Below, piece by piece: positions 1 to 64,000 of a stretch of DNA of 64,000 nt; the first letter of the stretch is position 1; each line of letters starts with the position of its first letter. Position numbers and translations under genes: made by a program. The notes beneath the pieces were generated by a model. That model saw only the letters and a program-made list of their open reading frames with translations, made no database searches and was not told the DNA's origin. The DNA lies in NCBI GenBank assembly GCA_963805855.1, contig CAWDVW010000007.1:640001-704000 (forward strand). Reading direction: 5' to 3'. The DNA comes from Candidatus Dadabacteria bacterium. GTDB taxonomy: Bacteria > Desulfobacterota_D > UBA1144 > Nemesobacterales > CSP1-2.

Positions 1-97
1 GGATGTGAGAGATCTAGTAGTTAAGTCGGTAAATGCAAGAAACAACGGAAAGATTTCTCATATTCATTCGAAATGACAGTGATGATTTTCACTCTTC

Positions 98-168
98 TTA
101 ACGCTTCCGGAATTGATTCTGGAAATTTTTTGAATGCCCATTTAAAATCAAAATATTGTCCTCGGATT
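98..168. repeat. Dispersed ~70 bp repeat, copy 1
   Basis: TTAACGCTTCCGGAATTGATTCTGGAAATTTTTTGAATGCCCATTTAA... recurs near-identically at 2777-2849. Confidence 0.85.
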
Positions 169-254
169 ACCTGACATTTACAGCAATCGCCTCCTCGGAT
201 TCCCTCTCATATTGCGCGGGACGCGGTAAGAGTGGATCCCTGATTCGCACGCAC

Positions 255-980
255 TCACGCGTTGAGCTTGTTGGCCAGGTCGATGAAGTCCGTAGCAGTT
301 ACGTCGAATGATGGATCTGTAATAAGATCGGGTTTTCCTTCGGGGCCAAATTCCAGAGGCCGGAGGACGAATGCCGTTTTGAATTTAACCCTCCTTGCTG
401 CATGAAGGTCATCTTTGTGCGCTGCCACCATCATGACCTGCCCCGGCTTTAGCCCCAGCAGATCAGCCGCCGTCTGATAAACCTCTTTATCAGGTTTGTA
501 GTGTTTCGCCAATTCGGACGATAATATACAGTCCCACGGCAGTCCCGCGTTCTTAGCCATGTTGACAAGCAAGGATACGTTGCCGTTGGAGAGAGTCGCC
601 ACAATAAATCGTCGGCGAAGTCTTCTTAGCCCACGAATGGCATCAGGCCACGGCTTTAATCGATGCCATACACGATTCAGATCTTTTTTCTGGGTTTCGC
701 TTAATTCTTTTATATTAAATTCTATAAGAAGGTCATCCAGGATCATGCGATGAATTTCGTCAATATTCATCCATGGCAATTTTCCATCACGAACCTTGTT
801 CATTGCCGGCGCGTAGCCTCGGCGCCAGGCATCGGCAAATTCATCCCAGGCCAAACTTATTCCCTTGGATTTTCCGAGGAGAGTACACTCACGGATTATT
901 GAGGTACGCCAATCGACGACAGTGCCGAACACGTCGAAGGCAAGCGCTTTGATAGAGGATATATCTGTTATTTGTTTCAT
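255..980 (-). CDS. Haloacid dehalogenase type II (HAD superfamily)
   Basis: FDVFGTVVDWR motif I, LSNG motif II, YKP and MVAAHxxDL motifs. Confidence 0.9.
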   Translation of the reverse strand: MKQITDISSIKALAFDVFGTVVDWRTSIIRECTLLGKSKGISLAWDEFADAWRRGYAPAMNKVRDGKLPWMNIDEIHRMILDDLLIEFNIKELSETQKKDLNRVWHRLKPWPDAIRGLRRLRRRFIVATLSNGNVSLLVNMAKNAGLPWDCILSSELAKHYKPDKEVYQTAADLLGLKPGQVMMVAAHKDDLHAARRVKFKTAFVLRPLEFGPEGKPDLITDPSFDVTATDFIDLANKLNA

Positions 981-1090
981 AACTTATTGTTCAAGTTAAC
1001 TCCATCGAAGGGAACAAAGCAATACCAAAAGATGGGATTGTTTCCTAGACCCTGCACTGAGGAATTATGTTAAAAAGGGGTTAGGTACAG

Positions 1091-1138
1091 ACGGTTCCCT
1101 TCTTATAATTAAAAGGAAAAAAATAAGGAGGGAACCGT
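1091..1138 (+). promoter_or_regulatory. Hairpin sequestering the transposase RBS
   Basis: ACGGTTCCCTTCTTAT (1091-1106) pairs with ATAAGGAGGGAACCGT (1123-1138) with one G:U pair; covers AAGGAGG. Confidence 0.75.
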
Positions 1139-1139
1139 A

Positions 1140-2204
1140 ATGAATAGACAAAGTATAGATTACACAAATCAAGATTTTTTTCTAGGCATAGATGTGCATA
1201 AGAAGAGCTGGAAAGTAACGGTGAGGACTAACGGCATGGAGTTAAAGACTTTCTCCATGGATCCATCACCGGAGCAACTGTACGGATATATGCACAAGCG
1301 TTATCCGGGAGGAAACTATCACAGTGTGTATGAAGCAGGATTCTGTGGGTACTGGATTGATCGGGAGTTAAAGAGGTACGGGTTTAACAATATAGTAATC
1401 AATCCGGCAGATGTGCCTAGTACCCAGAAGGAGAAATCGACAAAGACCGACAAGGTGGATAGCCGTAAGCTGGCACGAGAGCTAGAGAATGGGTCATTGA
1501 GAGGGATATATGTACCGGATGAATTTCACCAACAATTGCGATCATTGTGCAGGCTGAGATTTAAGGTGGTACAGTCGCAAACTCGGCTTAAGAATCGGAT
1601 CAAGGGGTATTTAGCATTCTATGGTTATGTCATACCGCGCCATGATGAGATTGGTCACTGGTCTGGGGGATTTATAAGGTGGTTAAAGACATTAGAGTTT
1701 TCATACGGGATGGGTAGGGATTATCTTAGGCTATGTCTCGAGGAGCTAGAAAGTCATCGAAGGCGTTTAGCAGAGGTAGTGAAGTTGGTGCGGAAGTATT
1801 ATCGGGAATACGGGTTTGGGGAAGAGGTAAAGAATCTGCGTAGTGTGCCAGGGGTTGGTTTTGTAACAGCGATGACATTATATGGGGAACTGATGGATAT
1901 GAGTCGGTTCAGGAGTATAGACGATCTTGCTAGTTATGCGGGGTTAGTGCCATCGGTAAGTAGTTCTGGGGAGAGGGAGAGCACTCTGGGGCTCAGCTTT
2001 CGGCGTAACCGGTATTTACGGTACTTACTGATAGAGGCAGCGTGGGTAGCGATACGAGAAGATCCGGCTTTGGGGCATGTGTTTAGTCAATTGATCAGGC
2101 GGATGACCAAGCAGAAAGCGATAGTTCGGATCGCCAAGAAGTTATTGAACAGGATAAGATACGTGTGGAAGAATAAGGAGAGTTATGCTTATGGATTGAT
2201 TTGA
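1140..2204 (+). CDS. IS110-family transposase/recombinase
   Basis: GID18, YE65AG, KTD104KVD107 (DEDD RuvC-like domain); C-terminal SVPGVG and YAGLVPSVSSSG (catalytic Ser region). Confidence 0.96.
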   Translation: MNRQSIDYTNQDFFLGIDVHKKSWKVTVRTNGMELKTFSMDPSPEQLYGYMHKRYPGGNYHSVYEAGFCGYWIDRELKRYGFNNIVINPADVPSTQKEKSTKTDKVDSRKLARELENGSLRGIYVPDEFHQQLRSLCRLRFKVVQSQTRLKNRIKGYLAFYGYVIPRHDEIGHWSGGFIRWLKTLEFSYGMGRDYLRLCLEELESHRRRLAEVVKLVRKYYREYGFGEEVKNLRSVPGVGFVTAMTLYGELMDMSRFRSIDDLASYAGLVPSVSSSGERESTLGLSFRRNRYLRYLLIEAAWVAIREDPALGHVFSQLIRRMTKQKAIVRIAKKLLNRIRYVWKNKESYAYGLI

Positions 2205-2224
2205 TAAGTAATAGGGACTGGATC

Positions 2225-2380
2225 TATGAAATCTCAAACAATAAAGTGTGGACCGCTATCGACTGGCTGCAAAGAAAATGTTTTACTGAGAGTGCGGCCA
2301 CAGGTTTGAGTGGTTTAATGAATTTAATGCAGCACTGCAAAGAGGCAGCTGACTGTTTATAACAGATTGATTCAAGATAG
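2225..2380 (+). ncRNA. Putative bridge/seek RNA of the IS110 element (ends approximate)
   Basis: Two stem-enclosed internal loops whose segments match the target site and the element end (see findings). Confidence 0.8.
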
Positions 2381-2465
2381 GATTTATTTACACATGAGAT
2401 ACATTACATAAAAAAGCACGAAGGGATTCGTTTGTTCAAAGTTAAAGTTTTCCCTAACATAACCC

Positions 2466-2471
2466 TTGACT
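2466..2471 (+). promoter_or_regulatory. Outward-facing -35 (TTGACT) of the circle-junction promoter
   Basis: Joining the element ends places it exactly 17 bp from TATGTT (1066-1071). Confidence 0.7.
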
Positions 2472-2571
2472 TTTTACATAACAGCCAGTCGAAGTGCTCA
2501 CAATTGTAGATGTTAGATATTTCGTGGACAAAATCTAAAAAATAACAAATTTTCTGGAAATTTATTCATCC

Positions 2572-2870
2572 GTCATCCTCGAATGTTCCCCGCCAGGATC
2601 ATGCCGGGACAAGCTTAATCGGGGATCCATCGTTTAATTTTTTATTTTCTTTGTCTTGATACAAAGAAACAACCCTTCGACTGTGCTCAGGACAAGGGCT
2701 GTCAAAAAATTAGGAATTATTAAATCAATTCCTACAGCTAAAAATATTTAATCCAACCACAACCCCAAATCTTTTTTTAACGCTTCCGGAATTGATTCTG
2801 GTAATTTTTTGAATGCCCATTTAACATCTAAAATACTATCCCCGAATTATGTAAAATCCAGAGCAATGAC
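2572..2870. repeat. Composite of nested REP-like palindromes plus copy 2 of the ~70 bp repeat (2777-2849)
   Basis: GTCATCCTCGA...TCGGGGATCC; TTTCTTTGT..ACAAAGAAA; CCCTTCGACTGTGCTCAGGA (2673-2692). Confidence 0.65.
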
Positions 2871-2913
2871 AGTATATACGAAACGATGTGGCAAGTTGAA
2901 AGGAGTTCGCGAG

Positions 2914-3357
2914 TTAACCTTTGCCTATACTCATATTTCTTTTCTTTTCTACTTTTGAACTGAACCTTTCGGCATCCACTATGAATCTCTCGTGTGTCCC
3001 CTCCGAGATGACATCAACTCCGTCGCTTGCAACGATAGAAAAGGTAAGCTTCCTTCCTTCGATTTTTATAAGTTCTCCTTTAACCTTGACCGTCAATCCG
3101 TAAGGGGTAACGGCAGAATGACTAAGTTTTACGTCAATCCCCACCGATTGTTCCCTCGGCCAATCTATATACCCATTGATGAACTTAATGCACGCCCACT
3201 CGATCAAGCCTATCATATATCCAGTAGCCAGCACTTTCGGCATCATTTGAAACTCCTCAGATTCAGGATAGAGGTATGGAACCGTCTTCGTCTCGGGAAT
3301 CGTAAAACCAAATTCAAAGGTCAACCCAGGTTTCAATGAATCATTCATACGTTGCAT
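2914..3357 (-). CDS. Hotdog-fold thioesterase, fluoroacetyl-CoA thioesterase (FlK)-like
   Basis: VLATGYMIGLIEWAC, SVGIDVKLSH and GTHERF motifs (Thr/Glu/His). Confidence 0.85.
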   Translation of the reverse strand: MQRMNDSLKPGLTFEFGFTIPETKTVPYLYPESEEFQMMPKVLATGYMIGLIEWACIKFINGYIDWPREQSVGIDVKLSHSAVTPYGLTVKVKGELIKIEGRKLTFSIVASDGVDVISEGTHERFIVDAERFSSKVEKKRNMSIGKG

Positions 3358-3559
3358 CTCCCATAAGTTTTGATCGTCATGTCATTTGCCCTGATCTTGT
3401 ACTTAAATAATAACGGGTGGAAATTCCATCTGCCGAATTAAAGGGCATGATATACTAAGGATTATAAGTGGGCAAGTGGTAATATCAGCGTCGAAATCTA
3501 TGTTGGATTTGCCATTTCCAACTTTGGGAGACATAATGGCGCGTCTTCGAGAAGATAAA

Positions 3560-3856
3560 ATGATACAGGCAAAGACAACCCGCCAAGAGATCACAGACGA
3601 GCTTCTCTCGGGATTGAGGACGATAAGGGACCTGTCTCAGACACTGGGCATTTCAGAAAAAGAGGTAATTACCCACCTACCTCATGTAAGGCAATCCGCA
3701 AAGCATAAGGGATATGAATTTGTTATTGAACCCTCCAAGTGTTTAAAATGCGGATTCATATTTGAACATCGGGAGAGGTGGGCTAAGCCGAGCAGATGTC
3801 CAAAGTGTAAGGAGGAGAAGATAACTACTCCGATATTTAGGCTAACCTCTAGGTAA
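3560..3856 (+). CDS. HTH plus Zn-ribbon predicted transcriptional regulator
   Basis: TTRQEI...HLPHV HTH region, CxxCGF and PSRCPKC; start moved to the ATG at 3560. Confidence 0.8.
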   Translation: MIQAKTTRQEITDELLSGLRTIRDLSQTLGISEKEVITHLPHVRQSAKHKGYEFVIEPSKCLKCGFIFEHRERWAKPSRCPKCKEEKITTPIFRLTSR

Positions 3857-3984
3857 AATTAATAGAGAATTTTACGATGCGTCGTGCCGCGATCAGGACT
3901 GTAGCAGATTTGCAATTCTAGGAGCCAGCAGAATCTTTAAATGTCTTTTGCTCCGATATCCTACGCTTCTTTCTAACTTCTTTG

Positions 3985-4155
3985 CCGTGATACTGAAACG
4001 AGTTCAGCACAGGTACAATGAAGCAACCCTTCGCTTTGCTCAGGACGCGGCTAACAAACAGTCTGATTATAAATTTTACACGTTAATTTGAATCCCCGAT
4101 AACTATCCTCGGGGATGCCAGGCCTGAGATTGCGCCGCTCTTCGTCGCGATCGAC
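3985..4155. repeat. Cluster of REP-like palindromes
   Basis: CTGAAACGAGTTCAG; CCCTTCGCTTTGCTCAGGA (4027-4045); ATCCCCGA...TCGGGGAT. Confidence 0.55.
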
Positions 4156-4250
4156 TGTGTTTGTGAATGATTGCATAGGATAAATTGGAATACGCAATTA
4201 TTCTCAGGTACCTTTCAACAAATTGATGAGAAAAACTTAGGAGGTTAGAT

Positions 4251-4976
4251 ATGGCCACAGTTACAGAAATTGCCCCTGATGTTTATCGCATCTCAATATA
4301 TGTTGGGGACTTTGACTTACAATTTAACCATTTTCTTGTAAGGGATGAAGAACCCCTGCTTTATCATGCAGGGATGCGAAAGATGTTCCCCGAATTGCAC
4401 GAAGCTGTATCAAGCTTGATTGATCCAAAGACCATACGTTGGATAAGCTGGAGCCATTTCGAGGTTGACGAATGTGGTGGTCTTAACGAATGGTTGAAAG
4501 CGGCGCCACAAGCAGAGCCAGCCTGCAGTGTTGTTGGGGCTCTAGTAAACATTAGTGACTTTGCGATTCGCCCGGCGAAGGGCCTCCAGAAAGACGATGT
4601 CCTGACTACCGGAAAATATCGCTTCCGATACGTCTCAACCCCTCACCTACCCCATGGCTGGGACGCAGGATCACTATTTGAAGAAAAAAACGGCACACTG
4701 TTCTGCTCTGACCTCTTTCATCAAATTGGCAAAGTAGAGCCTGTCACGGAGTCCGACGAAATCCTTGAACGGACGCGGAAGGCTATCATTGAGTATCAGG
4801 CAGGGCCACTGATGGACTATCTACCTTACACTAAAAACACCAAACAACTCTTGTATCAGCTGGCCGACTTAAAGCCCAAAACACTGGCAACTATGCACGG
4901 TTCGAGCTTTAATGGTAATTGCGAACGACTACTGCATGAACTGGATCCAGTGCTCAAAGATGTATTCGGAACCTAA
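4251..4976 (+). CDS. Metallo-beta-lactamase-fold protein (FprA N-terminal/ODP-like)
   Basis: [36 protein letters not shown]. Confidence 0.85.
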
Positions 4977-4986
4977 AAATGGAAAA

Positions 4987-5032
4987 ATAGGTGACAGACA
5001 CTTGTTTACTGAAAAAAGTGTCTGTCACCTAT
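4987..5032. repeat. Perfect 17 bp inverted repeat (REP-like or terminator)
   Basis: ATAGGTGACAGACACTT-N12-AAGTGTCTGTCACCTAT directly after a stop codon. Confidence 0.8.
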
Positions 5033-5153
5033 CTCGAAGTGAATCAAATAGTAATTCTATCCGAGTTAAAGCTGAATTCTCTAATCTATAGAAAAGCGAC
5101 GAGGCTCAGTATATTGGCAAATATCTCACTGTTAGTTATAATCGTACCCCGTC

Positions 5154-6179
5154 ATGCGTATCGAACTCCTTAAGCAGCTCTGCGAGACCCCGGGGCTTCC
5201 CGGAGCCGAAGAGCCTGTAAAAGAAATCGTTATTTCAAACCTGAAAGAGTTCACACAGGAAATAACGGAAGACACACTGGGTAATGTTATCGCACACATT
5301 CCCGGAATTGGGCCAAGGCTCGTGATGGATGCGCATATGGATGAAGTGGGGTTTATGGTAAATCACATAGACCAGCGGGGTTTTCTGAGACTTACACCAC
5401 TCGGCGGTGTCGACCAGAGGGTATTCTATGGTCAAAGATTACTCATCTGGGGGAAAAGACCCCTCGTCGGGATGGTTGCGGCAATACCACCTCATATCAG
5501 CAGGAATTCGAGTGACAAAGAGGTCCCGGAGGTAGAGGATTGTGTGATAGATCTAGGGCTTTCGGACGAAAAGGTAAAGGATCAGGTTAAAATAGGTGAT
5601 GTCGTTTCTTACTATTCTCCATTTGAAGAAACCGAGGATGCTATCATCTCGAAGGCAATCGACGACAGGGTCGGCCTATTTGTCATACTAGAGGCACTTA
5701 GAAGAAAACCAAATTTAGCCTGCGACCTCTACGTGACAGCATCCGTACAGGAAGAGGTTGGGCTACGGGGGGCAAGGGTAATCGTCCCCGTCTATGAGCC
5801 CGATTTTGTCCTAGCGTTGGAGGGGACAGTCTCTATGGATTTCCCAGGAACCCCTGAACATAAGAAATTGGCAAGGGTTGGAAAAGGGCCTGAAATAAGG
5901 CTTTCGGACAGATTCCTCGTTGCCAACAGACCGTTTAGCTTCTTTATCACGGATCTTGCAGAAAAGAACAGAATCCCCTATCAGGTTACTGTAAAGAAAG
6001 CGGGAAGCACAAACGCAACGGCCATGCAGGTTACGGGTAAAGGGAGCCGCGCAGCGGTCATATCAGTGCCAGTGCGTTATCTCCACAGCCCGAGCAACTT
6101 AGCATTTAAAAGCGATATTGAATCGACCATTAGCCTGGTCTTCAAGGTCTTAGAGAACTTAGGGAATTTTAGATTATAA
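5154..6179 (+). CDS. M42 family metallopeptidase
   Basis: AHMDEVG, KAIDDR, QEEVGLRGA, RYLHS. Confidence 0.93.
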   Translation: MRIELLKQLCETPGLPGAEEPVKEIVISNLKEFTQEITEDTLGNVIAHIPGIGPRLVMDAHMDEVGFMVNHIDQRGFLRLTPLGGVDQRVFYGQRLLIWGKRPLVGMVAAIPPHISRNSSDKEVPEVEDCVIDLGLSDEKVKDQVKIGDVVSYYSPFEETEDAIISKAIDDRVGLFVILEALRRKPNLACDLYVTASVQEEVGLRGARVIVPVYEPDFVLALEGTVSMDFPGTPEHKKLARVGKGPEIRLSDRFLVANRPFSFFITDLAEKNRIPYQVTVKKAGSTNATAMQVTGKGSRAAVISVPVRYLHSPSNLAFKSDIESTISLVFKVLENLGNFRL

Positions 6180-6192
6180 TCTATAAATCAAA

Positions 6193-7029
6193 ATGCTTGA
6201 GGATTACAGTCAAAGGCCCAAGTCATTTTTCAAGATTCTCTCCTTGTTCCTTATTTCCCTACTACTCCATGTCAACCTATCATTCTCTAAAGAATTTGTC
6301 TCACTGCCATCGGATACTCAATCAAATCCGAATCTAGAGAAGGCTAAATCCATTTTTCTTAACTATCATAAAAATCCTATGCTTCTCGACGAGACGATTG
6401 GAATTCTTAAAGGGATAGTAAAGCAGACTCCCACAGACGTTGACACATTAATATTTCTATCAAGGGTTTGGTTGACATACGGATTTGTGAAGGCGAAAAA
6501 CAAAGAAGAGAGAATATCTGCTTTCAGAAATGGCAAGGAGATCGCGCAAAAGGCGATAGATATCTCACCCGACAATCCCGACGCTCACTTCTTCTTTGTC
6601 GCAAACCTCTCCACGTTGGGACAGACGCAGGGCATCGTGAATTCACTCTTCATGCTACCCCGCGTCAGGAAGGAAATCGACACCATCCTGGAGCTTGATC
6701 CAGATCATGCGTATGGAATCGCAATGCAGGGATTATTATTTACTTACCTACCTCCTATACTGGGGGGAGATCTTAAGATCGGGGAAAGCTACCTCAGAAG
6801 ATCCGTGATTCTCGACCCACATACCTCTTCCACAAAGATCTATCTGGGTATAAACCTGAAAAGGCAAAAGAGATACGATGAAGCGAAAGAGGTTTTCAAA
6901 GAGATTATCGATGAGAAAAATCCAAAGGTTTATCCCGATTGGTACATTAACCGGAGATGGGCAAGATGGTGGATAGCAAGATTAAACGAAAAAATTAAAA
7001 ACGAAAAGGATCGATCCGCTTCAAAATAA
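6193..7029 (+). CDS. Exported TPR protein
   Basis: Hydrophobic N-terminal segment; TPR-like repeats (AIDISPDNPDAHFF, ILELDPDH). Confidence 0.75.
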   Translation: MLEDYSQRPKSFFKILSLFLISLLLHVNLSFSKEFVSLPSDTQSNPNLEKAKSIFLNYHKNPMLLDETIGILKGIVKQTPTDVDTLIFLSRVWLTYGFVKAKNKEERISAFRNGKEIAQKAIDISPDNPDAHFFFVANLSTLGQTQGIVNSLFMLPRVRKEIDTILELDPDHAYGIAMQGLLFTYLPPILGGDLKIGESYLRRSVILDPHTSSTKIYLGINLKRQKRYDEAKEVFKEIIDEKNPKVYPDWYINRRWARWWIARLNEKIKNEKDRSASK

Positions 7030-7095
7030 TTATCAACTTAATCTCACATTTTCATAACTATCTTTTAATTGTTTCAGGTATATTAAATATCAGAA

Positions 7096-7446
7096 ATGTA
7101 TAAAGAGAACTTGGCCATTATTTTCGAAAATACCGTTGTTAAATGCGCCGATGTCAACGTGGAAGACCTGAAAGAGCATCTCATTCGAACAATTGAAAGA
7201 AAAAAATATGATTTACAGGATCAGGGAATAATTGAAGCAATACTGGAGGATGGTGAAAAAACCTTTGAGAATTCATTCAGCGAAAACCTTGAGCAATATA
7301 TAGACGATCTTGATTCAAAGCATGATCTCGGGAATTATCTGAGATCCGATGAAGCTAAAAACGAAATAGTTGAAATGTTCATATCCGACCTTGAACAGCT
7401 CATTAATTATTTCTATAACATGCTGATAAATAAACACTTCACGTAG
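7096..7446 (+). CDS. Hypothetical acidic protein
   Basis: 116 aa ATG ORF with helical acidic composition, fills the intergenic space. Confidence 0.7.
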   Translation: MYKENLAIIFENTVVKCADVNVEDLKEHLIRTIERKKYDLQDQGIIEAILEDGEKTFENSFSENLEQYIDDLDSKHDLGNYLRSDEAKNEIVEMFISDLEQLINYFYNMLINKHFT

Positions 7447-7792
7447 TGATTAAGCATTTCGTCTCAAAACCGAATTGAATCAATACTTTTCCTTTCCATT
7501 TAAAAACAATTTTTGATGCTTTTAAGTCGTTGATAAAAGCCTTCATCGGAAAATTATTGGCAAAGGTGCTTTTTACTAAAATTCTCTGGAGCAAGCTACT
7601 CGGAACTTGCTATTTAAAAGACTTCTCCTATCCTGGACTAGGATGTCCCGACTATCGGAGACAATATTCACTTTTCAATAAACAGGCATTTACAAAATCT
7701 GTAAAAAAATGCATATATATAACATCTATTTATTTACATGCTTTTAATTTTCATAATATGTGTTAAAAATAATTAACTAAAAGGAGAGGCAT

Positions 7793-8161
7793 TTGATTTC
7801 CTATATCAATCTTATCATTTACTTTTGTGTAGTGCTGATCTTTGCAGTCCTAACTCTATTTGTTGCAAAGCTAATCAGATTCAGAGACCCCAGGTATAAC
7901 CCGGTAAAGCTCCAACCCTATGAATGCGGAGAAGATCCAATTGGAGATGCGTGGGTTCGATTCCCGGTTTCATTTTATCTGATCGCGCTTGTGTTTGTTT
8001 TATTCGATGTCGAGGCAGCTTTTATTTTCCCGTGGGTATTAGCATTGCCTAAGTTGGGTATTCTTGCTTTCATAGAGATGCTTATCTTTCTCGTTATTCT
8101 CTTTCTTGGATGGATTTATGCCTTTAAAAAGGGGGCCCTTAGATGGGAGCGCAACCAGTAA
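7793..8161 (+). CDS. nuoA: NADH-quinone oxidoreductase subunit A
   Basis: YECG, FDVE, KKGALRW; TTG start after AGGAG. Confidence 0.95.
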
Positions 8162-9177
8162 ACGACGGTAAAGAAAATCCCAGGCTTGGACTGGAGGAGC
8201 TTGGGGATTTAATACATGTTCCGGGTGCAAATATATTTTTAACTTCCACCAAGAAGATATTGTTCTGGGCCGAGAAATCGAGCCTCTGGCCCCTGACGTT
8301 TGGTCTCGCCTGTTGCGCGATTGAAATGATGGCAACATTCGCATCCAGGTTTGACCTCGATCGCTTTGGCATCATCACTAGGGCATCCCCGCGGCAATCA
8401 GATTTAATGATAATCGCGGGGACCGTAACAGTCAAAATGGCCGAGCGCATAAGGAAGCTGTACGACCAGATGCCCTACCCGAAATGGGTAATCGCCGCGG
8501 GAAGCTGTGCGATATCGGGCGATCACTATCGTCATATATACAGTGTAGTTCCCGGGGTAGACTGGGTAATTCCCGTGGACGTATACGTCGCTGGCTGTCC
8601 ACCAAACCCTGAGGCTTTTATGGAAGGTATTTTAAAGCTTCAAGAAATTATTTCCAATGAAGACACAAATCCGCATTTTAATATCGCATCGAAGGAAATC
8701 GTCAGCGAGGAGACCACAGAGCCTAAACAAAAAAAACTACCCGACCTGCCGCGGTCCGGAGATTATGTCTCACCTGACGAAGTGCTTCAAAAAGCACAAA
8801 CCCTGAAAAACGATGGGTTTGAATATTTATCATTCGTAACCGCCGTCGACTATGGCAACATACTCGACGTTATATACCAAGTACACTCCATCAACAAAGG
8901 TGAGGATAGAATCTTTAAGGTCGCTCTTGATCCTTCAAACCCCAGATTACCGTCTATAACCACAATATACAAAGGGGCAAACTGGCTTGAAAGAGAGGTT
9001 TTTGATCTTTTTGGCGTTAATTTTACAGACCATCCGGATCTCAGAAGAATCCTTCTTCCAGAATATTGGGAGGGACACCCATTGAAAAAGAACTATGCAA
9101 TGGATACTTCAAGGCTACCCTACCGTCCGCTAAGAAAGGAGTACGAAGCTTGGAAGGAAATGTTGAAGAAAGGATAA
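8143..9177 (+). CDS. nuoBC: Fused NADH-quinone oxidoreductase subunits B/C
   Basis: GLACCAIEM and GCPP (NuoB) followed in frame by EREVFDLFG and [10 protein letters not shown] (NuoC). Confidence 0.92.
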
Positions 9178-10307
9178 TAGAGCGCGAGTTCGGTGAACTT
9201 GCCCTGAACATGGGTCCTCAGCACCCTTCGACCCATGGTGTTTTCAGGATGAAATTGCACCTTAGGGGAGAAACCGTTGTAAATGTCGTCCCGGATATAG
9301 GTTACCTTCATCGTGGTGTGGAAAAGCTCTCGGAGACACTTGATTATGACATGCTACCACCTGTCTACGAAAGGGACGACTATCTTTGCCCCACCGCCAA
9401 TTCTCTTGCCTTTGTACTCGCCGTTGAAAAGCTCGCAAGCATAGAAGTTCCGAGGCGCGCAAGCTATCTTAGAGTCATAACGGCTGAGCTGCAGAGGATA
9501 GCGTCACACCTGGTAGCTATAGGCACATTCGGCCTCGATTTAGGGGGGTCAATGGGCGGAGGTACCACGCTATTTCTATACTGCTTCAGGGATAGGGAAA
9601 AGGTTCTCGACCTGATGGAGTCCTTAACGGGCACGAGGTTCCATACAAACATGAATCAAATCGGGGGGGTGAGGTACGACTTATATCCGGATTTTGCGAA
9701 GGAGGTTATGGAGCTAAAACAATATCTGGAAAAACTTGTAGACGACTACAGATCTATGCTTGAGACCAACCCCATCTTCCTCGAGCGTACCAGGAACGTT
9801 GGTATAGTCACGCAGGAACTGGCAAAAGAGTTTGGTGCCAGCGGTCCTGTGATCAGGGCGACCGGGATACCATACGACATCAGAAGAAGCAAGCCATACT
9901 CAGCCTACGGCGAATTTGAATTTAATATTCCGCTTGGAACCATTGGCGATGTCTTCGACAGATACCTCGTAAGGATACTCGAAATTTCCGAATCGTTGTC
10001 GATTGTTTCTCAAGCCCTGGAAGGCCTTCCCGAAGGACCAGTCAATTCCAGAAAACCACTTAAGAGCGCCCTTCTCTTGAAGCCACCAAAAGGGGCAGAG
10101 GCATACGGCGCCGTTGAATCACCCCGTGGCGAGCTCGGCGTTTTCGTCGTATCCGACGGGACTTCGAAGCCTTACAGGTTAAAACTACGCTCACCATCAT
10201 TCTCTAATCTCGCCCTTATTTCGGAGATTCTACCCGGCAACCTGGTGGCGGATGCAGTGGCTATCCTTGGCTCCTTAGATCCCGTATTTGGAGACGTAGA
10301 CAGATGA
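9150..10307 (+). CDS. nuoD: NADH-quinone oxidoreductase subunit D
   Basis: [22 protein letters not shown] end; probable TTG start at 9150 after AAGGAG. Confidence 0.95.
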
Positions 10308-11272
10308 TTTTCATAATGGGATTTCTCGAGAGTGCAATTTTACTAGGTGCTGTAATCGGTATTGTAGCATATCTAACCTGGCTTGAGAGAAAGTTTAGCG
10401 GGCGCATGCAGTCTCGCATCGGCCCTTATCTGGTTGGCCGACCCCACGGCTGGCTTCAGCCAATTGCAGACGGTCTAAAATTGATTTCGAAAGAAGACAT
10501 CGTACCCGCAAAGGCAGACGGGCTACTATTTAACTTTGCACCGGCATGGATCCTGGTCGTCAGCCTTCTGGGTTTCGCTTTTCTCCCGATCACAGCAAAT
10601 TGGGTACTGGTAAATATGGATCTCGGACTTCTATACTTTACGGCTTTCGGCTCGCTTATAGTGATCGGAGTATTTACCTCTGGTTGGGCATCGAATAATA
10701 AATATGCATTGCTTTCATCCCTGAGGTCAGCGGCACAGATAGTAGCGTATGAAGTGCCCTTACTATTCTCACTCCTGGTTCCAGCCATACTTGCGGGGTC
10801 GCTTGATTTTATGGATATAATTCGGGCTCAAAAGGGTTACTGGTTCATTACCTTTCCAGTTATTGGACAGATATCATTCCTGATCTTCCTCCTAGCGTCG
10901 CTTGCAGAGAGCAACCGCATGCCATTTGATCTGTCGGAGGCGGAGTCTGAACTCGTTGCAGGTTTCAGCATAGAATATTCGGGCATGAAATTTGCATACT
11001 TTTATTTGGGTGAATATGTTCATCTTCTGGCTGTGTCGCTGCTCGTGAGCATACTCTTCTTCGGCGGTCCCCTAGGCCCTATTCTTCCGGGTGGAGTATG
11101 GATAACGATTAAAACCATGGCTGTTTTTCTTGGTATCTTATGGATAAGGTGGAGTTTCTTAAGGGTTAGAATCGATCAGCTGATGATGTTTAACTGGAAG
11201 ATTCTCACACCCGTAAGCTTTATAGTACTTCTCTTGGCGGGTTTATGGGTAAGTCTGAAGGCGGGTATGTGA
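10304..11272 (+). CDS. nuoH: NADH-quinone oxidoreductase subunit H
   Basis: ERK..QSRIGP, QPIADGLK, PFDLSEAESELVAG. Confidence 0.96.
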   Translation: MIFIMGFLESAILLGAVIGIVAYLTWLERKFSGRMQSRIGPYLVGRPHGWLQPIADGLKLISKEDIVPAKADGLLFNFAPAWILVVSLLGFAFLPITANWVLVNMDLGLLYFTAFGSLIVIGVFTSGWASNNKYALLSSLRSAAQIVAYEVPLLFSLLVPAILAGSLDFMDIIRAQKGYWFITFPVIGQISFLIFLLASLAESNRMPFDLSEAESELVAGFSIEYSGMKFAYFYLGEYVHLLAVSLLVSILFFGGPLGPILPGGVWITIKTMAVFLGILWIRWSFLRVRIDQLMMFNWKILTPVSFIVLLLAGLWVSLKAGM

Positions 11273-11276
11273 AATA

Positions 11277-11786
11277 ATGGCAAAGAAAGTAAGCAAGATC
11301 AGATTAGTTGAGGCCATAATATTCTCATTATGGATAACGCTCAAAAACCTCTTTAAAAGGCCTGTTACTGTACAATATCCCATCGAAAGGAGACCCATTC
11401 CCGAACGATGGAGAGCAGGGACATTCGCCTTAACCACTGATAAGGAAACAGGAGAAGAAAATTGTATCGGGTGCAAGCTTTGTGAGAGAATTTGCCCATC
11501 AGACATTATTATCGTTGAATTGGAAAAGCATAGTGGCAGGGGATGGGCAAAGAGCTTTGTATTAGACCTCCAAGCCTGTATCCAATGTGAATTGTGTGTT
11601 CAGGTTTGCCCAACAGATGCAATAGTAATGCTTCGCGGAATGGCTACCCCGGTTGCGAGACGAGAGGATTTTATACTTGACAAAAAGAAGCTAATGGAAA
11701 ATGAAGAATTATTCGAAGCGGCATGGGCGACCGGGATAAAATTACAAAAATTACACGAACCCCAGAAAGCCGGGGAGAAATCCTGA
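11277..11786 (+). CDS. nuoI: NADH-quinone oxidoreductase subunit I
   Basis: Two CxxCxxCxxxCP motifs; TVQYP. Confidence 0.95.
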   Translation: MAKKVSKIRLVEAIIFSLWITLKNLFKRPVTVQYPIERRPIPERWRAGTFALTTDKETGEENCIGCKLCERICPSDIIIVELEKHSGRGWAKSFVLDLQACIQCELCVQVCPTDAIVMLRGMATPVARREDFILDKKKLMENEELFEAAWATGIKLQKLHEPQKAGEKS

Positions 11787-11801
11787 AATGAGAACAGATT
11801 C

Positions 11802-11836
11802 GATGCAGGATGCATGATGTACGATGCAGGGTGCAG
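11802..11836 (+). repeat. Five degenerate 7-mer tandem repeats (GATGCAG)
   Basis: gatgcag gatgcat gatgtac gatgcag ggtgcag. Confidence 0.8.
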
Positions 11837-11903
11837 GTTAGTGATTAGGAAATAATCCCTCATTGAAGATTTAACGTAGAATAAGGAGGATGGATTCGAC
11901 TTA

Positions 11904-12428
11904 ATGCAAGGGCAAACCATAATCTATTTAATACTTGCTCTGGGCTTATTAGTTTCTTCCATAGCATCTGTGTGCTCGAGACGTATCCTGAGGAGCGCCA
12001 TATTTCTGGCGGTAGCCCTAATATTCACGGCCTTCCTTTACCTTTTGCTTGGTGCCGAACTATTAGCAGGAATCCAAATCCTTCTATATGTAGGCGGAGT
12101 GATAACATTGATAATCTTCGCGTTGCTCATATCTGAAAAATTGGGTAGCGACCAATCAGAAGCAACGCATCGTAATATTATTCCTGCGGCAATCGCGTCG
12201 ACTGTACTGTTTCTCATCCTTCTCTTCTTCACATACACGTCGCGTAGGATCAGTGAGTTGGCAACCTCAAGTCCAATGGGTGAATTTGGTGCTTCAGGAG
12301 AGCTTTCGGAATTAATTTTTAGAGATTGGGTTCTTCCTCTGGAGGTGCTATCGCTACTCTTGCTTGCAGCAATAATTGGGGCATTGGTTATTGCGCGTCG
12401 AGAACATAAACAGGAAGGCGAACAATAA
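11904..12428 (+). CDS. nuoJ: NADH-quinone oxidoreductase subunit J
   Basis: QILLYVGGV, LEVLSLLLLAAIIGA. Confidence 0.93.
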   Translation: MQGQTIIYLILALGLLVSSIASVCSRRILRSAIFLAVALIFTAFLYLLLGAELLAGIQILLYVGGVITLIIFALLISEKLGSDQSEATHRNIIPAAIASTVLFLILLFFTYTSRRISELATSSPMGEFGASGELSELIFRDWVLPLEVLSLLLLAAIIGALVIARREHKQEGEQ

Positions 12429-12430
12429 CC

Positions 12431-12730
12431 ATGACGATCTATCACATATTGTTTCTGTCATATCTTGTTTTTTCTATTGGTCTCTTTGGCGTGCTTAGTA
12501 GAAGGCATGTTGTTGGAATACTCATTGGTATTGAACTGATGTTCAATGCCGCAAACCTTGCCATTGTCGGTATTGCATGGACTATGCAGGTATTAACCGG
12601 TCAAATAATTGCACTGTTTGGAATAGCTATAACCGCTGCCGAGATAGCAGTTGGACTGGCGCTTTTCCTGCTCGCCGAGCGCCTCAGTAAAACTGTTTAT
12701 GCAGACAAGATTGACTTGATGAAAGGATAA
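12431..12730 (+). CDS. nuoK: NADH-quinone oxidoreductase subunit K
   Basis: IELMFNAAN, AAEIAVGLA. Confidence 0.95.
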   Translation: MTIYHILFLSYLVFSIGLFGVLSRRHVVGILIGIELMFNAANLAIVGIAWTMQVLTGQIIALFGIAITAAEIAVGLALFLLAERLSKTVYADKIDLMKG

Positions 12731-12734
12731 TAAA

Positions 12735-14654
12735 ATGCCATCTCAGCCACAAATTCTGTTATGTTTAGTTCTTCTCCCTCCGTTCGTCTCGTTTGCGCTC
12801 AACGCATTAATCCCTCCGTTGAGGAAGAATAGAAATGCATCTTCGGGCCTGAGCATCATTGCGGTACTCATCTCTACGCTTGCCTCTGTGGTCTTGCTCA
12901 AGATTAATCCGAGGGCTGAGTTTATATTCGAATGGATCCCATTAAATATCTTTTCAAAAATTGAATTCGGCTTCTTTACCGATCCCGTTGTATTAATAAT
13001 GTTCTTTATTGTTTCCCTCGTTTCTCTCGTCGTACAGGTATATTCGCTTGGCTACATGAGTGAAGAATCTCCCCCAAGCCTTGGCAGGTACTACACCTTC
13101 CATTCCCTTTTCGCATTCTCGATGCTCGGGTTCGTGGCTTCTTTAAACCTCCTACAAATTTATATCTTCTGGGAACTGGTCGGGCTTTGCTCATACCTTC
13201 TCATAGGGTTCTGGTACACTAGACCAGAAGCCTCAAGGGCAGCTGTAAAGGCCTTCTGGGTCACCAGGTTCGGGGACGTTGGGTTTGCTATTGGCATGGT
13301 ACTCTTATGGGGAGCTACGGGCACCTTCTTGCTCCCAGAGCTCTTTGCAAAAGCACCGGACGTGTCAAAGCAATTAATTACGGTATGCATGTTCCTAATT
13401 CTTTTTGGAGCCATGGGGAAAAGCGCTCAGTTCCCGCTTCACGTATGGCTTCCCGACGCCATGGAGGGACCAACTCCTGTGTCAGCCCTTATTCACGCTG
13501 CAACCATGGTTGTGGCCGGTATTTATCTAGTGCTTCGCCTCTTTCCTCTTTTCGAATTGACACCAGATGTTCTAGTTTTCGCCTTATGGATAGGATCGAT
13601 AACCTCTCTGCTGGGTGCGAGTCTTGCTCTTGTTCAGAATGATATTAAACGCATTTTAGCATATTCTACGGTTTCGCAAATTGGCTATATGTTTGCTGCC
13701 CTTGGAGCCGGGGCGCAGGGTATCTCGTTCTTTCATCTGTTTACACACGCCTTCTTCAAGTCCCTGCTTTTCCTTGGCGCGGGATGCATAATTCACGCAC
13801 TCCATACTAATAACATATGGGAAATGGGCAAGTTGGGTAAAAGGATGCCACACATAGCCATTTTATTTCTCATAGGCTCATTGTCCCTGTCTGGGATATT
13901 TCCATTCTCGGGCCATTTTTCAAAAGATGAAATACTTATGTGGATGCATGTAAAGGGCTTAGATATACACTTCTTGATACTTCTTATAACGGCCTTCCTC
14001 ACTGCCTTTTATATGTTTCGTGCCTTTTTTGTTGTATTTTTCGGCGATAGGGAATCCTCAGCAACAAAGATCCGCAAAACACCATGGATAATGAGCCTTC
14101 CCATGTGGATTCTTGCGATTCTAACGGTGTTCGCAGGTTTTGGAGCATCGAAGTTCTTTGGTTTCTTGGGTTACAGGCTCGAGCAATACCATACCCGCCT
14201 TGAATATCTCCCCCTCATAGCTTCAATATCGGGGATTGCTTTGGCGTGGTCCTTTTATCAGGTGGGTTATCTTAGCCCCGCCCGCACCTACAGCCAACTA
14301 TCACCCTTTGCATTGGCGTTGGAAAGAAAATTTTGGATAGATGACATCTACATGTGGATCTATCGAAACATTTTAGATGGACTATCGAGTCTATGCGGAT
14401 GGTTCGACCGGTATATTGTAGATGGTTTTGTGAACCTTATAGCATATTCTACCAAATTGACCTCACAAAGATTAAGGACAATTCAGACAGGGCGTGCTCA
14501 AGATTATCTTTATGGGATTATAATAGCGATCATTTTGTTTTTCGCTTTGTCCTTAATGACACCGCACATTGGGAAAACACTTACCGATAAACAGGGTTAC
14601 AACGAAACTCAAAGACCGACCATAATAAAAGGATGGGGACAATATGACGACTGA
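12735..14654 (+). CDS. nuoL: NADH-quinone oxidoreductase subunit L
   Basis: KSAQFPLHVWLPDAMEGPTPVSALIHAATMV. Confidence 0.97.
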   Translation: MPSQPQILLCLVLLPPFVSFALNALIPPLRKNRNASSGLSIIAVLISTLASVVLLKINPRAEFIFEWIPLNIFSKIEFGFFTDPVVLIMFFIVSLVSLVVQVYSLGYMSEESPPSLGRYYTFHSLFAFSMLGFVASLNLLQIYIFWELVGLCSYLLIGFWYTRPEASRAAVKAFWVTRFGDVGFAIGMVLLWGATGTFLLPELFAKAPDVSKQLITVCMFLILFGAMGKSAQFPLHVWLPDAMEGPTPVSALIHAATMVVAGIYLVLRLFPLFELTPDVLVFALWIGSITSLLGASLALVQNDIKRILAYSTVSQIGYMFAALGAGAQGISFFHLFTHAFFKSLLFLGAGCIIHALHTNNIWEMGKLGKRMPHIAILFLIGSLSLSGIFPFSGHFSKDEILMWMHVKGLDIHFLILLITAFLTAFYMFRAFFVVFFGDRESSATKIRKTPWIMSLPMWILAILTVFAGFGASKFFGFLGYRLEQYHTRLEYLPLIASISGIALAWSFYQVGYLSPARTYSQLSPFALALERKFWIDDIYMWIYRNILDGLSSLCGWFDRYIVDGFVNLIAYSTKLTSQRLRTIQTGRAQDYLYGIIIAIILFFALSLMTPHIGKTLTDKQGYNETQRPTIIKGWGQYDD

Positions 14655-16173
14655 ATCCTTTCCGATATTGTCGATTATAGTGCTCTCCCCGCTAATCGGG
14701 GCCATCATCCTGATCTTTCTGCCCGATAGGTTTCAACTTGGCGTAAGGCTGACCACTCTTTTCTTTTCATCTATCTCTCTTCTGGCATGCCTATTTATCT
14801 TCATGACTTACAATAAAGCTATGGGCGGATTTCAATTCATCGAGCAGATCCCTATAGTGCCAAGCATCGGTTTTTCATACTATCTGGCCGTAGACGGGAT
14901 CAGTCTGTCTCTGGTCCTCCTAACTTCTATAATCCTGATAACCGGATTTTTCGCTTCCTGGAATTTACCTATGAGGAGCAAAGAATTTTATATACTATTG
15001 CTGCTCCTTGCCACCGGGGTTTTTGGCGTATTCGTATCATTCAACCTGCTCTTATTTTTTCTCTTTTATGAGCTAGCGGTACTCCCCATGTATTTGTTGA
15101 TCGGGATTTGGGGAACCTCCGCCAAGGTGATTCCGAAGGGTATTTTCGCAAACGCTATTAGAATGACTGGGTTGGGAAGCAAGGAATACGGCGCAATGAA
15201 GCTTACGCTTTATCTTCTCTTAGGCTCCGCTTTTATACTTGTTGGATTTTTTGGGCTATATATTTTCTCAGGGTTCCAAACATTCAACTACACCGCATTG
15301 ACGGACTTCGGTTTCAGTAAGGCTACACAGAATTGGCTACTGATCCTATTCTATATCGGATTTGGAACGCTTGCAGGGGTATGGCCCATTCATACCTGGT
15401 CCCCGGATGGACATGCGGCCGCACCTACAGCTGTATCGATGATGCACGCAGGAGTGCTCATGAAGCTGGGTGCTTACGGGATAATCCGCATAGGAATGGG
15501 ATTACTCCCTGACGCCGCGGTAACGTTTGCTCCATTGATAGGAACGATAGCAGTGATAAACATTGTCTACGGCGCCTTCGGAGCAATGTGGCAAAGAGAC
15601 CTCAAATATGTCGTCGCATACTCGTCCGTATCCCACATGGGCATAGTATTACTTGGTGCGGCAACCCTGAATGAAATGGGTCTAAATGGATCTATCTTTC
15701 AAATGTTCTCGCACGGAATCATGACGGGACTTTTGTTTGCGCTCGTTGGGCTGATCTATGAAAAAGCTCATAGCAGAGAAATCTTAAAGATGGGGGGATT
15801 TGCAAGGGCCATGCCTGGAATTGCCACTTTCTTTTTAATTGGCGCATTAACCTCATTGGGATTGCCTGGTCTGAGCGGCTTCGTCGCCGAGATACTCGTA
15901 TTTTTGGGAGCCTGGAAGTCTATATACTCGTGGTGGCTCGTTCCGGCCGTGCTGGGTGCTTTCATCACTGCGGTGTATGTCTTGAGGGTTTCGAAGTGGA
16001 TATTCTTCGGACCCGCAAAGGAAATTGGATCACTTAAAGATGCAGTTGGCTTTGAGTGGATTGCTCCGACGGTTCTTTCGGGGATCCTTATATTACTCGG
16101 GATATATCCCAAACTGCTTTTGGATCCGATAAATAAGAGCATTATAGAGTTTCTAGATATTTTTGCGAAGTAA
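14644..16173 (+). CDS. nuoM: NADH-quinone oxidoreductase subunit M
   Basis: HTWSPDGH, MKLGAYG, AYSSVSHMG. Confidence 0.95.
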   Translation: MTTESFPILSIIVLSPLIGAIILIFLPDRFQLGVRLTTLFFSSISLLACLFIFMTYNKAMGGFQFIEQIPIVPSIGFSYYLAVDGISLSLVLLTSIILITGFFASWNLPMRSKEFYILLLLLATGVFGVFVSFNLLLFFLFYELAVLPMYLLIGIWGTSAKVIPKGIFANAIRMTGLGSKEYGAMKLTLYLLLGSAFILVGFFGLYIFSGFQTFNYTALTDFGFSKATQNWLLILFYIGFGTLAGVWPIHTWSPDGHAAAPTAVSMMHAGVLMKLGAYGIIRIGMGLLPDAAVTFAPLIGTIAVINIVYGAFGAMWQRDLKYVVAYSSVSHMGIVLLGAATLNEMGLNGSIFQMFSHGIMTGLLFALVGLIYEKAHSREILKMGGFARAMPGIATFFLIGALTSLGLPGLSGFVAEILVFLGAWKSIYSWWLVPAVLGAFITAVYVLRVSKWIFFGPAKEIGSLKDAVGFEWIAPTVLSGILILLGIYPKLLLDPINKSIIEFLDIFAK

Positions 16174-16192
16174 AAATATAGGGGTGGCGTAC

Positions 16193-17668
16193 ATGTTTAA
16201 ACCATTGTTTTTGGAATCTATTCTAATTGTTGGAATCCTATTAATCTTTTTTTTGGACCTGTTCTTACCAAGGAACCGGAAGATAATTCTGGGTATTTCA
16301 ACACTCATCTTATTAGTAATCGCATTCATACTTAGCCTTTCACTAGACCTTCAAGGGACAATCCTGTCACAAACCTTTGTTAATGATTCGTTTGCCATAA
16401 CCCTAAAACAGATCTTTCTTATCTCAACGATTATAGCGATCTTGGGTTCAATTGACCATGTTTCAAAATCACAAATGGGAAGAGAGGGTGAATATTTTCT
16501 GCTTCTGTTATTTTCCCTTGTCGGCATGATGGTAGTCGTTTCTTCAAGGGAGCTTCTCTTGTTATTTGTAGGGTTCGAGCTGATGAGTATCCCGCTGTAC
16601 GTGCTCTCTGGTTTTTCAAAAGAAAACCCTAGGAGCGCAGAGGGAGCAATAAAGATCTTTTTATTTGGAACCGTATCATCTGCCGTGTTACTGTTGGGAA
16701 TTGGTATTTTCTATGCACTCACCGGAACCACATCTTGGTCTACCCTGGGCTCGTCTATGGTCATTGAAGATTCGCTGGGATCGCTTGCCCTGATACTTCT
16801 ATTTTCTGGCTTTGGTTTCAAGATAGCCGCATTCCCCTTCCAGTTCTGGGTTCCTGATACATATGAAGGCTCCCCGACCCCTTTTGTCGCATTTCTTTCA
16901 GTTGCACCAAAGATCGCAGGATTCGGAATACTCTTTCGCTTCTTATTCGAAGCTCTTGATCCCCTTTCCCACAGCTGGACCATGTACGCATTCTGGCTTG
17001 CTGCTTTCACCATGATAATAGGAAATATGCTCGCGCTTCCTCAAAAAAATATAAAACGGCTGCTAGCGTACTCAGGCATCGCTCATATCGGGTATATACT
17101 GTTGGGATTAGCCACTGGGACATTGCTCGGTCTCGAAATGAGCGTTTTCTATTTTGTATCGTACCTCTTTGCAAACATGGGCGCCTTCCTCGTGGTTGAG
17201 GTAGTAAATCGATTCGAAGGAAATGACGAAATTGATTCCTTTAAAAACCTTTCTGGTCGTTCACCCTTTTTATCTCTCGCAATGCTAATATTTTTACTTT
17301 CACTTGGAGGAATTCCTTTCGTCGTAGGTTTCTGGGCAAAGCTATACATATTCTTGGCTGCAGCTAGGGCAGGCTACTTAACCCTCGTATTTTTGGGTGC
17401 CCTCATGACCGTTATAGCACTCTTCTACTATCTGAACATCGCTAGGAAGATGTACATAGATGAAGGTCACGCAAAGATTAACGCAACTATACCAATACCA
17501 ATTAATTTGTTGGTAAGCATTGGTATCTGTGTGGTTTTTGTGGTGTTACTTGGTTTATTTCCTCAAGGGGTTGTTCTGTTCTCAAAAAAAGCTCTATCTT
17601 CTTTCGCCAGTTCAGGCAATATAATCGACCAGACCCTCCGTCACGTCCTTTCGTCTACTGGTATGTAA
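16193..17668 (+). CDS. nuoN: NADH-quinone oxidoreductase subunit N
   Basis: FKIAAFPFQFWVPDTYEGSP, KRLLAYSGIAH; ATG at 16193 preferred; 3' end overlaps gltA by 28 bp. Confidence 0.95.
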   Translation: MFKPLFLESILIVGILLIFFLDLFLPRNRKIILGISTLILLVIAFILSLSLDLQGTILSQTFVNDSFAITLKQIFLISTIIAILGSIDHVSKSQMGREGEYFLLLLFSLVGMMVVVSSRELLLLFVGFELMSIPLYVLSGFSKENPRSAEGAIKIFLFGTVSSAVLLLGIGIFYALTGTTSWSTLGSSMVIEDSLGSLALILLFSGFGFKIAAFPFQFWVPDTYEGSPTPFVAFLSVAPKIAGFGILFRFLFEALDPLSHSWTMYAFWLAAFTMIIGNMLALPQKNIKRLLAYSGIAHIGYILLGLATGTLLGLEMSVFYFVSYLFANMGAFLVVEVVNRFEGNDEIDSFKNLSGRSPFLSLAMLIFLLSLGGIPFVVGFWAKLYIFLAAARAGYLTLVFLGALMTVIALFYYLNIARKMYIDEGHAKINATIPIPINLLVSIGICVVFVVLLGLFPQGVVLFSKKALSSFASSGNIIDQTLRHVLSSTGM

Positions 17669-18930
17669 TCCCTTCTCGCACTGCCCAGATAGATCTGCCG
17701 AGGTCTTGAAATCTTTCTATCTTCATCCTGGAGCATCTCCTTCCACTGAGCCAACCAGCCTGATGTACGTGCTATTGCGAATAGAACTGTAAACATGCTG
17801 GTTGGAAGTCCCATGCTCTGATATATCAAACCAGAATAGAAATCAACATTTGGATAGAGCTTTCGTTTCACAAAATATTCGTCTTCAAGGGCTATTCTTT
17901 CCAACTCCAATGCGATGTCAAGTAATGGATTCTTACCGGTAACTTCAAAAACCTCATGGGCTATCTGTTTGATTATTCTCGCTCTCGGATCATAGGACTT
18001 GTAAATCCGATGCCCAAACCCCATTAATCTGAACTCACCTTCTTTGGCCCTTTTTATGTATTGTGGAATTTTATCCTTAGATCCTATTTCCTGCAGCATA
18101 CTGAGAACTTCCTCATTGGCACCACCATGCAGGGGCCCATAGAGTGCAGCGATCGCGGCCGCCGTAGATGAGTAAGGATCCGGAAGCGAGCTCCCTACGC
18201 CTCGCATGGCACTTGCACTACAGTTCTGTTCATGATCGGCATGGAGAATAAACAATATATCTATGGCCTTCTCTATCACGGGATTCGGCTTATATTTTGT
18301 TTCAGTCATCTTAAACATCATATTCAAAAAATTGCCCGTATAACTGAGGTCGTTGTCTGGATACACGTATGGTTGACCTACCGTGTGTCTATATGAGAAT
18401 GCAGCAATCGTAGGCATCTTTGCTATTAATCGGTGAAGCTGGATCTCCCTCAATTTGGGATCGAATATTTCTTTTGCCTCAGGATAAAAGGTTGATAATG
18501 CACCAACCGTTCCCAAGAGCATTCCCATAGGATGTGCGTCGTAGCGGAAACCATCCATGAATTTCTTTATGTTCTCATGTATGAATGTGTGATGGGTTAT
18601 GTTATAGACCCACTCTTCGTATTCTGACGCCGTAGGAAGCTCTCCGTAAAGAAGCAAATATGCAACCTCCAAATAATTGCTTTTTTCCGCCAGTTGCTCA
18701 ATCGGATAGCCACGATATGATAGAATTCCTCTATCTCCGTCAATGAAGGTTATGGTGCTCTTACAAGAAGCAGTATTGCTAAAGGCCGGATCGTAACTCA
18801 TCATGCCGAAATCCCCCTCCGAAACCTTTATTTGGCGAAGATCGATTGCCCGAATAGTATCGTGTTCGACGGGAATCTCGTAGGTTTGACCCGTCCTGTT
18901 ATCGGTGATAGTTAGAGTATCTTTTGACAC
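17641..18930 (-). CDS. gltA: Citrate synthase
   Basis: HADHEQN, GPLHGGAN, GFGHR, YPNVDFYSG. Confidence 0.97.
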   Translation of the reverse strand: MSKDTLTITDNRTGQTYEIPVEHDTIRAIDLRQIKVSEGDFGMMSYDPAFSNTASCKSTITFIDGDRGILSYRGYPIEQLAEKSNYLEVAYLLLYGELPTASEYEEWVYNITHHTFIHENIKKFMDGFRYDAHPMGMLLGTVGALSTFYPEAKEIFDPKLREIQLHRLIAKMPTIAAFSYRHTVGQPYVYPDNDLSYTGNFLNMMFKMTETKYKPNPVIEKAIDILFILHADHEQNCSASAMRGVGSSLPDPYSSTAAAIAALYGPLHGGANEEVLSMLQEIGSKDKIPQYIKRAKEGEFRLMGFGHRIYKSYDPRARIIKQIAHEVFEVTGKNPLLDIALELERIALEDEYFVKRKLYPNVDFYSGLIYQSMGLPTSMFTVLFAIARTSGWLAQWKEMLQDEDRKISRPRQIYLGSARRDYIPVDERT

Positions 18931-19118
18931 TTGCCTTCCTCCTTCTGAAGCACGAATTATTAACGCAAATCACATAGCGACTGACTCAACACTCATGCCG
19001 TCACAAAAATTGATGTGAATACTCCCGACTAATAAACCAAAACAAAATACCTAAAATTATTGAATTTTCAATCCTTCCTAAAAACTAAAGTCTATCCAGT
19101 TATCAATCGCTCAAGCCA

Positions 19119-20018
19119 CTATATCCTTATTGGCATAGGAGTAAAACACCCAATGAATATAAACAACGCTACCAGGCTGAGGAACTTTCTCTTTCCATCA
19201 AGCTGAATATCGTCGTACATTGTCGGAGGATGCCGGGTCCCCATAAACGTCAGAAGAACGGCCCACATTAACCATCCTGCCCATCCCTCGAAGTTAAGAA
19301 TATCTTTGTAGCTATAAAGAGCAGTTCCCTCTAAATAAGACTGAATATGTTGAATTATGGGCTGCGTACCCAAACCAAATAAAAGAAGAACCAGGATAAT
19401 CATAATGGAGGTCCGCTGGTGCCACTTTTTCGAAAAAATGGAATACATGATGTGTCCACCGTCAAGCTGTCCGGCAGGTATTAAATTAAGAGCCGTTACA
19501 AAAAGACCGATCCACCCGGCAAAGGCCACTGGATGAAGAAGCAGATCATAACCATCCGGAATTTTGCCAATTATGCTGTCTGAAATTAAAGAGAATATCA
19601 GAGGAGATCCAAGCGTTAGTCCTTTGTCCAACGAGTTGCTCCCTGATTCAACCACGCTTGATAGTTTTATACCGACAATGATAACGGGGATGGCCGCGAT
19701 TATTCCAGCGATTGGTCCGGCTATCCCAATGTCAAACAGCGCTCTTTTTGTTGATATAGGGGATTTAATCTTTATAAAGGCACCAAATGTTCCGATGGGA
19801 GATACTATGGGCGGAGCAGGAATGAAATAAGGCGGTGTAATGTTAACTCCATATTTCCTTCCATACAAAAAGTGTCCCATCTCATGTGTACCAAGAATGA
19901 AAATAAGGGCTGCAGAAAACGATATCCCGCTGGATATACTCCCACCCTGAAAGAATCCCGAAATGAAAGTCGTGACAAGGGTTGTTAGAAACAATATTAC
20001 ATGGATTCTTTTGATCAT
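19119..20018 (-). CDS. Site-2 protease (M50)
   Basis: HEMGH and NLIPAGQLDGG. Confidence 0.93.
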   Translation of the reverse strand: MIKRIHVILFLTTLVTTFISGFFQGGSISSGISFSAALIFILGTHEMGHFLYGRKYGVNITPPYFIPAPPIVSPIGTFGAFIKIKSPISTKRALFDIGIAGPIAGIIAAIPVIIVGIKLSSVVESGSNSLDKGLTLGSPLIFSLISDSIIGKIPDGYDLLLHPVAFAGWIGLFVTALNLIPAGQLDGGHIMYSIFSKKWHQRTSIMIILVLLLFGLGTQPIIQHIQSYLEGTALYSYKDILNFEGWAGWLMWAVLLTFMGTRHPPTMYDDIQLDGKRKFLSLVALFIFIGCFTPMPIRI

Positions 20019-20134
20019 AGTTCTATTTCAAAAAGTGATTAAGGCTTGAGGAGTTATTGGCCGTAAATATAACTAAATCAATTTAGAGTTTAAAGATATA
20101 CCCTGCGTAATATGAACCTGTTGAATAGAGACTA

Positions 20135-22462
20135 CTAAAACTCTAACAGGGCTGGATCTATTGATTCAACTACATCGCTCAAGTAACCCTTAATCTCGCT
20201 CAATTTCCTCTCACCTAGTATCGTCGATCGCACATCCCCCAAAAGACCTTTGTCTATTCGCTTGGACAGGAATTTTATAACCGGTGCGCGCGAAGGGGAG
20301 ACGCTCAGATTATTGTAACCTATTGAAACCAATGCCAGTGCCCCAGCAGGCGTTCCCGCCATCTCTCCGCAGACCGAGGTCTCCTTTCCCATAGAAGCCA
20401 GGTTCTGGTAAATATCGTCGAGCATCCTGAGAACGGAGGGGTGAAATTCAGAGTACAAATGGCCGACCACATTGGAATTCCTGTCCACCGCAAGCAGATA
20501 TTGGATTAAATCGTTAGTGCCGACAGATACAAAATCAATCAGGTCTCTATAATCATTAAATTGATAAAGCATTCCGGGTACCTCCATCATCACCCCCAGC
20601 TTAGGTAATTCTGATTCAGCGATTCCAACTTCGTTACCTATCTCCTCAATCAGACTCTTCGCCGTTTCCACCTCCCATACGTTAGATATCATGGGTAGAA
20701 GGATTCTGATTAGATGACCTTTTTTCATAGTAAATAAGATTGACCTGATCTGCTCGCGAAAATGTTCAAGGTATTCCATCGAGAATCTGATCGCTCTGAG
20801 ACCCAAAAGGGGGTTCTCTTCTTTTGGAAAATCAAAATATGATAAGGTCTTATCAGCGCCGATATCAAGAGTTCTAATCGTTATGTAGCCCTCAAAGTGT
20901 TTGGCAATATTCTCATATATACCCACCTGTTCCACCACGCCAGGCCATTTTTTAAATTGGGCAAAAGAAAATTCTGTTCTATAGAGACCAACATCTTTTA
21001 ATCTGTGCAGCTTGGCTATCTCCACATCAATGGGAAATGCTATATTTGCTGAAAGTTTTATGGGGAAACTATCGCTATCAGCTTTCGCCCCCTCCCTTTC
21101 AATTAATTCTTTGAGGTTGATGTGCTTCCGATAATTGTTTTCATATTCAGATACGAGACTATCGTCAGGGTTTGAGAAGATAAATCCTGTTTTTCCGTCC
21201 ACAATGAGCCTGTCGCCCGGCTTTAGCAGGCTGCAGATATTGTCAATCCCGACTACGGCGGGAATCCCAAATGACTTTGCAATAATAACGGCATGCGAAG
21301 TCTCTCCCCCCTTTTCAGTAATTATTGCCGAAACCCTATCTCTATCCAACATTGCCAGGAATGACGGACCGAGGTCATGTGCAACAATTATGGAACCATC
21401 GCTGATTCCATGCGCCAGATGTTCTTCTCCAATTGACGTCATAAGTTCGTGAAGAATCTTCTCGCCTATATCACGAAAGTCTTGAGCCCGCTCCTTTAGG
21501 TATTTATCATCAAGCCTTTCAAAGTCCGCCGCTACAGATTCTATCCCTTCGACAACAGCTTGCTCGGCTGAGACCCTTTTCCCCGCGAGCTTTTCCAAGA
21601 TAGCGTTTCTAAACCTAGAATCCTTCAGTATCAATAAATGCGCATTGAAAATATCAATCTCACTATCAGACAAGACACCCCTGGCCTTAAGATGGTTTAT
21701 AAGATCCTTGAAATCCTTCTCCACATTTGAAAATGCTTTTGATAGCCGTGATTTCTCTACTCTTATGGGAGAAACTGGTAGCTTATTGGCTTGTACGTGT
21801 TGAAAAAGGCCTGTAAAAATATATGCTTTACCGTAGGCAACCCCACCTGATACCCCCTTGCCCTGATAGGTTATAGTTTTATGTTTAATAATGGAAGGCG
21901 GTTTAACTCTATCGAGTCTATCGGCAACTTCCAAAAGTCCCGCAAGCCTTGATGCGATGATCTGAAATAGTGTCTCTTCCGCTGGATTTATTAGCCTCTT
22001 GTCTTTTGTCTGGCCTACTAAAACACCCAAGCACCTGTTTTGAAGTATGATCGGAACACCTATGAAACTTTCAAACTCTTCCTCCCCAATTTCTTCAAAA
22101 TATTTATAGCGCGGGTGCGCGGACGCCGGCATGACAATCAAGGTTCTTCGCGTTTCATAGACCAATCCAGTAAGGCCCTCTTCGGGCTTTAAACTAACGG
22201 GATTGCCAGGATCTATAATCAAACCTTTAGTAGATCGTAAGAATAGTTCTCTCTTATCATCATCCCAAATGTAAACCGAGACTACATCGAAGTGAAGCGA
22301 ATCGCTAATTTTATTGACGACACCATTTAGGATGATGTTAAGTCCGACCGCCTGATTTACAAGATCGCTGATTTCATGGACAATCTTAAGATGGTAATCT
22401 GCCCTCTCGATTGCTATGTTTTCTTTCATAAGATAGAGACTAAAAACTGGGTCCGACGACAA
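20135..22462 (-). CDS. ptsP: GAF-containing PEP-protein phosphotransferase (EI-Ntr); start may be the ATG at 22429
   Basis: N-terminal GAF domain; GGETSHA phospho-His; GLYRTEF; GTNDL; CGEMAG. Confidence 0.93.
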   Translation of the reverse strand: MSSDPVFSLYLMKENIAIERADYHLKIVHEISDLVNQAVGLNIILNGVVNKISDSLHFDVVSVYIWDDDKRELFLRSTKGLIIDPGNPVSLKPEEGLTGLVYETRRTLIVMPASAHPRYKYFEEIGEEEFESFIGVPIILQNRCLGVLVGQTKDKRLINPAEETLFQIIASRLAGLLEVADRLDRVKPPSIIKHKTITYQGKGVSGGVAYGKAYIFTGLFQHVQANKLPVSPIRVEKSRLSKAFSNVEKDFKDLINHLKARGVLSDSEIDIFNAHLLILKDSRFRNAILEKLAGKRVSAEQAVVEGIESVAADFERLDDKYLKERAQDFRDIGEKILHELMTSIGEEHLAHGISDGSIIVAHDLGPSFLAMLDRDRVSAIITEKGGETSHAVIIAKSFGIPAVVGIDNICSLLKPGDRLIVDGKTGFIFSNPDDSLVSEYENNYRKHINLKELIEREGAKADSDSFPIKLSANIAFPIDVEIAKLHRLKDVGLYRTEFSFAQFKKWPGVVEQVGIYENIAKHFEGYITIRTLDIGADKTLSYFDFPKEENPLLGLRAIRFSMEYLEHFREQIRSILFTMKKGHLIRILLPMISNVWEVETAKSLIEEIGNEVGIAESELPKLGVMMEVPGMLYQFNDYRDLIDFVSVGTNDLIQYLLAVDRNSNVVGHLYSEFHPSVLRMLDDIYQNLASMGKETSVCGEMAGTPAGALALVSIGYNNLSVSPSRAPVIKFLSKRIDKGLLGDVRSTILGERKLSEIKGYLSDVVESIDPALLEF

Positions 22463-22636
22463 AAACTCTGAGATCCTAAAACATATTATACCGAAAAGAA
22501 ATATTTAGTGTATCTCATCCAAAATCACTGAAACTCCACACAAGCTTAGTAATTAACAAATGCACTAAAATATTGAAAAAACAAAAATGTAACATTCAAG
22601 AAAAGGTTGTCGGAAGCATTGACTTTTTTTTATAGG

Positions 22637-22645
22637 TGATATAAT
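22637..22645 (+). promoter_or_regulatory. Extended -10 promoter for fpr
   Basis: TGATATAAT, with TTGACT at 22619-22624. Confidence 0.5.
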
Positions 22646-22752
22646 TAACAAGTCTTTTCCATCTATTGATCAATAAACCGTTGTGAGATTTGCTAATTAA
22701 ATTTAATGCGTACAAGAAAAGTGATCAAATATTTGTCAGTACAGAGTCCAGT

Positions 22753-23466
22753 ATGTCCACGAACAAATTAACAGCAATAGTAATTGAGAAGAAATTCATT
22801 ACAGATAACCTCATGGTTATTAAAATTAAGCCGAATTCTCCGTTCGTTTTTAGACCGGGCCAATATTGTACCGTGGGTTTCAACGGAAGTGAAAGACCAT
22901 ATTCTATCGTATCAGCACCACATGAGGAATATATAGAGTTATTTGTTGAGTTAGTACGAGACGGCACACTGACCCCAGGTTTACGGAAGGTTAACTCTGG
23001 AGATATTATTAACATCAGACCAAGGGCAAAGGGAATATTTACCCTTGACGACAATTATGATAACCATTTCATGATTGCAACAGTTACTGGCATCGCTCCC
23101 ATACTAAGTATGATAAGAGATTCATTACACCACGGTGTGAATCCACATAAATTTTATATAATTCACGGAGCAAGCTTCGAAAAAGAGCTTGCATACAGGG
23201 TTGAATTGGAAAACCTATCAACGATACACGATGATATATTTTATACGCCGACAGTGAGCAGGCCCCATGATCCCGAAAACAACCGATGGGAGGGCGAAAC
23301 TGGCAGGGTCAATAGTATTTTTTATAAATACATTGATAAATTTTCTCTGAGTCATGAAAATACATTAATATACGCCTGCGGACACCCCGAAATGGTCGAA
23401 GATGTTAAGGCGCAGGCAAGGGGAAAAGGATTCATGGTCAAAGTCGAAAAATACTGGAGCAATTAG
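22753..23466 (+). CDS. fpr: Ferredoxin(flavodoxin)-NADP+ reductase
   Basis: RPYSIVS, ATVTGIAP, YACGHPEM, EKYW. Confidence 0.88.
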   Translation: MSTNKLTAIVIEKKFITDNLMVIKIKPNSPFVFRPGQYCTVGFNGSERPYSIVSAPHEEYIELFVELVRDGTLTPGLRKVNSGDIINIRPRAKGIFTLDDNYDNHFMIATVTGIAPILSMIRDSLHHGVNPHKFYIIHGASFEKELAYRVELENLSTIHDDIFYTPTVSRPHDPENNRWEGETGRVNSIFYKYIDKFSLSHENTLIYACGHPEMVEDVKAQARGKGFMVKVEKYWSN

Positions 23467-23640
23467 AAACTTATCATTAAAATCGTGAGGAATTCAATCG
23501 CAACATAAAGATTCGAATTGAATCCGATAATCAAGAAGTTCCGATTGAGTAAATCATGAACATACGCACTTTTAAGTGTCGTACCTCTCGAATCAACAGG
23601 AAATAATTAAGACAGATTATCGACAACTTCTTATCATTGA

Positions 23641-25662
23641 TCATCCTGTTTTCGGAAGCAAATAAACCTGCTTCCGTATTGGATCTGCCTTCACTACGGT
23701 CAGCTTCAATTGCTCGCCTTCGTTTAAAACCGTCTCCGAATTAAGAGAGATTGGTACTTCCAAAAGGTAATCCGGAAGATAAACAGAAGCACCGGAGCCG
23801 GTCAAAGAGCTAATTATTCCCCTTATATCCTCTCCCTGAAGGTTTCTTATGTGTTTAAATACCCAGTACTTTTCTCTGGATTTTTCAACCATCTTTTTTT
23901 CACGAAGCCCAAAATCAACGTAATGGAATATACTCTCGAGCTCTTCTATTGTGTAATACAACCCGCTTCCATCGAGAAAACTACACAATTGCCTTTGTAA
24001 AACCAAATCTAGATATCTCCTGATGGGAGAGGTTATCTGTAAGTAGACATCCAACCCGAGTAGCATGTGCGGCTCCGGCGAGTTTCCAATTCTTGACGGT
24101 CTCAGAAATCTCACCGCCCTCAAAGGGAACAACGGATCTTCTTCGTCAAGTTCCCTAGCTTCTTTAGATATAGGGTCTGGCTGAGAGCGAAAGATTGCAG
24201 GGATGTCATTTATCTTGAAAAACCTTGCTGCTAACCAATTCATGAGAATCATAAACTCGGTAACAACTCTGTGGGCGGTAGTATTCATATAATTCTTTCT
24301 AATTTCTACCTTACCATTCTCATTTAACTTAATCTTCAGATCGGGAAGCTCCAGTATAAACGCACCCGATTCCACTCTTCTTTTTCTGAGGTTAAAAGCT
24401 ATATCGATTAGTTTGGAGCCATTCTCATATCCGGATAAGGCTTCTTCCGCATTTTTGTAACTGAGATTTCGATGTACATGGATTTTCGATTTAGTAAACC
24501 TGTAATGCTTAATTTTTAAATTTTCGTCAAATAAGACCAGCAGTGAAATTGCTTTTTTTGGGGATCCCTCCGTGAGGCTGAATTTCGTACTTACCAAATT
24601 CAGCGGGAACATATGTATATTTCCTTCAGGGAGATAAATTGTTTCACCTCTGCTCTTTGCCTCTTCATCTAACTGACTCCATCTGGGCACATAACTAGCA
24701 ACATCAGAAATGTGAACACCAACAATAAATCCCTCAGAGACTCTCTGTATTGAAATAGCGTCGTCTATGTCAAGCGTGCCCTCATCATCAATAGTGAATG
24801 TTTCAACACTTGTTAGATCCTCCCTTCCTTCAAAACCAGCATTACGGTTTATAATCGCTGAAACTTCATCAGCTATGCGCTGGGAAAAACCGGCCTTGAG
24901 ACCCAGCCTTTCAATCAAAGGATCTTCATCTTCATTCCACTTTCCGGCTTTTATAAGAAACTCGAGTGCATCTTCTATGCTTCTTATACCTATCTCAGAA
25001 AGAAATGATTTGGCATCTGCGGATTTTTCATATCTCTCGAGATACACTACATATCCCTTGATCAGTTCAAGGTATCTTTCGGCAAATTTTGCTTCCGCCC
25101 CCTCTTCATCTACACCTTTTATGACACCCCTTGCCCACTTTACGGCCAACTCACGTTCAACACGCTTCTTCTTCTCAGTCTCCTTACGTTGAACCGCATC
25201 TTCTACTTCCCCTGCCGTTCTGGGCGTATACCCACCGTCATCATTACTGAAATAAATGTCATCCTTTTCCAGTGCCCAAAAAAGCAGAAGTGCCTCATCG
25301 TCACGAATGTTATCTTTATCACTTTCTCCAAAATAAATATCGACCATTTGCTCCAGGGTTAAAAGATTTGTAGATTCATAGACACATTCCCAGAGGGTTT
25401 TTAAATCTACTGCTGCTTGGCTATCTTCGAGCTTTTTCCTGATCGTCCTAAGCCGGAGTTTTTTCTCTGAGAGAGTCAATTCATTCTCACACTTAATCCC
25501 TGTGGACAGCACTACCCTTCTCATATCCAGATCTAGCTCATTTCCGTCTTCTGTAAGTACCGATAGCTTCTCGGCGACATTTTTTCTTGCCAACCCCAAT
25601 GAGAGATCCTTTCTTTTTCTGAATACAACCAACTCATGAACAACAGGATTCTTTCTAATCAT
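23641..25662 (-). CDS. RNB-domain exoribonuclease (RNase II/R family)
   Basis: TIDDEGTLDIDDA, HISDV, TSPIRRYLD. Confidence 0.92.
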   Translation of the reverse strand: MIRKNPVVHELVVFRKRKDLSLGLARKNVAEKLSVLTEDGNELDLDMRRVVLSTGIKCENELTLSEKKLRLRTIRKKLEDSQAAVDLKTLWECVYESTNLLTLEQMVDIYFGESDKDNIRDDEALLLFWALEKDDIYFSNDDGGYTPRTAGEVEDAVQRKETEKKKRVERELAVKWARGVIKGVDEEGAEAKFAERYLELIKGYVVYLERYEKSADAKSFLSEIGIRSIEDALEFLIKAGKWNEDEDPLIERLGLKAGFSQRIADEVSAIINRNAGFEGREDLTSVETFTIDDEGTLDIDDAISIQRVSEGFIVGVHISDVASYVPRWSQLDEEAKSRGETIYLPEGNIHMFPLNLVSTKFSLTEGSPKKAISLLVLFDENLKIKHYRFTKSKIHVHRNLSYKNAEEALSGYENGSKLIDIAFNLRKRRVESGAFILELPDLKIKLNENGKVEIRKNYMNTTAHRVVTEFMILMNWLAARFFKINDIPAIFRSQPDPISKEARELDEEDPLFPLRAVRFLRPSRIGNSPEPHMLLGLDVYLQITSPIRRYLDLVLQRQLCSFLDGSGLYYTIEELESIFHYVDFGLREKKMVEKSREKYWVFKHIRNLQGEDIRGIISSLTGSGASVYLPDYLLEVPISLNSETVLNEGEQLKLTVVKADPIRKQVYLLPKTG

Positions 25663-25742
25663 CTTGCAATCTTACGAGAAACATTTTTTTGCTTATTTTA
25701 CGAAGAAGATTCTTGTGCATACAAGATATTGCACTTTAAATC

Positions 25743-27356
25743 TTAAAAAGAAAGTGAGGATTTATACTCTAGTGCAACCCTTACAAAATCTCTAAAGAGG
25801 GGGCTTGGGTTTATTGGCGTAGACTTAAATTCCGGGTGAAACTGACATCCCACAAACCAAGGGTGGTTTTGTAACTCTATTATCTCCACTAATTTCCCAT
25901 CCGGTGAAAGACCACTTAGAACCATACCATTCTTCTCGAAAATTTCCCGGTATTCATTATTAATTTCGTACCTATGTCTATGACGTTCAGATATCTCATC
26001 TGTCTTGTATGCGCTGTGTGCCAGTGTCCCTGATTTTAACGAGCAAACGTAAGCACCAAGCCTCATGGTGCCCCCTTTATCTTTTATCGACCTTTGTTGT
26101 TCCATAAGGTCGACGACCGGGAAGGGTGCGTCAGGAGCAAACTCAATCGTATGGGCACCGGTCAGTCCACACATGTTTCTTGCGTATTCAACTACCGCCA
26201 TCTGCATCCCGAGGCAGATTCCGAAAAAGGGCACCCTTCGTTCTCTGGCAAACGTCACTGCCTGGATTTTACCTTCGAAGCCCCTTGTACCGAATCCTCC
26301 GGGGACCAAAATTCCATGCACGTCACCAAGCAATGATTCCGTTCCATCTGATTCGATTTCCTCAGAGTCCACGTATTTAACGTTAACCCGTGAATCATTT
26401 GCTATCCCACTATGCGATAACGCTTCATGAAGGCTCTTATAAGAATCATTATGACTTACATATTTACCCACAACCCCAATCGTTACATCCGACTTCGGGT
26501 TTTTGAGTTTTTCAACTATCTCTTTCCATTTCTTTATATCTGGTTTTCTGGTCCACATATTTAAAGATTCAACTATTATCTCATCAAGCCCTTCCCTGTG
26601 GAAAATTAAGGGGACCTCGTAAATCGTATCAACATCTTTTGCACTTATGACAGCTTGAATCTTTACATTGCAAAAAAGCGCAATCTTCTCTTTTATAGCA
26701 TTTGGAAGAAATCTATCGGTTCTGCAGAGTAGCACATCTGGCTGAATTCCAATCTGAAGCAAGTCTTTAACGCTATGTTGCGTTGGCTTGGTCTTCAGCT
26801 CTCCCGCTGGAGCTACAAAAGGCACATACGTAAGATGAACAAAGAGGGTATTCACCCGTCCCAGGTCAGCCCTTAACTGCCTTACGGCTTCAAGAAACGG
26901 GAGACTTTCTATATCTCCCACGGTTCCTCCAATTTCTACAATTACAACATCTACGTCTTTTGCTATATCCAGTATGCAAGATTTAATTTCATCTGTTATA
27001 TGTGGGATTACCTGAACGGTAGCACCTAGATATTCACCTTCCCGTTCCTTGGTTATTACAGAATTATATATCTGCCCAGATGTAAAATTGTTCTTGCTTG
27101 TGAGATTTGCATGAGTAAAACGCTGATAGTGTCCAAGGTCTAAATCTGTTTCTGCGCCGTCATCGGTAACATAAACTTCGCCATGCTGTAATGGATTCAT
27201 GGTACCTGGATCGATGTTCAGATAGGGATCGAGTTTTTGAAGTGTCACCCTCAATCCACGGCTCTCAAGAAGTGCACCAATGGATGCGGCTGCGAGGCCT
27301 TTCCCAAGGGAGGACATCACACCGCCTGTCACAAAAATAAATTTTGTCTTTTTCAT
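25743..27356 (-). CDS. pyrG: CTP synthase
   Basis: [22 protein letters not shown]. Confidence 0.99.
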
Positions 27357-27500
27357 TAGGCCTTATGCAAATTGTGAAGTAGATTGCCACCGTATACAGC
27401 AACTAACATTAATATATTCAATACTAAAAAATCATGCAAATCGTTGCATTTAAACCGAATCAAATCACGATCTACTAAAATCGGCATCGCAAATTAGAGA

Positions 27501-28106
27501 CTACTCACATAGAAGCTTCTTTAGATCTCTTACCGCCCGCGCCCTGTGGCTTATCTGATTTTTTTCATCTAAGGTGAGTTCAGCCATGGTTTTATTTAAA
27601 TCTTTTGAGAAGAAGACAGGATCGTAGCCAAACCCGCTGGTACCTCTAGGCTTATGAAGAATTATTCCTTCGCACCGGCCTTCAGCTATCACCTGTCTTC
27701 CATCTGGAAAAACCAGGGCAAGGCTACAGACAAAGCAGGCCTTTCTATTGGGTTTATTAATCAGTTGCAAGAGTAGTTTCGCGATGTTTTCTTCATCACT
27801 TGATCTCTCTCCTGCAAATCTTGACGAAAAAATTCCCGGTTTGCCGTCGAGGACTTCGACTTCAAGTCCGGAATCATCGGCTAGACATATTTTATCTGTC
27901 AGTAAACTTATATGACGCGCCTTCTTAATAGCATTCTCCGAGTAAGTATTCCCATCTTCGATTACATTGTATACAGAATCTAACTCGCACAAGGAGGACA
28001 TTTTCTTTACGAGGCCTCCCAGCAGTATCTTGAATTCTTTGATCTTTCCTGCGTTTCTAGAAGCGAGTATGACTTCGTCCAGCATGATTGTAAATTGATC
28101 CGACAA
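27501..28106 (-). CDS. rdgB: dITP/XTP pyrophosphatase
   Basis: ASRNAGK, ADDSGL, GFGYDP, SHR. Confidence 0.96.
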   Translation of the reverse strand: MSDQFTIMLDEVILASRNAGKIKEFKILLGGLVKKMSSLCELDSVYNVIEDGNTYSENAIKKARHISLLTDKICLADDSGLEVEVLDGKPGIFSSRFAGERSSDEENIAKLLLQLINKPNRKACFVCSLALVFPDGRQVIAEGRCEGIILHKPRGTSGFGYDPVFFSKDLNKTMAELTLDEKNQISHRARAVRDLKKLLCE

Positions 28107-28117
28107 TATTTCTCTCT

Positions 28118-28834
28118 TTACTGAGAAATCGCCTCTTTCTGTTTTCTAATGATCCTTGTAATACCATTTCCTGCAAGATTCAACATTATATCTAACTGCT
28201 CCTTGCTGAATGGTTCTTTTTCCGATGTACCCTGAATCTCGACTATTTTCCCCGATCCAGTCATGGCGACATTCATATCCACCTCGGCGATTGAATCTTC
28301 CTCATAACAAAGATCTAGTATAGGTTTACCTTTCACCAGACCCACACTGACAGCAGCAATGAAATCATTAATCGGGTTTTCGGATATGAGACCCCGTTCT
28401 AATAGATTAAAAACTGCATATGTGAGAGCAACAAAGGCACCGTTTATCGAAGCGGTTCGCGTGCCACCATCAGCTTGAACCACGTCGCAGTCGAGTATAA
28501 TCGATCTTTCCCCGAGTTTATTAAGATCTACTACCGCCCTGATTGCTCGTCCGATTATTCGCTGAATCTCCTGTGATCTACCACCCACCCTACCCCTAAC
28601 AGAATCCCGGGTTGTTCTCGTTTTTGTGGCTCTGGGCAACATAGAGTACTCGCTAGTTATCCATCCCGTACCGGTCCCTTTGAGAAAATTTGGAACACCT
28701 TCCTCTACCGATCCCGAACACAAAACCTTAGTATCTCCCATTTCGATGAATGCCTCACCTTCTGCATACTTCATATTTCCCCTAGTTATTCTCAATGGCC
28801 TCATCTCATTCCACTTTCTTCTGTCTGGACGCAT
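28118..28834 (-). CDS. rph: Ribonuclease PH
   Basis: [27 protein letters not shown]. Confidence 0.98.
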
Positions 28835-28936
28835 GACCCTAATTTACCTTCTACAAGATCTAATTTTCACGAAATAATAACATATTAGTTTGACATAAAT
28901 CAGGAAATCTCTCTGTTGGAATTATTCATAATAAAG

Positions 28937-28964
28937 GTGGAGACGCAAATTTTTGCGTCTCTAC
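28937..28964. repeat. GTAG-type REP palindrome
   Basis: GTGGAGACGCAAATTTTTGCGTCTCTAC. Confidence 0.75.
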
Positions 28965-29040
28965 TACAAAAGATAAATCATTATCGCGATTATGGAATTT
29001 TGAAATTCCTATAAACTTATTAAAAGTAGGATATTAATAC

Positions 29041-29397
29041 TGGTGGAGGCGCTGGGAATCGAACCCAGGTCCGAGAAAGAGCTTCACCCAGCTTCTACAT
29101 GTTTAGCCCAGCATTCTTTTCTCAAAGTGAAATCTCCGATGGGCAGGACTTTCACTTCCAGCTTGAGAATTTGCTTCATCAGTTTATGTCTCAAGCACCA
29201 GCAACTGACTAACCCGTCTAGTCGGCGCCTCATAAAAACCCAACGGGTGAGGCTTTTACAGACGTCACAGCTCTATTTAGGCTGCGAGTGCATTAATTGG
29301 TTCGGCACTTATACGTGCTCTGCCATTTTTACGAGTTAACAGAAGCTCGACATGCTGCTCAAGCTATCCCATTCCCCGTCGAAGCCATTTCGCCCCC
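29041..29397 (-). ncRNA. ssrA: tmRNA; tag peptide AEPINALAA (29277-29306)
   Basis: 5' GGGGGCGAAATGGCTTCGAC, 3' GGGTTCGATTCCCAGCGCCTCCACCA, tag ending LAA-stop, adjacent to smpB. Confidence 0.97.
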
Positions 29398-29527
29398 AAT
29401 TTTGAAAGAACAATAAGCAAATTCCAAATCTCAAATTAAGAAAATCATTTACGCCGATCTTTATTTGTAATTTGGAGCTTGCAACTTAATATTCAACGTA
29501 CAAGTATAACTATTGTCAAAAGCAAAC

Positions 29528-29977
29528 TCAATAACGTTTCTTTAAAGCCTTTTCTACCTCTCTTTCTGCGTCGCGCCGCTTTATATCCTCTCGTCTGTCA
29601 AATGATCTTTTTCCCTTAGCAAGGCCCAACTCAACTTTTGCAAGGCCATTTGTGAAATAGATCTTAACGGGTATCAATGTATAACCCCTTATCCGTACCT
29701 TTCCAATGAGTCGATTAATCTCGCTTCTATGAAGTAGTAATTTCCTATCCCTCTCCGGTTCGTGATTAAATATGTTCGCACTTTCGTAAGGGGCTATATA
29801 ACTGTTGATTAAAAACAACTCATCACCTCTTACGATTGCAAAGCTCTCTTTAATACTCGCCTTTCCATCGCGCAGAGATTTAACCTCCGAACCCATAAGT
29901 TCTATTCCAGTTTCATACCTTTCCTCAAGAAAGAAGTCTCTATGCGCTTTGGGATTCTTACAAACGATCTTTTGCAT
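29528..29977 (-). CDS. smpB: SsrA-binding protein
   Basis: GIELMGSEVKSLR, RKLLLH, GKRSFDRRE. Confidence 0.98.
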   Translation of the reverse strand: MQKIVCKNPKAHRDFFLEERYETGIELMGSEVKSLRDGKASIKESFAIVRGDELFLINSYIAPYESANIFNHEPERDRKLLLHRSEINRLIGKVRIRGYTLIPVKIYFTNGLAKVELGLAKGKRSFDRREDIKRRDAEREVEKALKKRY

Positions 29978-30275
29978 AAAATTAATATAATGATTGGATT
30001 ATTGAATTCAATTTCCCGACTTTTCCGCGACTTGAAAATCAATCCTATTGTGAGAGATGCTGTCTATGAGAGAATCGTTTTTCAAAACCAGTATTGAAAC
30101 GCAGATGTGTTCCCTGAAATTAGAAGAAAACCTTTTCATTAAAAACGGAGCTCTTTGATTCCTCGTTAATTATATCACAGCCCACAAGGGGATCGGCCAA
30201 ACTGTTAATTAGTATAGCAATATTAACAGTCAGTTACAAATATACATTAGAGTAACTTCTTAGATGTTCCACGAA

Positions 30276-30725
30276 TCAAAAAACCTTGTTACTATCCAAT
30301 AACAATGTGACAGGCCCTGAATTTATCAGATTTACATCCATCACTGCCCCAAATCTACCGGTTTCGACTTTCATCCCCTTTTTCCTTATTTCTTCTACAA
30401 AAAGATCATATAGACTCACTGCAAGTTCGGGGGCAGCGGCTTCATCAAAAGATGGTCTCCTCCCCTTCCTGCAGTCACCATAGAGCGTAAATTGGGAGAC
30501 CACCAAGATCTCACCGCCTTTATCCATAATTGACAGGTTCATTCTTCCCGCATGATCTTCAAAAATTCTTAAACCCAAAACCTTCTCAACCAGGTATTCG
30601 ACGTCCTCAATTGAATCATCACTTTTAATTCCCAATAGCAGAAGTAATCCCTCCCTGATCCTTCCCACGAGTTCTCTGTCAACTTCTACTCGAGCGTGTT
30701 TAACCCTCTGTACAACCAGTCGCAT
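30276..30725 (-). CDS. dtd: D-aminoacyl-tRNA deacylase
   Basis: VVQRV, SQFTL, NSGPVT. Confidence 0.98.
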
Positions 30726-30814
30726 GGTGCTATACCTGATTCAATATAAGTAGAATTTCCGAATTAAAAAATTTAATTAACACACAAGATGTCAGTTCCA
30801 CGATATTTTAATAT

Positions 30815-31768
30815 CTATTGTTCACCCTCTTTAACTATGTTCAATAGTTTTTCAATACTTCTATCATCCACGACAGACGATAGATAGGATAATAATTCGG
30901 AAAGTCTGTCTGAGGTTCCAAAGGTCAATCTGATTTCCAGATCATTACCTTCAAAGAAAGGGGAATGATATAAAGTAATACCTTTAGGAAGATTAAAACC
31001 ACTTAGGCATGTCTTATAGTTTTCTTCAACTTTACTCAAGGTAGGGTATCTCAATCTTCTTAGTGCATGTCTAAACTCGTTCTTTCCTCCGGACCCGCCT
31101 ATTTCAGATGAGATGCGGTCGATTATTTTACCAAGCGACACTTTGTCCCTTGAGGCCACTGCCACTAAATCTCTGATCATTTCTCTTGTTTCATTGTTGT
31201 TAAACTTAAACCTCTTAAGGATCCTCCTAAGAATTTCAAGCCTTTTATCCCCATCCACTTCACTTAACGAGACGACCTGCTCTAACGAGATCTTTTCTGT
31301 ATAGCAAGCCTCCTTAATTTCGCTCTCCAGGCCTGTCAAAGACATGTATCTTTCAAGATTTTTTCTTGTAGCTCCAATCCCGATCAGTGGAAGGACTTTC
31401 TGAATTAGGTCATCGTCATTTAAATCGCATAAGAGCTTGAATTTGAAGATTAGCTCGGCCTTATCGATTTCATTTAATCTTTGCTGATTTTCATAAAGTA
31501 CAAATTGTAGACAATCCTCATCCGACAACTCGTCCATCTCATATACAATGGATGGAATTTCATCGCAGCCTAGCTGCTTACAAACCTTGATCCGTCTCCA
31601 TCCGCATATGATTTGATATTTGTCCCCATTCCTTCTTAAGGACGGCGGATTTATTATCCCAACTTCCTCAATGGAATTTAGAATACCAGTGTAATCGTCT
31701 GAAGAGCCAATTAAAAATATCTTATCATGAAAATCTAACGCTGATATTTGAACGGCTTCAAACTTCAT
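30815..31768 (-). CDS. ParB/Srx N-terminal domain protein
   Basis: SIEEVGIINPP...YQIICGWRR. Confidence 0.8.
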   Translation of the reverse strand: MKFEAVQISALDFHDKIFLIGSSDDYTGILNSIEEVGIINPPSLRRNGDKYQIICGWRRIKVCKQLGCDEIPSIVYEMDELSDEDCLQFVLYENQQRLNEIDKAELIFKFKLLCDLNDDDLIQKVLPLIGIGATRKNLERYMSLTGLESEIKEACYTEKISLEQVVSLSEVDGDKRLEILRRILKRFKFNNNETREMIRDLVAVASRDKVSLGKIIDRISSEIGGSGGKNEFRHALRRLRYPTLSKVEENYKTCLSGFNLPKGITLYHSPFFEGNDLEIRLTFGTSDRLSELLSYLSSVVDDRSIEKLLNIVKEGEQ

Positions 31769-32761
31769 TTAAAAGAGTGTGATCACACCTATAGAAGTCC
31801 CAATTATACTTAGCGGAGCCAAATCTACGGCGGTGTCAATTCCCTTATCAACCTTCTTTAATGTGTTCTGGGCATCAAAATACAGGGAGTCGTCGTTTAC
31901 GAGCCTACCCAGCGTCCCTTGTCCGCTATTGATCTTTTTCAGCACTGAGTTGAGGTTTGTAGCAGCTTCATTAGCCTGATTATAAAGCGAGTCGTCATTC
32001 AGCAACTTTCCCAGCGTTCCCTTCGAAGTACTAAGGCTATCACTAAGCTTAGCAAGATTAGACATTGCTGACTTGGTTTCATCAAAGAGGGACGAGTCAG
32101 TCACAAGTTTTCCCAAAGTTCCCTTTCCTTCCTTTACGGATGATGAAATGTCGTTAATATTAGCCAAAGCTCCTTTGGCTTCTTCATAAAGGTCATCGTC
32201 TTTCAGGAGTCTTCCTAGTGTTCCTTTTCCTTCTGATAGATCCCCGAGGACTGAATCAACGTTATTTATGATCTTGGTAATCTGTTCCTTGTTTTCACCT
32301 AATACATCAAAAGCTGCAAATGCCGAATCCAAAGAGCTAACAGCAGACTCCACCTTTACGAGGATTTCATTGATATCCGCTGGTTCCTGACTGGCAATAA
32401 CTGATCCAGGGGTCGCCACAGGGCTTTCGGGAGACCCGAACGAAATGTTGACATAGCTAGTTCCAAGAAGCCCTGTGAGCTTTATAGTTGCTACGGAATC
32501 TTTTTTAATAATCACTCCCTCTTTAACGCTCATAAGAACCTCTATCCTGTCATCTGCTATTTTTATCTTGGAGATAGTACCGATGTCTACCCCGTTGAGC
32601 TTAACAGGATTTCCCTCCTTGAGTTCGTCTACTGACTGGAAATAGGTTTTGAGTGCGTATTCGCCCCCAATGAATGGTATCCCTCCAATAAATTCAAATA
32701 TGGCGAGAAGAATAAGCAAACCTACAATAAAAAAGACGCCCACTTTAATCTCTGTGCTCAT
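31769..32761 (-). CDS. mlaD: MCE/MlaD family protein with long repeated helical tail
   Basis: N-terminal TM, GNPVKLNGVDIG, GLLGTSYV; four GTLGxLxxDxxL repeats. Confidence 0.88.
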   Translation of the reverse strand: MSTEIKVGVFFIVGLLILLAIFEFIGGIPFIGGEYALKTYFQSVDELKEGNPVKLNGVDIGTISKIKIADDRIEVLMSVKEGVIIKKDSVATIKLTGLLGTSYVNISFGSPESPVATPGSVIASQEPADINEILVKVESAVSSLDSAFAAFDVLGENKEQITKIINNVDSVLGDLSEGKGTLGRLLKDDDLYEEAKGALANINDISSSVKEGKGTLGKLVTDSSLFDETKSAMSNLAKLSDSLSTSKGTLGKLLNDDSLYNQANEAATNLNSVLKKINSGQGTLGRLVNDDSLYFDAQNTLKKVDKGIDTAVDLAPLSIIGTSIGVITLF

Positions 32762-33588
32762 GAACTATTACCTCCCTGTGGTCTTTCAAACTGCTCTCTT
32801 ATAAATGACTGAACCATCGGATTTGTACTCCTTTTTATGTCTTCGGGTGAGCCGACTTCTATTATCAGCCCCTCGCTTAAGAGAGCGATTCTATCTGCTA
32901 TGTGAAACGCTAAATCAATATCATGTGTTACAACTATCTGAGTAACCTCAACGTGCTCTCTGAGACTCAGAATAAGATCACCAATAGTTCTGGTCATCAT
33001 CGGGTCGAGCCCTGAGGTAGGTTCATCAAAAAGAACGAGTTCCGGATTCATAACTAAGGCTCGTGCTATAGCAACCCTTCTTCTCATTCCCCCACTTAAC
33101 TCACTAGGCATATTTGTTTCCTTCCCATCTAAACCAACAATTGATAGAGAATCGGAAACGATTCTATCTATCTTCGCTTCTTCCCTGAATACCTTATGCT
33201 CTCTAAGATAAAGGGCGATATTTTCTTTAACCGAAAGCGAATTAAATAGCGCAGAAGACTGAAAAACAATTGCTATCCTGTGTTTCTTACGGAAATCAGG
33301 ATTGTCAATATCCTCGCCGTTGATATAAATGTTTCCAGAGTCAGGCTTCTCCAAGCCGATAATATGCCTGAGCAGTATAGTCTTTCCCGAACCGCTCTTC
33401 CCCAGGATTACGATAGTTTCACCTGGTATTATATCGAGGTCTATCCCCTTTAGGACATGGTTATCACCAAAGGATTTTTCTAACCTTTCTATTTTAACAC
33501 CCACAGTCGTGCTTTCTAAATAATCATGTAAAAAATTTCCCCGCCCTTTCAATTTGTCCTGATCAAGAAGATGTTGCTTTGTTGCCAT
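32758..33588 (-). CDS. mlaF: MlaF-like ABC ATPase
   Basis: GKSGSGKT, LSGGMRRR, DEPTSGLDP. Confidence 0.9.
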   Translation of the reverse strand: MATKQHLLDQDKLKGRGNFLHDYLESTTVGVKIERLEKSFGDNHVLKGIDLDIIPGETIVILGKSGSGKTILLRHIIGLEKPDSGNIYINGEDIDNPDFRKKHRIAIVFQSSALFNSLSVKENIALYLREHKVFREEAKIDRIVSDSLSIVGLDGKETNMPSELSGGMRRRVAIARALVMNPELVLFDEPTSGLDPMMTRTIGDLILSLREHVEVTQIVVTHDIDLAFHIADRIALLSEGLIIEVGSPEDIKRSTNPMVQSFIREQFERPQGGNSS

Positions 33589-33600
33589 TGTCTTCTAATG

Positions 33601-34368
33601 TTAATCTAATCCGAATACAATTAAAAGCCTCGAAATAAAATAATCAGAGACCAATATCAATATAAAGGATAGCACTACTGCTTTTGTAACCGAAGTCCCG
33701 ATTTCCCTGGGGCCACCCTTTGTTTTAAGTCCAACATAACAACATACAATAGATATAATCACTCCAAATATCATTGCCTTGATTAAACCATTAATTATAT
33801 CTAAAGGTTCTATTAGCTCAGAAAGATTTCTATAATAGATCTGGAAAGAAATATTTATCTCGGGATTTACTGCCGAAACGATAGCCCCACCAAACCAGCC
33901 TATGAGATCCATGTATATAACTAATAGGGGAAGAGCAATCATACTGGCAAGAAACCTGGGCATCACTAGAAAACGCACAGGGTTAATATCCATGGTTTTG
34001 AGTGCGTCAATTTCTTCGTAAACACTCATAGAGCCTATTTCTGCCGTCATAGCGGATCCGACTCTACCTGCCACGAGAATAGAAGCCATTACCGGCCCCA
34101 ATTCCTTCACCAGTGACAGACCAACCAAGCCGCCAATGTTCTCTTGAACGCCGAACTGCGCCAGGGTTGGTCCCGTTTGCAAAGCTAGAACAGCCCCAAT
34201 AAAAAGGGAAATTAGCGCCGCCACGGGAAGGGTGTGATTTCCTATCTCACGAATTTGAGCGAATACCTTTTCCCGATTACCTATCGCGGCTTTACACCAA
34301 AAGATGCTTTCCATGAAAAGTGTCAGGATTTCACCTGTGGTTTGAAAAAAGGTAGTTATACTGTTCAC
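33601..34368 (-). CDS. mlaE: MlaE-family permease
   Basis: KELGPV, AGRVGSAMTAEIGSM, EEIDAL. Confidence 0.93.
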   Translation of the reverse strand: MNSITTFFQTTGEILTLFMESIFWCKAAIGNREKVFAQIREIGNHTLPVAALISLFIGAVLALQTGPTLAQFGVQENIGGLVGLSLVKELGPVMASILVAGRVGSAMTAEIGSMSVYEEIDALKTMDINPVRFLVMPRFLASMIALPLLVIYMDLIGWFGGAIVSAVNPEINISFQIYYRNLSELIEPLDIINGLIKAMIFGVIISIVCCYVGLKTKGGPREIGTSVTKAVVLSFILILVSDYFISRLLIVFGLD

Positions 34369-35974
34369 TGACTTCCTCCGATATGTTTTCCTCTTTCTCT
34401 CTTGAACCTATAGTGATTGGAATAAATAGAAACTTCAGTTTCCTCTTCGTACCAATTCTCTGATAACCAAAAAGACCGCCAAAAAAATGAGTCTTAGATT
34501 CCCCTGCTGCACGAGTGTAAGAGAATATCGGTATGATTGGCTGTAAACTGACTTTGGTAGTTTTCTTGCTGGATTCCGTCCTGAATGTGTTCCACAGAAA
34601 AGAACTAACTGTTCTCCCATCACTATATTTTTTCCATTCAAAAAACCGCCACAGGGGTGAATAGTTTCTTTCCAATCCATCGACGCCAAAAACCAATGGC
34701 TCGAGGAGAGACACAAACTGAAACGATCGATTCCCTTCGTTATCCCTCCTGTAGCTGAAAAGGGGCCAACTATCTATTCTCCTGCCACTCGTTCCACCTT
34801 CAATTGTTGGCTCATCTTTGATATCCTTGTAGAGAAAAAATAAGATGGATTTACTGTCCCTTCTATAGTCCTCAAGTGTCACGGAGCTATACCTGTAAAG
34901 TGGCCAAAGTATAAATCCATCAGTGTCCTGATAACCTACTCCCCTTGATTCTTTGTCGCCCGAGTAAAAGGGAACCACTCTTCCTCCACCTCTCTCTCCC
35001 AGGAAATGAGCATAAAATGGGAAAAATCTATTCCCCTCCCTCGTGCCCCTCGTGATCCCGATTAAGGGCCAAGGTACGCTTAATTGCTTGAATCCCTTTT
35101 TCTTATCTTCAAGATAATTGAAAAAGGGCCAAAAATAAGTCTTGTTTGTGAAATCCGGAGATTCAAAGCGTGTGTAAAAAGGGAAGATTGCGAAAGTTTT
35201 TCGTTCTTCATCATAAAATGTTTTGTTTCTAGACATAAAGATTGGCCAAAGCACAAACTTATCGTCCAGCTTTCCCTCCTTTTTCCTATAGCCAAATAGG
35301 GGCCAGAATCTGAAACCCCTCTGCCCACCGCCTTTATAATATCCGAAAAAAGGCCAAAGAAAACTACTGTTAATCTCCTCACCATCTCTGGTCTGCACGA
35401 ATAATGGGAAGAGGACAAATCTGATCTCATCCCTATAAAATTTATTTTTCATATTTCCAAAAAATGGGAAAAATGCAAAGTAGCTATTCTCTTTAATTTC
35501 AGCGCTCTTTGAGAATATAAATGGGAATAGATTAAATTCTTTTTCATCAAATCCATTCTTTGTTTTTTCAGACTCGAGATAAAACAAATACACAAGAAGC
35601 TGGAATCTCCAATTATCGTCCCTTCTATCATATGTTGCAAAGGGATAAAGCATATCAAGCTCGATTGAATTCTCCTCTCTATTGTTAATAAAATAAAAAA
35701 AGGGCCGAAATCCAAACTCTGTCGATTCGTCGCTGCGCCTTGATGTTATAAACGGCCCTAAGGCATTTATCTCTTGGGCATGTGATTTCGGATCCCCTTC
35801 GGTGCTTAATAAGGGACCTAAATTAATGCCTTCAGCACAAAAAGATACATTTGCAAAAATAACTAATGATAACAATCCGAAGCATAAAACATTAAACGGT
35901 TTGAACAATCTATCAATCCTGACCAGCTTAAAATAGGCTTTGTTTGTAAGGTAATCTCCATGTAAACACTTCAT
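34331..35974 (-). CDS. Exported aromatic-rich repeat protein (hypothetical)
   Basis: Signal-like segment, then many (F/L)(W/F)P(F/L)F repeats; lies in an operon between alr and mlaE. Confidence 0.75.
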   Translation of the reverse strand: MKCLHGDYLTNKAYFKLVRIDRLFKPFNVLCFGLLSLVIFANVSFCAEGINLGPLLSTEGDPKSHAQEINALGPFITSRRSDESTEFGFRPFFYFINNREENSIELDMLYPFATYDRRDDNWRFQLLVYLFYLESEKTKNGFDEKEFNLFPFIFSKSAEIKENSYFAFFPFFGNMKNKFYRDEIRFVLFPLFVQTRDGEEINSSFLWPFFGYYKGGGQRGFRFWPLFGYRKKEGKLDDKFVLWPIFMSRNKTFYDEERKTFAIFPFYTRFESPDFTNKTYFWPFFNYLEDKKKGFKQLSVPWPLIGITRGTREGNRFFPFYAHFLGERGGGRVVPFYSGDKESRGVGYQDTDGFILWPLYRYSSVTLEDYRRDSKSILFFLYKDIKDEPTIEGGTSGRRIDSWPLFSYRRDNEGNRSFQFVSLLEPLVFGVDGLERNYSPLWRFFEWKKYSDGRTVSSFLWNTFRTESSKKTTKVSLQPIIPIFSYTRAAGESKTHFFGGLFGYQRIGTKRKLKFLFIPITIGSREKEENISEEVSEQYNYLFSNHR

Positions 35975-37062
35975 ACATATACGCGAGGTACCCTTTTACC
36001 AGTTATTGACAATATTTCATATGAAATTGTCCCAGCCCACCTTGCAACATCTTCAACCGTTACCAACTCATCTCCAAAAAGAACAACTTCATCGTCTTCT
36101 TTTATTCCAGGTACATCTGTTACATCTATTATTGTAAGATCCATACACACCTTCCCCACCACAGGTGCACTATAGCCTTTTGTTGACACCTTAGCGCGGT
36201 TGGAAAGCATCCTCATATAGCCATCAGCGTAACCAATTGGTAATATAGCAATAACCGTCGGCCTCTTAGTAACAAACGTACCACCGTAGCTTATAGGAAC
36301 GCCCGACGGCACCTGTTTTATCTGAATCACCCTAGTCTTTAACTTCATGACAGGGCTCAATTTAACCTTTTGATCAATGCCCGAACCATATAGCATTATT
36401 CCCGGCCGTACAAGATTCAAGTGCGATGCCGGGAACCTCTGAATAGCTGAGCTATTCGCTATATGAAGGTATTTCGGAAAAACACCTGCCTGATTTACAA
36501 TGGAGTGGATATCCTTAAATATTCTTATCTGCTTCATAGTGTAATCCACAAGTTCCATATCGGCATTTGCAAGGTGGCTAAATAGCCCTTCCATCTTTAA
36601 ATTCTTAAAGCGAAGAATTTCATCCATGAAGCCATGAAGCTCCTCAATCCCTACTCCGAGCCTCGTCATCCCTGTATCTATCTTTAGGTGATAGCTTACT
36701 TGTACCCCGAACTTGCTTGCGTAATGGTTAAGGATAGATGCAATTCGGAGCGAATAAACAGTAGGCGTTAATCCGCACTCAACGACGGTTTTAGCTTCAT
36801 TTTGATTGATTCCGGCCAATACTAATATGGGGGCTTTCATACCCGATCCCCTAAGTTCTAAAGCCTCATCGACCGTTGCCACACCAAACAGTTGTGAACC
36901 ACACAATTCAAAAAGAGCTTTACTCACAGCAATCGCACCATGTCCATAGGCATCCGCTTTGACTATTGACATGATACCGGTGCCGTTACCAATCAGCTTT
37001 TTAACATGAAGAAAATTTGATTTAAGTGAATTGATATCAATTTCAGCCCAGGTCGGTCTCAT
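35971..37062 (-). CDS. alr: Alanine racemase
   Basis: VKADAYGHG, KIDTGMTRLG, GYADG, CMD. Confidence 0.98.
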   Translation of the reverse strand: MRPTWAEIDINSLKSNFLHVKKLIGNGTGIMSIVKADAYGHGAIAVSKALFELCGSQLFGVATVDEALELRGSGMKAPILVLAGINQNEAKTVVECGLTPTVYSLRIASILNHYASKFGVQVSYHLKIDTGMTRLGVGIEELHGFMDEILRFKNLKMEGLFSHLANADMELVDYTMKQIRIFKDIHSIVNQAGVFPKYLHIANSSAIQRFPASHLNLVRPGIMLYGSGIDQKVKLSPVMKLKTRVIQIKQVPSGVPISYGGTFVTKRPTVIAILPIGYADGYMRMLSNRAKVSTKGYSAPVVGKVCMDLTIIDVTDVPGIKEDDEVVLFGDELVTVEDVARWAGTISYEILSITGKRVPRVYV

Positions 37063-37109
37063 AAAGTATTAACTATATAACTCCAATTCCACTTTTATTC
37101 AGTCTGTTA

Positions 37110-38642
37110 TCATTCAAGGCTAATAAAAACTTCCTTCATGTCTTTTGATGTAAGTCTCGATACGGTGGTTATACGATCACTGAATTTCTTCAGTGTCTCT
37201 GGTGATTCCCTACCCGTTAAGTCAATTAGCACAGAATATATCTTAAATTTAAGCTTATGCTTTAATTCTAAAAATCCGCTTAACCACTCGTCACCAACAT
37301 CACACTCCCCATCCGTAATAAACACAACATCACCTCTTTTGAATTTCGATAGACTTAAAAGCTCCGACGCCTTATCGAGAGGGTCCTGGAAGTCAGTCCC
37401 CCCTCCAGGAAAATATTCAGCTAGTTCAATTATATCATTTTCCGACATTCCCCAGCGATTTCCCGCCCTTGACTCGAAATACTTTAGTGGCGATCCCTTC
37501 GATGAATATACTATCACCCTGAACTTCCTCCTCTGCCTCTTTGCATAGTCGAGAAGCGTTATGCATACCGCCTTTGACCATATCTCCTTGTCTCCGGACA
37601 TTGACGAACTACCGTCTAAACAGACAACGACAGGCCCCCTGCCCTTTTCTAATCTAAGATAATATTGAAGGAGCTTTTCTTCAATAAATCTTTTCATGAA
37701 ATCTTTCCTGAGATGTTTATGACTTAACGCTAATAATTCGGAAGGGATTATTCGACCAAGATCAGACCCGTTGGAGACATTATATACTTCACTACCCGTT
37801 TTTGACCACACCTTTCTTCTAGAGGTTAACATTTCCTCCTTAAGGCTACCAACCATGTTTGACAGCTTTCTTAGTTTCTCACTTTTAATCAACTTGGATG
37901 CCAGATCAATTCTTTTTCCTAATGCTTTTTCTGCCGGAATCCCCATTGAAGATCCCCACCCTGTTATTTCATCTTCAGCCTCTTCGACCCTATCTCTAGC
38001 GATAGCCAGAGAGGATCGTATTTGTCTTTCAATTTTTTTATCAAATTTTGCCAGTATTTCTTTTTGCTCTTTAATGAGGTCTTTAAGCTCTCCTTCTGCA
38101 GCGTTGAGCTTAAAATCAGCATTCTTTTTTTCATGTCTTAATTTCTTATTATTCATGTTTTCTAGAGATTTGGCTTTATCAATTTCTTCCCATGTCTTTA
38201 ACTGTTCTTCATATTCATTATGGCTTTGTACCGCTGCACTAATCTCCCACTCTCGGAGAAGTGTTTTTTTTGAAATCCCTTCATCAGATTTGATCCATTT
38301 AATCAATTCTTCACCAAGTATCAGGGTCGCAGTTGCAGACTTGAAGCCGTCAAGCACTGTTTCCTCCCTCAGACTTTTATAAGTTTCGCTCGAATGAGCC
38401 ATTTCAATTATCATTCTGCCCAACGTAAAACGTTCATTACTCCCGTCTCTCGATATTATGAGTACATTTAGTTTGAAAAAGCTAGCAAATAAATCCAAAA
38501 CCAAGGATCGAAAATCCGGTACGAGATTTGAACCCCTATCGATCAGATTTTGTAGTTCTTTAGATGTACCCTCAAGCTCTGAAAATAATTTTCTATCATA
38601 TGAGTCGGTTTCTATTATCTCCGATGACATAAGATTACTCAT
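37110..38642 (-). CDS. VWA domain protein (ViaA/CoxE-like)
   Basis: DGSSS MIDAS motif, GGGTDF, FITDGE, DLGRIIPSEL. Confidence 0.88.
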   Translation of the reverse strand: MSNLMSSEIIETDSYDRKLFSELEGTSKELQNLIDRGSNLVPDFRSLVLDLFASFFKLNVLIISRDGSNERFTLGRMIIEMAHSSETYKSLREETVLDGFKSATATLILGEELIKWIKSDEGISKKTLLREWEISAAVQSHNEYEEQLKTWEEIDKAKSLENMNNKKLRHEKKNADFKLNAAEGELKDLIKEQKEILAKFDKKIERQIRSSLAIARDRVEEAEDEITGWGSSMGIPAEKALGKRIDLASKLIKSEKLRKLSNMVGSLKEEMLTSRRKVWSKTGSEVYNVSNGSDLGRIIPSELLALSHKHLRKDFMKRFIEEKLLQYYLRLEKGRGPVVVCLDGSSSMSGDKEIWSKAVCITLLDYAKRQRRKFRVIVYSSKGSPLKYFESRAGNRWGMSENDIIELAEYFPGGGTDFQDPLDKASELLSLSKFKRGDVVFITDGECDVGDEWLSGFLELKHKLKFKIYSVLIDLTGRESPETLKKFSDRITTVSRLTSKDMKEVFISLE

Positions 38643-38740
38643 TTAAATTAACGTAACACGGCAGCCTAGATGTATCAATAAAAATTTATCATGATAAAAT
38701 AATCCGTCGACCAACAAATCTGATATTTGTCTGAATTCTC

Positions 38741-39904
38741 ATGGAAATAAGTGCCAAAGAAATAAAGGCTGTAACAGTTATAAGTATGATAATGGGGCTT
38801 CGGCTTTTAGGAATCTTTTTCATTCTACCTGTTTTTAGCGTATACACCATAAACTATCCGGGAGCAACCTTAACTCTTACAGGAATTGCATTTGGCATAT
38901 ATGCACTTTCCCAGAGCCTTTTGCAAATACCCTTTGGCTGGGCCAGTGATATTTTCGGGCGAAAGTCTATTATGATAATAGGGCTTTTATTGTTTTCTTT
39001 TGGTAGTCTTCTATGTGCCATGGCTGGAAGCATAGATCAGTTGATCCTGGCGCGTGTAATACAGGGAAGCGGTGCGGTAGGAGCTGTAGCAATCGCTGCG
39101 CTGGGTGATTCAACACGACCTCAGATCCGAGCTGAGGCTTTCACAATCACGTCAATCATCATTGGGGCTTCATTTATAATTGGTCTGATAGGCGGCCCAT
39201 TTATTGCTGCTAAACTTGGTTTTAAAAGTCTTTTTTACACGCTTACGTTGTTAGGTCTTATTGCTCTCACAGCCACAGTCTTTTTTTTCCCTAAAATTGA
39301 TGCCCATCCTGAAAATAAACAAAAAACAAGCATTTTAGCACTTATTAAAGAAATAGAGCTCCAAAGAATTTACCTTGCTTCGTTCGTTAATTCTCTTATC
39401 CTAAATGTTTTCCTTTTTATATACCCACTGAGTTGGATATCACTTGGTGTAGAAAAATTAAACCTGTGGAAGATTTATCTTATAATCCTACTTCCAAGTG
39501 TTCTAATAATCTTCCCATACATCAGATATGCAGAGAAAAAAGGCAAATTAAAACTACCCACGAGAGCCGGATGGGTCGTACTGCTTATTAGCTACTTATT
39601 ATACCTTTTCACTGGAAACAATAATTGGATATTGTTCCTTTCAGGCATAGCGCTTTTTTTCGGATATACACTTTATCAGTCTGTTCTTCCCGCCTTTTTA
39701 ACGATGAGAGCAGCACCATCTAGCCGTGGCGTAGCAAGCGGGTTTTATAATCTGTCAAATTTTTTCGGGGCATCCCTGGGAGGAATGCTCGTCGGATATC
39801 TCTACCATATAAATCAGTACATACCATTGGTTATCGGCTTACTCATTATATTGCTCTGGGGATTTATTGGGTTACCCAACCAACCATCTAAAATGAATGA
39901 TTAG
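38741..39904 (+). CDS. MFS transporter (YajR-like)
   Basis: RLLGIFFILPV, QIPFGWASDIFGRK; about 12 hydrophobic segments. Confidence 0.92.
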   Translation: MEISAKEIKAVTVISMIMGLRLLGIFFILPVFSVYTINYPGATLTLTGIAFGIYALSQSLLQIPFGWASDIFGRKSIMIIGLLLFSFGSLLCAMAGSIDQLILARVIQGSGAVGAVAIAALGDSTRPQIRAEAFTITSIIIGASFIIGLIGGPFIAAKLGFKSLFYTLTLLGLIALTATVFFFPKIDAHPENKQKTSILALIKEIELQRIYLASFVNSLILNVFLFIYPLSWISLGVEKLNLWKIYLIILLPSVLIIFPYIRYAEKKGKLKLPTRAGWVVLLISYLLYLFTGNNNWILFLSGIALFFGYTLYQSVLPAFLTMRAAPSSRGVASGFYNLSNFFGASLGGMLVGYLYHINQYIPLVIGLLIILLWGFIGLPNQPSKMND

Positions 39905-40132
39905 TATTCAAAATTTAATGTTTAATTTCCCGGGAGCATGGATTAATCATTGGTTTTGAATTCGTATTCGCCTTTTATTAAATCAAGGTATAATGAATTA
40001 ATAGGATCTCACGCCATGATTGGCTTATGCTTAATTGACACCTTAAATTGTCCAATTAGACTAACATTCAAGATGCAAACCTTTAAAGTCTAAGTTCTAT
40101 ATTAAAACCTACATTATATTAGTATTCATGAT

Positions 40133-41416
40133 ATGACGGGTTCAATCATCAATCTACGACAATATAAATTCGAACAAGCCGAAAGAGACTTGAGATCAAA
40201 ATTAATAGATTTTACTCATCGTCCTCAGATCCAGGCTCAGATCGGTGAGGCTTTCTACATTTGGAAGAACGACCCCGAGCTTATTCAACAATATTACGAG
40301 GAAGAAGAGATCAGCGACATCACATTCACTAAGTTCTTTGATTGGTTCATATACGATTTCAAACTTATAGATATTGGTACAAGCGTAATCGAGCTTTTCT
40401 ACGAGCAGGAGGCTGATTCGCTATCCAATTTTGAAAAATCCATATTGAGAGATTGGTTAAACAGCACATTTAGTTATTTTGACGTAGAAGGGGTAGTTAC
40501 AAATGAAGGGTGCAACATAAGAGACATATTTACAAATGAACTTATATTTGTAACTGATAATTCTGCCTCTAAGCAGGTTAAGATCCCCGACATAATCGGG
40601 GCAAGACTTATAACAACCGACAAAAATACCTTTTTCTCGGGTGTAATATCAGTTTACCCACAAACCTTTAAATCGTTCATCCTTGACTTTTATAATCGCG
40701 AATTTAAGGAGTTTAAAAAAACATTTGGGAAAAAATCTAGCCATCATGATTTCTTAAAAAACTGGGGCTTTCTCATTGGCAACTATTTAGACCATATATT
40801 GGAGCATTCTCGTTTTCTAACCCCCGATGGGGACGAGCTGGTTTTTGCACGGGCAGATTACAGTTTTGTCGATTTTAATCTCGTTGCGTCAAAAATCAGG
40901 GAAATCAAGGCGATACAGGAAGTTAGTGGCGGGTCAGACGAGCTCAGAGTTTTCGTTTTATCTCACATAGAGAAAAAAAGCACAAATACGATAATCGAGG
41001 TTGAAGTTGGAAAACTCGTAATTCAAGCACATTCTATAGAATCTCTGAACAAAGCAAAAGCACTCATTGAAAAAAAACTAAAGGGACTAATTTCGCATAA
41101 AGGTGATTCAACGAAACATCCAGATTCCTTAATAAATCCTAACTCGTTGGTGATAGCTAAACAGAAGAAATTGCCATTTGGAGCCAGAAACAAGAAGGAA
41201 ATGGATAGGATTCTCGACGAATACTACGATGATTGGATTGATGAACCTATAGATGCACTGAATGGCAAGTCCCCAAGAGAAGCATTAAAAACGAAATATG
41301 GAAGAAACAAATTGATCTCAATATTATCCGAGCTCGAAAGGCTGTATAAACATGCAAAAAAGATGGGTGAACCTTACTACGATATTAAAAAATTACGAAA
41401 TAAACTCAAGCTTTGA
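40133..41416 (+). CDS. Hypothetical protein with C-terminal MbcA/ParS-like motif
   Basis: FFDWFIYD N-terminal block; WIDEPIDALNGKSPREA near the C-terminus. Confidence 0.7.
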   Translation: MTGSIINLRQYKFEQAERDLRSKLIDFTHRPQIQAQIGEAFYIWKNDPELIQQYYEEEEISDITFTKFFDWFIYDFKLIDIGTSVIELFYEQEADSLSNFEKSILRDWLNSTFSYFDVEGVVTNEGCNIRDIFTNELIFVTDNSASKQVKIPDIIGARLITTDKNTFFSGVISVYPQTFKSFILDFYNREFKEFKKTFGKKSSHHDFLKNWGFLIGNYLDHILEHSRFLTPDGDELVFARADYSFVDFNLVASKIREIKAIQEVSGGSDELRVFVLSHIEKKSTNTIIEVEVGKLVIQAHSIESLNKAKALIEKKLKGLISHKGDSTKHPDSLINPNSLVIAKQKKLPFGARNKKEMDRILDEYYDDWIDEPIDALNGKSPREALKTKYGRNKLISILSELERLYKHAKKMGEPYYDIKKLRNKLKL

Positions 41417-41906
41417 ATTGTCTCAGATTGTTATCCTTCCCGCTATAGAGAAAAGCCAATACCAATACAAGTAAGGCTGCAAAAGAGATCTGTAGGACTA
41501 ATACTGAACCTAGTTTGAGATAGGCAAATGATGGACTGATATAACGAATAAGCCAACCGGCAGCTATATCACCAAATGCCGACATATATGATGCCAGGAT
41601 AATTATTAACTTCCACACATTTTTAATTTTCGAAAAGAGTATGAGATGATTGAGAGTAACCAGAATTATAGCCATTGAAAAGAAATGGAAATGAGACTCC
41701 TCTAGTAATCCCAAATAGCTCTTTGGTTCTCTGAAATGCTCTTCTGATCCTCTGTAATAATCAACTATGGATTGATAACTAAAACCGATCTTAATATACA
41801 GAAGAAGATTGGTTAGCCAAAGAAAAAACAAAAACACCAGAGTAAAGACAACGATTAGCTTAAGTAGGCTATTATTCCTTATATCATTAGATATAAAAAA
41901 CTTCAT
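41406..41906 (-). CDS. His-containing ~4-TM membrane protein
   Basis: ATG at 41906 overlaps the upstream stop (ATGA); LEESHFHFFSM...LNH. Confidence 0.75.
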   Translation of the reverse strand: MKFFISNDIRNNSLLKLIVVFTLVFLFFLWLTNLLLYIKIGFSYQSIVDYYRGSEEHFREPKSYLGLLEESHFHFFSMAIILVTLNHLILFSKIKNVWKLIIILASYMSAFGDIAAGWLIRYISPSFAYLKLGSVLVLQISFAALLVLVLAFLYSGKDNNLRQFKA

Positions 41907-42451
41907 TCCGGACCCTTTCCTTTTACAGCTACCTGGTAAATAGCCAGTATACTTCTGATGGATTTCATTAACGCATTCGATGTAATAGTTGCTCCCGTGA
42001 TGTTTGGTATCCCCCTTCCTAACCACAGAGAATCGTCCAGAGGTCTATTTTGATATAGCTGTAGCCAACCCTTAGATGGCATGTATTCCGATGGCTCGAA
42101 AAAAGCTAGAATCTCGGTTAGCTTAAGAGTTCCCTCAGGATTTATCACAATAATCACAGTCTCGGTCTTTGTTCTTAAGTGATGCGTATCGATGACTGCG
42201 TAGCCCAGTGTTTCATTCCCCTTTTTCCCCTCATAAAATACATAAAGCTTCGAATGAAGCTGTGTTTTTGCTATGGACTCTATCTCTTCAACCTGTTCTT
42301 TATTTAAGAAGATGTTTCTTTTCAAAATATTATCCGCATCTGGAAACACATGTTTTAGAGCTTCTTCCCTCGTCATAAACACTTTGCAAAATGCCAGGGA
42401 ATAAAGCAAGACAACAAGCGACAGGGTGAAACACAAAATTATCCTAGACAT
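41903..42451 (-). CDS. Exported FMN-binding domain protein
   Basis: Signal peptide; NITGATITS flavinylation-type motif. Confidence 0.82.
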   Translation of the reverse strand: MSRIILCFTLSLVVLLYSLAFCKVFMTREEALKHVFPDADNILKRNIFLNKEQVEEIESIAKTQLHSKLYVFYEGKKGNETLGYAVIDTHHLRTKTETVIIVINPEGTLKLTEILAFFEPSEYMPSKGWLQLYQNRPLDDSLWLGRGIPNITGATITSNALMKSIRSILAIYQVAVKGKGPE

Positions 42452-42529
42452 AGTTAAGAGTTTATTTTGGCTCGAATCAAGAACGGCAAAGGTTATTATA
42501 ATCTCAACAACCGCTTAATTTAACCTGAT

Positions 42530-44071
42530 TTAGAAGACATATCCAAGACCCAGGTTAAATTCGTTTTTCGCCGTTCCGGCTTCATTATCATTCCACCTAT
42601 AGTCAGCCTTAATGACAACCTGCGGTATCGGTTTATAATTGATACCGAATGCTACGTTCTGACGATCATTCGCCGGATTTGTAAAAAACCCTGATGGCAC
42701 CCTATACTGTGTATTATATTTCTCGTATCTAACAAATGGTGCCAGATACTGGAAATATTGCCCAAAGTTTGCTAACGATAGCACATTATAGGCACCAACA
42801 ATATACCATCCCCATTGTTGACTCCCGACCGAATCGTCCCCTGTGAAACCATTGTTCGCGTTAATCAGGGCCACATCGTCAAGAAATGTCCAGACAAGTA
42901 GGCTCCTTGCCTCAAAACCCCGGTATTGAAACTGAGCATCTCCTTCATACATCTGGAAAAATCCTCCTATCTTCTTTCCATTCAGAGACGAGTCAGGATT
43001 GTTTACGCTTTCACCTTGTCCGGTATTTCCAAGGAAGACCGAACCCCCAAACTTCAATCCAGGAAATGGATCATATTCAATCCTGCTTACGAAAGCCACA
43101 TTATTTGCAAGTGCCCTGTTACCATTCTGCCTTGCATCCCTGTTGCTCGAAGCAGTGAAGCCCCTGGAATCGAAGCTGTTCATTACATAGGCTTTGTAAG
43201 TTAGACTCCCCGGTACATACTCACTCAATCCACCAAAAAGACCAACTCCAACCTCCCTCCAAGTCGTTGGGATTATAAACCTCTCGACGTCTGGCCTTAA
43301 CACCCCGTAAAAAGTCGTGGGTTCGTGAACCTCATTGATAATTCCAAAAGGAGCTAATACCAACCCCCCCCTTAGGTTTGCCGGCTCGGTGAGGAGAAAA
43401 TCCAGATAGGAAAACTCAACTGAAACTTCCCCATCCTGACCGTTTAGGTTTTCTTCCGTGGTGCCGTGCTCAAACTCTATCTCGGAGTTAAATATGATTC
43501 TGTCATTAAATTTATAGCCGAAATACAGCACCGCCCTGAGGGCATCGAGAGTGTTGTCTCCGTCTTCGGGGAATTGACCAATTATTTCACCATAACCGCC
43601 AATTGAAATACCCTGATTTGCTTTATAAACCTTCGAAGCGGCAGGTCCCATTCCAAACACCTGTTCATAAGTTGGCTCTTCAACAACTGCAGCGGATTTG
43701 ATGTTATCTATTTCTTCAGCTAGAATGCCAATCTTTTCCTCAATTGATTTAAGTCTTTCCTCGGCCAATCCCTGAGTTTTTAAATCTTGGACTTCCTTGG
43801 TTACTGCATTCAGTTTTCTCTCCAGTTCTTCTATCTTTTCCTCCGGAGTCATCTCCTGTGCGACAGTTTTAATCCTCTTCGATTCTTTAGCACTCTCGAT
43901 TCTTTGTTCATCAGTCTCATTTTTACTTTGTAGCATCTTTTGAAATTGTCTCTGGCCCTGAGATAGCTCGTCAGCGTGAACCATCCCTAATAGGGAAAAA
44001 AAGGAGAGAAAAAGCATCAACACCAAGACTAGTCCTGGAAGTACATAATTATTACGGGGTTGATTTATCAT
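42530..44071 (-). CDS. Outer-membrane porin-like protein with N-terminal coiled coil
   Basis: Signal peptide, coiled coil, FNSEIEFEH, NEVHEPTTF, C-terminal LGLGYVF. Confidence 0.82.
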   Translation of the reverse strand: MINQPRNNYVLPGLVLVLMLFLSFFSLLGMVHADELSQGQRQFQKMLQSKNETDEQRIESAKESKRIKTVAQEMTPEEKIEELERKLNAVTKEVQDLKTQGLAEERLKSIEEKIGILAEEIDNIKSAAVVEEPTYEQVFGMGPAASKVYKANQGISIGGYGEIIGQFPEDGDNTLDALRAVLYFGYKFNDRIIFNSEIEFEHGTTEENLNGQDGEVSVEFSYLDFLLTEPANLRGGLVLAPFGIINEVHEPTTFYGVLRPDVERFIIPTTWREVGVGLFGGLSEYVPGSLTYKAYVMNSFDSRGFTASSNRDARQNGNRALANNVAFVSRIEYDPFPGLKFGGSVFLGNTGQGESVNNPDSSLNGKKIGGFFQMYEGDAQFQYRGFEARSLLVWTFLDDVALINANNGFTGDDSVGSQQWGWYIVGAYNVLSLANFGQYFQYLAPFVRYEKYNTQYRVPSGFFTNPANDRQNVAFGINYKPIPQVVIKADYRWNDNEAGTAKNEFNLGLGYVF

Positions 44072-44101
44072 TTTGCGTACTCCTTAAAAGTTATAAGTCG
44101 G

Positions 44102-44151
44102 TATTATGGATACGTCGCATCCATAATATCCATAACAATATGGTTTGTCAA
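44102..44151 (-). promoter_or_regulatory. Sigma70 promoter overlapped by a palindromic operator
   Basis: Minus-strand TTGACA (44151-44146), 17 bp, TATTAT (44128-44123); inverted repeat TATTATGGAT-N7-ATCCATAATA. Confidence 0.75.
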
Positions 44152-44502
44152 GACTTTTCTCAATTATTACAGGTACTTAGATGCAACATATTATCAATCG
44201 ACAATATTTATCAATTAGAAATATTTTGAATAGATAGAAAACAGTCCGGGCCGCGTTGTTGGCTATATGGTTCGAAAGAACTGCGTTGAGAAGGATGCAG
44301 TACAGATGTAAAATTATAGTGCAGAATAATGACCAATGCATTTGTGAATGTGGATTTTCATAGTCGCGAAATAGCAACTACCCAGACACCCCTTTAATAA
44401 TTGGCAAAATGAGAAATTAATTTCGGCATCGAACGATCTTGTAGAGTTTTTCACTAATTATGTTAATGTTTTTTCATAACACTTAACATTTGTGAAAGAT
44501 AA

Positions 44503-45435
44503 ATGCGTGTAATAGTGGCAAAGCCTAGGGGATTCTGCGCGGGGGTAGATCGCGCAATCGAAATCGTGGAGCAGGCACTTGGTATATACGGCCCTCCCAT
44601 ATACGTGCGTCATGCAATAGTCCATAACAATAGGGTGGTAGAGTCTCTTAAAGAAAAAGGAGTTAGGTTTGTCGAAGAACTCGACGAGATTGAGGACAAG
44701 GACGCGCGAGTCATATTTAGCGCTCACGGTGTTAGTCCTTCCGTATTAAAGTATGCAAAGGAAAGAAGCCTGGAAGTAGTTGACGCAGTCTGTCCATTAG
44801 TGACAAAAGTACACAATGAAGTAAGGCACTATGCGGACTTGGGATACACGATCATCCTGATCGGTCATAGAAATCATGTGGAAATTATTGGAACAAGCGG
44901 TGAGGCCCCTGACAAAGTTGTAGTTGTTGAGTCATTAGAAGAAGCAGAAGACCTTTCGGTACCTGATCCTGAGAAAGTTGCTTATGTCACACAAACGACA
45001 TTGAGTGTAGATGACACGAAGGATATCGTTGAAGCACTAAAGCGAAAGTTTCCCTATATAATAAGTCCGTCCAAACTTGACATATGTTACGCAACTCAGA
45101 ATAGACAGGACGCCGTAAAGGAGCTTTCAAAACTCGCCGATGTAATTTTCATTATGGGTTCTCCCGAGAGCTCCAATTCCAATCGACTCGTCGAAGTAGC
45201 AAAGTCAGCTGGCGTCAAAACAGCATATTTGATCGAAGGGGCAAATAATCTTAAACACGAAATGTTTCGAGATGATATGGTTGTTGGTCTAAGCTCAGGA
45301 GCTTCAACCCCTGAAACGGTTGTCCAGGAGGTCATCGAACGTTTGGTGGAATTTGGGGCCGATAGTATTAGAGAACTTGATGGGAAGGAAGAAAATACAA
45401 GATTCCCTTTTCTAGATTTATTGGAACTCAACTGA
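44503..45435 (+). CDS. ispH: 4-hydroxy-3-methylbut-2-enyl diphosphate reductase
   Basis: GFCAGV, IVHN, SAHG, DAVCP, ICYATQNRQ, SSNS. Confidence 0.98.
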   Translation: MRVIVAKPRGFCAGVDRAIEIVEQALGIYGPPIYVRHAIVHNNRVVESLKEKGVRFVEELDEIEDKDARVIFSAHGVSPSVLKYAKERSLEVVDAVCPLVTKVHNEVRHYADLGYTIILIGHRNHVEIIGTSGEAPDKVVVVESLEEAEDLSVPDPEKVAYVTQTTLSVDDTKDIVEALKRKFPYIISPSKLDICYATQNRQDAVKELSKLADVIFIMGSPESSNSNRLVEVAKSAGVKTAYLIEGANNLKHEMFRDDMVVGLSSGASTPETVVQEVIERLVEFGADSIRELDGKEENTRFPFLDLLELN

Positions 45436-45702
45436 CCCTTTATAGCTCTAAGAAACAATGGTTAGATAAATCACACCTTGTAAAAATAACTATCCCCAAC
45501 ACATCCTATTCATAACGGCTCTCGTTTATGTCTTTCAACTTGTCTTGTACTTTTAACCTAAAATTACTGGCGTGAATGCGGTCTCGAGAATTTTAAGGAT
45601 ATGTGGTTAACTTCATTCGATGCTTAAAAGGATAAGGAATGAGAAAAACCTCCAAAGGGTTACGTTACCTGATCTACAATGTGTTGACTGGAAAAGAATT
45701 TT

Positions 45703-45736
45703 GTTAATATACTTATATAGTTAATATACTTATATA
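45703..45736 (+). repeat. Exact 17 bp tandem duplication
   Basis: GTTAATATACTTATATA occurs twice in a row. Confidence 0.85.
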
Positions 45737-45787
45737 GTAGGTTGTTGTTAACGTATTTAATTAAATCGTGTATCTATATAAAATACA

Positions 45788-46159
45788 ATGAAAACGGTAA
45801 TAAGTATTTCACTCGTAATGATTTCCGCTCTTCTTATGGGAACGCCGGTGCGTTCCGAAGAGGGCTATTCATCTAATCTACGAGTTATTTTAGAGCCTAC
45901 ATTTCATTGCGCAGCAGATCACCTGCATATTCCCGGAAAGGTTGAAAATAATTCGGATAAAGCCGTGGGTAAGGTAAGAGTGCAAGGTAGAGCATATGAT
46001 GAAAATGGAAACATTATTTCGTCAACTACTTCATGGGTCGTGACCGACAGCATTTTACCGGGAAAGTCGGCCCGGTTTGATCTGGAATTCCTTGATATAA
46101 CGGGTCCAACCCACGATAAGGTGAAGAGTTATGACGTAAAGGTCATTGAAGTTCAATAG
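45788..46159 (+). CDS. Exported FxLYD-like domain protein
   Basis: Signal peptide; GKVENNS, AYDENG, ILPGKSARF. Confidence 0.7.
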   Translation: MKTVISISLVMISALLMGTPVRSEEGYSSNLRVILEPTFHCAADHLHIPGKVENNSDKAVGKVRVQGRAYDENGNIISSTTSWVVTDSILPGKSARFDLEFLDITGPTHDKVKSYDVKVIEVQ

Positions 46160-46483
46160 TATTCTGTCCTTTAAAATCATTTTTCGAAAGAGGGAATCTT
46201 CGTTAAAATATTTCTGATTATAATCCCCTCATTAAATATTTACATAATACTACCGCTCTCCGAGAACCGCACCAGTTTGAAATTGCGCACATTGGGTGAC
46301 TGCACCAGCAAACTAGTAAATCACCTAAATCTTAGAATCTGACTAGATTACTAGTCTTATCGACTTGTCGCAAATTTAAAGAAAATGTGAAGAAATGAAA
46401 TTAAGGCTAAAGTTATTGTTAAGCAAAAATGCTTAATAAATTGTGTAGCAAAATCATGTCATGCATTCTAAAAGAAAACTAAA

Positions 46484-47320
46484 ATGAAAAAAATAAGAAT
46501 CGCAGCGATCCAAATGTGCTCGAAACAGGATCGTAATAGGAATCTAGAATCCGCTTTAACACTTATGAAGCAAGCCGTGACAGATGGCGCTGAACTAATT
46601 GCGTTACCCGAGAATTTCTCGTTTATAGGTAGTGAGTCGGAGAAGATTAAAATGGGCGAGGATTATAACAATGGGCCCAGCGTCAATTTTCTTAAGAAAT
46701 TCGCGACGGAGCATGGCGTAGCATTGGTAGGCGGCAGTATTCCCTTAAAGACATCCTCTAAGTCGAAGGTTACAAATACGTGCATAGTGTTTGATTCGAG
46801 CGGTCGCGCCGTAGGTCGCTACGACAAGTTACATCTTTTTGACGTCTCCCTGAATGATGAGAACACATTCAGAGAATCGAAATATATAAAACCTGGCAAC
46901 AGTGCAGCCACAGTTCAATTGTTTGGACACATCATGGGCCTCAGTATCTGCTATGACCTGAGGTTTCCAGAACTTTATCGTGCTCTGGCGTTACGGGGTG
47001 CAGAAATCTTATTCGTACCGTCCGCATTCACCCTTTATACGGGAAAGGACCACTGGGAAAGCCTTCTACGTGCCCGCGCCATAGAAAATCAGTCTTATGT
47101 TGTTGCCCCAGCTCAATATGGTAAACACGGCTCCAGCCGAATATCTTATGGTAGAACAATGATCATAGATCCTTGGGGACAGATTTTATCACAATGCCAG
47201 GACAAAGAAGATTTAATTACTTGCGACATAGATTTTGATTTCTTGGATGATATTAGAAAAAGGCTCCCATGCCTTGAGCATATACGCAGAGAAATGTTTG
47301 TTTCCCCTCAGAAAGGTTAA
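46484..47320 (+). CDS. Carbon-nitrogen hydrolase (Nit1-like)
   Basis: LPE, YDKLHLFDV, ICYDLRFPE, RARAIENQ. Confidence 0.94.
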   Translation: MKKIRIAAIQMCSKQDRNRNLESALTLMKQAVTDGAELIALPENFSFIGSESEKIKMGEDYNNGPSVNFLKKFATEHGVALVGGSIPLKTSSKSKVTNTCIVFDSSGRAVGRYDKLHLFDVSLNDENTFRESKYIKPGNSAATVQLFGHIMGLSICYDLRFPELYRALALRGAEILFVPSAFTLYTGKDHWESLLRARAIENQSYVVAPAQYGKHGSSRISYGRTMIIDPWGQILSQCQDKEDLITCDIDFDFLDDIRKRLPCLEHIRREMFVSPQKG

Positions 47321-47519
47321 TAACAAAAACTATTAGCAGCTTTTTAGAACAATAGAAAATTTTGATTATATTCCAAGTCTAATTTTAAGCGTCTCACATC
47401 CGGCATATGTATAGGGATAGGTTAATCCATCTTGACACTATCCCAGTGGTGAAGATATAGGGTTATAAAACCTTTAATTCAGGTCAATTGTGCTTATATT
47501 AAGAATGTAGGAGGTGATA

Positions 47520-47774
47520 ATGATGAGGAGATTAATGCTACATAAAAAGCGCTGTAACATTCCTCACATGGAGTATTTCTTCGACGAAATAACGGAAAAA
47601 TTGACCATCAGATGCCCAAACACCGATAATTTTGTTTATGTGGAAGCCGTCAGAAGAGCGCACAGCGAACATAGTCCTTTCGTTGATATTGTTTACTGTG
47701 AAGGCTGTGGGAATGTGATACAAGACGAAGAGGAACATCTGAACCGTATAAATAAAATTTACTATCACCACTGA
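47520..47774 (+). CDS. Small Cys/His protein
   Basis: AGGAGGTG RBS; CxxxH, C and CEGC; downstream terminator. Confidence 0.65.
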   Translation: MMRRLMLHKKRCNIPHMEYFFDEITEKLTIRCPNTDNFVYVEAVRRAHSEHSPFVDIVYCEGCGNVIQDEEEHLNRINKIYYHH

Positions 47775-47823
47775 CAATTATAGAATTATTCGCTGAGGGA
47801 AGTAAGACCAAGTGGGGGATTAG

Positions 47824-47856
47824 GCATTAGAGCTGAAAACTCTAATGCTTTTTTTT
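47824..47856 (+). terminator. Rho-independent terminator
   Basis: GCATTAGAG-N7-CTCTAATGC followed by a T run. Confidence 0.85.
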
Positions 47857-48299
47857 ACCTCGGGGCGGAAAAACTCAAGATAAAAATCGCGGATTACCTT
47901 ATTGGTGGATTTTACTAATCAACAATTGGTCAGGCGGTATATTATTTCTAAAATAAAAGGCCAGTTTTTCTGGCCTTTTGGGCAACCTCTCAGTTTTGAG
48001 GAGGTTCTTGCCGCTTTTAACCCCATATCCAATTATAATATAATGCTTCTTCAACCAATTTCCAGTCCTAAACAGTATTTTTTTATTAAATCAATTAAAA
48101 CAATTATCTCTCCATAGTTTTAAAACGATCGATTATCTACGATGTTATTCTTGAGTATCGAATTTGACTGAAAAAGCTCATATTCACGTAAGCTCCATAA
48201 GAAAATTACATCCGAGTTTTTAGGAATCTTAAAATCCCATATTAATCACTCATAGGCTACAACTCCGCGTGGGTCGATACGGACGAAATTCATTCACCT

Positions 48300-49028
48300 C
48301 TACCAAACCCACGGGACAAGTTTGTAACCTACCCTAGACACGTACTCCAAATATCCGGGAAGTTCCTTTTGAAGGGTACTGTCCTCTAAGGCAGTCCGAA
48401 TCGCAATCAAAATAATTGATAAAACTGCTGGAATAAAAGCCCAGGGTGAATCAAGTATCAAAGGAGTTCCCGCCCACATCACAGACCAGCCAAGATAGCC
48501 AGGATGACGCACGATTCTATAGGGACCAGAGGTGACAACCTTATGACCCCGCTCAGTCTGTATCCGAACTAACTTTGAGAAATACTTATTTACCGCCATT
48601 GCCCAAAGAAACAATAAATCGCCAACAACAAACAGCATTATCCCTGCATAATGCCATCCAGGGCCGACCGATCCACCCCAGCCATAACGCTGATCAAACC
48701 CAGCAACAGCAAGAGTAGCTAAAATAAAAATTGTAGCGACCGAAATTAGTACTATATCCCACTTCTTGGCGCCCCTGTTGAGACGCAAACGTTCTTCAAT
48801 GACTTCAGGATTTGTTTTTAGAAGTATAGCGAAGTTAAGACCAACACACGCAATCATGGTTATCATAAAGACCCAACCCGATTCCCAATCTAAACGACCG
48901 GCACAACCAAACAACAGTCCACCGAGTAGCAGGAATGCAAGGAAAATCCAACTTAGGCTCTTGATTATCAACTTACCGTTTGGGATTTCGTTCCCACCAA
49001 GTTCGTCTTCAACCAGTTTCATGCCCAT
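48300..49028 (-). CDS. Isoprenylcysteine carboxylmethyltransferase/PEMT family protein
   Basis: VVTSGPYRIVRHPGY, RTALED, LPGY. Confidence 0.9.
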   Translation of the reverse strand: MGMKLVEDELGGNEIPNGKLIIKSLSWIFLAFLLLGGLLFGCAGRLDWESGWVFMITMIACVGLNFAILLKTNPEVIEERLRLNRGAKKWDIVLISVATIFILATLAVAGFDQRYGWGGSVGPGWHYAGIMLFVVGDLLFLWAMAVNKYFSKLVRIQTERGHKVVTSGPYRIVRHPGYLGWSVMWAGTPLILDSPWAFIPAVLSIILIAIRTALEDSTLQKELPGYLEYVSRVGYKLVPWVW

Positions 49029-49934
49029 TACATTAAAATCAACACCCTACCTCCACCGGAACAAAATTACCCTCTTCCATATTCTAGATTTTCAAAAAAT
49101 TAGATTTATAAAACCCCTACGACGGAATATAGAATATGTTAATCAACGATCGAGGCTTCCCGTGTAGTACTATTTATTTGAAAAAAGACGGCATAACCCA
49201 CGATCGATAAATAATATTCCTTCGTTATCGTATCAAACAAATATCGGTATAGCAATTATTTCTTTATCATCGTTTTTAGCGTAGAAAAAGCGACATAGGC
49301 TAGTATCGTCGGTAGTAACGACTAAAATCAATCTATCAAAACGTATCATGGGCTTTTTTAGTGGTATGTGTGAGCATCCAATTTAGAGTTCTAGGGATTT
49401 ACCGCCTCTTAATGTCATCCACCCAATCCTTCATAAATAACGATTGACATGCGATCACCGAACTCGGGAACAGGCTTTAATAAAATTCGATTTTCTTAAT
49501 TTCGAAACTATATGTCCTCGTCGTCCTTTTCGTCGAATCTTGATTTTAGTACATCCGAAGGTATTTTAATTGGCACAGGCAAATGGAAATATTGGCTCCC
49601 TTTTTTTTCTGTTTTTGCGTTATAGCTTTTGTATTGGCCCTTGTGCTTAATGCCAGGTAGACGTTTTCATATGACCTACTTACCGTCGTGTTGAGTAACA
49701 TAAAATAGTCAGGGTTCTCAGAGCTTCATTAGAATATCAAAGTATAAACTGAATTGCCTTCTTGAAGACTTATTGGTTTGCAAGAATCTAATTGTAGTGG
49801 ACTTAATGGAAATAAACTATAATGGTTATTGGGATAGGTAACTAGCTTTTTTTATAATTAAATCTTCAAACGTGAAACTATTTTCGCAAAACGAAATTAA
49901 TATATATAAAAATGAAATTTGGAGGTAGGCGAAT

Positions 49935-50222
49935 ATGAAGAGATTATTCACTATCCTGATAGTTAGTTTCTTCCTGACGCTCTCAATTCCGCGATTCGGC
50001 TTTGCGGATCATTTTTCATTTTCTAATGGTAGTCAATGGGCTTTCAGTACAAGTCCGACAACAATTCACTATAGTCTCAACCACGGCCACTACATAATAC
50101 AGCAAAATGGCAATCGTCTCTTCGTACACAAATTAAATCAGGGACATCAGAGACATCATTTCCAAAACAATCATTTCAATAATCTTCATAACCGGAGACT
50201 TCGTTTTTTCAATAATCGCTAA
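49935..50222 (+). CDS. Small secreted His/Asn-rich protein
   Basis: GGAGGT RBS; Sec-type signal peptide. Confidence 0.7.
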   Translation: MKRLFTILIVSFFLTLSIPRFGFADHFSFSNGSQWAFSTSPTTIHYSLNHGHYIIQQNGNRLFVHKLNQGHQRHHFQNNHFNNLHNRRLRFFNNR

Positions 50223-50496
50223 ATCTGTTACATAAGTTGCAGGCATGACACTCAAGCCGGTGTCGTCCACCCTCTTTTTTTGACGCTCCATTTGTAAAAC
50301 TGGAGGTTATTAGGTACACTGAAGACTTAAAGTCTATAAAAGTTGTCGGCTTCGTAGGTAAATAGTTTCTTCTTCTAGGGTAACCGGCATTACTCTCCGA
50401 ACAAAAAGAAGACTTATTTTTCCTTCCTTGGACGAATAACTGAAAAGACAAAAAAAATATAAATGTCCAGTTATTGGACCAAGTTGGAGGTTTAAG

Positions 50497-51636
50497 TTGA
50501 AGTTTGAAAATTTTTGTTTATCAGAAAGAGTTGCTAAGGCAATAAGGGAAATTGGACTAATCACTCCCACCCCTATTCAGCAGGAATCAATTCCGCAGCT
50601 TCTAAGTGGGAGGGATTTAATAGGTCAGGCTCAGACCGGCACGGGCAAAACATTTGCCTTTGCGATACCGATTGTGGAAAAGATCAATCCTTCCGAAAAG
50701 GGAGTTCAGGCAATAGTGCTAACTCCGACCAGAGAGCTGGCCCTTCAGGTCGCAAAAGAATTTGAAAAAATAGGAAAGCATAAGAAGACATATGTAATTC
50801 CGGTTTATGGTGGTCAGCCTATAGGTAAACAGCTGGCTCAGCTCAGAAAAGGGGTTCATATCGTGGTGGGAACTCCCGGGAGGGTTATTGATCATATAAG
50901 GCGTGGTACGCTAAAACTCAAGTCCCTGCGTTTTGCTGTATTGGACGAAGCTGACCGGATGCTCGATATGGGATTTATCGACGACATGAAGTTTATCCTT
51001 GCTCAAATCCCAAAAAACTGTCAGAGAATGATGTTCTCGGCGACAATTCCTACAGAGATCTCTTGGCTGGCAAAACGCTATATGAAGGACCCCGTAGAAG
51101 TAATGATTTCCGAAGATACGCCTACGGTTCCCCAAACCAGTCATAAGTTTTATGTTGTTACGGAGTTCGATAAATTTAATGTCCTTTGTAAATTGATTGA
51201 TTCGGAATTGAATGGGTTACTTCTTGTATTCCGTAAGACTAAGACAGGTGTCGATGATCTGGCGACTGCCCTTAACAGAAGGGGTTATAAGGTTCGTGGT
51301 CTTCACGGGGATTATTCTCAAAGAGAGCGAGAGAAGGTTATGAGGCTCTTTAGAAAAGGACAGGTTGATATTCTAATTGCCACCGATGTCGCTGCAAGAG
51401 GGCTTGACGTTAGCGGTATTACTCATGTAATCAACTACGATATTCCCCAGGATCCCGACAGCTATATTCACAGAATTGGGAGAACCGGTAGAGCTGGCAA
51501 AGAAGGAATGGCCATCACGTTTATTACTCACTGGCAATATACCGAGTTAAAAAGAATACAGGCCTTTTCCAAGGTCAAGATTGAGAGGGCAAACACCCCA
51601 ATTGTTGCAGACTATGATCGAGTTGCTAGAGCTTAA
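50497..51636 (+). CDS. DEAD-box RNA helicase (core only)
   Basis: Q motif, AQTGTGKT, PTRELA, DEAD, SAT, HRIGRTGR; TTG start after GGAGG. Confidence 0.96.
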   Translation: MKFENFCLSERVAKAIREIGLITPTPIQQESIPQLLSGRDLIGQAQTGTGKTFAFAIPIVEKINPSEKGVQAIVLTPTRELALQVAKEFEKIGKHKKTYVIPVYGGQPIGKQLAQLRKGVHIVVGTPGRVIDHIRRGTLKLKSLRFAVLDEADRMLDMGFIDDMKFILAQIPKNCQRMMFSATIPTEISWLAKRYMKDPVEVMISEDTPTVPQTSHKFYVVTEFDKFNVLCKLIDSELNGLLLVFRKTKTGVDDLATALNRRGYKVRGLHGDYSQREREKVMRLFRKGQVDILIATDVAARGLDVSGITHVINYDIPQDPDSYIHRIGRTGRAGKEGMAITFITHWQYTELKRIQAFSKVKIERANTPIVADYDRVARA

Positions 51637-51775
51637 GGGTCCAAGGCAATTGAAATAGGTTAGAATTTTGATTGGGCGTTGCGTGAATAATATCGTGACA
51701 GCGAAAGTAAATTTAAGGTTATGTGTTTAAAGATTAAAAATTCCAAAACGGTTGCACTTTTTTAACACGAACAGG

Positions 51776-52564
51776 TTATGGCCAGGTGTCCATGATGGCA
51801 TCGATCCAATCGGCAGAGCTGCGGAATTCCGCTTTCTGCTCAATATGGATAAACTTTCCGCTATATTCCGACGCAGTTGTGTAACATGCTGCATTTGCTG
51901 CTACACCGTTGAGAAGACGCCCCTGAACGTTTGTGCTGCCGCCCAGTTTACATGACGGGCTATCGCCCGGCACCGTGACCACCCATCCTGGGTTATAAAA
52001 CGCTAGATTTGACTGAAGCTGAAGGATCTTATCCCCTGATACAGGAGAAAGTGATGGTCCATGGGTCAAATAGACATCCACACCCCCGCAACTTGATGGC
52101 CCCATACCATGAAATTGTATCGCAACAAAATTTACTCCACCAGCCGAATTGTAGTAACTTAATAACTCCTGTTCTGCTGGCTGAAAAAAGTTAGCAACGT
52201 TGTGTGCGACGTCTGATTTGGGAAACGAGGACTGGCAAGTGCTAATTTCGCTATTTGCATCGGGGTGAGTTCCAGCCATTAAGAAACTTCTCGAGTCGGT
52301 CTCTTTAAAAACCCCAATACCTTCATCAATAGTTGCAATGTCTGCGATCGGATGGGGTATCTGTATGCTAAGTTCTCGACTGGAACTGAGATTAGTGATG
52401 AAGGTGCCCCACCCTTTATCAACTATGCCGTCGCCATCTCGGTCCTTGATCTCCATGAGCACGCAGTAATCTTTGCTGTTGTCCGTATCGTGGAATGTGC
52501 CGACCGAATAGACATTTCGGAGACCTCTGGGAAGTCTGATCTTGCTGCAATTACCACCAAGCAT
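51776..52564 (-). CDS. Hypothetical protein, probably 5'-truncated
   Basis: QIPHP, SDVAH, IQFHG, FIHIEQ; no RBS; abuts the truncated dehydrogenase. Confidence 0.6.
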   Translation of the reverse strand: MLGGNCSKIRLPRGLRNVYSVGTFHDTDNSKDYCVLMEIKDRDGDGIVDKGWGTFITNLSSSRELSIQIPHPIADIATIDEGIGVFKETDSRSFLMAGTHPDANSEISTCQSSFPKSDVAHNVANFFQPAEQELLSYYNSAGGVNFVAIQFHGMGPSSCGGVDVYLTHGPSLSPVSGDKILQLQSNLAFYNPGWVVTVPGDSPSCKLGGSTNVQGRLLNGVAANAACYTTASEYSGKFIHIEQKAEFRSSADWIDAIMDTWP

Positions 52565-52569
52565 CTGAC

Positions 52570-53127
52570 TTACGACACTGCACCAAATCCCTGAACAGCG
52601 AAACGAGCATCTTCTAATTTTAGCTTGCAGAATTCTAGGGCTACCTCAGTGGAATGCATCAGACCCCAGCCGGTCGCACCTATTTCATCAAGCGGTATAC
52701 CACCCATCTCACGGGGCAAGCCTACGGCTCTCCCGATCTCGTCTTTGACCCATGCCATGCATTCTTCGTCTGTCCCCATATCTGGTCCGAATATGTATTC
52801 TTCATCATTGCGCAGTGCCTTTGCAAAACAGCGTATGAGCCGTTCTTTCTCGGGCTTTGGCATATTCGGATCTCCAAACATTACCGATTTGCCGCCCCCG
52901 TGACGGAGATCTGCAGCGGCATTCTTCAAGGTCATCGCCCGCGCCAGACGGTAACACTCCTCGGTGCTTACATCAGGGGCGAAGCGTAACCCACCGATTG
53001 AAGGCCCCCTGGCAACGTTGTCGACAACCAAGATCGCCTTCAATTGAATCGATGGCTCATACACATGGATGATCTTCAGCGGCCCTATATCATCGGCATA
53101 TCGGAATACGTCTTTCCCGATAGTCAT
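52570..53127 (-). pseudogene. Truncated Glu/Leu/Phe/Val dehydrogenase
   Basis: GGLR, MTLK, GGGKS, GPDMGT present; stops at QGFGAVS inside the NAD-binding glycine motif. Confidence 0.85.
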
Positions 53128-53634
53128 CTCAAGTTATCCCTTTTCACAAACCTTACATACTTTTGCGTTGCAAAGCGCATGCCAATGTAAAAGCAAATCA
53201 TCTAAACAACTTCAGTGTATTAGGAACTACTCAGGGTTTAAGCAGGATATGAAATGTACGATAATCAGACAACAAAACTGTAAGTGGGGATTATTTACAT
53301 TTTCAAATAGATGGGGAAGCTCTATTCAACTTAGGTTTTGACTCCCCGTTTTAACCAGTTGATCTACTCTGAGCCCCAAAAGTTTTAACGCCATTCTTAG
53401 ACAACCCGACAATTTTTTCATAAAAGCTTTAATCACAGTCGGATTGAAGGATTTTGGGGTCATGCTAAAATGAGCTTATCCAGATTTAGTGGGCTTAATA
53501 AAATTCCTCGATATTTACACTGGAAGGAATTTGAGTTTAGGCACAATTATAGAAGTGAGGTATATTTATCCATTCTTGCCTAATAATTTCAAAGATTATC
53601 CATAATTCTAGTCATCGCCGTTTTAATTAATACC

Positions 53635-56556
53635 ATGGCTTATTTAAAACACCTTGCATTCTTTCTTCTTTTAGGTTCTCATTTGGCATACGCATATCCT
53701 GTATGCGAACTGGATGTCAAGGTAGATGTATCAAACTCCAAAATCGTTGGGAAAATGGAAATAATTCCAGATAAAAAGCAGTCACTGGTGTTAACCACAA
53801 AAAATTTAAACATTATAGAGACTGATAAAATCTCCAATTCGCAATATCTAGACGAGATAAGAATAGAAGGGGATCAAAATGATCATATTATCATAGAGTT
53901 TACCGCGACGTTCGAAAACAACTCCTCTCAGAATTATGTTGGTGAAAACGGTGTATTCCTCGTGGGCGACTGGTATCCGCTCTTGCGCACTCCCTGTTAT
54001 TATAAGCTTTCGGCCACGCTGCCAGAAGGATACTTAGCGGTTTCGGAAGCTGAGCAAATCGAAGAAGTTAGAGAGAACAACGACACTACATTTAATTTTA
54101 GTTTCCCTCATCCTGTAGATCACATACATCTTGTGGCTTCCAATAGATTTATTGCAAATAGGGAAAAGCACAAGAACATTGATATCTACACATACTTTTT
54201 TGTTGAAGACAAAGGCTATTCAAAAACATACATCGATTATTCCAAAGGATACATTGATCTATATGATAATTTATTTGGTGAATTCCCATACAAAAGGTTC
54301 TCTATTGTTGAAAATGTTTTTCCTACCGGATACTCGATGCCAACCTTTACCCTCCTTGGCCGGAGCGTTATAAGGCTTCCCTTTATTGTCGAAACGTCTT
54401 TGGGACATGAGATACTTCATCAATGGCTTGGGAATTATGTCTATGTGGACTTCGAGAAAGGTAACTGGAGCGAAGGGCTTACGACATATCTAGCAGACCA
54501 TTATTATGCGGAACAGAAGGGAAACGGACCCGATTATAGGAAAAAGCTTCTAATAAATTATCAATCATTCGTAGATCAGGAGAATAACTACCCGTTGAGA
54601 ACCTTCCAAGGGGTCTCAGACGAAAAATCTAGAGCCATTGGCTATGGAAAATCTGCAATGGTTTTTCATCTCCTGAAGCGAGCTGTAGGTGAACGTAACT
54701 TTCAAAATTCAATAAAAGACTTCATTTCTAAAAATCGGTTTGATACAGCAGACTGGGATGATATAAAAGCGAGCTTTGAAAAAATGAATAATATGGATCT
54801 GGGTTGGTTTTTCGATCAATGGTTAAATAAGAAAGGACTGCCCGAGCTAGAAATTAAGAGCACCAAACTTAGTCATGAAAACGGTCAGTACCTGCTCGAG
54901 ATCGAGCTGTCACAGAATGGGAGCGGGTATCGGTTGGACGTACCGCTGACAATTTATTTGGATGATCATACAAAAACAAAGCAAATTCTCAAACTCACGA
55001 AAGACGTCGAAACATTTAAAATTAATCTGGATACCAAACCCCAAAGAGTCGTTATAGACGAAGACTACGACGTACCAAGAAAACTTTCAGAGCCCGAATT
55101 TCCACCGGTCATATCGAGGATAATGGGTGAGAGAAGAATTATCTTCGTATTGGAACAGGATGAAAAACCGCTGTATCAAACATTCATCGATTTGTTTGAC
55201 GACAAACAGATAGAATTTAAAACATCAGAAGACATAGAGCTCGATGACTTAAAATCCAGTACCTTGATTGTGCTTGGAAAGACCAACCCGCTCATAAAAA
55301 GAATATTTGGAGGAACTGAACTAGATGAGGAAGGTTTCAACATCATTGTGAAAGAAAACCCGTTCAATGAGCAAAAGGTAATAGCGCTGGTCAACGGGGA
55401 ATCAAAAGAAGAAGTAGAAGCAGCAGTAAAAAAGATTCCCCATTACGGCATTTACTCAATCCTAAAGTTTAAAGATGGAAAAAATGTGACGAAGGAAATA
55501 GCCCTATCTGAGAATGGAATTAAGGCTGATATAAATGAAATTGAGAAAGAAGATTCAATACAAAGTGAACCAGACTTGGCGAAAATAGTAGATGACATTA
55601 AGGATAAAAAGATCATTTTTATCGGGGAAGAACATGACAAGCCCGCGCACCATATGAATCAATTGAAGATAATAAAGGGGCTCTACAAAATGAATGGAAA
55701 CCTGGCGATAGGAATGGAAATGTTCGAAAAACCCTTCCAGCAATTCATAAATGATTATTTAAGTGGAAACATAGACGAAAGACAATTCCTGAAAAAAACA
55801 GAATATTTCAAGAGATGGGGCTTGGATTACAGGCTTTACAGACCTATTATCAATTTCGCAAAGGAGAACAAAATACCTGTCATCGCATTGAATGCCGAGA
55901 GTGAAATTGTAAAAAAGGTATCTGAAAACGGTCTCCAGTCCTTAACCGACGAAGAGCGCAGTACGATTCCTGACGAGATGGACTTCTCTGAGTCGCAATA
56001 CAGGACGCTCCTAAGAGAAATATTCAAATTCCATCCGGGATCAGAGGAAAAAGATTTCAACCTCTTCTACCAGGTTCAAATACTTTGGGACGAAACTATG
56101 GCAGAATCCATCTATGAATTTGTAAAAGGAAATCCAGATTTCCAGATGGTGGTTTTAGCAGGAAACGGCCACCTCTTATACGGTTTCGGTATACCAAAGA
56201 AAACATACAGAAGGACTGGACTTCAATACTCGATAATATTAAACGACGAGGAAGATGGCGATGATGTTGCTGATTTCCTGCTCTTCCCCGAAGTGCTAGA
56301 AGCACCGGAATCTCCTAAATTGGGAATTCTTGTCGATAAAGACAGTGAAGAAGTTAAAATAAATGACTTCTCGGAAGAAAGCATAGCAAAAATATCTGGT
56401 CTAAAAAAAGGAGACACCATTTTGTCTTTCGATAACAATCCAATCGGCTCTATAGAAGACCTGAAGATAAACCTCCTCTATAAAGAAAAGGGAGACACAG
56501 CCATCATCAAAGTTTTAAGAGACGGAAAAGAAGAAACATTCAAAATAAAGTTTTGA
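53635..56556 (+). CDS. M1 aminopeptidase-ChaN-PDZ fusion
   Basis: HEILHQW...EG zinc motif and GYGKSAM; IFIGEEHD...IGMEMF...AGNGH (ChaN-like); GLKKGDTIL (PDZ). Confidence 0.85.
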   Translation: MAYLKHLAFFLLLGSHLAYAYPVCELDVKVDVSNSKIVGKMEIIPDKKQSLVLTTKNLNIIETDKISNSQYLDEIRIEGDQNDHIIIEFTATFENNSSQNYVGENGVFLVGDWYPLLRTPCYYKLSATLPEGYLAVSEAEQIEEVRENNDTTFNFSFPHPVDHIHLVASNRFIANREKHKNIDIYTYFFVEDKGYSKTYIDYSKGYIDLYDNLFGEFPYKRFSIVENVFPTGYSMPTFTLLGRSVIRLPFIVETSLGHEILHQWLGNYVYVDFEKGNWSEGLTTYLADHYYAEQKGNGPDYRKKLLINYQSFVDQENNYPLRTFQGVSDEKSRAIGYGKSAMVFHLLKRAVGERNFQNSIKDFISKNRFDTADWDDIKASFEKMNNMDLGWFFDQWLNKKGLPELEIKSTKLSHENGQYLLEIELSQNGSGYRLDVPLTIYLDDHTKTKQILKLTKDVETFKINLDTKPQRVVIDEDYDVPRKLSEPEFPPVISRIMGERRIIFVLEQDEKPLYQTFIDLFDDKQIEFKTSEDIELDDLKSSTLIVLGKTNPLIKRIFGGTELDEEGFNIIVKENPFNEQKVIALVNGESKEEVEAAVKKIPHYGIYSILKFKDGKNVTKEIALSENGIKADINEIEKEDSIQSEPDLAKIVDDIKDKKIIFIGEEHDKPAHHMNQLKIIKGLYKMNGNLAIGMEMFEKPFQQFINDYLSGNIDERQFLKKTEYFKRWGLDYRLYRPIINFAKENKIPVIALNAESEIVKKVSENGLQSLTDEERSTIPDEMDFSESQYRTLLREIFKFHPGSEEKDFNLFYQVQILWDETMAESIYEFVKGNPDFQMVVLAGNGHLLYGFGIPKKTYRRTGLQYSIILNDEEDGDDVADFLLFPEVLEAPESPKLGILVDKDSEEVKINDFSEESIAKISGLKKGDTILSFDNNPIGSIEDLKINLLYKEKGDTAIIKVLRDGKEETFKIKF

Positions 56557-56780
56557 ATTTATAAGCATTGACTAATATTGGCGGCCTTTAATTTGTCAGA
56601 ACATCGATGAAATTATATGCACTGAATGTTAAATCTATGTATATTTCGCAACACACTGGCCAAGCACAAGTCGATATTTGACTGAACGGGCCAAGACAAT
56701 TTATTAGTAAAACTTCATAAATAGTGCGGCTTTTCAACACCACCCAAATCAAATAATATAGTAATAACCATTTCGATATC

Positions 56781-57464
56781 ATGCCAGATACAAAATCCAT
56801 CTTTAATTCAGTAGCAAAAAACTATGACCTGCTCAACACAATTTTCAGCATGGGTAGGGACAAGGGGTGGAGAGAAAGACTGGCTAAGGAAGTAGCGGGT
56901 AGTGATTATGTCCTTGATATTGCCACTGGCACTGGTGAGGTTTTGATTGAGATCTTGAAAAATAATAACCAAGGGAACGGAATCGGTCTCGATCCCAGCG
57001 CTCAAATGTTAGTTCTCGGGCAAAAGAAAATGAACTCCATGGGCTTAAACAAGAAAATAAATTTTATACAAGGGGTTGGTGAAAGCCTTCCATTCAGAGA
57101 TAATAGTTTTGATGCTATTACCATAGCCTTCGGAATAAGAAACACAGTGGATCCTCTTAAATCATTGAAAGAAATGAAGAGGGTTTTGAAACCAAAGGGG
57201 AAATTGGGAATACTTGAATTTGCAGTCCCGAACAATAAAATTTTTGGGCCGATATATATGTATTACCTTAAACAATTTTTACCGCTCGTAGCATCGGTCT
57301 TCAATAGAAGAGAGGAGTATCGATATCTCGGTGATTCAATTTCAATATTTCCAGACAGAGACAATTTTATTGGCCTCTTAAAAGAAGCCGGATTCCTTGT
57401 AGAAAAGTCGATAGAGTTAATGATCGGAACGGTAATTATATACTTAGCTTTCAAACCTCAATAG
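56781..57464 (+). CDS. ubiE: Ubiquinone/menaquinone C-methyltransferase
   Basis: YDLLN, LDIATGTG, AFGIRN. Confidence 0.93.
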   Translation: MPDTKSIFNSVAKNYDLLNTIFSMGRDKGWRERLAKEVAGSDYVLDIATGTGEVLIEILKNNNQGNGIGLDPSAQMLVLGQKKMNSMGLNKKINFIQGVGESLPFRDNSFDAITIAFGIRNTVDPLKSLKEMKRVLKPKGKLGILEFAVPNNKIFGPIYMYYLKQFLPLVASVFNRREEYRYLGDSISIFPDRDNFIGLLKEAGFLVEKSIELMIGTVIIYLAFKPQ

Positions 57465-57580
57465 AATGCTGTTGGATATTGGCTTATTACTCCAGATTTT
57501 TGTTGTATGAAATATGAATTTATTGCTGTCCTTATATTCAGTATTGATTGATCATCAGAAGCAATAAGGATTACATTAAT

Positions 57581-58045
57581 ATGCTAAATACAAAGAACGG
57601 GAAAAATTTGATAACTGAAGAGATCGCAAAATATCTATCGGAAATAAAGATACCTATCAGGCTTGCCTGTATTACCGATGCAGGCTGGCCTTTAGTGACG
57701 TCTTTGTGGTTTGTATTTATGAACGATAAATTATATTGCGCAACTCAAAGGACAGCCAAAGTCATTGAATTTCTGAGTCAAAATCCGAGATGTGGTTTTG
57801 AAGTAGCATCCGATCAGCCTCCCTATCGCGGTGTCAGAGGTAAGGGAAGGGTAAAATTGAGTGAAGAAATGGGTCCAAAGGTACTAAGAACTCTTATGGA
57901 CAGATATCACATAAGAAAAGATTCGACCCTAGGAAAATTTCTTTTATCCAATTTAAATAACGAAATAGCAATAGAAATAGAACCCATAAGCATATTTAGA
58001 TGGGATTATTCAGACCGTATGGAGGACGCCAAGATAAAGCAATAA
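57581..58045 (+). CDS. Pyridoxamine 5'-phosphate oxidase-family protein
   Basis: GWPLVTSLWF, PYRGVRGKG, WDYSDRM. Confidence 0.8.
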   Translation: MLNTKNGKNLITEEIAKYLSEIKIPIRLACITDAGWPLVTSLWFVFMNDKLYCATQRTAKVIEFLSQNPRCGFEVASDQPPYRGVRGKGRVKLSEEMGPKVLRTLMDRYHIRKDSTLGKFLLSNLNNEIAIEIEPISIFRWDYSDRMEDAKIKQ

Positions 58046-58146
58046 TTTCAAATAAGAGGCGTGCTAAACTTTGAGAATGTGACATATATTGCACACACAA
58101 AAATAGGATTAACATAAGATAAGATTTCAAGACAAAGTAAGTGCCG

Positions 58147-59463
58147 TCACTCATTATATTTCTCTTTTGCTAACCTGCTCATTTCATAATGGTTTACGAT
58201 GGGCTTGTGATATGGAAGATCATGTTTCAATGGGTCATGAATTCCTTCTGGCTCAATATCTTTTAATTCAGGTATATACTTTTTTATATATACACAATCC
58301 GGGTCGTATCTCTCAGATTGTAGTATGGGATTGAAGATTCTCAAAGGCTTTGGATCAGCTCCCACGGAAGCAGCCCATTGCCAATTACCAATATCCACGG
58401 CTTCGTCATAATCAATGAGATAATCAAAGAAATGCCGGTCACCCATTCGCCAATCGATTAATAGGTCCTTCGTGAGAAATGAAGCTACTATCATCCTGAC
58501 CCTGTTGTGTATCCAACCCTCCTCTTTCAGTTGCCTCATCCCCGCATCTACTATTGGGTATCCTGTACAACCCTCTTTCCAGGCCTCATACCACGCGTCG
58601 TTATTGATCCATTTTATATTCCTTCTTTTCTCTTGAAACTCCAGATCTATCGTCTCGGGGAAATAATGCATTATGTGATACCAGAATTCCCTCCACGCAA
58701 GTTCTGAAATATAGGTCTCAGCTTTGGGTGTCTCTGATTGAACTCGACTGTAAATTTGCCGTATTGATACTATGCCAAACCTTATATAAGGAGAAAGCCT
58801 TGAGGTGCCGTCTGTATAAGGATAGTTTCTCGTGTTCGTATAATTTGAAAAGTCGAATTTTTTTAATCTATCTCGTGGAAAATTAATAGGCCATTTGCCG
58901 CTTGTCGAGAAACTCAGTCCCTTAATCACCTTATCAAAAGGTTGTTCGTTGATTTTCGGAGAATTAAACCTGCGAATCTCGAATAATTGAGGCCTCTTCT
59001 CAGTTTTCGACCATAACTTATAGAAAGGCGTAAAGACCTTGCGCTGCGGAATTCTTTCAGGTTCCACTAAGAGAGTGTCTTCAAACTCTCTTAATTCTAT
59101 ATTGTCACCCTGTAAAGTCCCTTTTAACTCACTATCTCTTCTCCTACCATAAAAACTGCAAGCCTTATTCACATAAACGGCGTCGACTCTATTTCTATAC
59201 GCAAATTTTGGAATTAGATCCTCAGGCCTTCCCTTCAGGACAACAAGATTGGAACCTAATCTAAGAAGGTCTTTTTTAAGATGCTTAATTGCCTCAATCG
59301 TGAAACCAAGGCGCAGACTTCTATCCGGAAGATGTTCTAATATATTCTCATCAAGTATGAAAACGGGGATCACTTCCGAGCTATCGTGCACGGCATGGTA
59401 AAGACCAGTATTGTTTCTTACCCGTAAATCCCTCCTGAACCAAAATATAGTCCTTCTGTGCAT
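58147..59463 (-). CDS. phrB: Deoxyribodipyrimidine photolyase
   Basis: WFRRDLR, TSRLSPY, ELAWREF, TGYPIVDAGMR, HNRVRM. Confidence 0.95.
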   Translation of the reverse strand: MHRRTIFWFRRDLRVRNNTGLYHAVHDSSEVIPVFILDENILEHLPDRSLRLGFTIEAIKHLKKDLLRLGSNLVVLKGRPEDLIPKFAYRNRVDAVYVNKACSFYGRRRDSELKGTLQGDNIELREFEDTLLVEPERIPQRKVFTPFYKLWSKTEKRPQLFEIRRFNSPKINEQPFDKVIKGLSFSTSGKWPINFPRDRLKKFDFSNYTNTRNYPYTDGTSRLSPYIRFGIVSIRQIYSRVQSETPKAETYISELAWREFWYHIMHYFPETIDLEFQEKRRNIKWINNDAWYEAWKEGCTGYPIVDAGMRQLKEEGWIHNRVRMIVASFLTKDLLIDWRMGDRHFFDYLIDYDEAVDIGNWQWAASVGADPKPLRIFNPILQSERYDPDCVYIKKYIPELKDIEPEGIHDPLKHDLPYHKPIVNHYEMSRLAKEKYNE

Positions 59464-59612
59464 ATTCGATTAAGCCAGACTCCTTAAGTACTCCGAATAG
59501 CTTAGTACAACGGAAACATAAGTTTATGAATTTTTAGAACTCTATGATCCTCAGATTATCCCGTTATACACGTTACAAAAATGTCAGCTTTCCGTTCTTT
59601 AATTTCTTCTCC

Positions 59613-60917
59613 CTACTTTTCAGAAAATAATTTAGTATCTTCACCGGTGATAAGTCTGGCACCGCGTTTTCGAGTAAAGTAATTCCAGGCCCACTGAACT
59701 AGTACCAGAACCTTATTATCAAATTCGATAAGATAGCCAATGTGTATAAAAACCCAAATTAGCCACGCAAAAAACCCACTGAACCGAAATCTACCAAAAT
59801 CTGCTACAGCGGCATTTCGTCCTATGACTGCAAGGCTTCCTTTGTTTTTATACCTAAAGGGCTGTATGTTCTCTCCTCTTAAACGGCTTTCCAATAGCTT
59901 TGCCACATAAAGTCCTTCCTGCATGGCCACAGGGGCCACTCCTGGTAGTGGGTTTTCATCCTGATGGCTGAAACTCGCGAGGTCTCCGATAACAAAGATG
60001 TTGGGAAAGCCCGGAACGCTGAGATCCGGTTCAACCATAACGCGACCCGCCCCATCGAGTTTCGCTCCCATACGATCAGCAATGACGTTTCCGAGAGATG
60101 ACGCTTTAACCCCAGCGGCCCATAGGATTGTTCTTGCTTGAATCGTTTCTCCTTTCCCGTCTTTAGAGAATGTGACGAAGCTTTTTTTGATATCAGTTAC
60201 CATTGCATTCTTACTGACCGTAATTCCTAATCGTTCAAGCGATTCCTGGGCCTTTATCGACAATTCCTCTGGGTATGCAGGCAATATCCGGTCCGCTCCT
60301 TCCAACAAGATTATCTCAGACTCGGATGTATCAATGTGTCTAAAATCGCTTCGTAAAGTACTTTGAGCAAGCTCCCCAATTGCACCTGCTAGTTCCACGC
60401 CAGTCGGTCCCGCTCCGATTATCACAAAGCGCATCCAGGACTGCTGTCGAGCTATATCATCTTCCCGCTCTGCCGCCTCAAACGCAAGAAATATGCGATG
60501 ACGAATATCAAGAGTGCTTTCAATGGTTTTTATTCCCGGGGCTATCTCTGCCCACTCATCATGACCAAAATAATTGTAAGTAGAACCGGTAGCAACTATT
60601 AGTGAATCGTAATTTAGCTCGCCATCTCTGAACGTGATTCTTCTATGTTCCGGGTCAAAATCAATTGCCTCCGCCTTTATAATCTCGATATTTTTATATT
60701 TCCGCAATACCGCTCTGAGCGGTGAAGCTATGTCACCCGGAGATAGCCCTCCGACCGCAATTTGATACAATAATGGTTGAAACAGATGAAAATTTCGCTT
60801 ATCTACAAGGGTTATCCTTGTATCGGTTTTTCCAAGAGCCTTTGCAGCATACAATCCACCAAATCCACCTCCTATTATTACTACATGGTGCTGGCTCATT
60901 TCCGTCTCTGAGAACAC
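59613..60917 (-). CDS. ndh: Type II NADH dehydrogenase
   Basis: GGGFGG, FQPLLYQ, GAGPTGVE, WAAG, APVAMQEG. Confidence 0.92.
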   Translation of the reverse strand: MFSETEMSQHHVVIIGGGFGGLYAAKALGKTDTRITLVDKRNFHLFQPLLYQIAVGGLSPGDIASPLRAVLRKYKNIEIIKAEAIDFDPEHRRITFRDGELNYDSLIVATGSTYNYFGHDEWAEIAPGIKTIESTLDIRHRIFLAFEAAEREDDIARQQSWMRFVIIGAGPTGVELAGAIGELAQSTLRSDFRHIDTSESEIILLEGADRILPAYPEELSIKAQESLERLGITVSKNAMVTDIKKSFVTFSKDGKGETIQARTILWAAGVKASSLGNVIADRMGAKLDGAGRVMVEPDLSVPGFPNIFVIGDLASFSHQDENPLPGVAPVAMQEGLYVAKLLESRLRGENIQPFRYKNKGSLAVIGRNAAVADFGRFRFSGFFAWLIWVFIHIGYLIEFDNKVLVLVQWAWNYFTRKRGARLITGEDTKLFSEK

Positions 60918-61018
60918 TATATATTTACCCTTTCACAATCTGATCGTGAATCCCGGCACTCAAGGATTATAAGAGAAGTAATTTTTGGCTCTGCGAGCCA
61001 GCCGCAGGAGTAAATTAG

Positions 61019-61657
61019 TTACGGTGAAAGACGCTCTATAATCCAATCCCTCCCTCCGACTTGCCTGTACTTCAGTCGGTCATGGAGCCTATTTGGCCGG
61101 CCCTGCCAGAATTCAATTGTAGAATGCCTGAGTCGATAACCAACCCAATATGGGGGTCTTGGTATATCACGACCGCTATACAAGGCCTCTAATTCACTAA
61201 ATCGATCGTCGAGAGCCTCTCGGCTGCTAATGACCTGGCTTTGATTTGACGCCCATGCCGCAAGTTGACTCCCTCTAGGTCTGGTTTTAAAATATGAATC
61301 AGCCTCATTATCTGAAATTTCGTCAATTATTCCTTCTACACGAACCTGTCTTTCGAACAAAGGCCACCAGAATACGATTGCGACTCTGGCGTTTTGTGAA
61401 AATTCTTCACCCTTTCTGCTTTCTTGGTTGGTATAAAACACAAACCCTTCACTGTCGACATCCTTAAGAAGCATCATTCTCGCGGAAGGCTTGCCGTCTT
61501 TTGTGGCCGAAGCCACAGTCATAGCATCCGGCTGGATAGAATTAGAATTAAATGCGTCTTGATACCATTTCCTAAACTGAACGATCGGATCCGGATCCAT
61601 ATCTATTTCCCTTAGTGCACCGAACTTATACTCTTCTTCCCTGTTTGCTTTATCCAC
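61019..61657 (-). CDS. pdxH: Pyridoxamine 5'-phosphate oxidase
   Basis: RMMLLK, FYTN, RQVRVEG, EFWQGRPNRLHDR, RLSP. Confidence 0.97.
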   Translation of the reverse strand: MDKANREEEYKFGALREIDMDPDPIVQFRKWYQDAFNSNSIQPDAMTVASATKDGKPSARMMLLKDVDSEGFVFYTNQESRKGEEFSQNARVAIVFWWPLFERQVRVEGIIDEISDNEADSYFKTRPRGSQLAAWASNQSQVISSREALDDRFSELEALYSGRDIPRPPYWVGYRLRHSTIEFWQGRPNRLHDRLKYRQVGGRDWIIERLSP

Positions 61658-61811
61658 TGGTAAATTCCCCTATATTTTCAAGGAGTACTTTATGAAAAAA
61701 ATACGATCTATCTGATAATAACATAAGCATACAATACAAAGAGAGTATTTCTGACAAACTTATTAATTAATTTCGGATTAAACTAATGATCAGTCATAAA
61801 GAACTACATCA

Positions 61812-63191
61812 TCAGACCTTAGGCTTGCCTAATAGATTCCTGAGAGATGCTTCTAAATCAGCAAATTGAAACTCATAGCCAGTCGACAACAACTTTGACG
61901 GCATCACTCGAGTACTTGAAAGAAGCGTTTCGTCAGCCATTTCACCGAATAAAGCTCTTAATAGCAGAGAAGGTATCGCAAAAAAAGTAGGTCGATTGAG
62001 AACATTCCCCAACGTCGTTGTGAATTCCAGGTTTGTAACCGCTTTCGGTGAAACAGCATTTACAGGCCCTTCAATAGAATCGTCATTGATGGCATGATAA
62101 GCTGCTCCAATTACATCATGAACTGAGATCCAACTCATCCACTGGCGCCCGCTACCGACTCTTCCACCAAGACCCACACGAAATGGGAGAAGCATCTTTT
62201 CGAGAGCACCGCCCCGTGGGCTCAAGACAACCCCCAATCGTAAATTAACCACACGAATCCCGGCTTTACTTGCTACTGTTGTGGCCGCCTCCCATTTCTT
62301 ACTGACATCGGCCAGAAATCCCTTCCCTGCTTCACTATCCTCTGTTAAAATCTCATCACCCCGATTACCGTAGAACCCAATGGCAGAAGCACATACCAAC
62401 ACAGCAGGCTTCTTCTTAAGCTTCTTCGAAAGTGTATTACATAAAAACTTAGTGGTGTGGATCCTGCTATGTTCTATTTTAGCCTTTTTTTGGTCTGTCC
62501 ATCTGCCTGCAACATTTTCACCACTCAAATGTACCACTGCATCGAATCCCTCAAGTTTAGATGTGTCGATCTCACCTCTTTCAGGGTTCCAGTATAAATC
62601 ATTCTCCCCAATTTTTGATTTGTCACGTTTAAGACAAGTTACACTGTGTACACCTGTAGAGAGAAACGGAATCAGTGAAGAACCTATCAGTCCTGTTGAA
62701 CCGGTTATCAATACTTTCATAGGTTTTACTCCGTACTTCTTATGCGTTTTTATATCGTTCATAAGAGTACCATGACGGTATTCAAACAAGGTTTCAAGCT
62801 TTCTGATAACCAACTCATTCCCAAAGAGTTCACCCAACGTCCCCATGGGTAATAAAAATTTAACATTATCCTCCATGAAACACGCATTCGGGCCATCAGG
62901 AACAAATGTGTGTGTATGTTCCCAATGTTTAAATGGCCCTTTAATCTGTATGTCACAAAATTGCTTTTCTTCCTTATAATCCCTGTGCTCGATTAACCAA
63001 ATCATCGGGACCGGTCCAATCTTTGTTCTTATTACAACCCTTGAACCATCTTCTATTCCCCCACTCTTCTCTAAAACCTCTACATCCTCCCATGGCGGAC
63101 TAAGCCTTTCAAAAGCACCGGGTTGTTTATGCCATTTAAATAGATCTTTAGCAGAGGTTCTAATACGTGAACGATAAGTAAAACTTTCCAT
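61812..63191 (-). CDS. SRPBCC domain fused to TIGR01777 (YfcH-like) epimerase
   Basis: FERLSPPW, QIKGPFKHWEHTH, then ITGSTGLIG, SAIGFYG, GRQWMSWI. Confidence 0.9.
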   Translation of the reverse strand: MESFTYRSRIRTSAKDLFKWHKQPGAFERLSPPWEDVEVLEKSGGIEDGSRVVIRTKIGPVPMIWLIEHRDYKEEKQFCDIQIKGPFKHWEHTHTFVPDGPNACFMEDNVKFLLPMGTLGELFGNELVIRKLETLFEYRHGTLMNDIKTHKKYGVKPMKVLITGSTGLIGSSLIPFLSTGVHSVTCLKRDKSKIGENDLYWNPERGEIDTSKLEGFDAVVHLSGENVAGRWTDQKKAKIEHSRIHTTKFLCNTLSKKLKKKPAVLVCASAIGFYGNRGDEILTEDSEAGKGFLADVSKKWEAATTVASKAGIRVVNLRLGVVLSPRGGALEKMLLPFRVGLGGRVGSGRQWMSWISVHDVIGAAYHAINDDSIEGPVNAVSPKAVTNLEFTTTLGNVLNRPTFFAIPSLLLRALFGEMADETLLSSTRVMPSKLLSTGYEFQFADLEASLRNLLGKPKV

Positions 63192-63266
63192 CTTTGTCTT
63201 TAAGTTAATATAAACGATTAATAAAAGATAAACGAACCAGAAAAAAGTAGCTCTTTGATAAATTAG

Positions 63267-63728
63267 CTAGACCAAACCCAACTCCTTTGCTTTTTCAATG
63301 ATCTCATCGGCATGAGAATCAGCGTTAACTTTCTCCCATATGTACCTGATATTCCCTGATTTATCGACCAAGAATGTCTCTCGTTTTGCAGAACCGAACA
63401 TACTCTTCACACCATATGCGTTAACGATATTCTTACCCTTGTCACTCAGAAGCGGGAAATTGAGTTTATATTTCTTTTTGAAGTTCTCATGAGATTTAAC
63501 TCCATCCGTGCTCACTCCCAATACCTGAATTCCATACTTCTCAAGATCTTTCATACCATCCCTAATTGAACAGGCTTCCTTGGTACACGTCGGGGTATTG
63601 TCCTTGGGATAAAAATAAAGAGCAACCACTTTTTTATCTCTAAAATCTTTCAGATTTATCTTCTCCCCTCCGTAGGTCTCAGCCTGAATATTCGGTGCCT
63701 CTTGTCCTACTTTCAATTTATTAGACAT
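63267..63728 (-). CDS. bcp: Peroxiredoxin (BCP/PrxQ)
   Basis: YFYPKDNTPTCTKEAC; ATG at 63728 after GGAGG. Confidence 0.93.
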   Translation of the reverse strand: MSNKLKVGQEAPNIQAETYGGEKINLKDFRDKKVVALYFYPKDNTPTCTKEACSIRDGMKDLEKYGIQVLGVSTDGVKSHENFKKKYKLNFPLLSDKGKNIVNAYGVKSMFGSAKRETFLVDKSGNIRYIWEKVNADSHADEIIEKAKELGLV

Positions 63729-64000
63729 TCGAGAAAAACCTCCAAAGTAGTTTTTTAGATTTAATATGTAACGTATGATTCTTGGATAGTAATCCTGGCA
63801 ACTCTTACATGTGTATTCCAAAAATCTAATCTTGAGGGCATGTCCATTAACAAACATCAGGAAATTCGCCCGAATAATTCCTCTAACACTTTATACCTGT
63901 AATTAAATATATCTATTACCTTTTTATTTACAACTAAATTTCCAAATAGCCTACCAAAAAATCCAAAGGGCATCACGTAATGAACCAAATCCTGCATTTC

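Follow-up and report, generated by a model that had tools for sequence, protein, structure and literature searches.

An IS1111-type IS110-family element with a putative two-loop bridge/seek guide RNA in its 3' non-coding end

The question raised by positions 2225-2380 of the window (the whole 64,000-nt stretch of DNA that was analysed, whose numbering is used throughout) was whether the non-coding DNA that follows a transposase gene specifies a guide RNA, and, if it does, which DNA each part of that RNA would read. A preliminary description had proposed that the region holds the bridge/seek RNA of an IS110-family element, with guides in two loops that match the target and the ends of the element. 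Covariation of both guides and helices in related elements supports this identification, and sequence comparison confirmed the flagged stretch as the predicted guide-RNA gene of an apparently intact IS1111-type element of the IS110 family. To the account as a whole, namely that 2229-2380 on the transposase strand encodes a two-loop guide RNA belonging to the element at 1062-2484, we would assign a probability of about 0.88. The parts of the element and of its insertion site are as follows.

1062-2484, + strand: complete IS1111-type element, 1,423 bp, in three copies in the genome
1140-2204, + strand: transposase gene, 354 aa, the only long open reading frame of the element
1049-1061, + strand: left target half, with the core AG as its last two bases (1060-1061), lying within a REP-like hairpin, recognized from the flanks of the three copies
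2485-2496, + strand: right target half (CCAGTCGAAGTG), recognized from motif location and copy flanks
1062-1066, + strand: first five bases of the left end, GAATT, the putative donor half for the 5' guide of loop 2
1067-1077, + strand: left subterminal inverted repeat ATGTTAAAAAG, starting five bases inside the terminus
2466-2484, + strand: right end, with TTGACT at 2466-2471 (candidate -35), the repeat CTTTTTACAT at 2469-2478 and the terminus ATAAC-AG

The product of the transposase gene matched two Pfam transposase families, PF01548 over residues 15-160 (E 1.1e-16) and PF02371 (Transposase_20) over residues 231-310 (E 1.2e-22), and scored 216.8 bits, against a cut-off of 140, with the NCBIfam model NF033542, 'IS110 family RNA-guided transposase'. 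Residues D18, E65, D104, D107, G268, P271 and G277 are invariant among seven relatives, and residues 268-277, GLVPSVSSSG, fit the motif GL-P----S(t)G reported by Siddiquee et al. for the transposases of IS1111 (PMC11187229). The protein can be classed as a DEDD transposase of the IS110 family, in which D18, E65, D104 and D107 and the motif residues probably have, by analogy, a catalytic role. Matches to sequences in the PDB were weak, at E 3.9e-5 for the ISCro4 transposase and E 0.0046 for the IS621 transposase, the latter confined to the C-terminal part. Stronger than the IS621 match were those found by tblastn against plasmids, which comprised IS5075 and IS4321 (29% identity over residues 69-343, E 5e-16) and an unannotated match on a Shigella plasmid (30% identity over residues 9-302, E 2e-29). 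Even the best plasmid-borne relatives in the collection searched reach at most 36% identity over most of the protein, and the clade to which the element belongs appears to be distant from the named elements.

Outside the gene the element has 78 nt of non-coding DNA upstream (1062-1139) and 280 nt downstream (2205-2484), and near its termini it carries subterminal repeats, ATGTTAAAAAG at 1067-1077 agreeing with the reverse complement of CTTTTTACAT at 2469-2478 with one indel. Given these repeats, the longer downstream non-coding part and the rest of the anatomy, the layout is that of IS1111. A variable A/T position of the repeat covaries between left and right ends in 26 of 28 related loci, and the 19-mer of the right end (2466-2484) is present with at most four substitutions in most of the 90 sequences scanned. 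The dinucleotide AG stands just outside the left end, at 1060-1061, and again as the last two bases of the right end, at 2483-2484, and of 32 parsed loci 31 have AG at the left junction. One relative, L087, has the right-end motif (TTGACTTTTCACATAAC[AG]G) four times in tandem, 23 bp apart, at the end of the element (3121-3208).

Three copies of the element were found in the genome, which was searched as nine contigs (93.8% complete). Two agree throughout their 1,423 bp, and the third departs from them at four positions, one deleted base and three substitutions, none of them within the RNA region, which is thus the same in all three; the reading frame, too, is open in all three (a 363-aa open frame with no stops). 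Every copy lies in the sequence CTG-AG-CC[A/T]GTCGA, in the loop of a REP-like hairpin. The flanks of the window copy fit the target guides described below perfectly, and those of the other two copies do so with one mismatch each, at the same position. The free site ACTGAGCC[AT]GTCGA was not found in the 93.8%-complete assembly, where all three such sites are occupied, nor did the genome contain an unoccupied perfect target; a search of two genomes of the same genus for a precise empty site was also negative, other REP-like sequence standing there beside the left flank.

That no such site is left free in the assembly is one of two observations that speak for an element that no longer moves in this lineage, whose RNA gene would still be intact and whose matches to its flanks would be a fossil of past insertions. 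The other is that the low-depth RNA-library contigs contained neither a circle junction nor a clear transcript. We nevertheless regard this reading as unlikely, given the identity of two copies over their full 1,423 bp, the four differences of the third, and the open frame and unchanged RNA region of all three. An intact element fits the sequence.

The hairpins into which the element is inserted belong to a genome-wide REP-like family (for example in G000 C7 and C5) of the form (G)TTCA-CACTGAG-NNNN-TCGAAGTG-TGAA(C). The loop pattern CTGAG-N4-TCGA[AG][GC] occurs at 38 sites in the genome, and the element uses the subset with a CC[A/T]G loop. On the right, the flank (2497-2570) runs into a repeat of ~60-80 bp (ATTGTAGATGTTAGATATTTCGTGGACAAAATC...) that is found at ~30 places in the genome with 82-97% identity, frequently with REP-like palindromes in front of it. 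Another intergenic repeat (...AACGCTTCCGGAATTGATTCTGG.AATTTTTTGAATGCCCATTTAA...) lies on both sides of the element's neighbourhood, at 88-150 and 2776-2840, and elsewhere in the genome it also follows, in reverse complement, several copies of the ATTGTAGATGTTAGATATTTCGTGGACAAAATC repeat.

For comparative analysis we assembled 93 related loci, 11 from species genomes, two from the window's taxonomic class and 80 from metagenomes; the records of the species-genome loci are named as Ignavibacteria, Bacteroidota and Calditrichaeota MAGs. The transposases of the relatives are 44-64% identical to that of the window, with one at 84%. To parse the segments we used regular expressions tied to conserved motifs of the stem and of the ends. 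The test of the loop-1 guides drew on the 51 parsed loci whose right flank was 10 nt or longer and whose stem score was 4 or higher; removal of identical guides left 46. L005, L022, L051, L060 and L068 fell below the stem score and were excluded from the loop-1 counts, as was the mis-parsed L053 through its low score; in L087 and L078, loop 1 was mis-parsed as well, and these were kept as misses.

The closest relative outside this genome, L016 (84% protein identity; G007:C68), was omitted from the counts. At about 1003-1126 of that locus a shortened loop 2 runs straight into the right end, as if the DNA between the 3' guide of loop 2 and the right terminus, which resembles it, had been deleted; the flank of this locus disagrees with the loop-1 guide. 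A second type of scaffold occurs in ~20 related loci (L034, L041, L048 and L073 among them), with loop 1 closed by GGACUG.../...CAGCC and holding an extra internal hairpin, and with a loop 2 like that of the window.

All motifs of the preliminary description were located in the non-coding end where it had placed them: CTCAAAC (2233-2239) with GTTTGAG (2304-2310), TGTGGACCGC (2247-2256) with GCGGCCACA (2294-2302), TCGACTGGCT (2259-2268), ACTGAG (2285-2290), ATAACAG (2359-2365 and 2478-2484) and CTGCAAAGA (at 2267 and 2335). Guides and helices, as they emerged from the comparison of relatives, are distributed over the predicted RNA as follows.

2233-2310, + strand: putative target-binding module, including an element-specific outer stem, 2233-2239/2304-2310
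2246-2303, + strand: P1, 2246-2251 and 2253-2256 with 2294-2303, with bulged A2252, closing a 12 x 12 internal loop
2259-2268, + strand: 5' guide of loop 1 (UCGACUGG + CU), predicted to pair with + strand core and right flank, 2483-2492
2269-2281, + strand: P2, 2269-2271/2279-2281, the minimal distal hairpin of loop 1
2285-2290, + strand: 3' guide of loop 1 (ACUG + AG), equal to the final 4 nt of the left flank followed by the core
2321-2327, + strand: 5' guide of loop 2, AAUUU at 2321-2325 and, at the core position, unpaired AA at 2326-2327
2329-2356, + strand: P3, 2329-2333 with 2351 and 2353-2356, with bulged A2352, in the distal stem-loop of loop 2
2335-2338/2345-2348, + strand: P4, in the distal stem-loop of loop 2
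2359-2365, + strand: 3' guide of loop 2 (AUAAC + AG), identical to the right end plus core

In the window itself, TCGACTGGCT (2259-2268) is the exact reverse complement, over 10 nt, of the core and the first eight bases of the right flank, a match that was equalled in only one of 3,000 mononucleotide shuffles of the non-coding end. On the other side, 2285-2290 is identical to the left flank plus core, and therefore would pair with the minus strand. A 6-nt match of this kind arose in 516 of the 3,000 shuffles, so that it is weak when taken alone and the 3' guide needs other support.

Such support came from the relatives. At least 7 consecutive nt of the 5' guide matched the reverse complement of the core and right flank of the same locus in 33 of 46 loci, compared with 51 of 2,052 non-cognate pairings, and the 3' guide matched its own left flank over at least 5 nt in 16 of 24 loci, compared with 42 of 550. 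The AG of the 3' guide is invariant in the 34 aligned RNAs. The guides thus change with the flanks, which is the covariation between guide and target that had been put forward as a check, and the two loop-1 segments that the preliminary description had singled out as guides hold up as such. Given this matching across relatives, it is reasonable to regard both loop-1 guides as target-programmed, as in published systems.

To examine the structure we used a MAFFT alignment of 34 RNAs, for which RNAalifold gave a consensus of four helices. P1, which corresponds to the inner stem proposed for loop 1 (2247-2256/2294-2302), comprises 10 pairs with 94.4% of cells paired and covaries, five pairs showing compensatory changes; its first pair (2246/2303) is G-G in the window. 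P2 (helix 2) has 93.4% of cells paired and compensatory changes in three of four pairs, of which the window has only three, and helix 3 (P3 and P4) has nine pairs, 91.6% of cells paired and compensatory changes in seven. Taken together, P1-P4 are paired in 93.1% of 773 cells, as against 28-52% when the 3' partner was slid by 1-3 columns, and they contain 116 double-change cells, compared with 32.9 in shuffles and with none of 500 shuffles reaching 116. Three positions are mostly G.U or U.G (in 22, 22 and 28 of the 34 sequences), which fits folding of the transposase-sense strand only.

The stems proposed to close the two loops from outside fared differently. The outer stem 2233-2239/2304-2310 showed no covariation, and jointly with the proposed closing stem of loop 2 (2319-2328/2366-2374) it was paired in 45.2% of cells, against 44.0% in shuffles, 133 of 500 of which reached the observed value. 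An alternative closing stem for loop 2 taken from the minimum free energy (MFE) structure (2311-2313 and 2315-2319 with 2366-2370 and 2372-2374) was rejected, being paired in 57.5% of cells against 55.9% in shuffles, and a per-sequence duplex search for any closing helix of loop 2 gave none that was consistent (mean z -0.06; 6 of 34 sequences below -1.5).

Folding had also been suggested as a check. The unconstrained MFE structure of 2229-2380 (-37.4 kcal/mol, z -1.5, a weak thermodynamic signal) contains the outer stem as well as P1-P4, and the four guide segments all lie unpaired in its loops of 12 x 12 and 9 x 9; 2229-2312 folds at -22.9 kcal/mol compared with -16.3 +/- 3.0 for shuffles; the fold of the whole non-coding end, 2205-2484, was no better than shuffles (z = 0.09). 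A covariance model built on the alignment, R1, found 84 matches in the 93 related loci, all on the transposase strand and 33 of them seeds, and in the genome of the window it found only the three copies. A scan of 900-2800 with Rfam, at E up to 10, returned no family, only chance-level microRNA and sRNA matches.

The 3' guide of loop 2, ATAACAG at 2359-2365, had been described as identical to the right end plus core (2478-2484), and this identity extends to 41 of 61 loci; in 38 of the 61 both are simply ATAACAG, and matching substitutions in guide and right end occur in three loci, as ATAATAG in two and as ATGAC in one. The 5' guide had not been described as such. AAUUU at 2321-2325 pairs with the left-end bases GAATT (1062-1066) through four Watson-Crick pairs and one G.U, and AA at 2326-2327 stands where CU would pair with the core. 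In the relatives, the 7 nt before the P3 strand (TGCAGC) follow the reverse complement of the core and the first five bases of the left end, and the guide agrees with the start of its own left end at four or more of five positions in 16 of 19 cognate pairs, compared with 33 of 320 non-cognate ones, the two core positions both being matched in only 7 of 19 loci. Given that AAUUU would read the left end and covaries with it, part of what had been taken for the closing stem of loop 2 is better regarded as a guide for the left donor half.

Of the two motifs thought to form a scaffold common to both loops, the second (TGTT, guide, AG) fits the consensus of both. The first, CTGCAAAGA, does not have this role: in loop 1 it is the core plus a P2 strand (2267), in loop 2 it falls in the variable P4 hairpin (2335), and CTGCA is present in the loop-2 hairpin of only one of 34 RNAs, the window's own.

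It is also conceivable that only loop 1 is a working guide, in the manner of a short seekRNA, with loop 2 serving structure or processing, and with the transposase recognizing the ends by way of the subterminal repeats and of flanks derived from the target. In favour of this, an 82-nt RNA of ISEc11, which on our reading has no second loop, gave 42% movement of a mini-IS, more than the 154-nt form did (PMC11187229); moreover, the near invariance of the loop-2 3' guide and the right end means that most of their identity is without covariation, and the loop-2 5' guide is only 4-5 nt long, with its core positions matched in 7 of 19 loci. Against it stand the covariation of the 5 nt before P3 with the first 5 nt of the left end, the three loci with matching substitutions in the 3' guide and right end, and the conservation of P3/P4 with compensatory changes, and we judge a second loop that is no working guide to be improbable. 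That there is no guide RNA at all, the flank similarity being due to chance or to the DNA level, or the region encoding the 53-aa open reading frame (TTG start) that overlaps it at 2201-2362, is scarcely credible: the 6-nt left-flank match is indeed common in shuffles, but the 10-nt match is not, the guides change with the flanks in relatives, the helices covary with strand-specific G.U pairs, and the gaps of varied length within the region in relatives do not suggest a conserved reading frame.

We return, then, to the two-loop guide RNA, and to how it might be made. Contigs from RNA libraries (Logan) were found in four runs, with one to three short contigs each at a depth of ~2, three within the transposase gene. 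A 256-nt contig covers 2090-2345, and thus ends before the complete distal stem of loop 2 and the 3' donor guide; the contigs show no ends, strand or level, and may reflect DNA carry-over. In run X20, from a different study, a 256-nt contig reads G for A at 2236 and 2245. The change at 2236, which would turn an A-U pair of the outer stem into G.U, is also present in L016. In run X17 a 151-nt contig with three substitutions joins position 1602 of the element (window 1483-1602) to the right flank of the genome's second copy; the contig could be a chimera, or could come from another strain in which a copy has lost an internal part.

By analogy with ISEc11 and IS621, the RNA might arise by read-through, or from a promoter that is reassembled where the ends join in the circle. 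TTGACT (2466-2471) and TATGTT (1066-1071), the latter a candidate -10 by analogy, would stand 17 nt apart across that junction, an arrangement that resembles the junction promoter of the ISEc11 circle (PMC11187229). Both hexamers lie within or adjoin the subterminal repeats, so that their conservation alone is no proof of a promoter. A promoter scan of the + strand within the linear element gave no promoter-like site.

The observations can be combined into the following scheme, in which the DEDD transposase, by analogy with ISEc11 and IS621, would bind the RNA, and the RNA would be needed for recombination and direct it. Loop 1, closed by P1 and capped by P2, would bind the target, with 2259-2268 pairing with the + strand of the core and right half and 2285-2290 with the minus strand across the left half and the core. 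Loop 2, arranged around P3/P4, would bind the donor, with 2321-2325 reading the five left-end bases and 2359-2365 the complement of the right end plus core. The circularized element and a matching REP-like hairpin loop would in this way be brought together, and strands would be exchanged at the AG dinucleotide with no duplication beyond the core. To judge from ISEc11 and IS621, the element may also be reprogrammable.

The core deserves separate comment. At the right junction of 53 parsed loci the dinucleotide is AG in 34, GG in 12, AA in five and AC in two, so that it is not AG in 19 of the 53 (for example L034, L041, L047, L059 and L083). By eye, the 5' guide of loop 1 follows the right junction in most of these loci (CC, UU, GU), while the 3' guides of loop 1 and loop 2 stay AG. 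The window's own element is the simple AG/CU case. The non-AG right junctions, and core positions that the 5' guide of loop 2 leaves unpaired, hint at asymmetric use of the core. It is possible, although we consider it doubtful as it stands, that the core is read asymmetrically in this clade, with a built-in mismatch or 'handshake' logic that might set the direction of recombination in IS1111-type elements; for IS621, such direction logic was worked out only in 2026.

As a natural case of RNA-guided recombination the element is well documented, and it comes from an uncultured lineage of sediments; in the collection searched, every plasmid-borne relative of its transposase stays below 40% identity. 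The guide positions of a compact RNA (~130-150 nt) are defined by dozens of naturally occurring pairs of guide and target, or of guide and end, in related elements, and these pairs offer raw material for surveys of bridge recombinase orthologues, leaving the known mechanism unchanged. Our search for literature on IS110 in Ignavibacteria brought up nothing relevant, and a similar scaffold may stand in ISfinder or in the supplements of papers.

Among known systems the closest likeness is to the IS1111 seekRNAs of ISEc11, ISPa11, ISKpn4 and ISPst6 (Siddiquee et al. 2024, PMC11187229). As there, the RNA would come from the 3' non-coding DNA after a DEDD transposase gene, the element has subterminal inverted repeats and no target duplication, and two short guides share one loop, with the one that pairs with the top strand lying 5'. 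The REP-like target is shared with ISPa11, and the division of -35 and -10 motifs between right and left ends with the ISEc11 circle junction. The order of the guides in IS1111 is reversed relative to IS110 (PMC11187229), and the reading on the minus strand with a CT core that the preliminary description had adopted is equivalent to this published order. Of the IS1111 elements listed by ISfinder, 93% have a predicted bridge RNA (Durrant et al. 2024, PMC11208160). The present element differs from the named IS1111-group members on plasmids, IS5075 and IS4321, in a transposase only ~29-30% identical to theirs, and from the seekRNA elements in that the hosts of its clade are uncultured Ignavibacteria/Bacteroidota-like sediment bacteria and that it is known here from sequence alone. 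It also has comparative evidence that the second loop reads the left end, which we did not find in the parts of PMC11187229 consulted.

With the IS621 bridge RNA (Durrant et al. 2024, PMC11208160; Hiraizumi 2026, PMC13626964) the predicted RNA shares two loops, 5' and 3' guides that address opposite strands around a dinucleotide core, and a CT core, which in this element is on the minus strand; the recombinases have the same set of domains. Unlike in IS621, the RNA lies in the right end and not the left, the guides stand in mirrored order with respect to the transposase, the element has long subterminal repeats, the 5' guide of loop 2 is without core pairing, and the transposase match is weak and C-terminal, as noted above. 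ISPpu9 and ISPpu10 of Pseudomonas putida (PMC12288879; bioRxiv 10.64898/2026.03.19.712850) are likewise IS110-family elements inserted in REP or conserved intergenic sequences, and ISPpu9 has extra orphan copies of its small RNA, whereas R1 found none in this genome. Set beside these systems, the element is a clear but ordinary new example of the mechanism described in 2024 (Siddiquee et al. 2024; Durrant et al. 2024).
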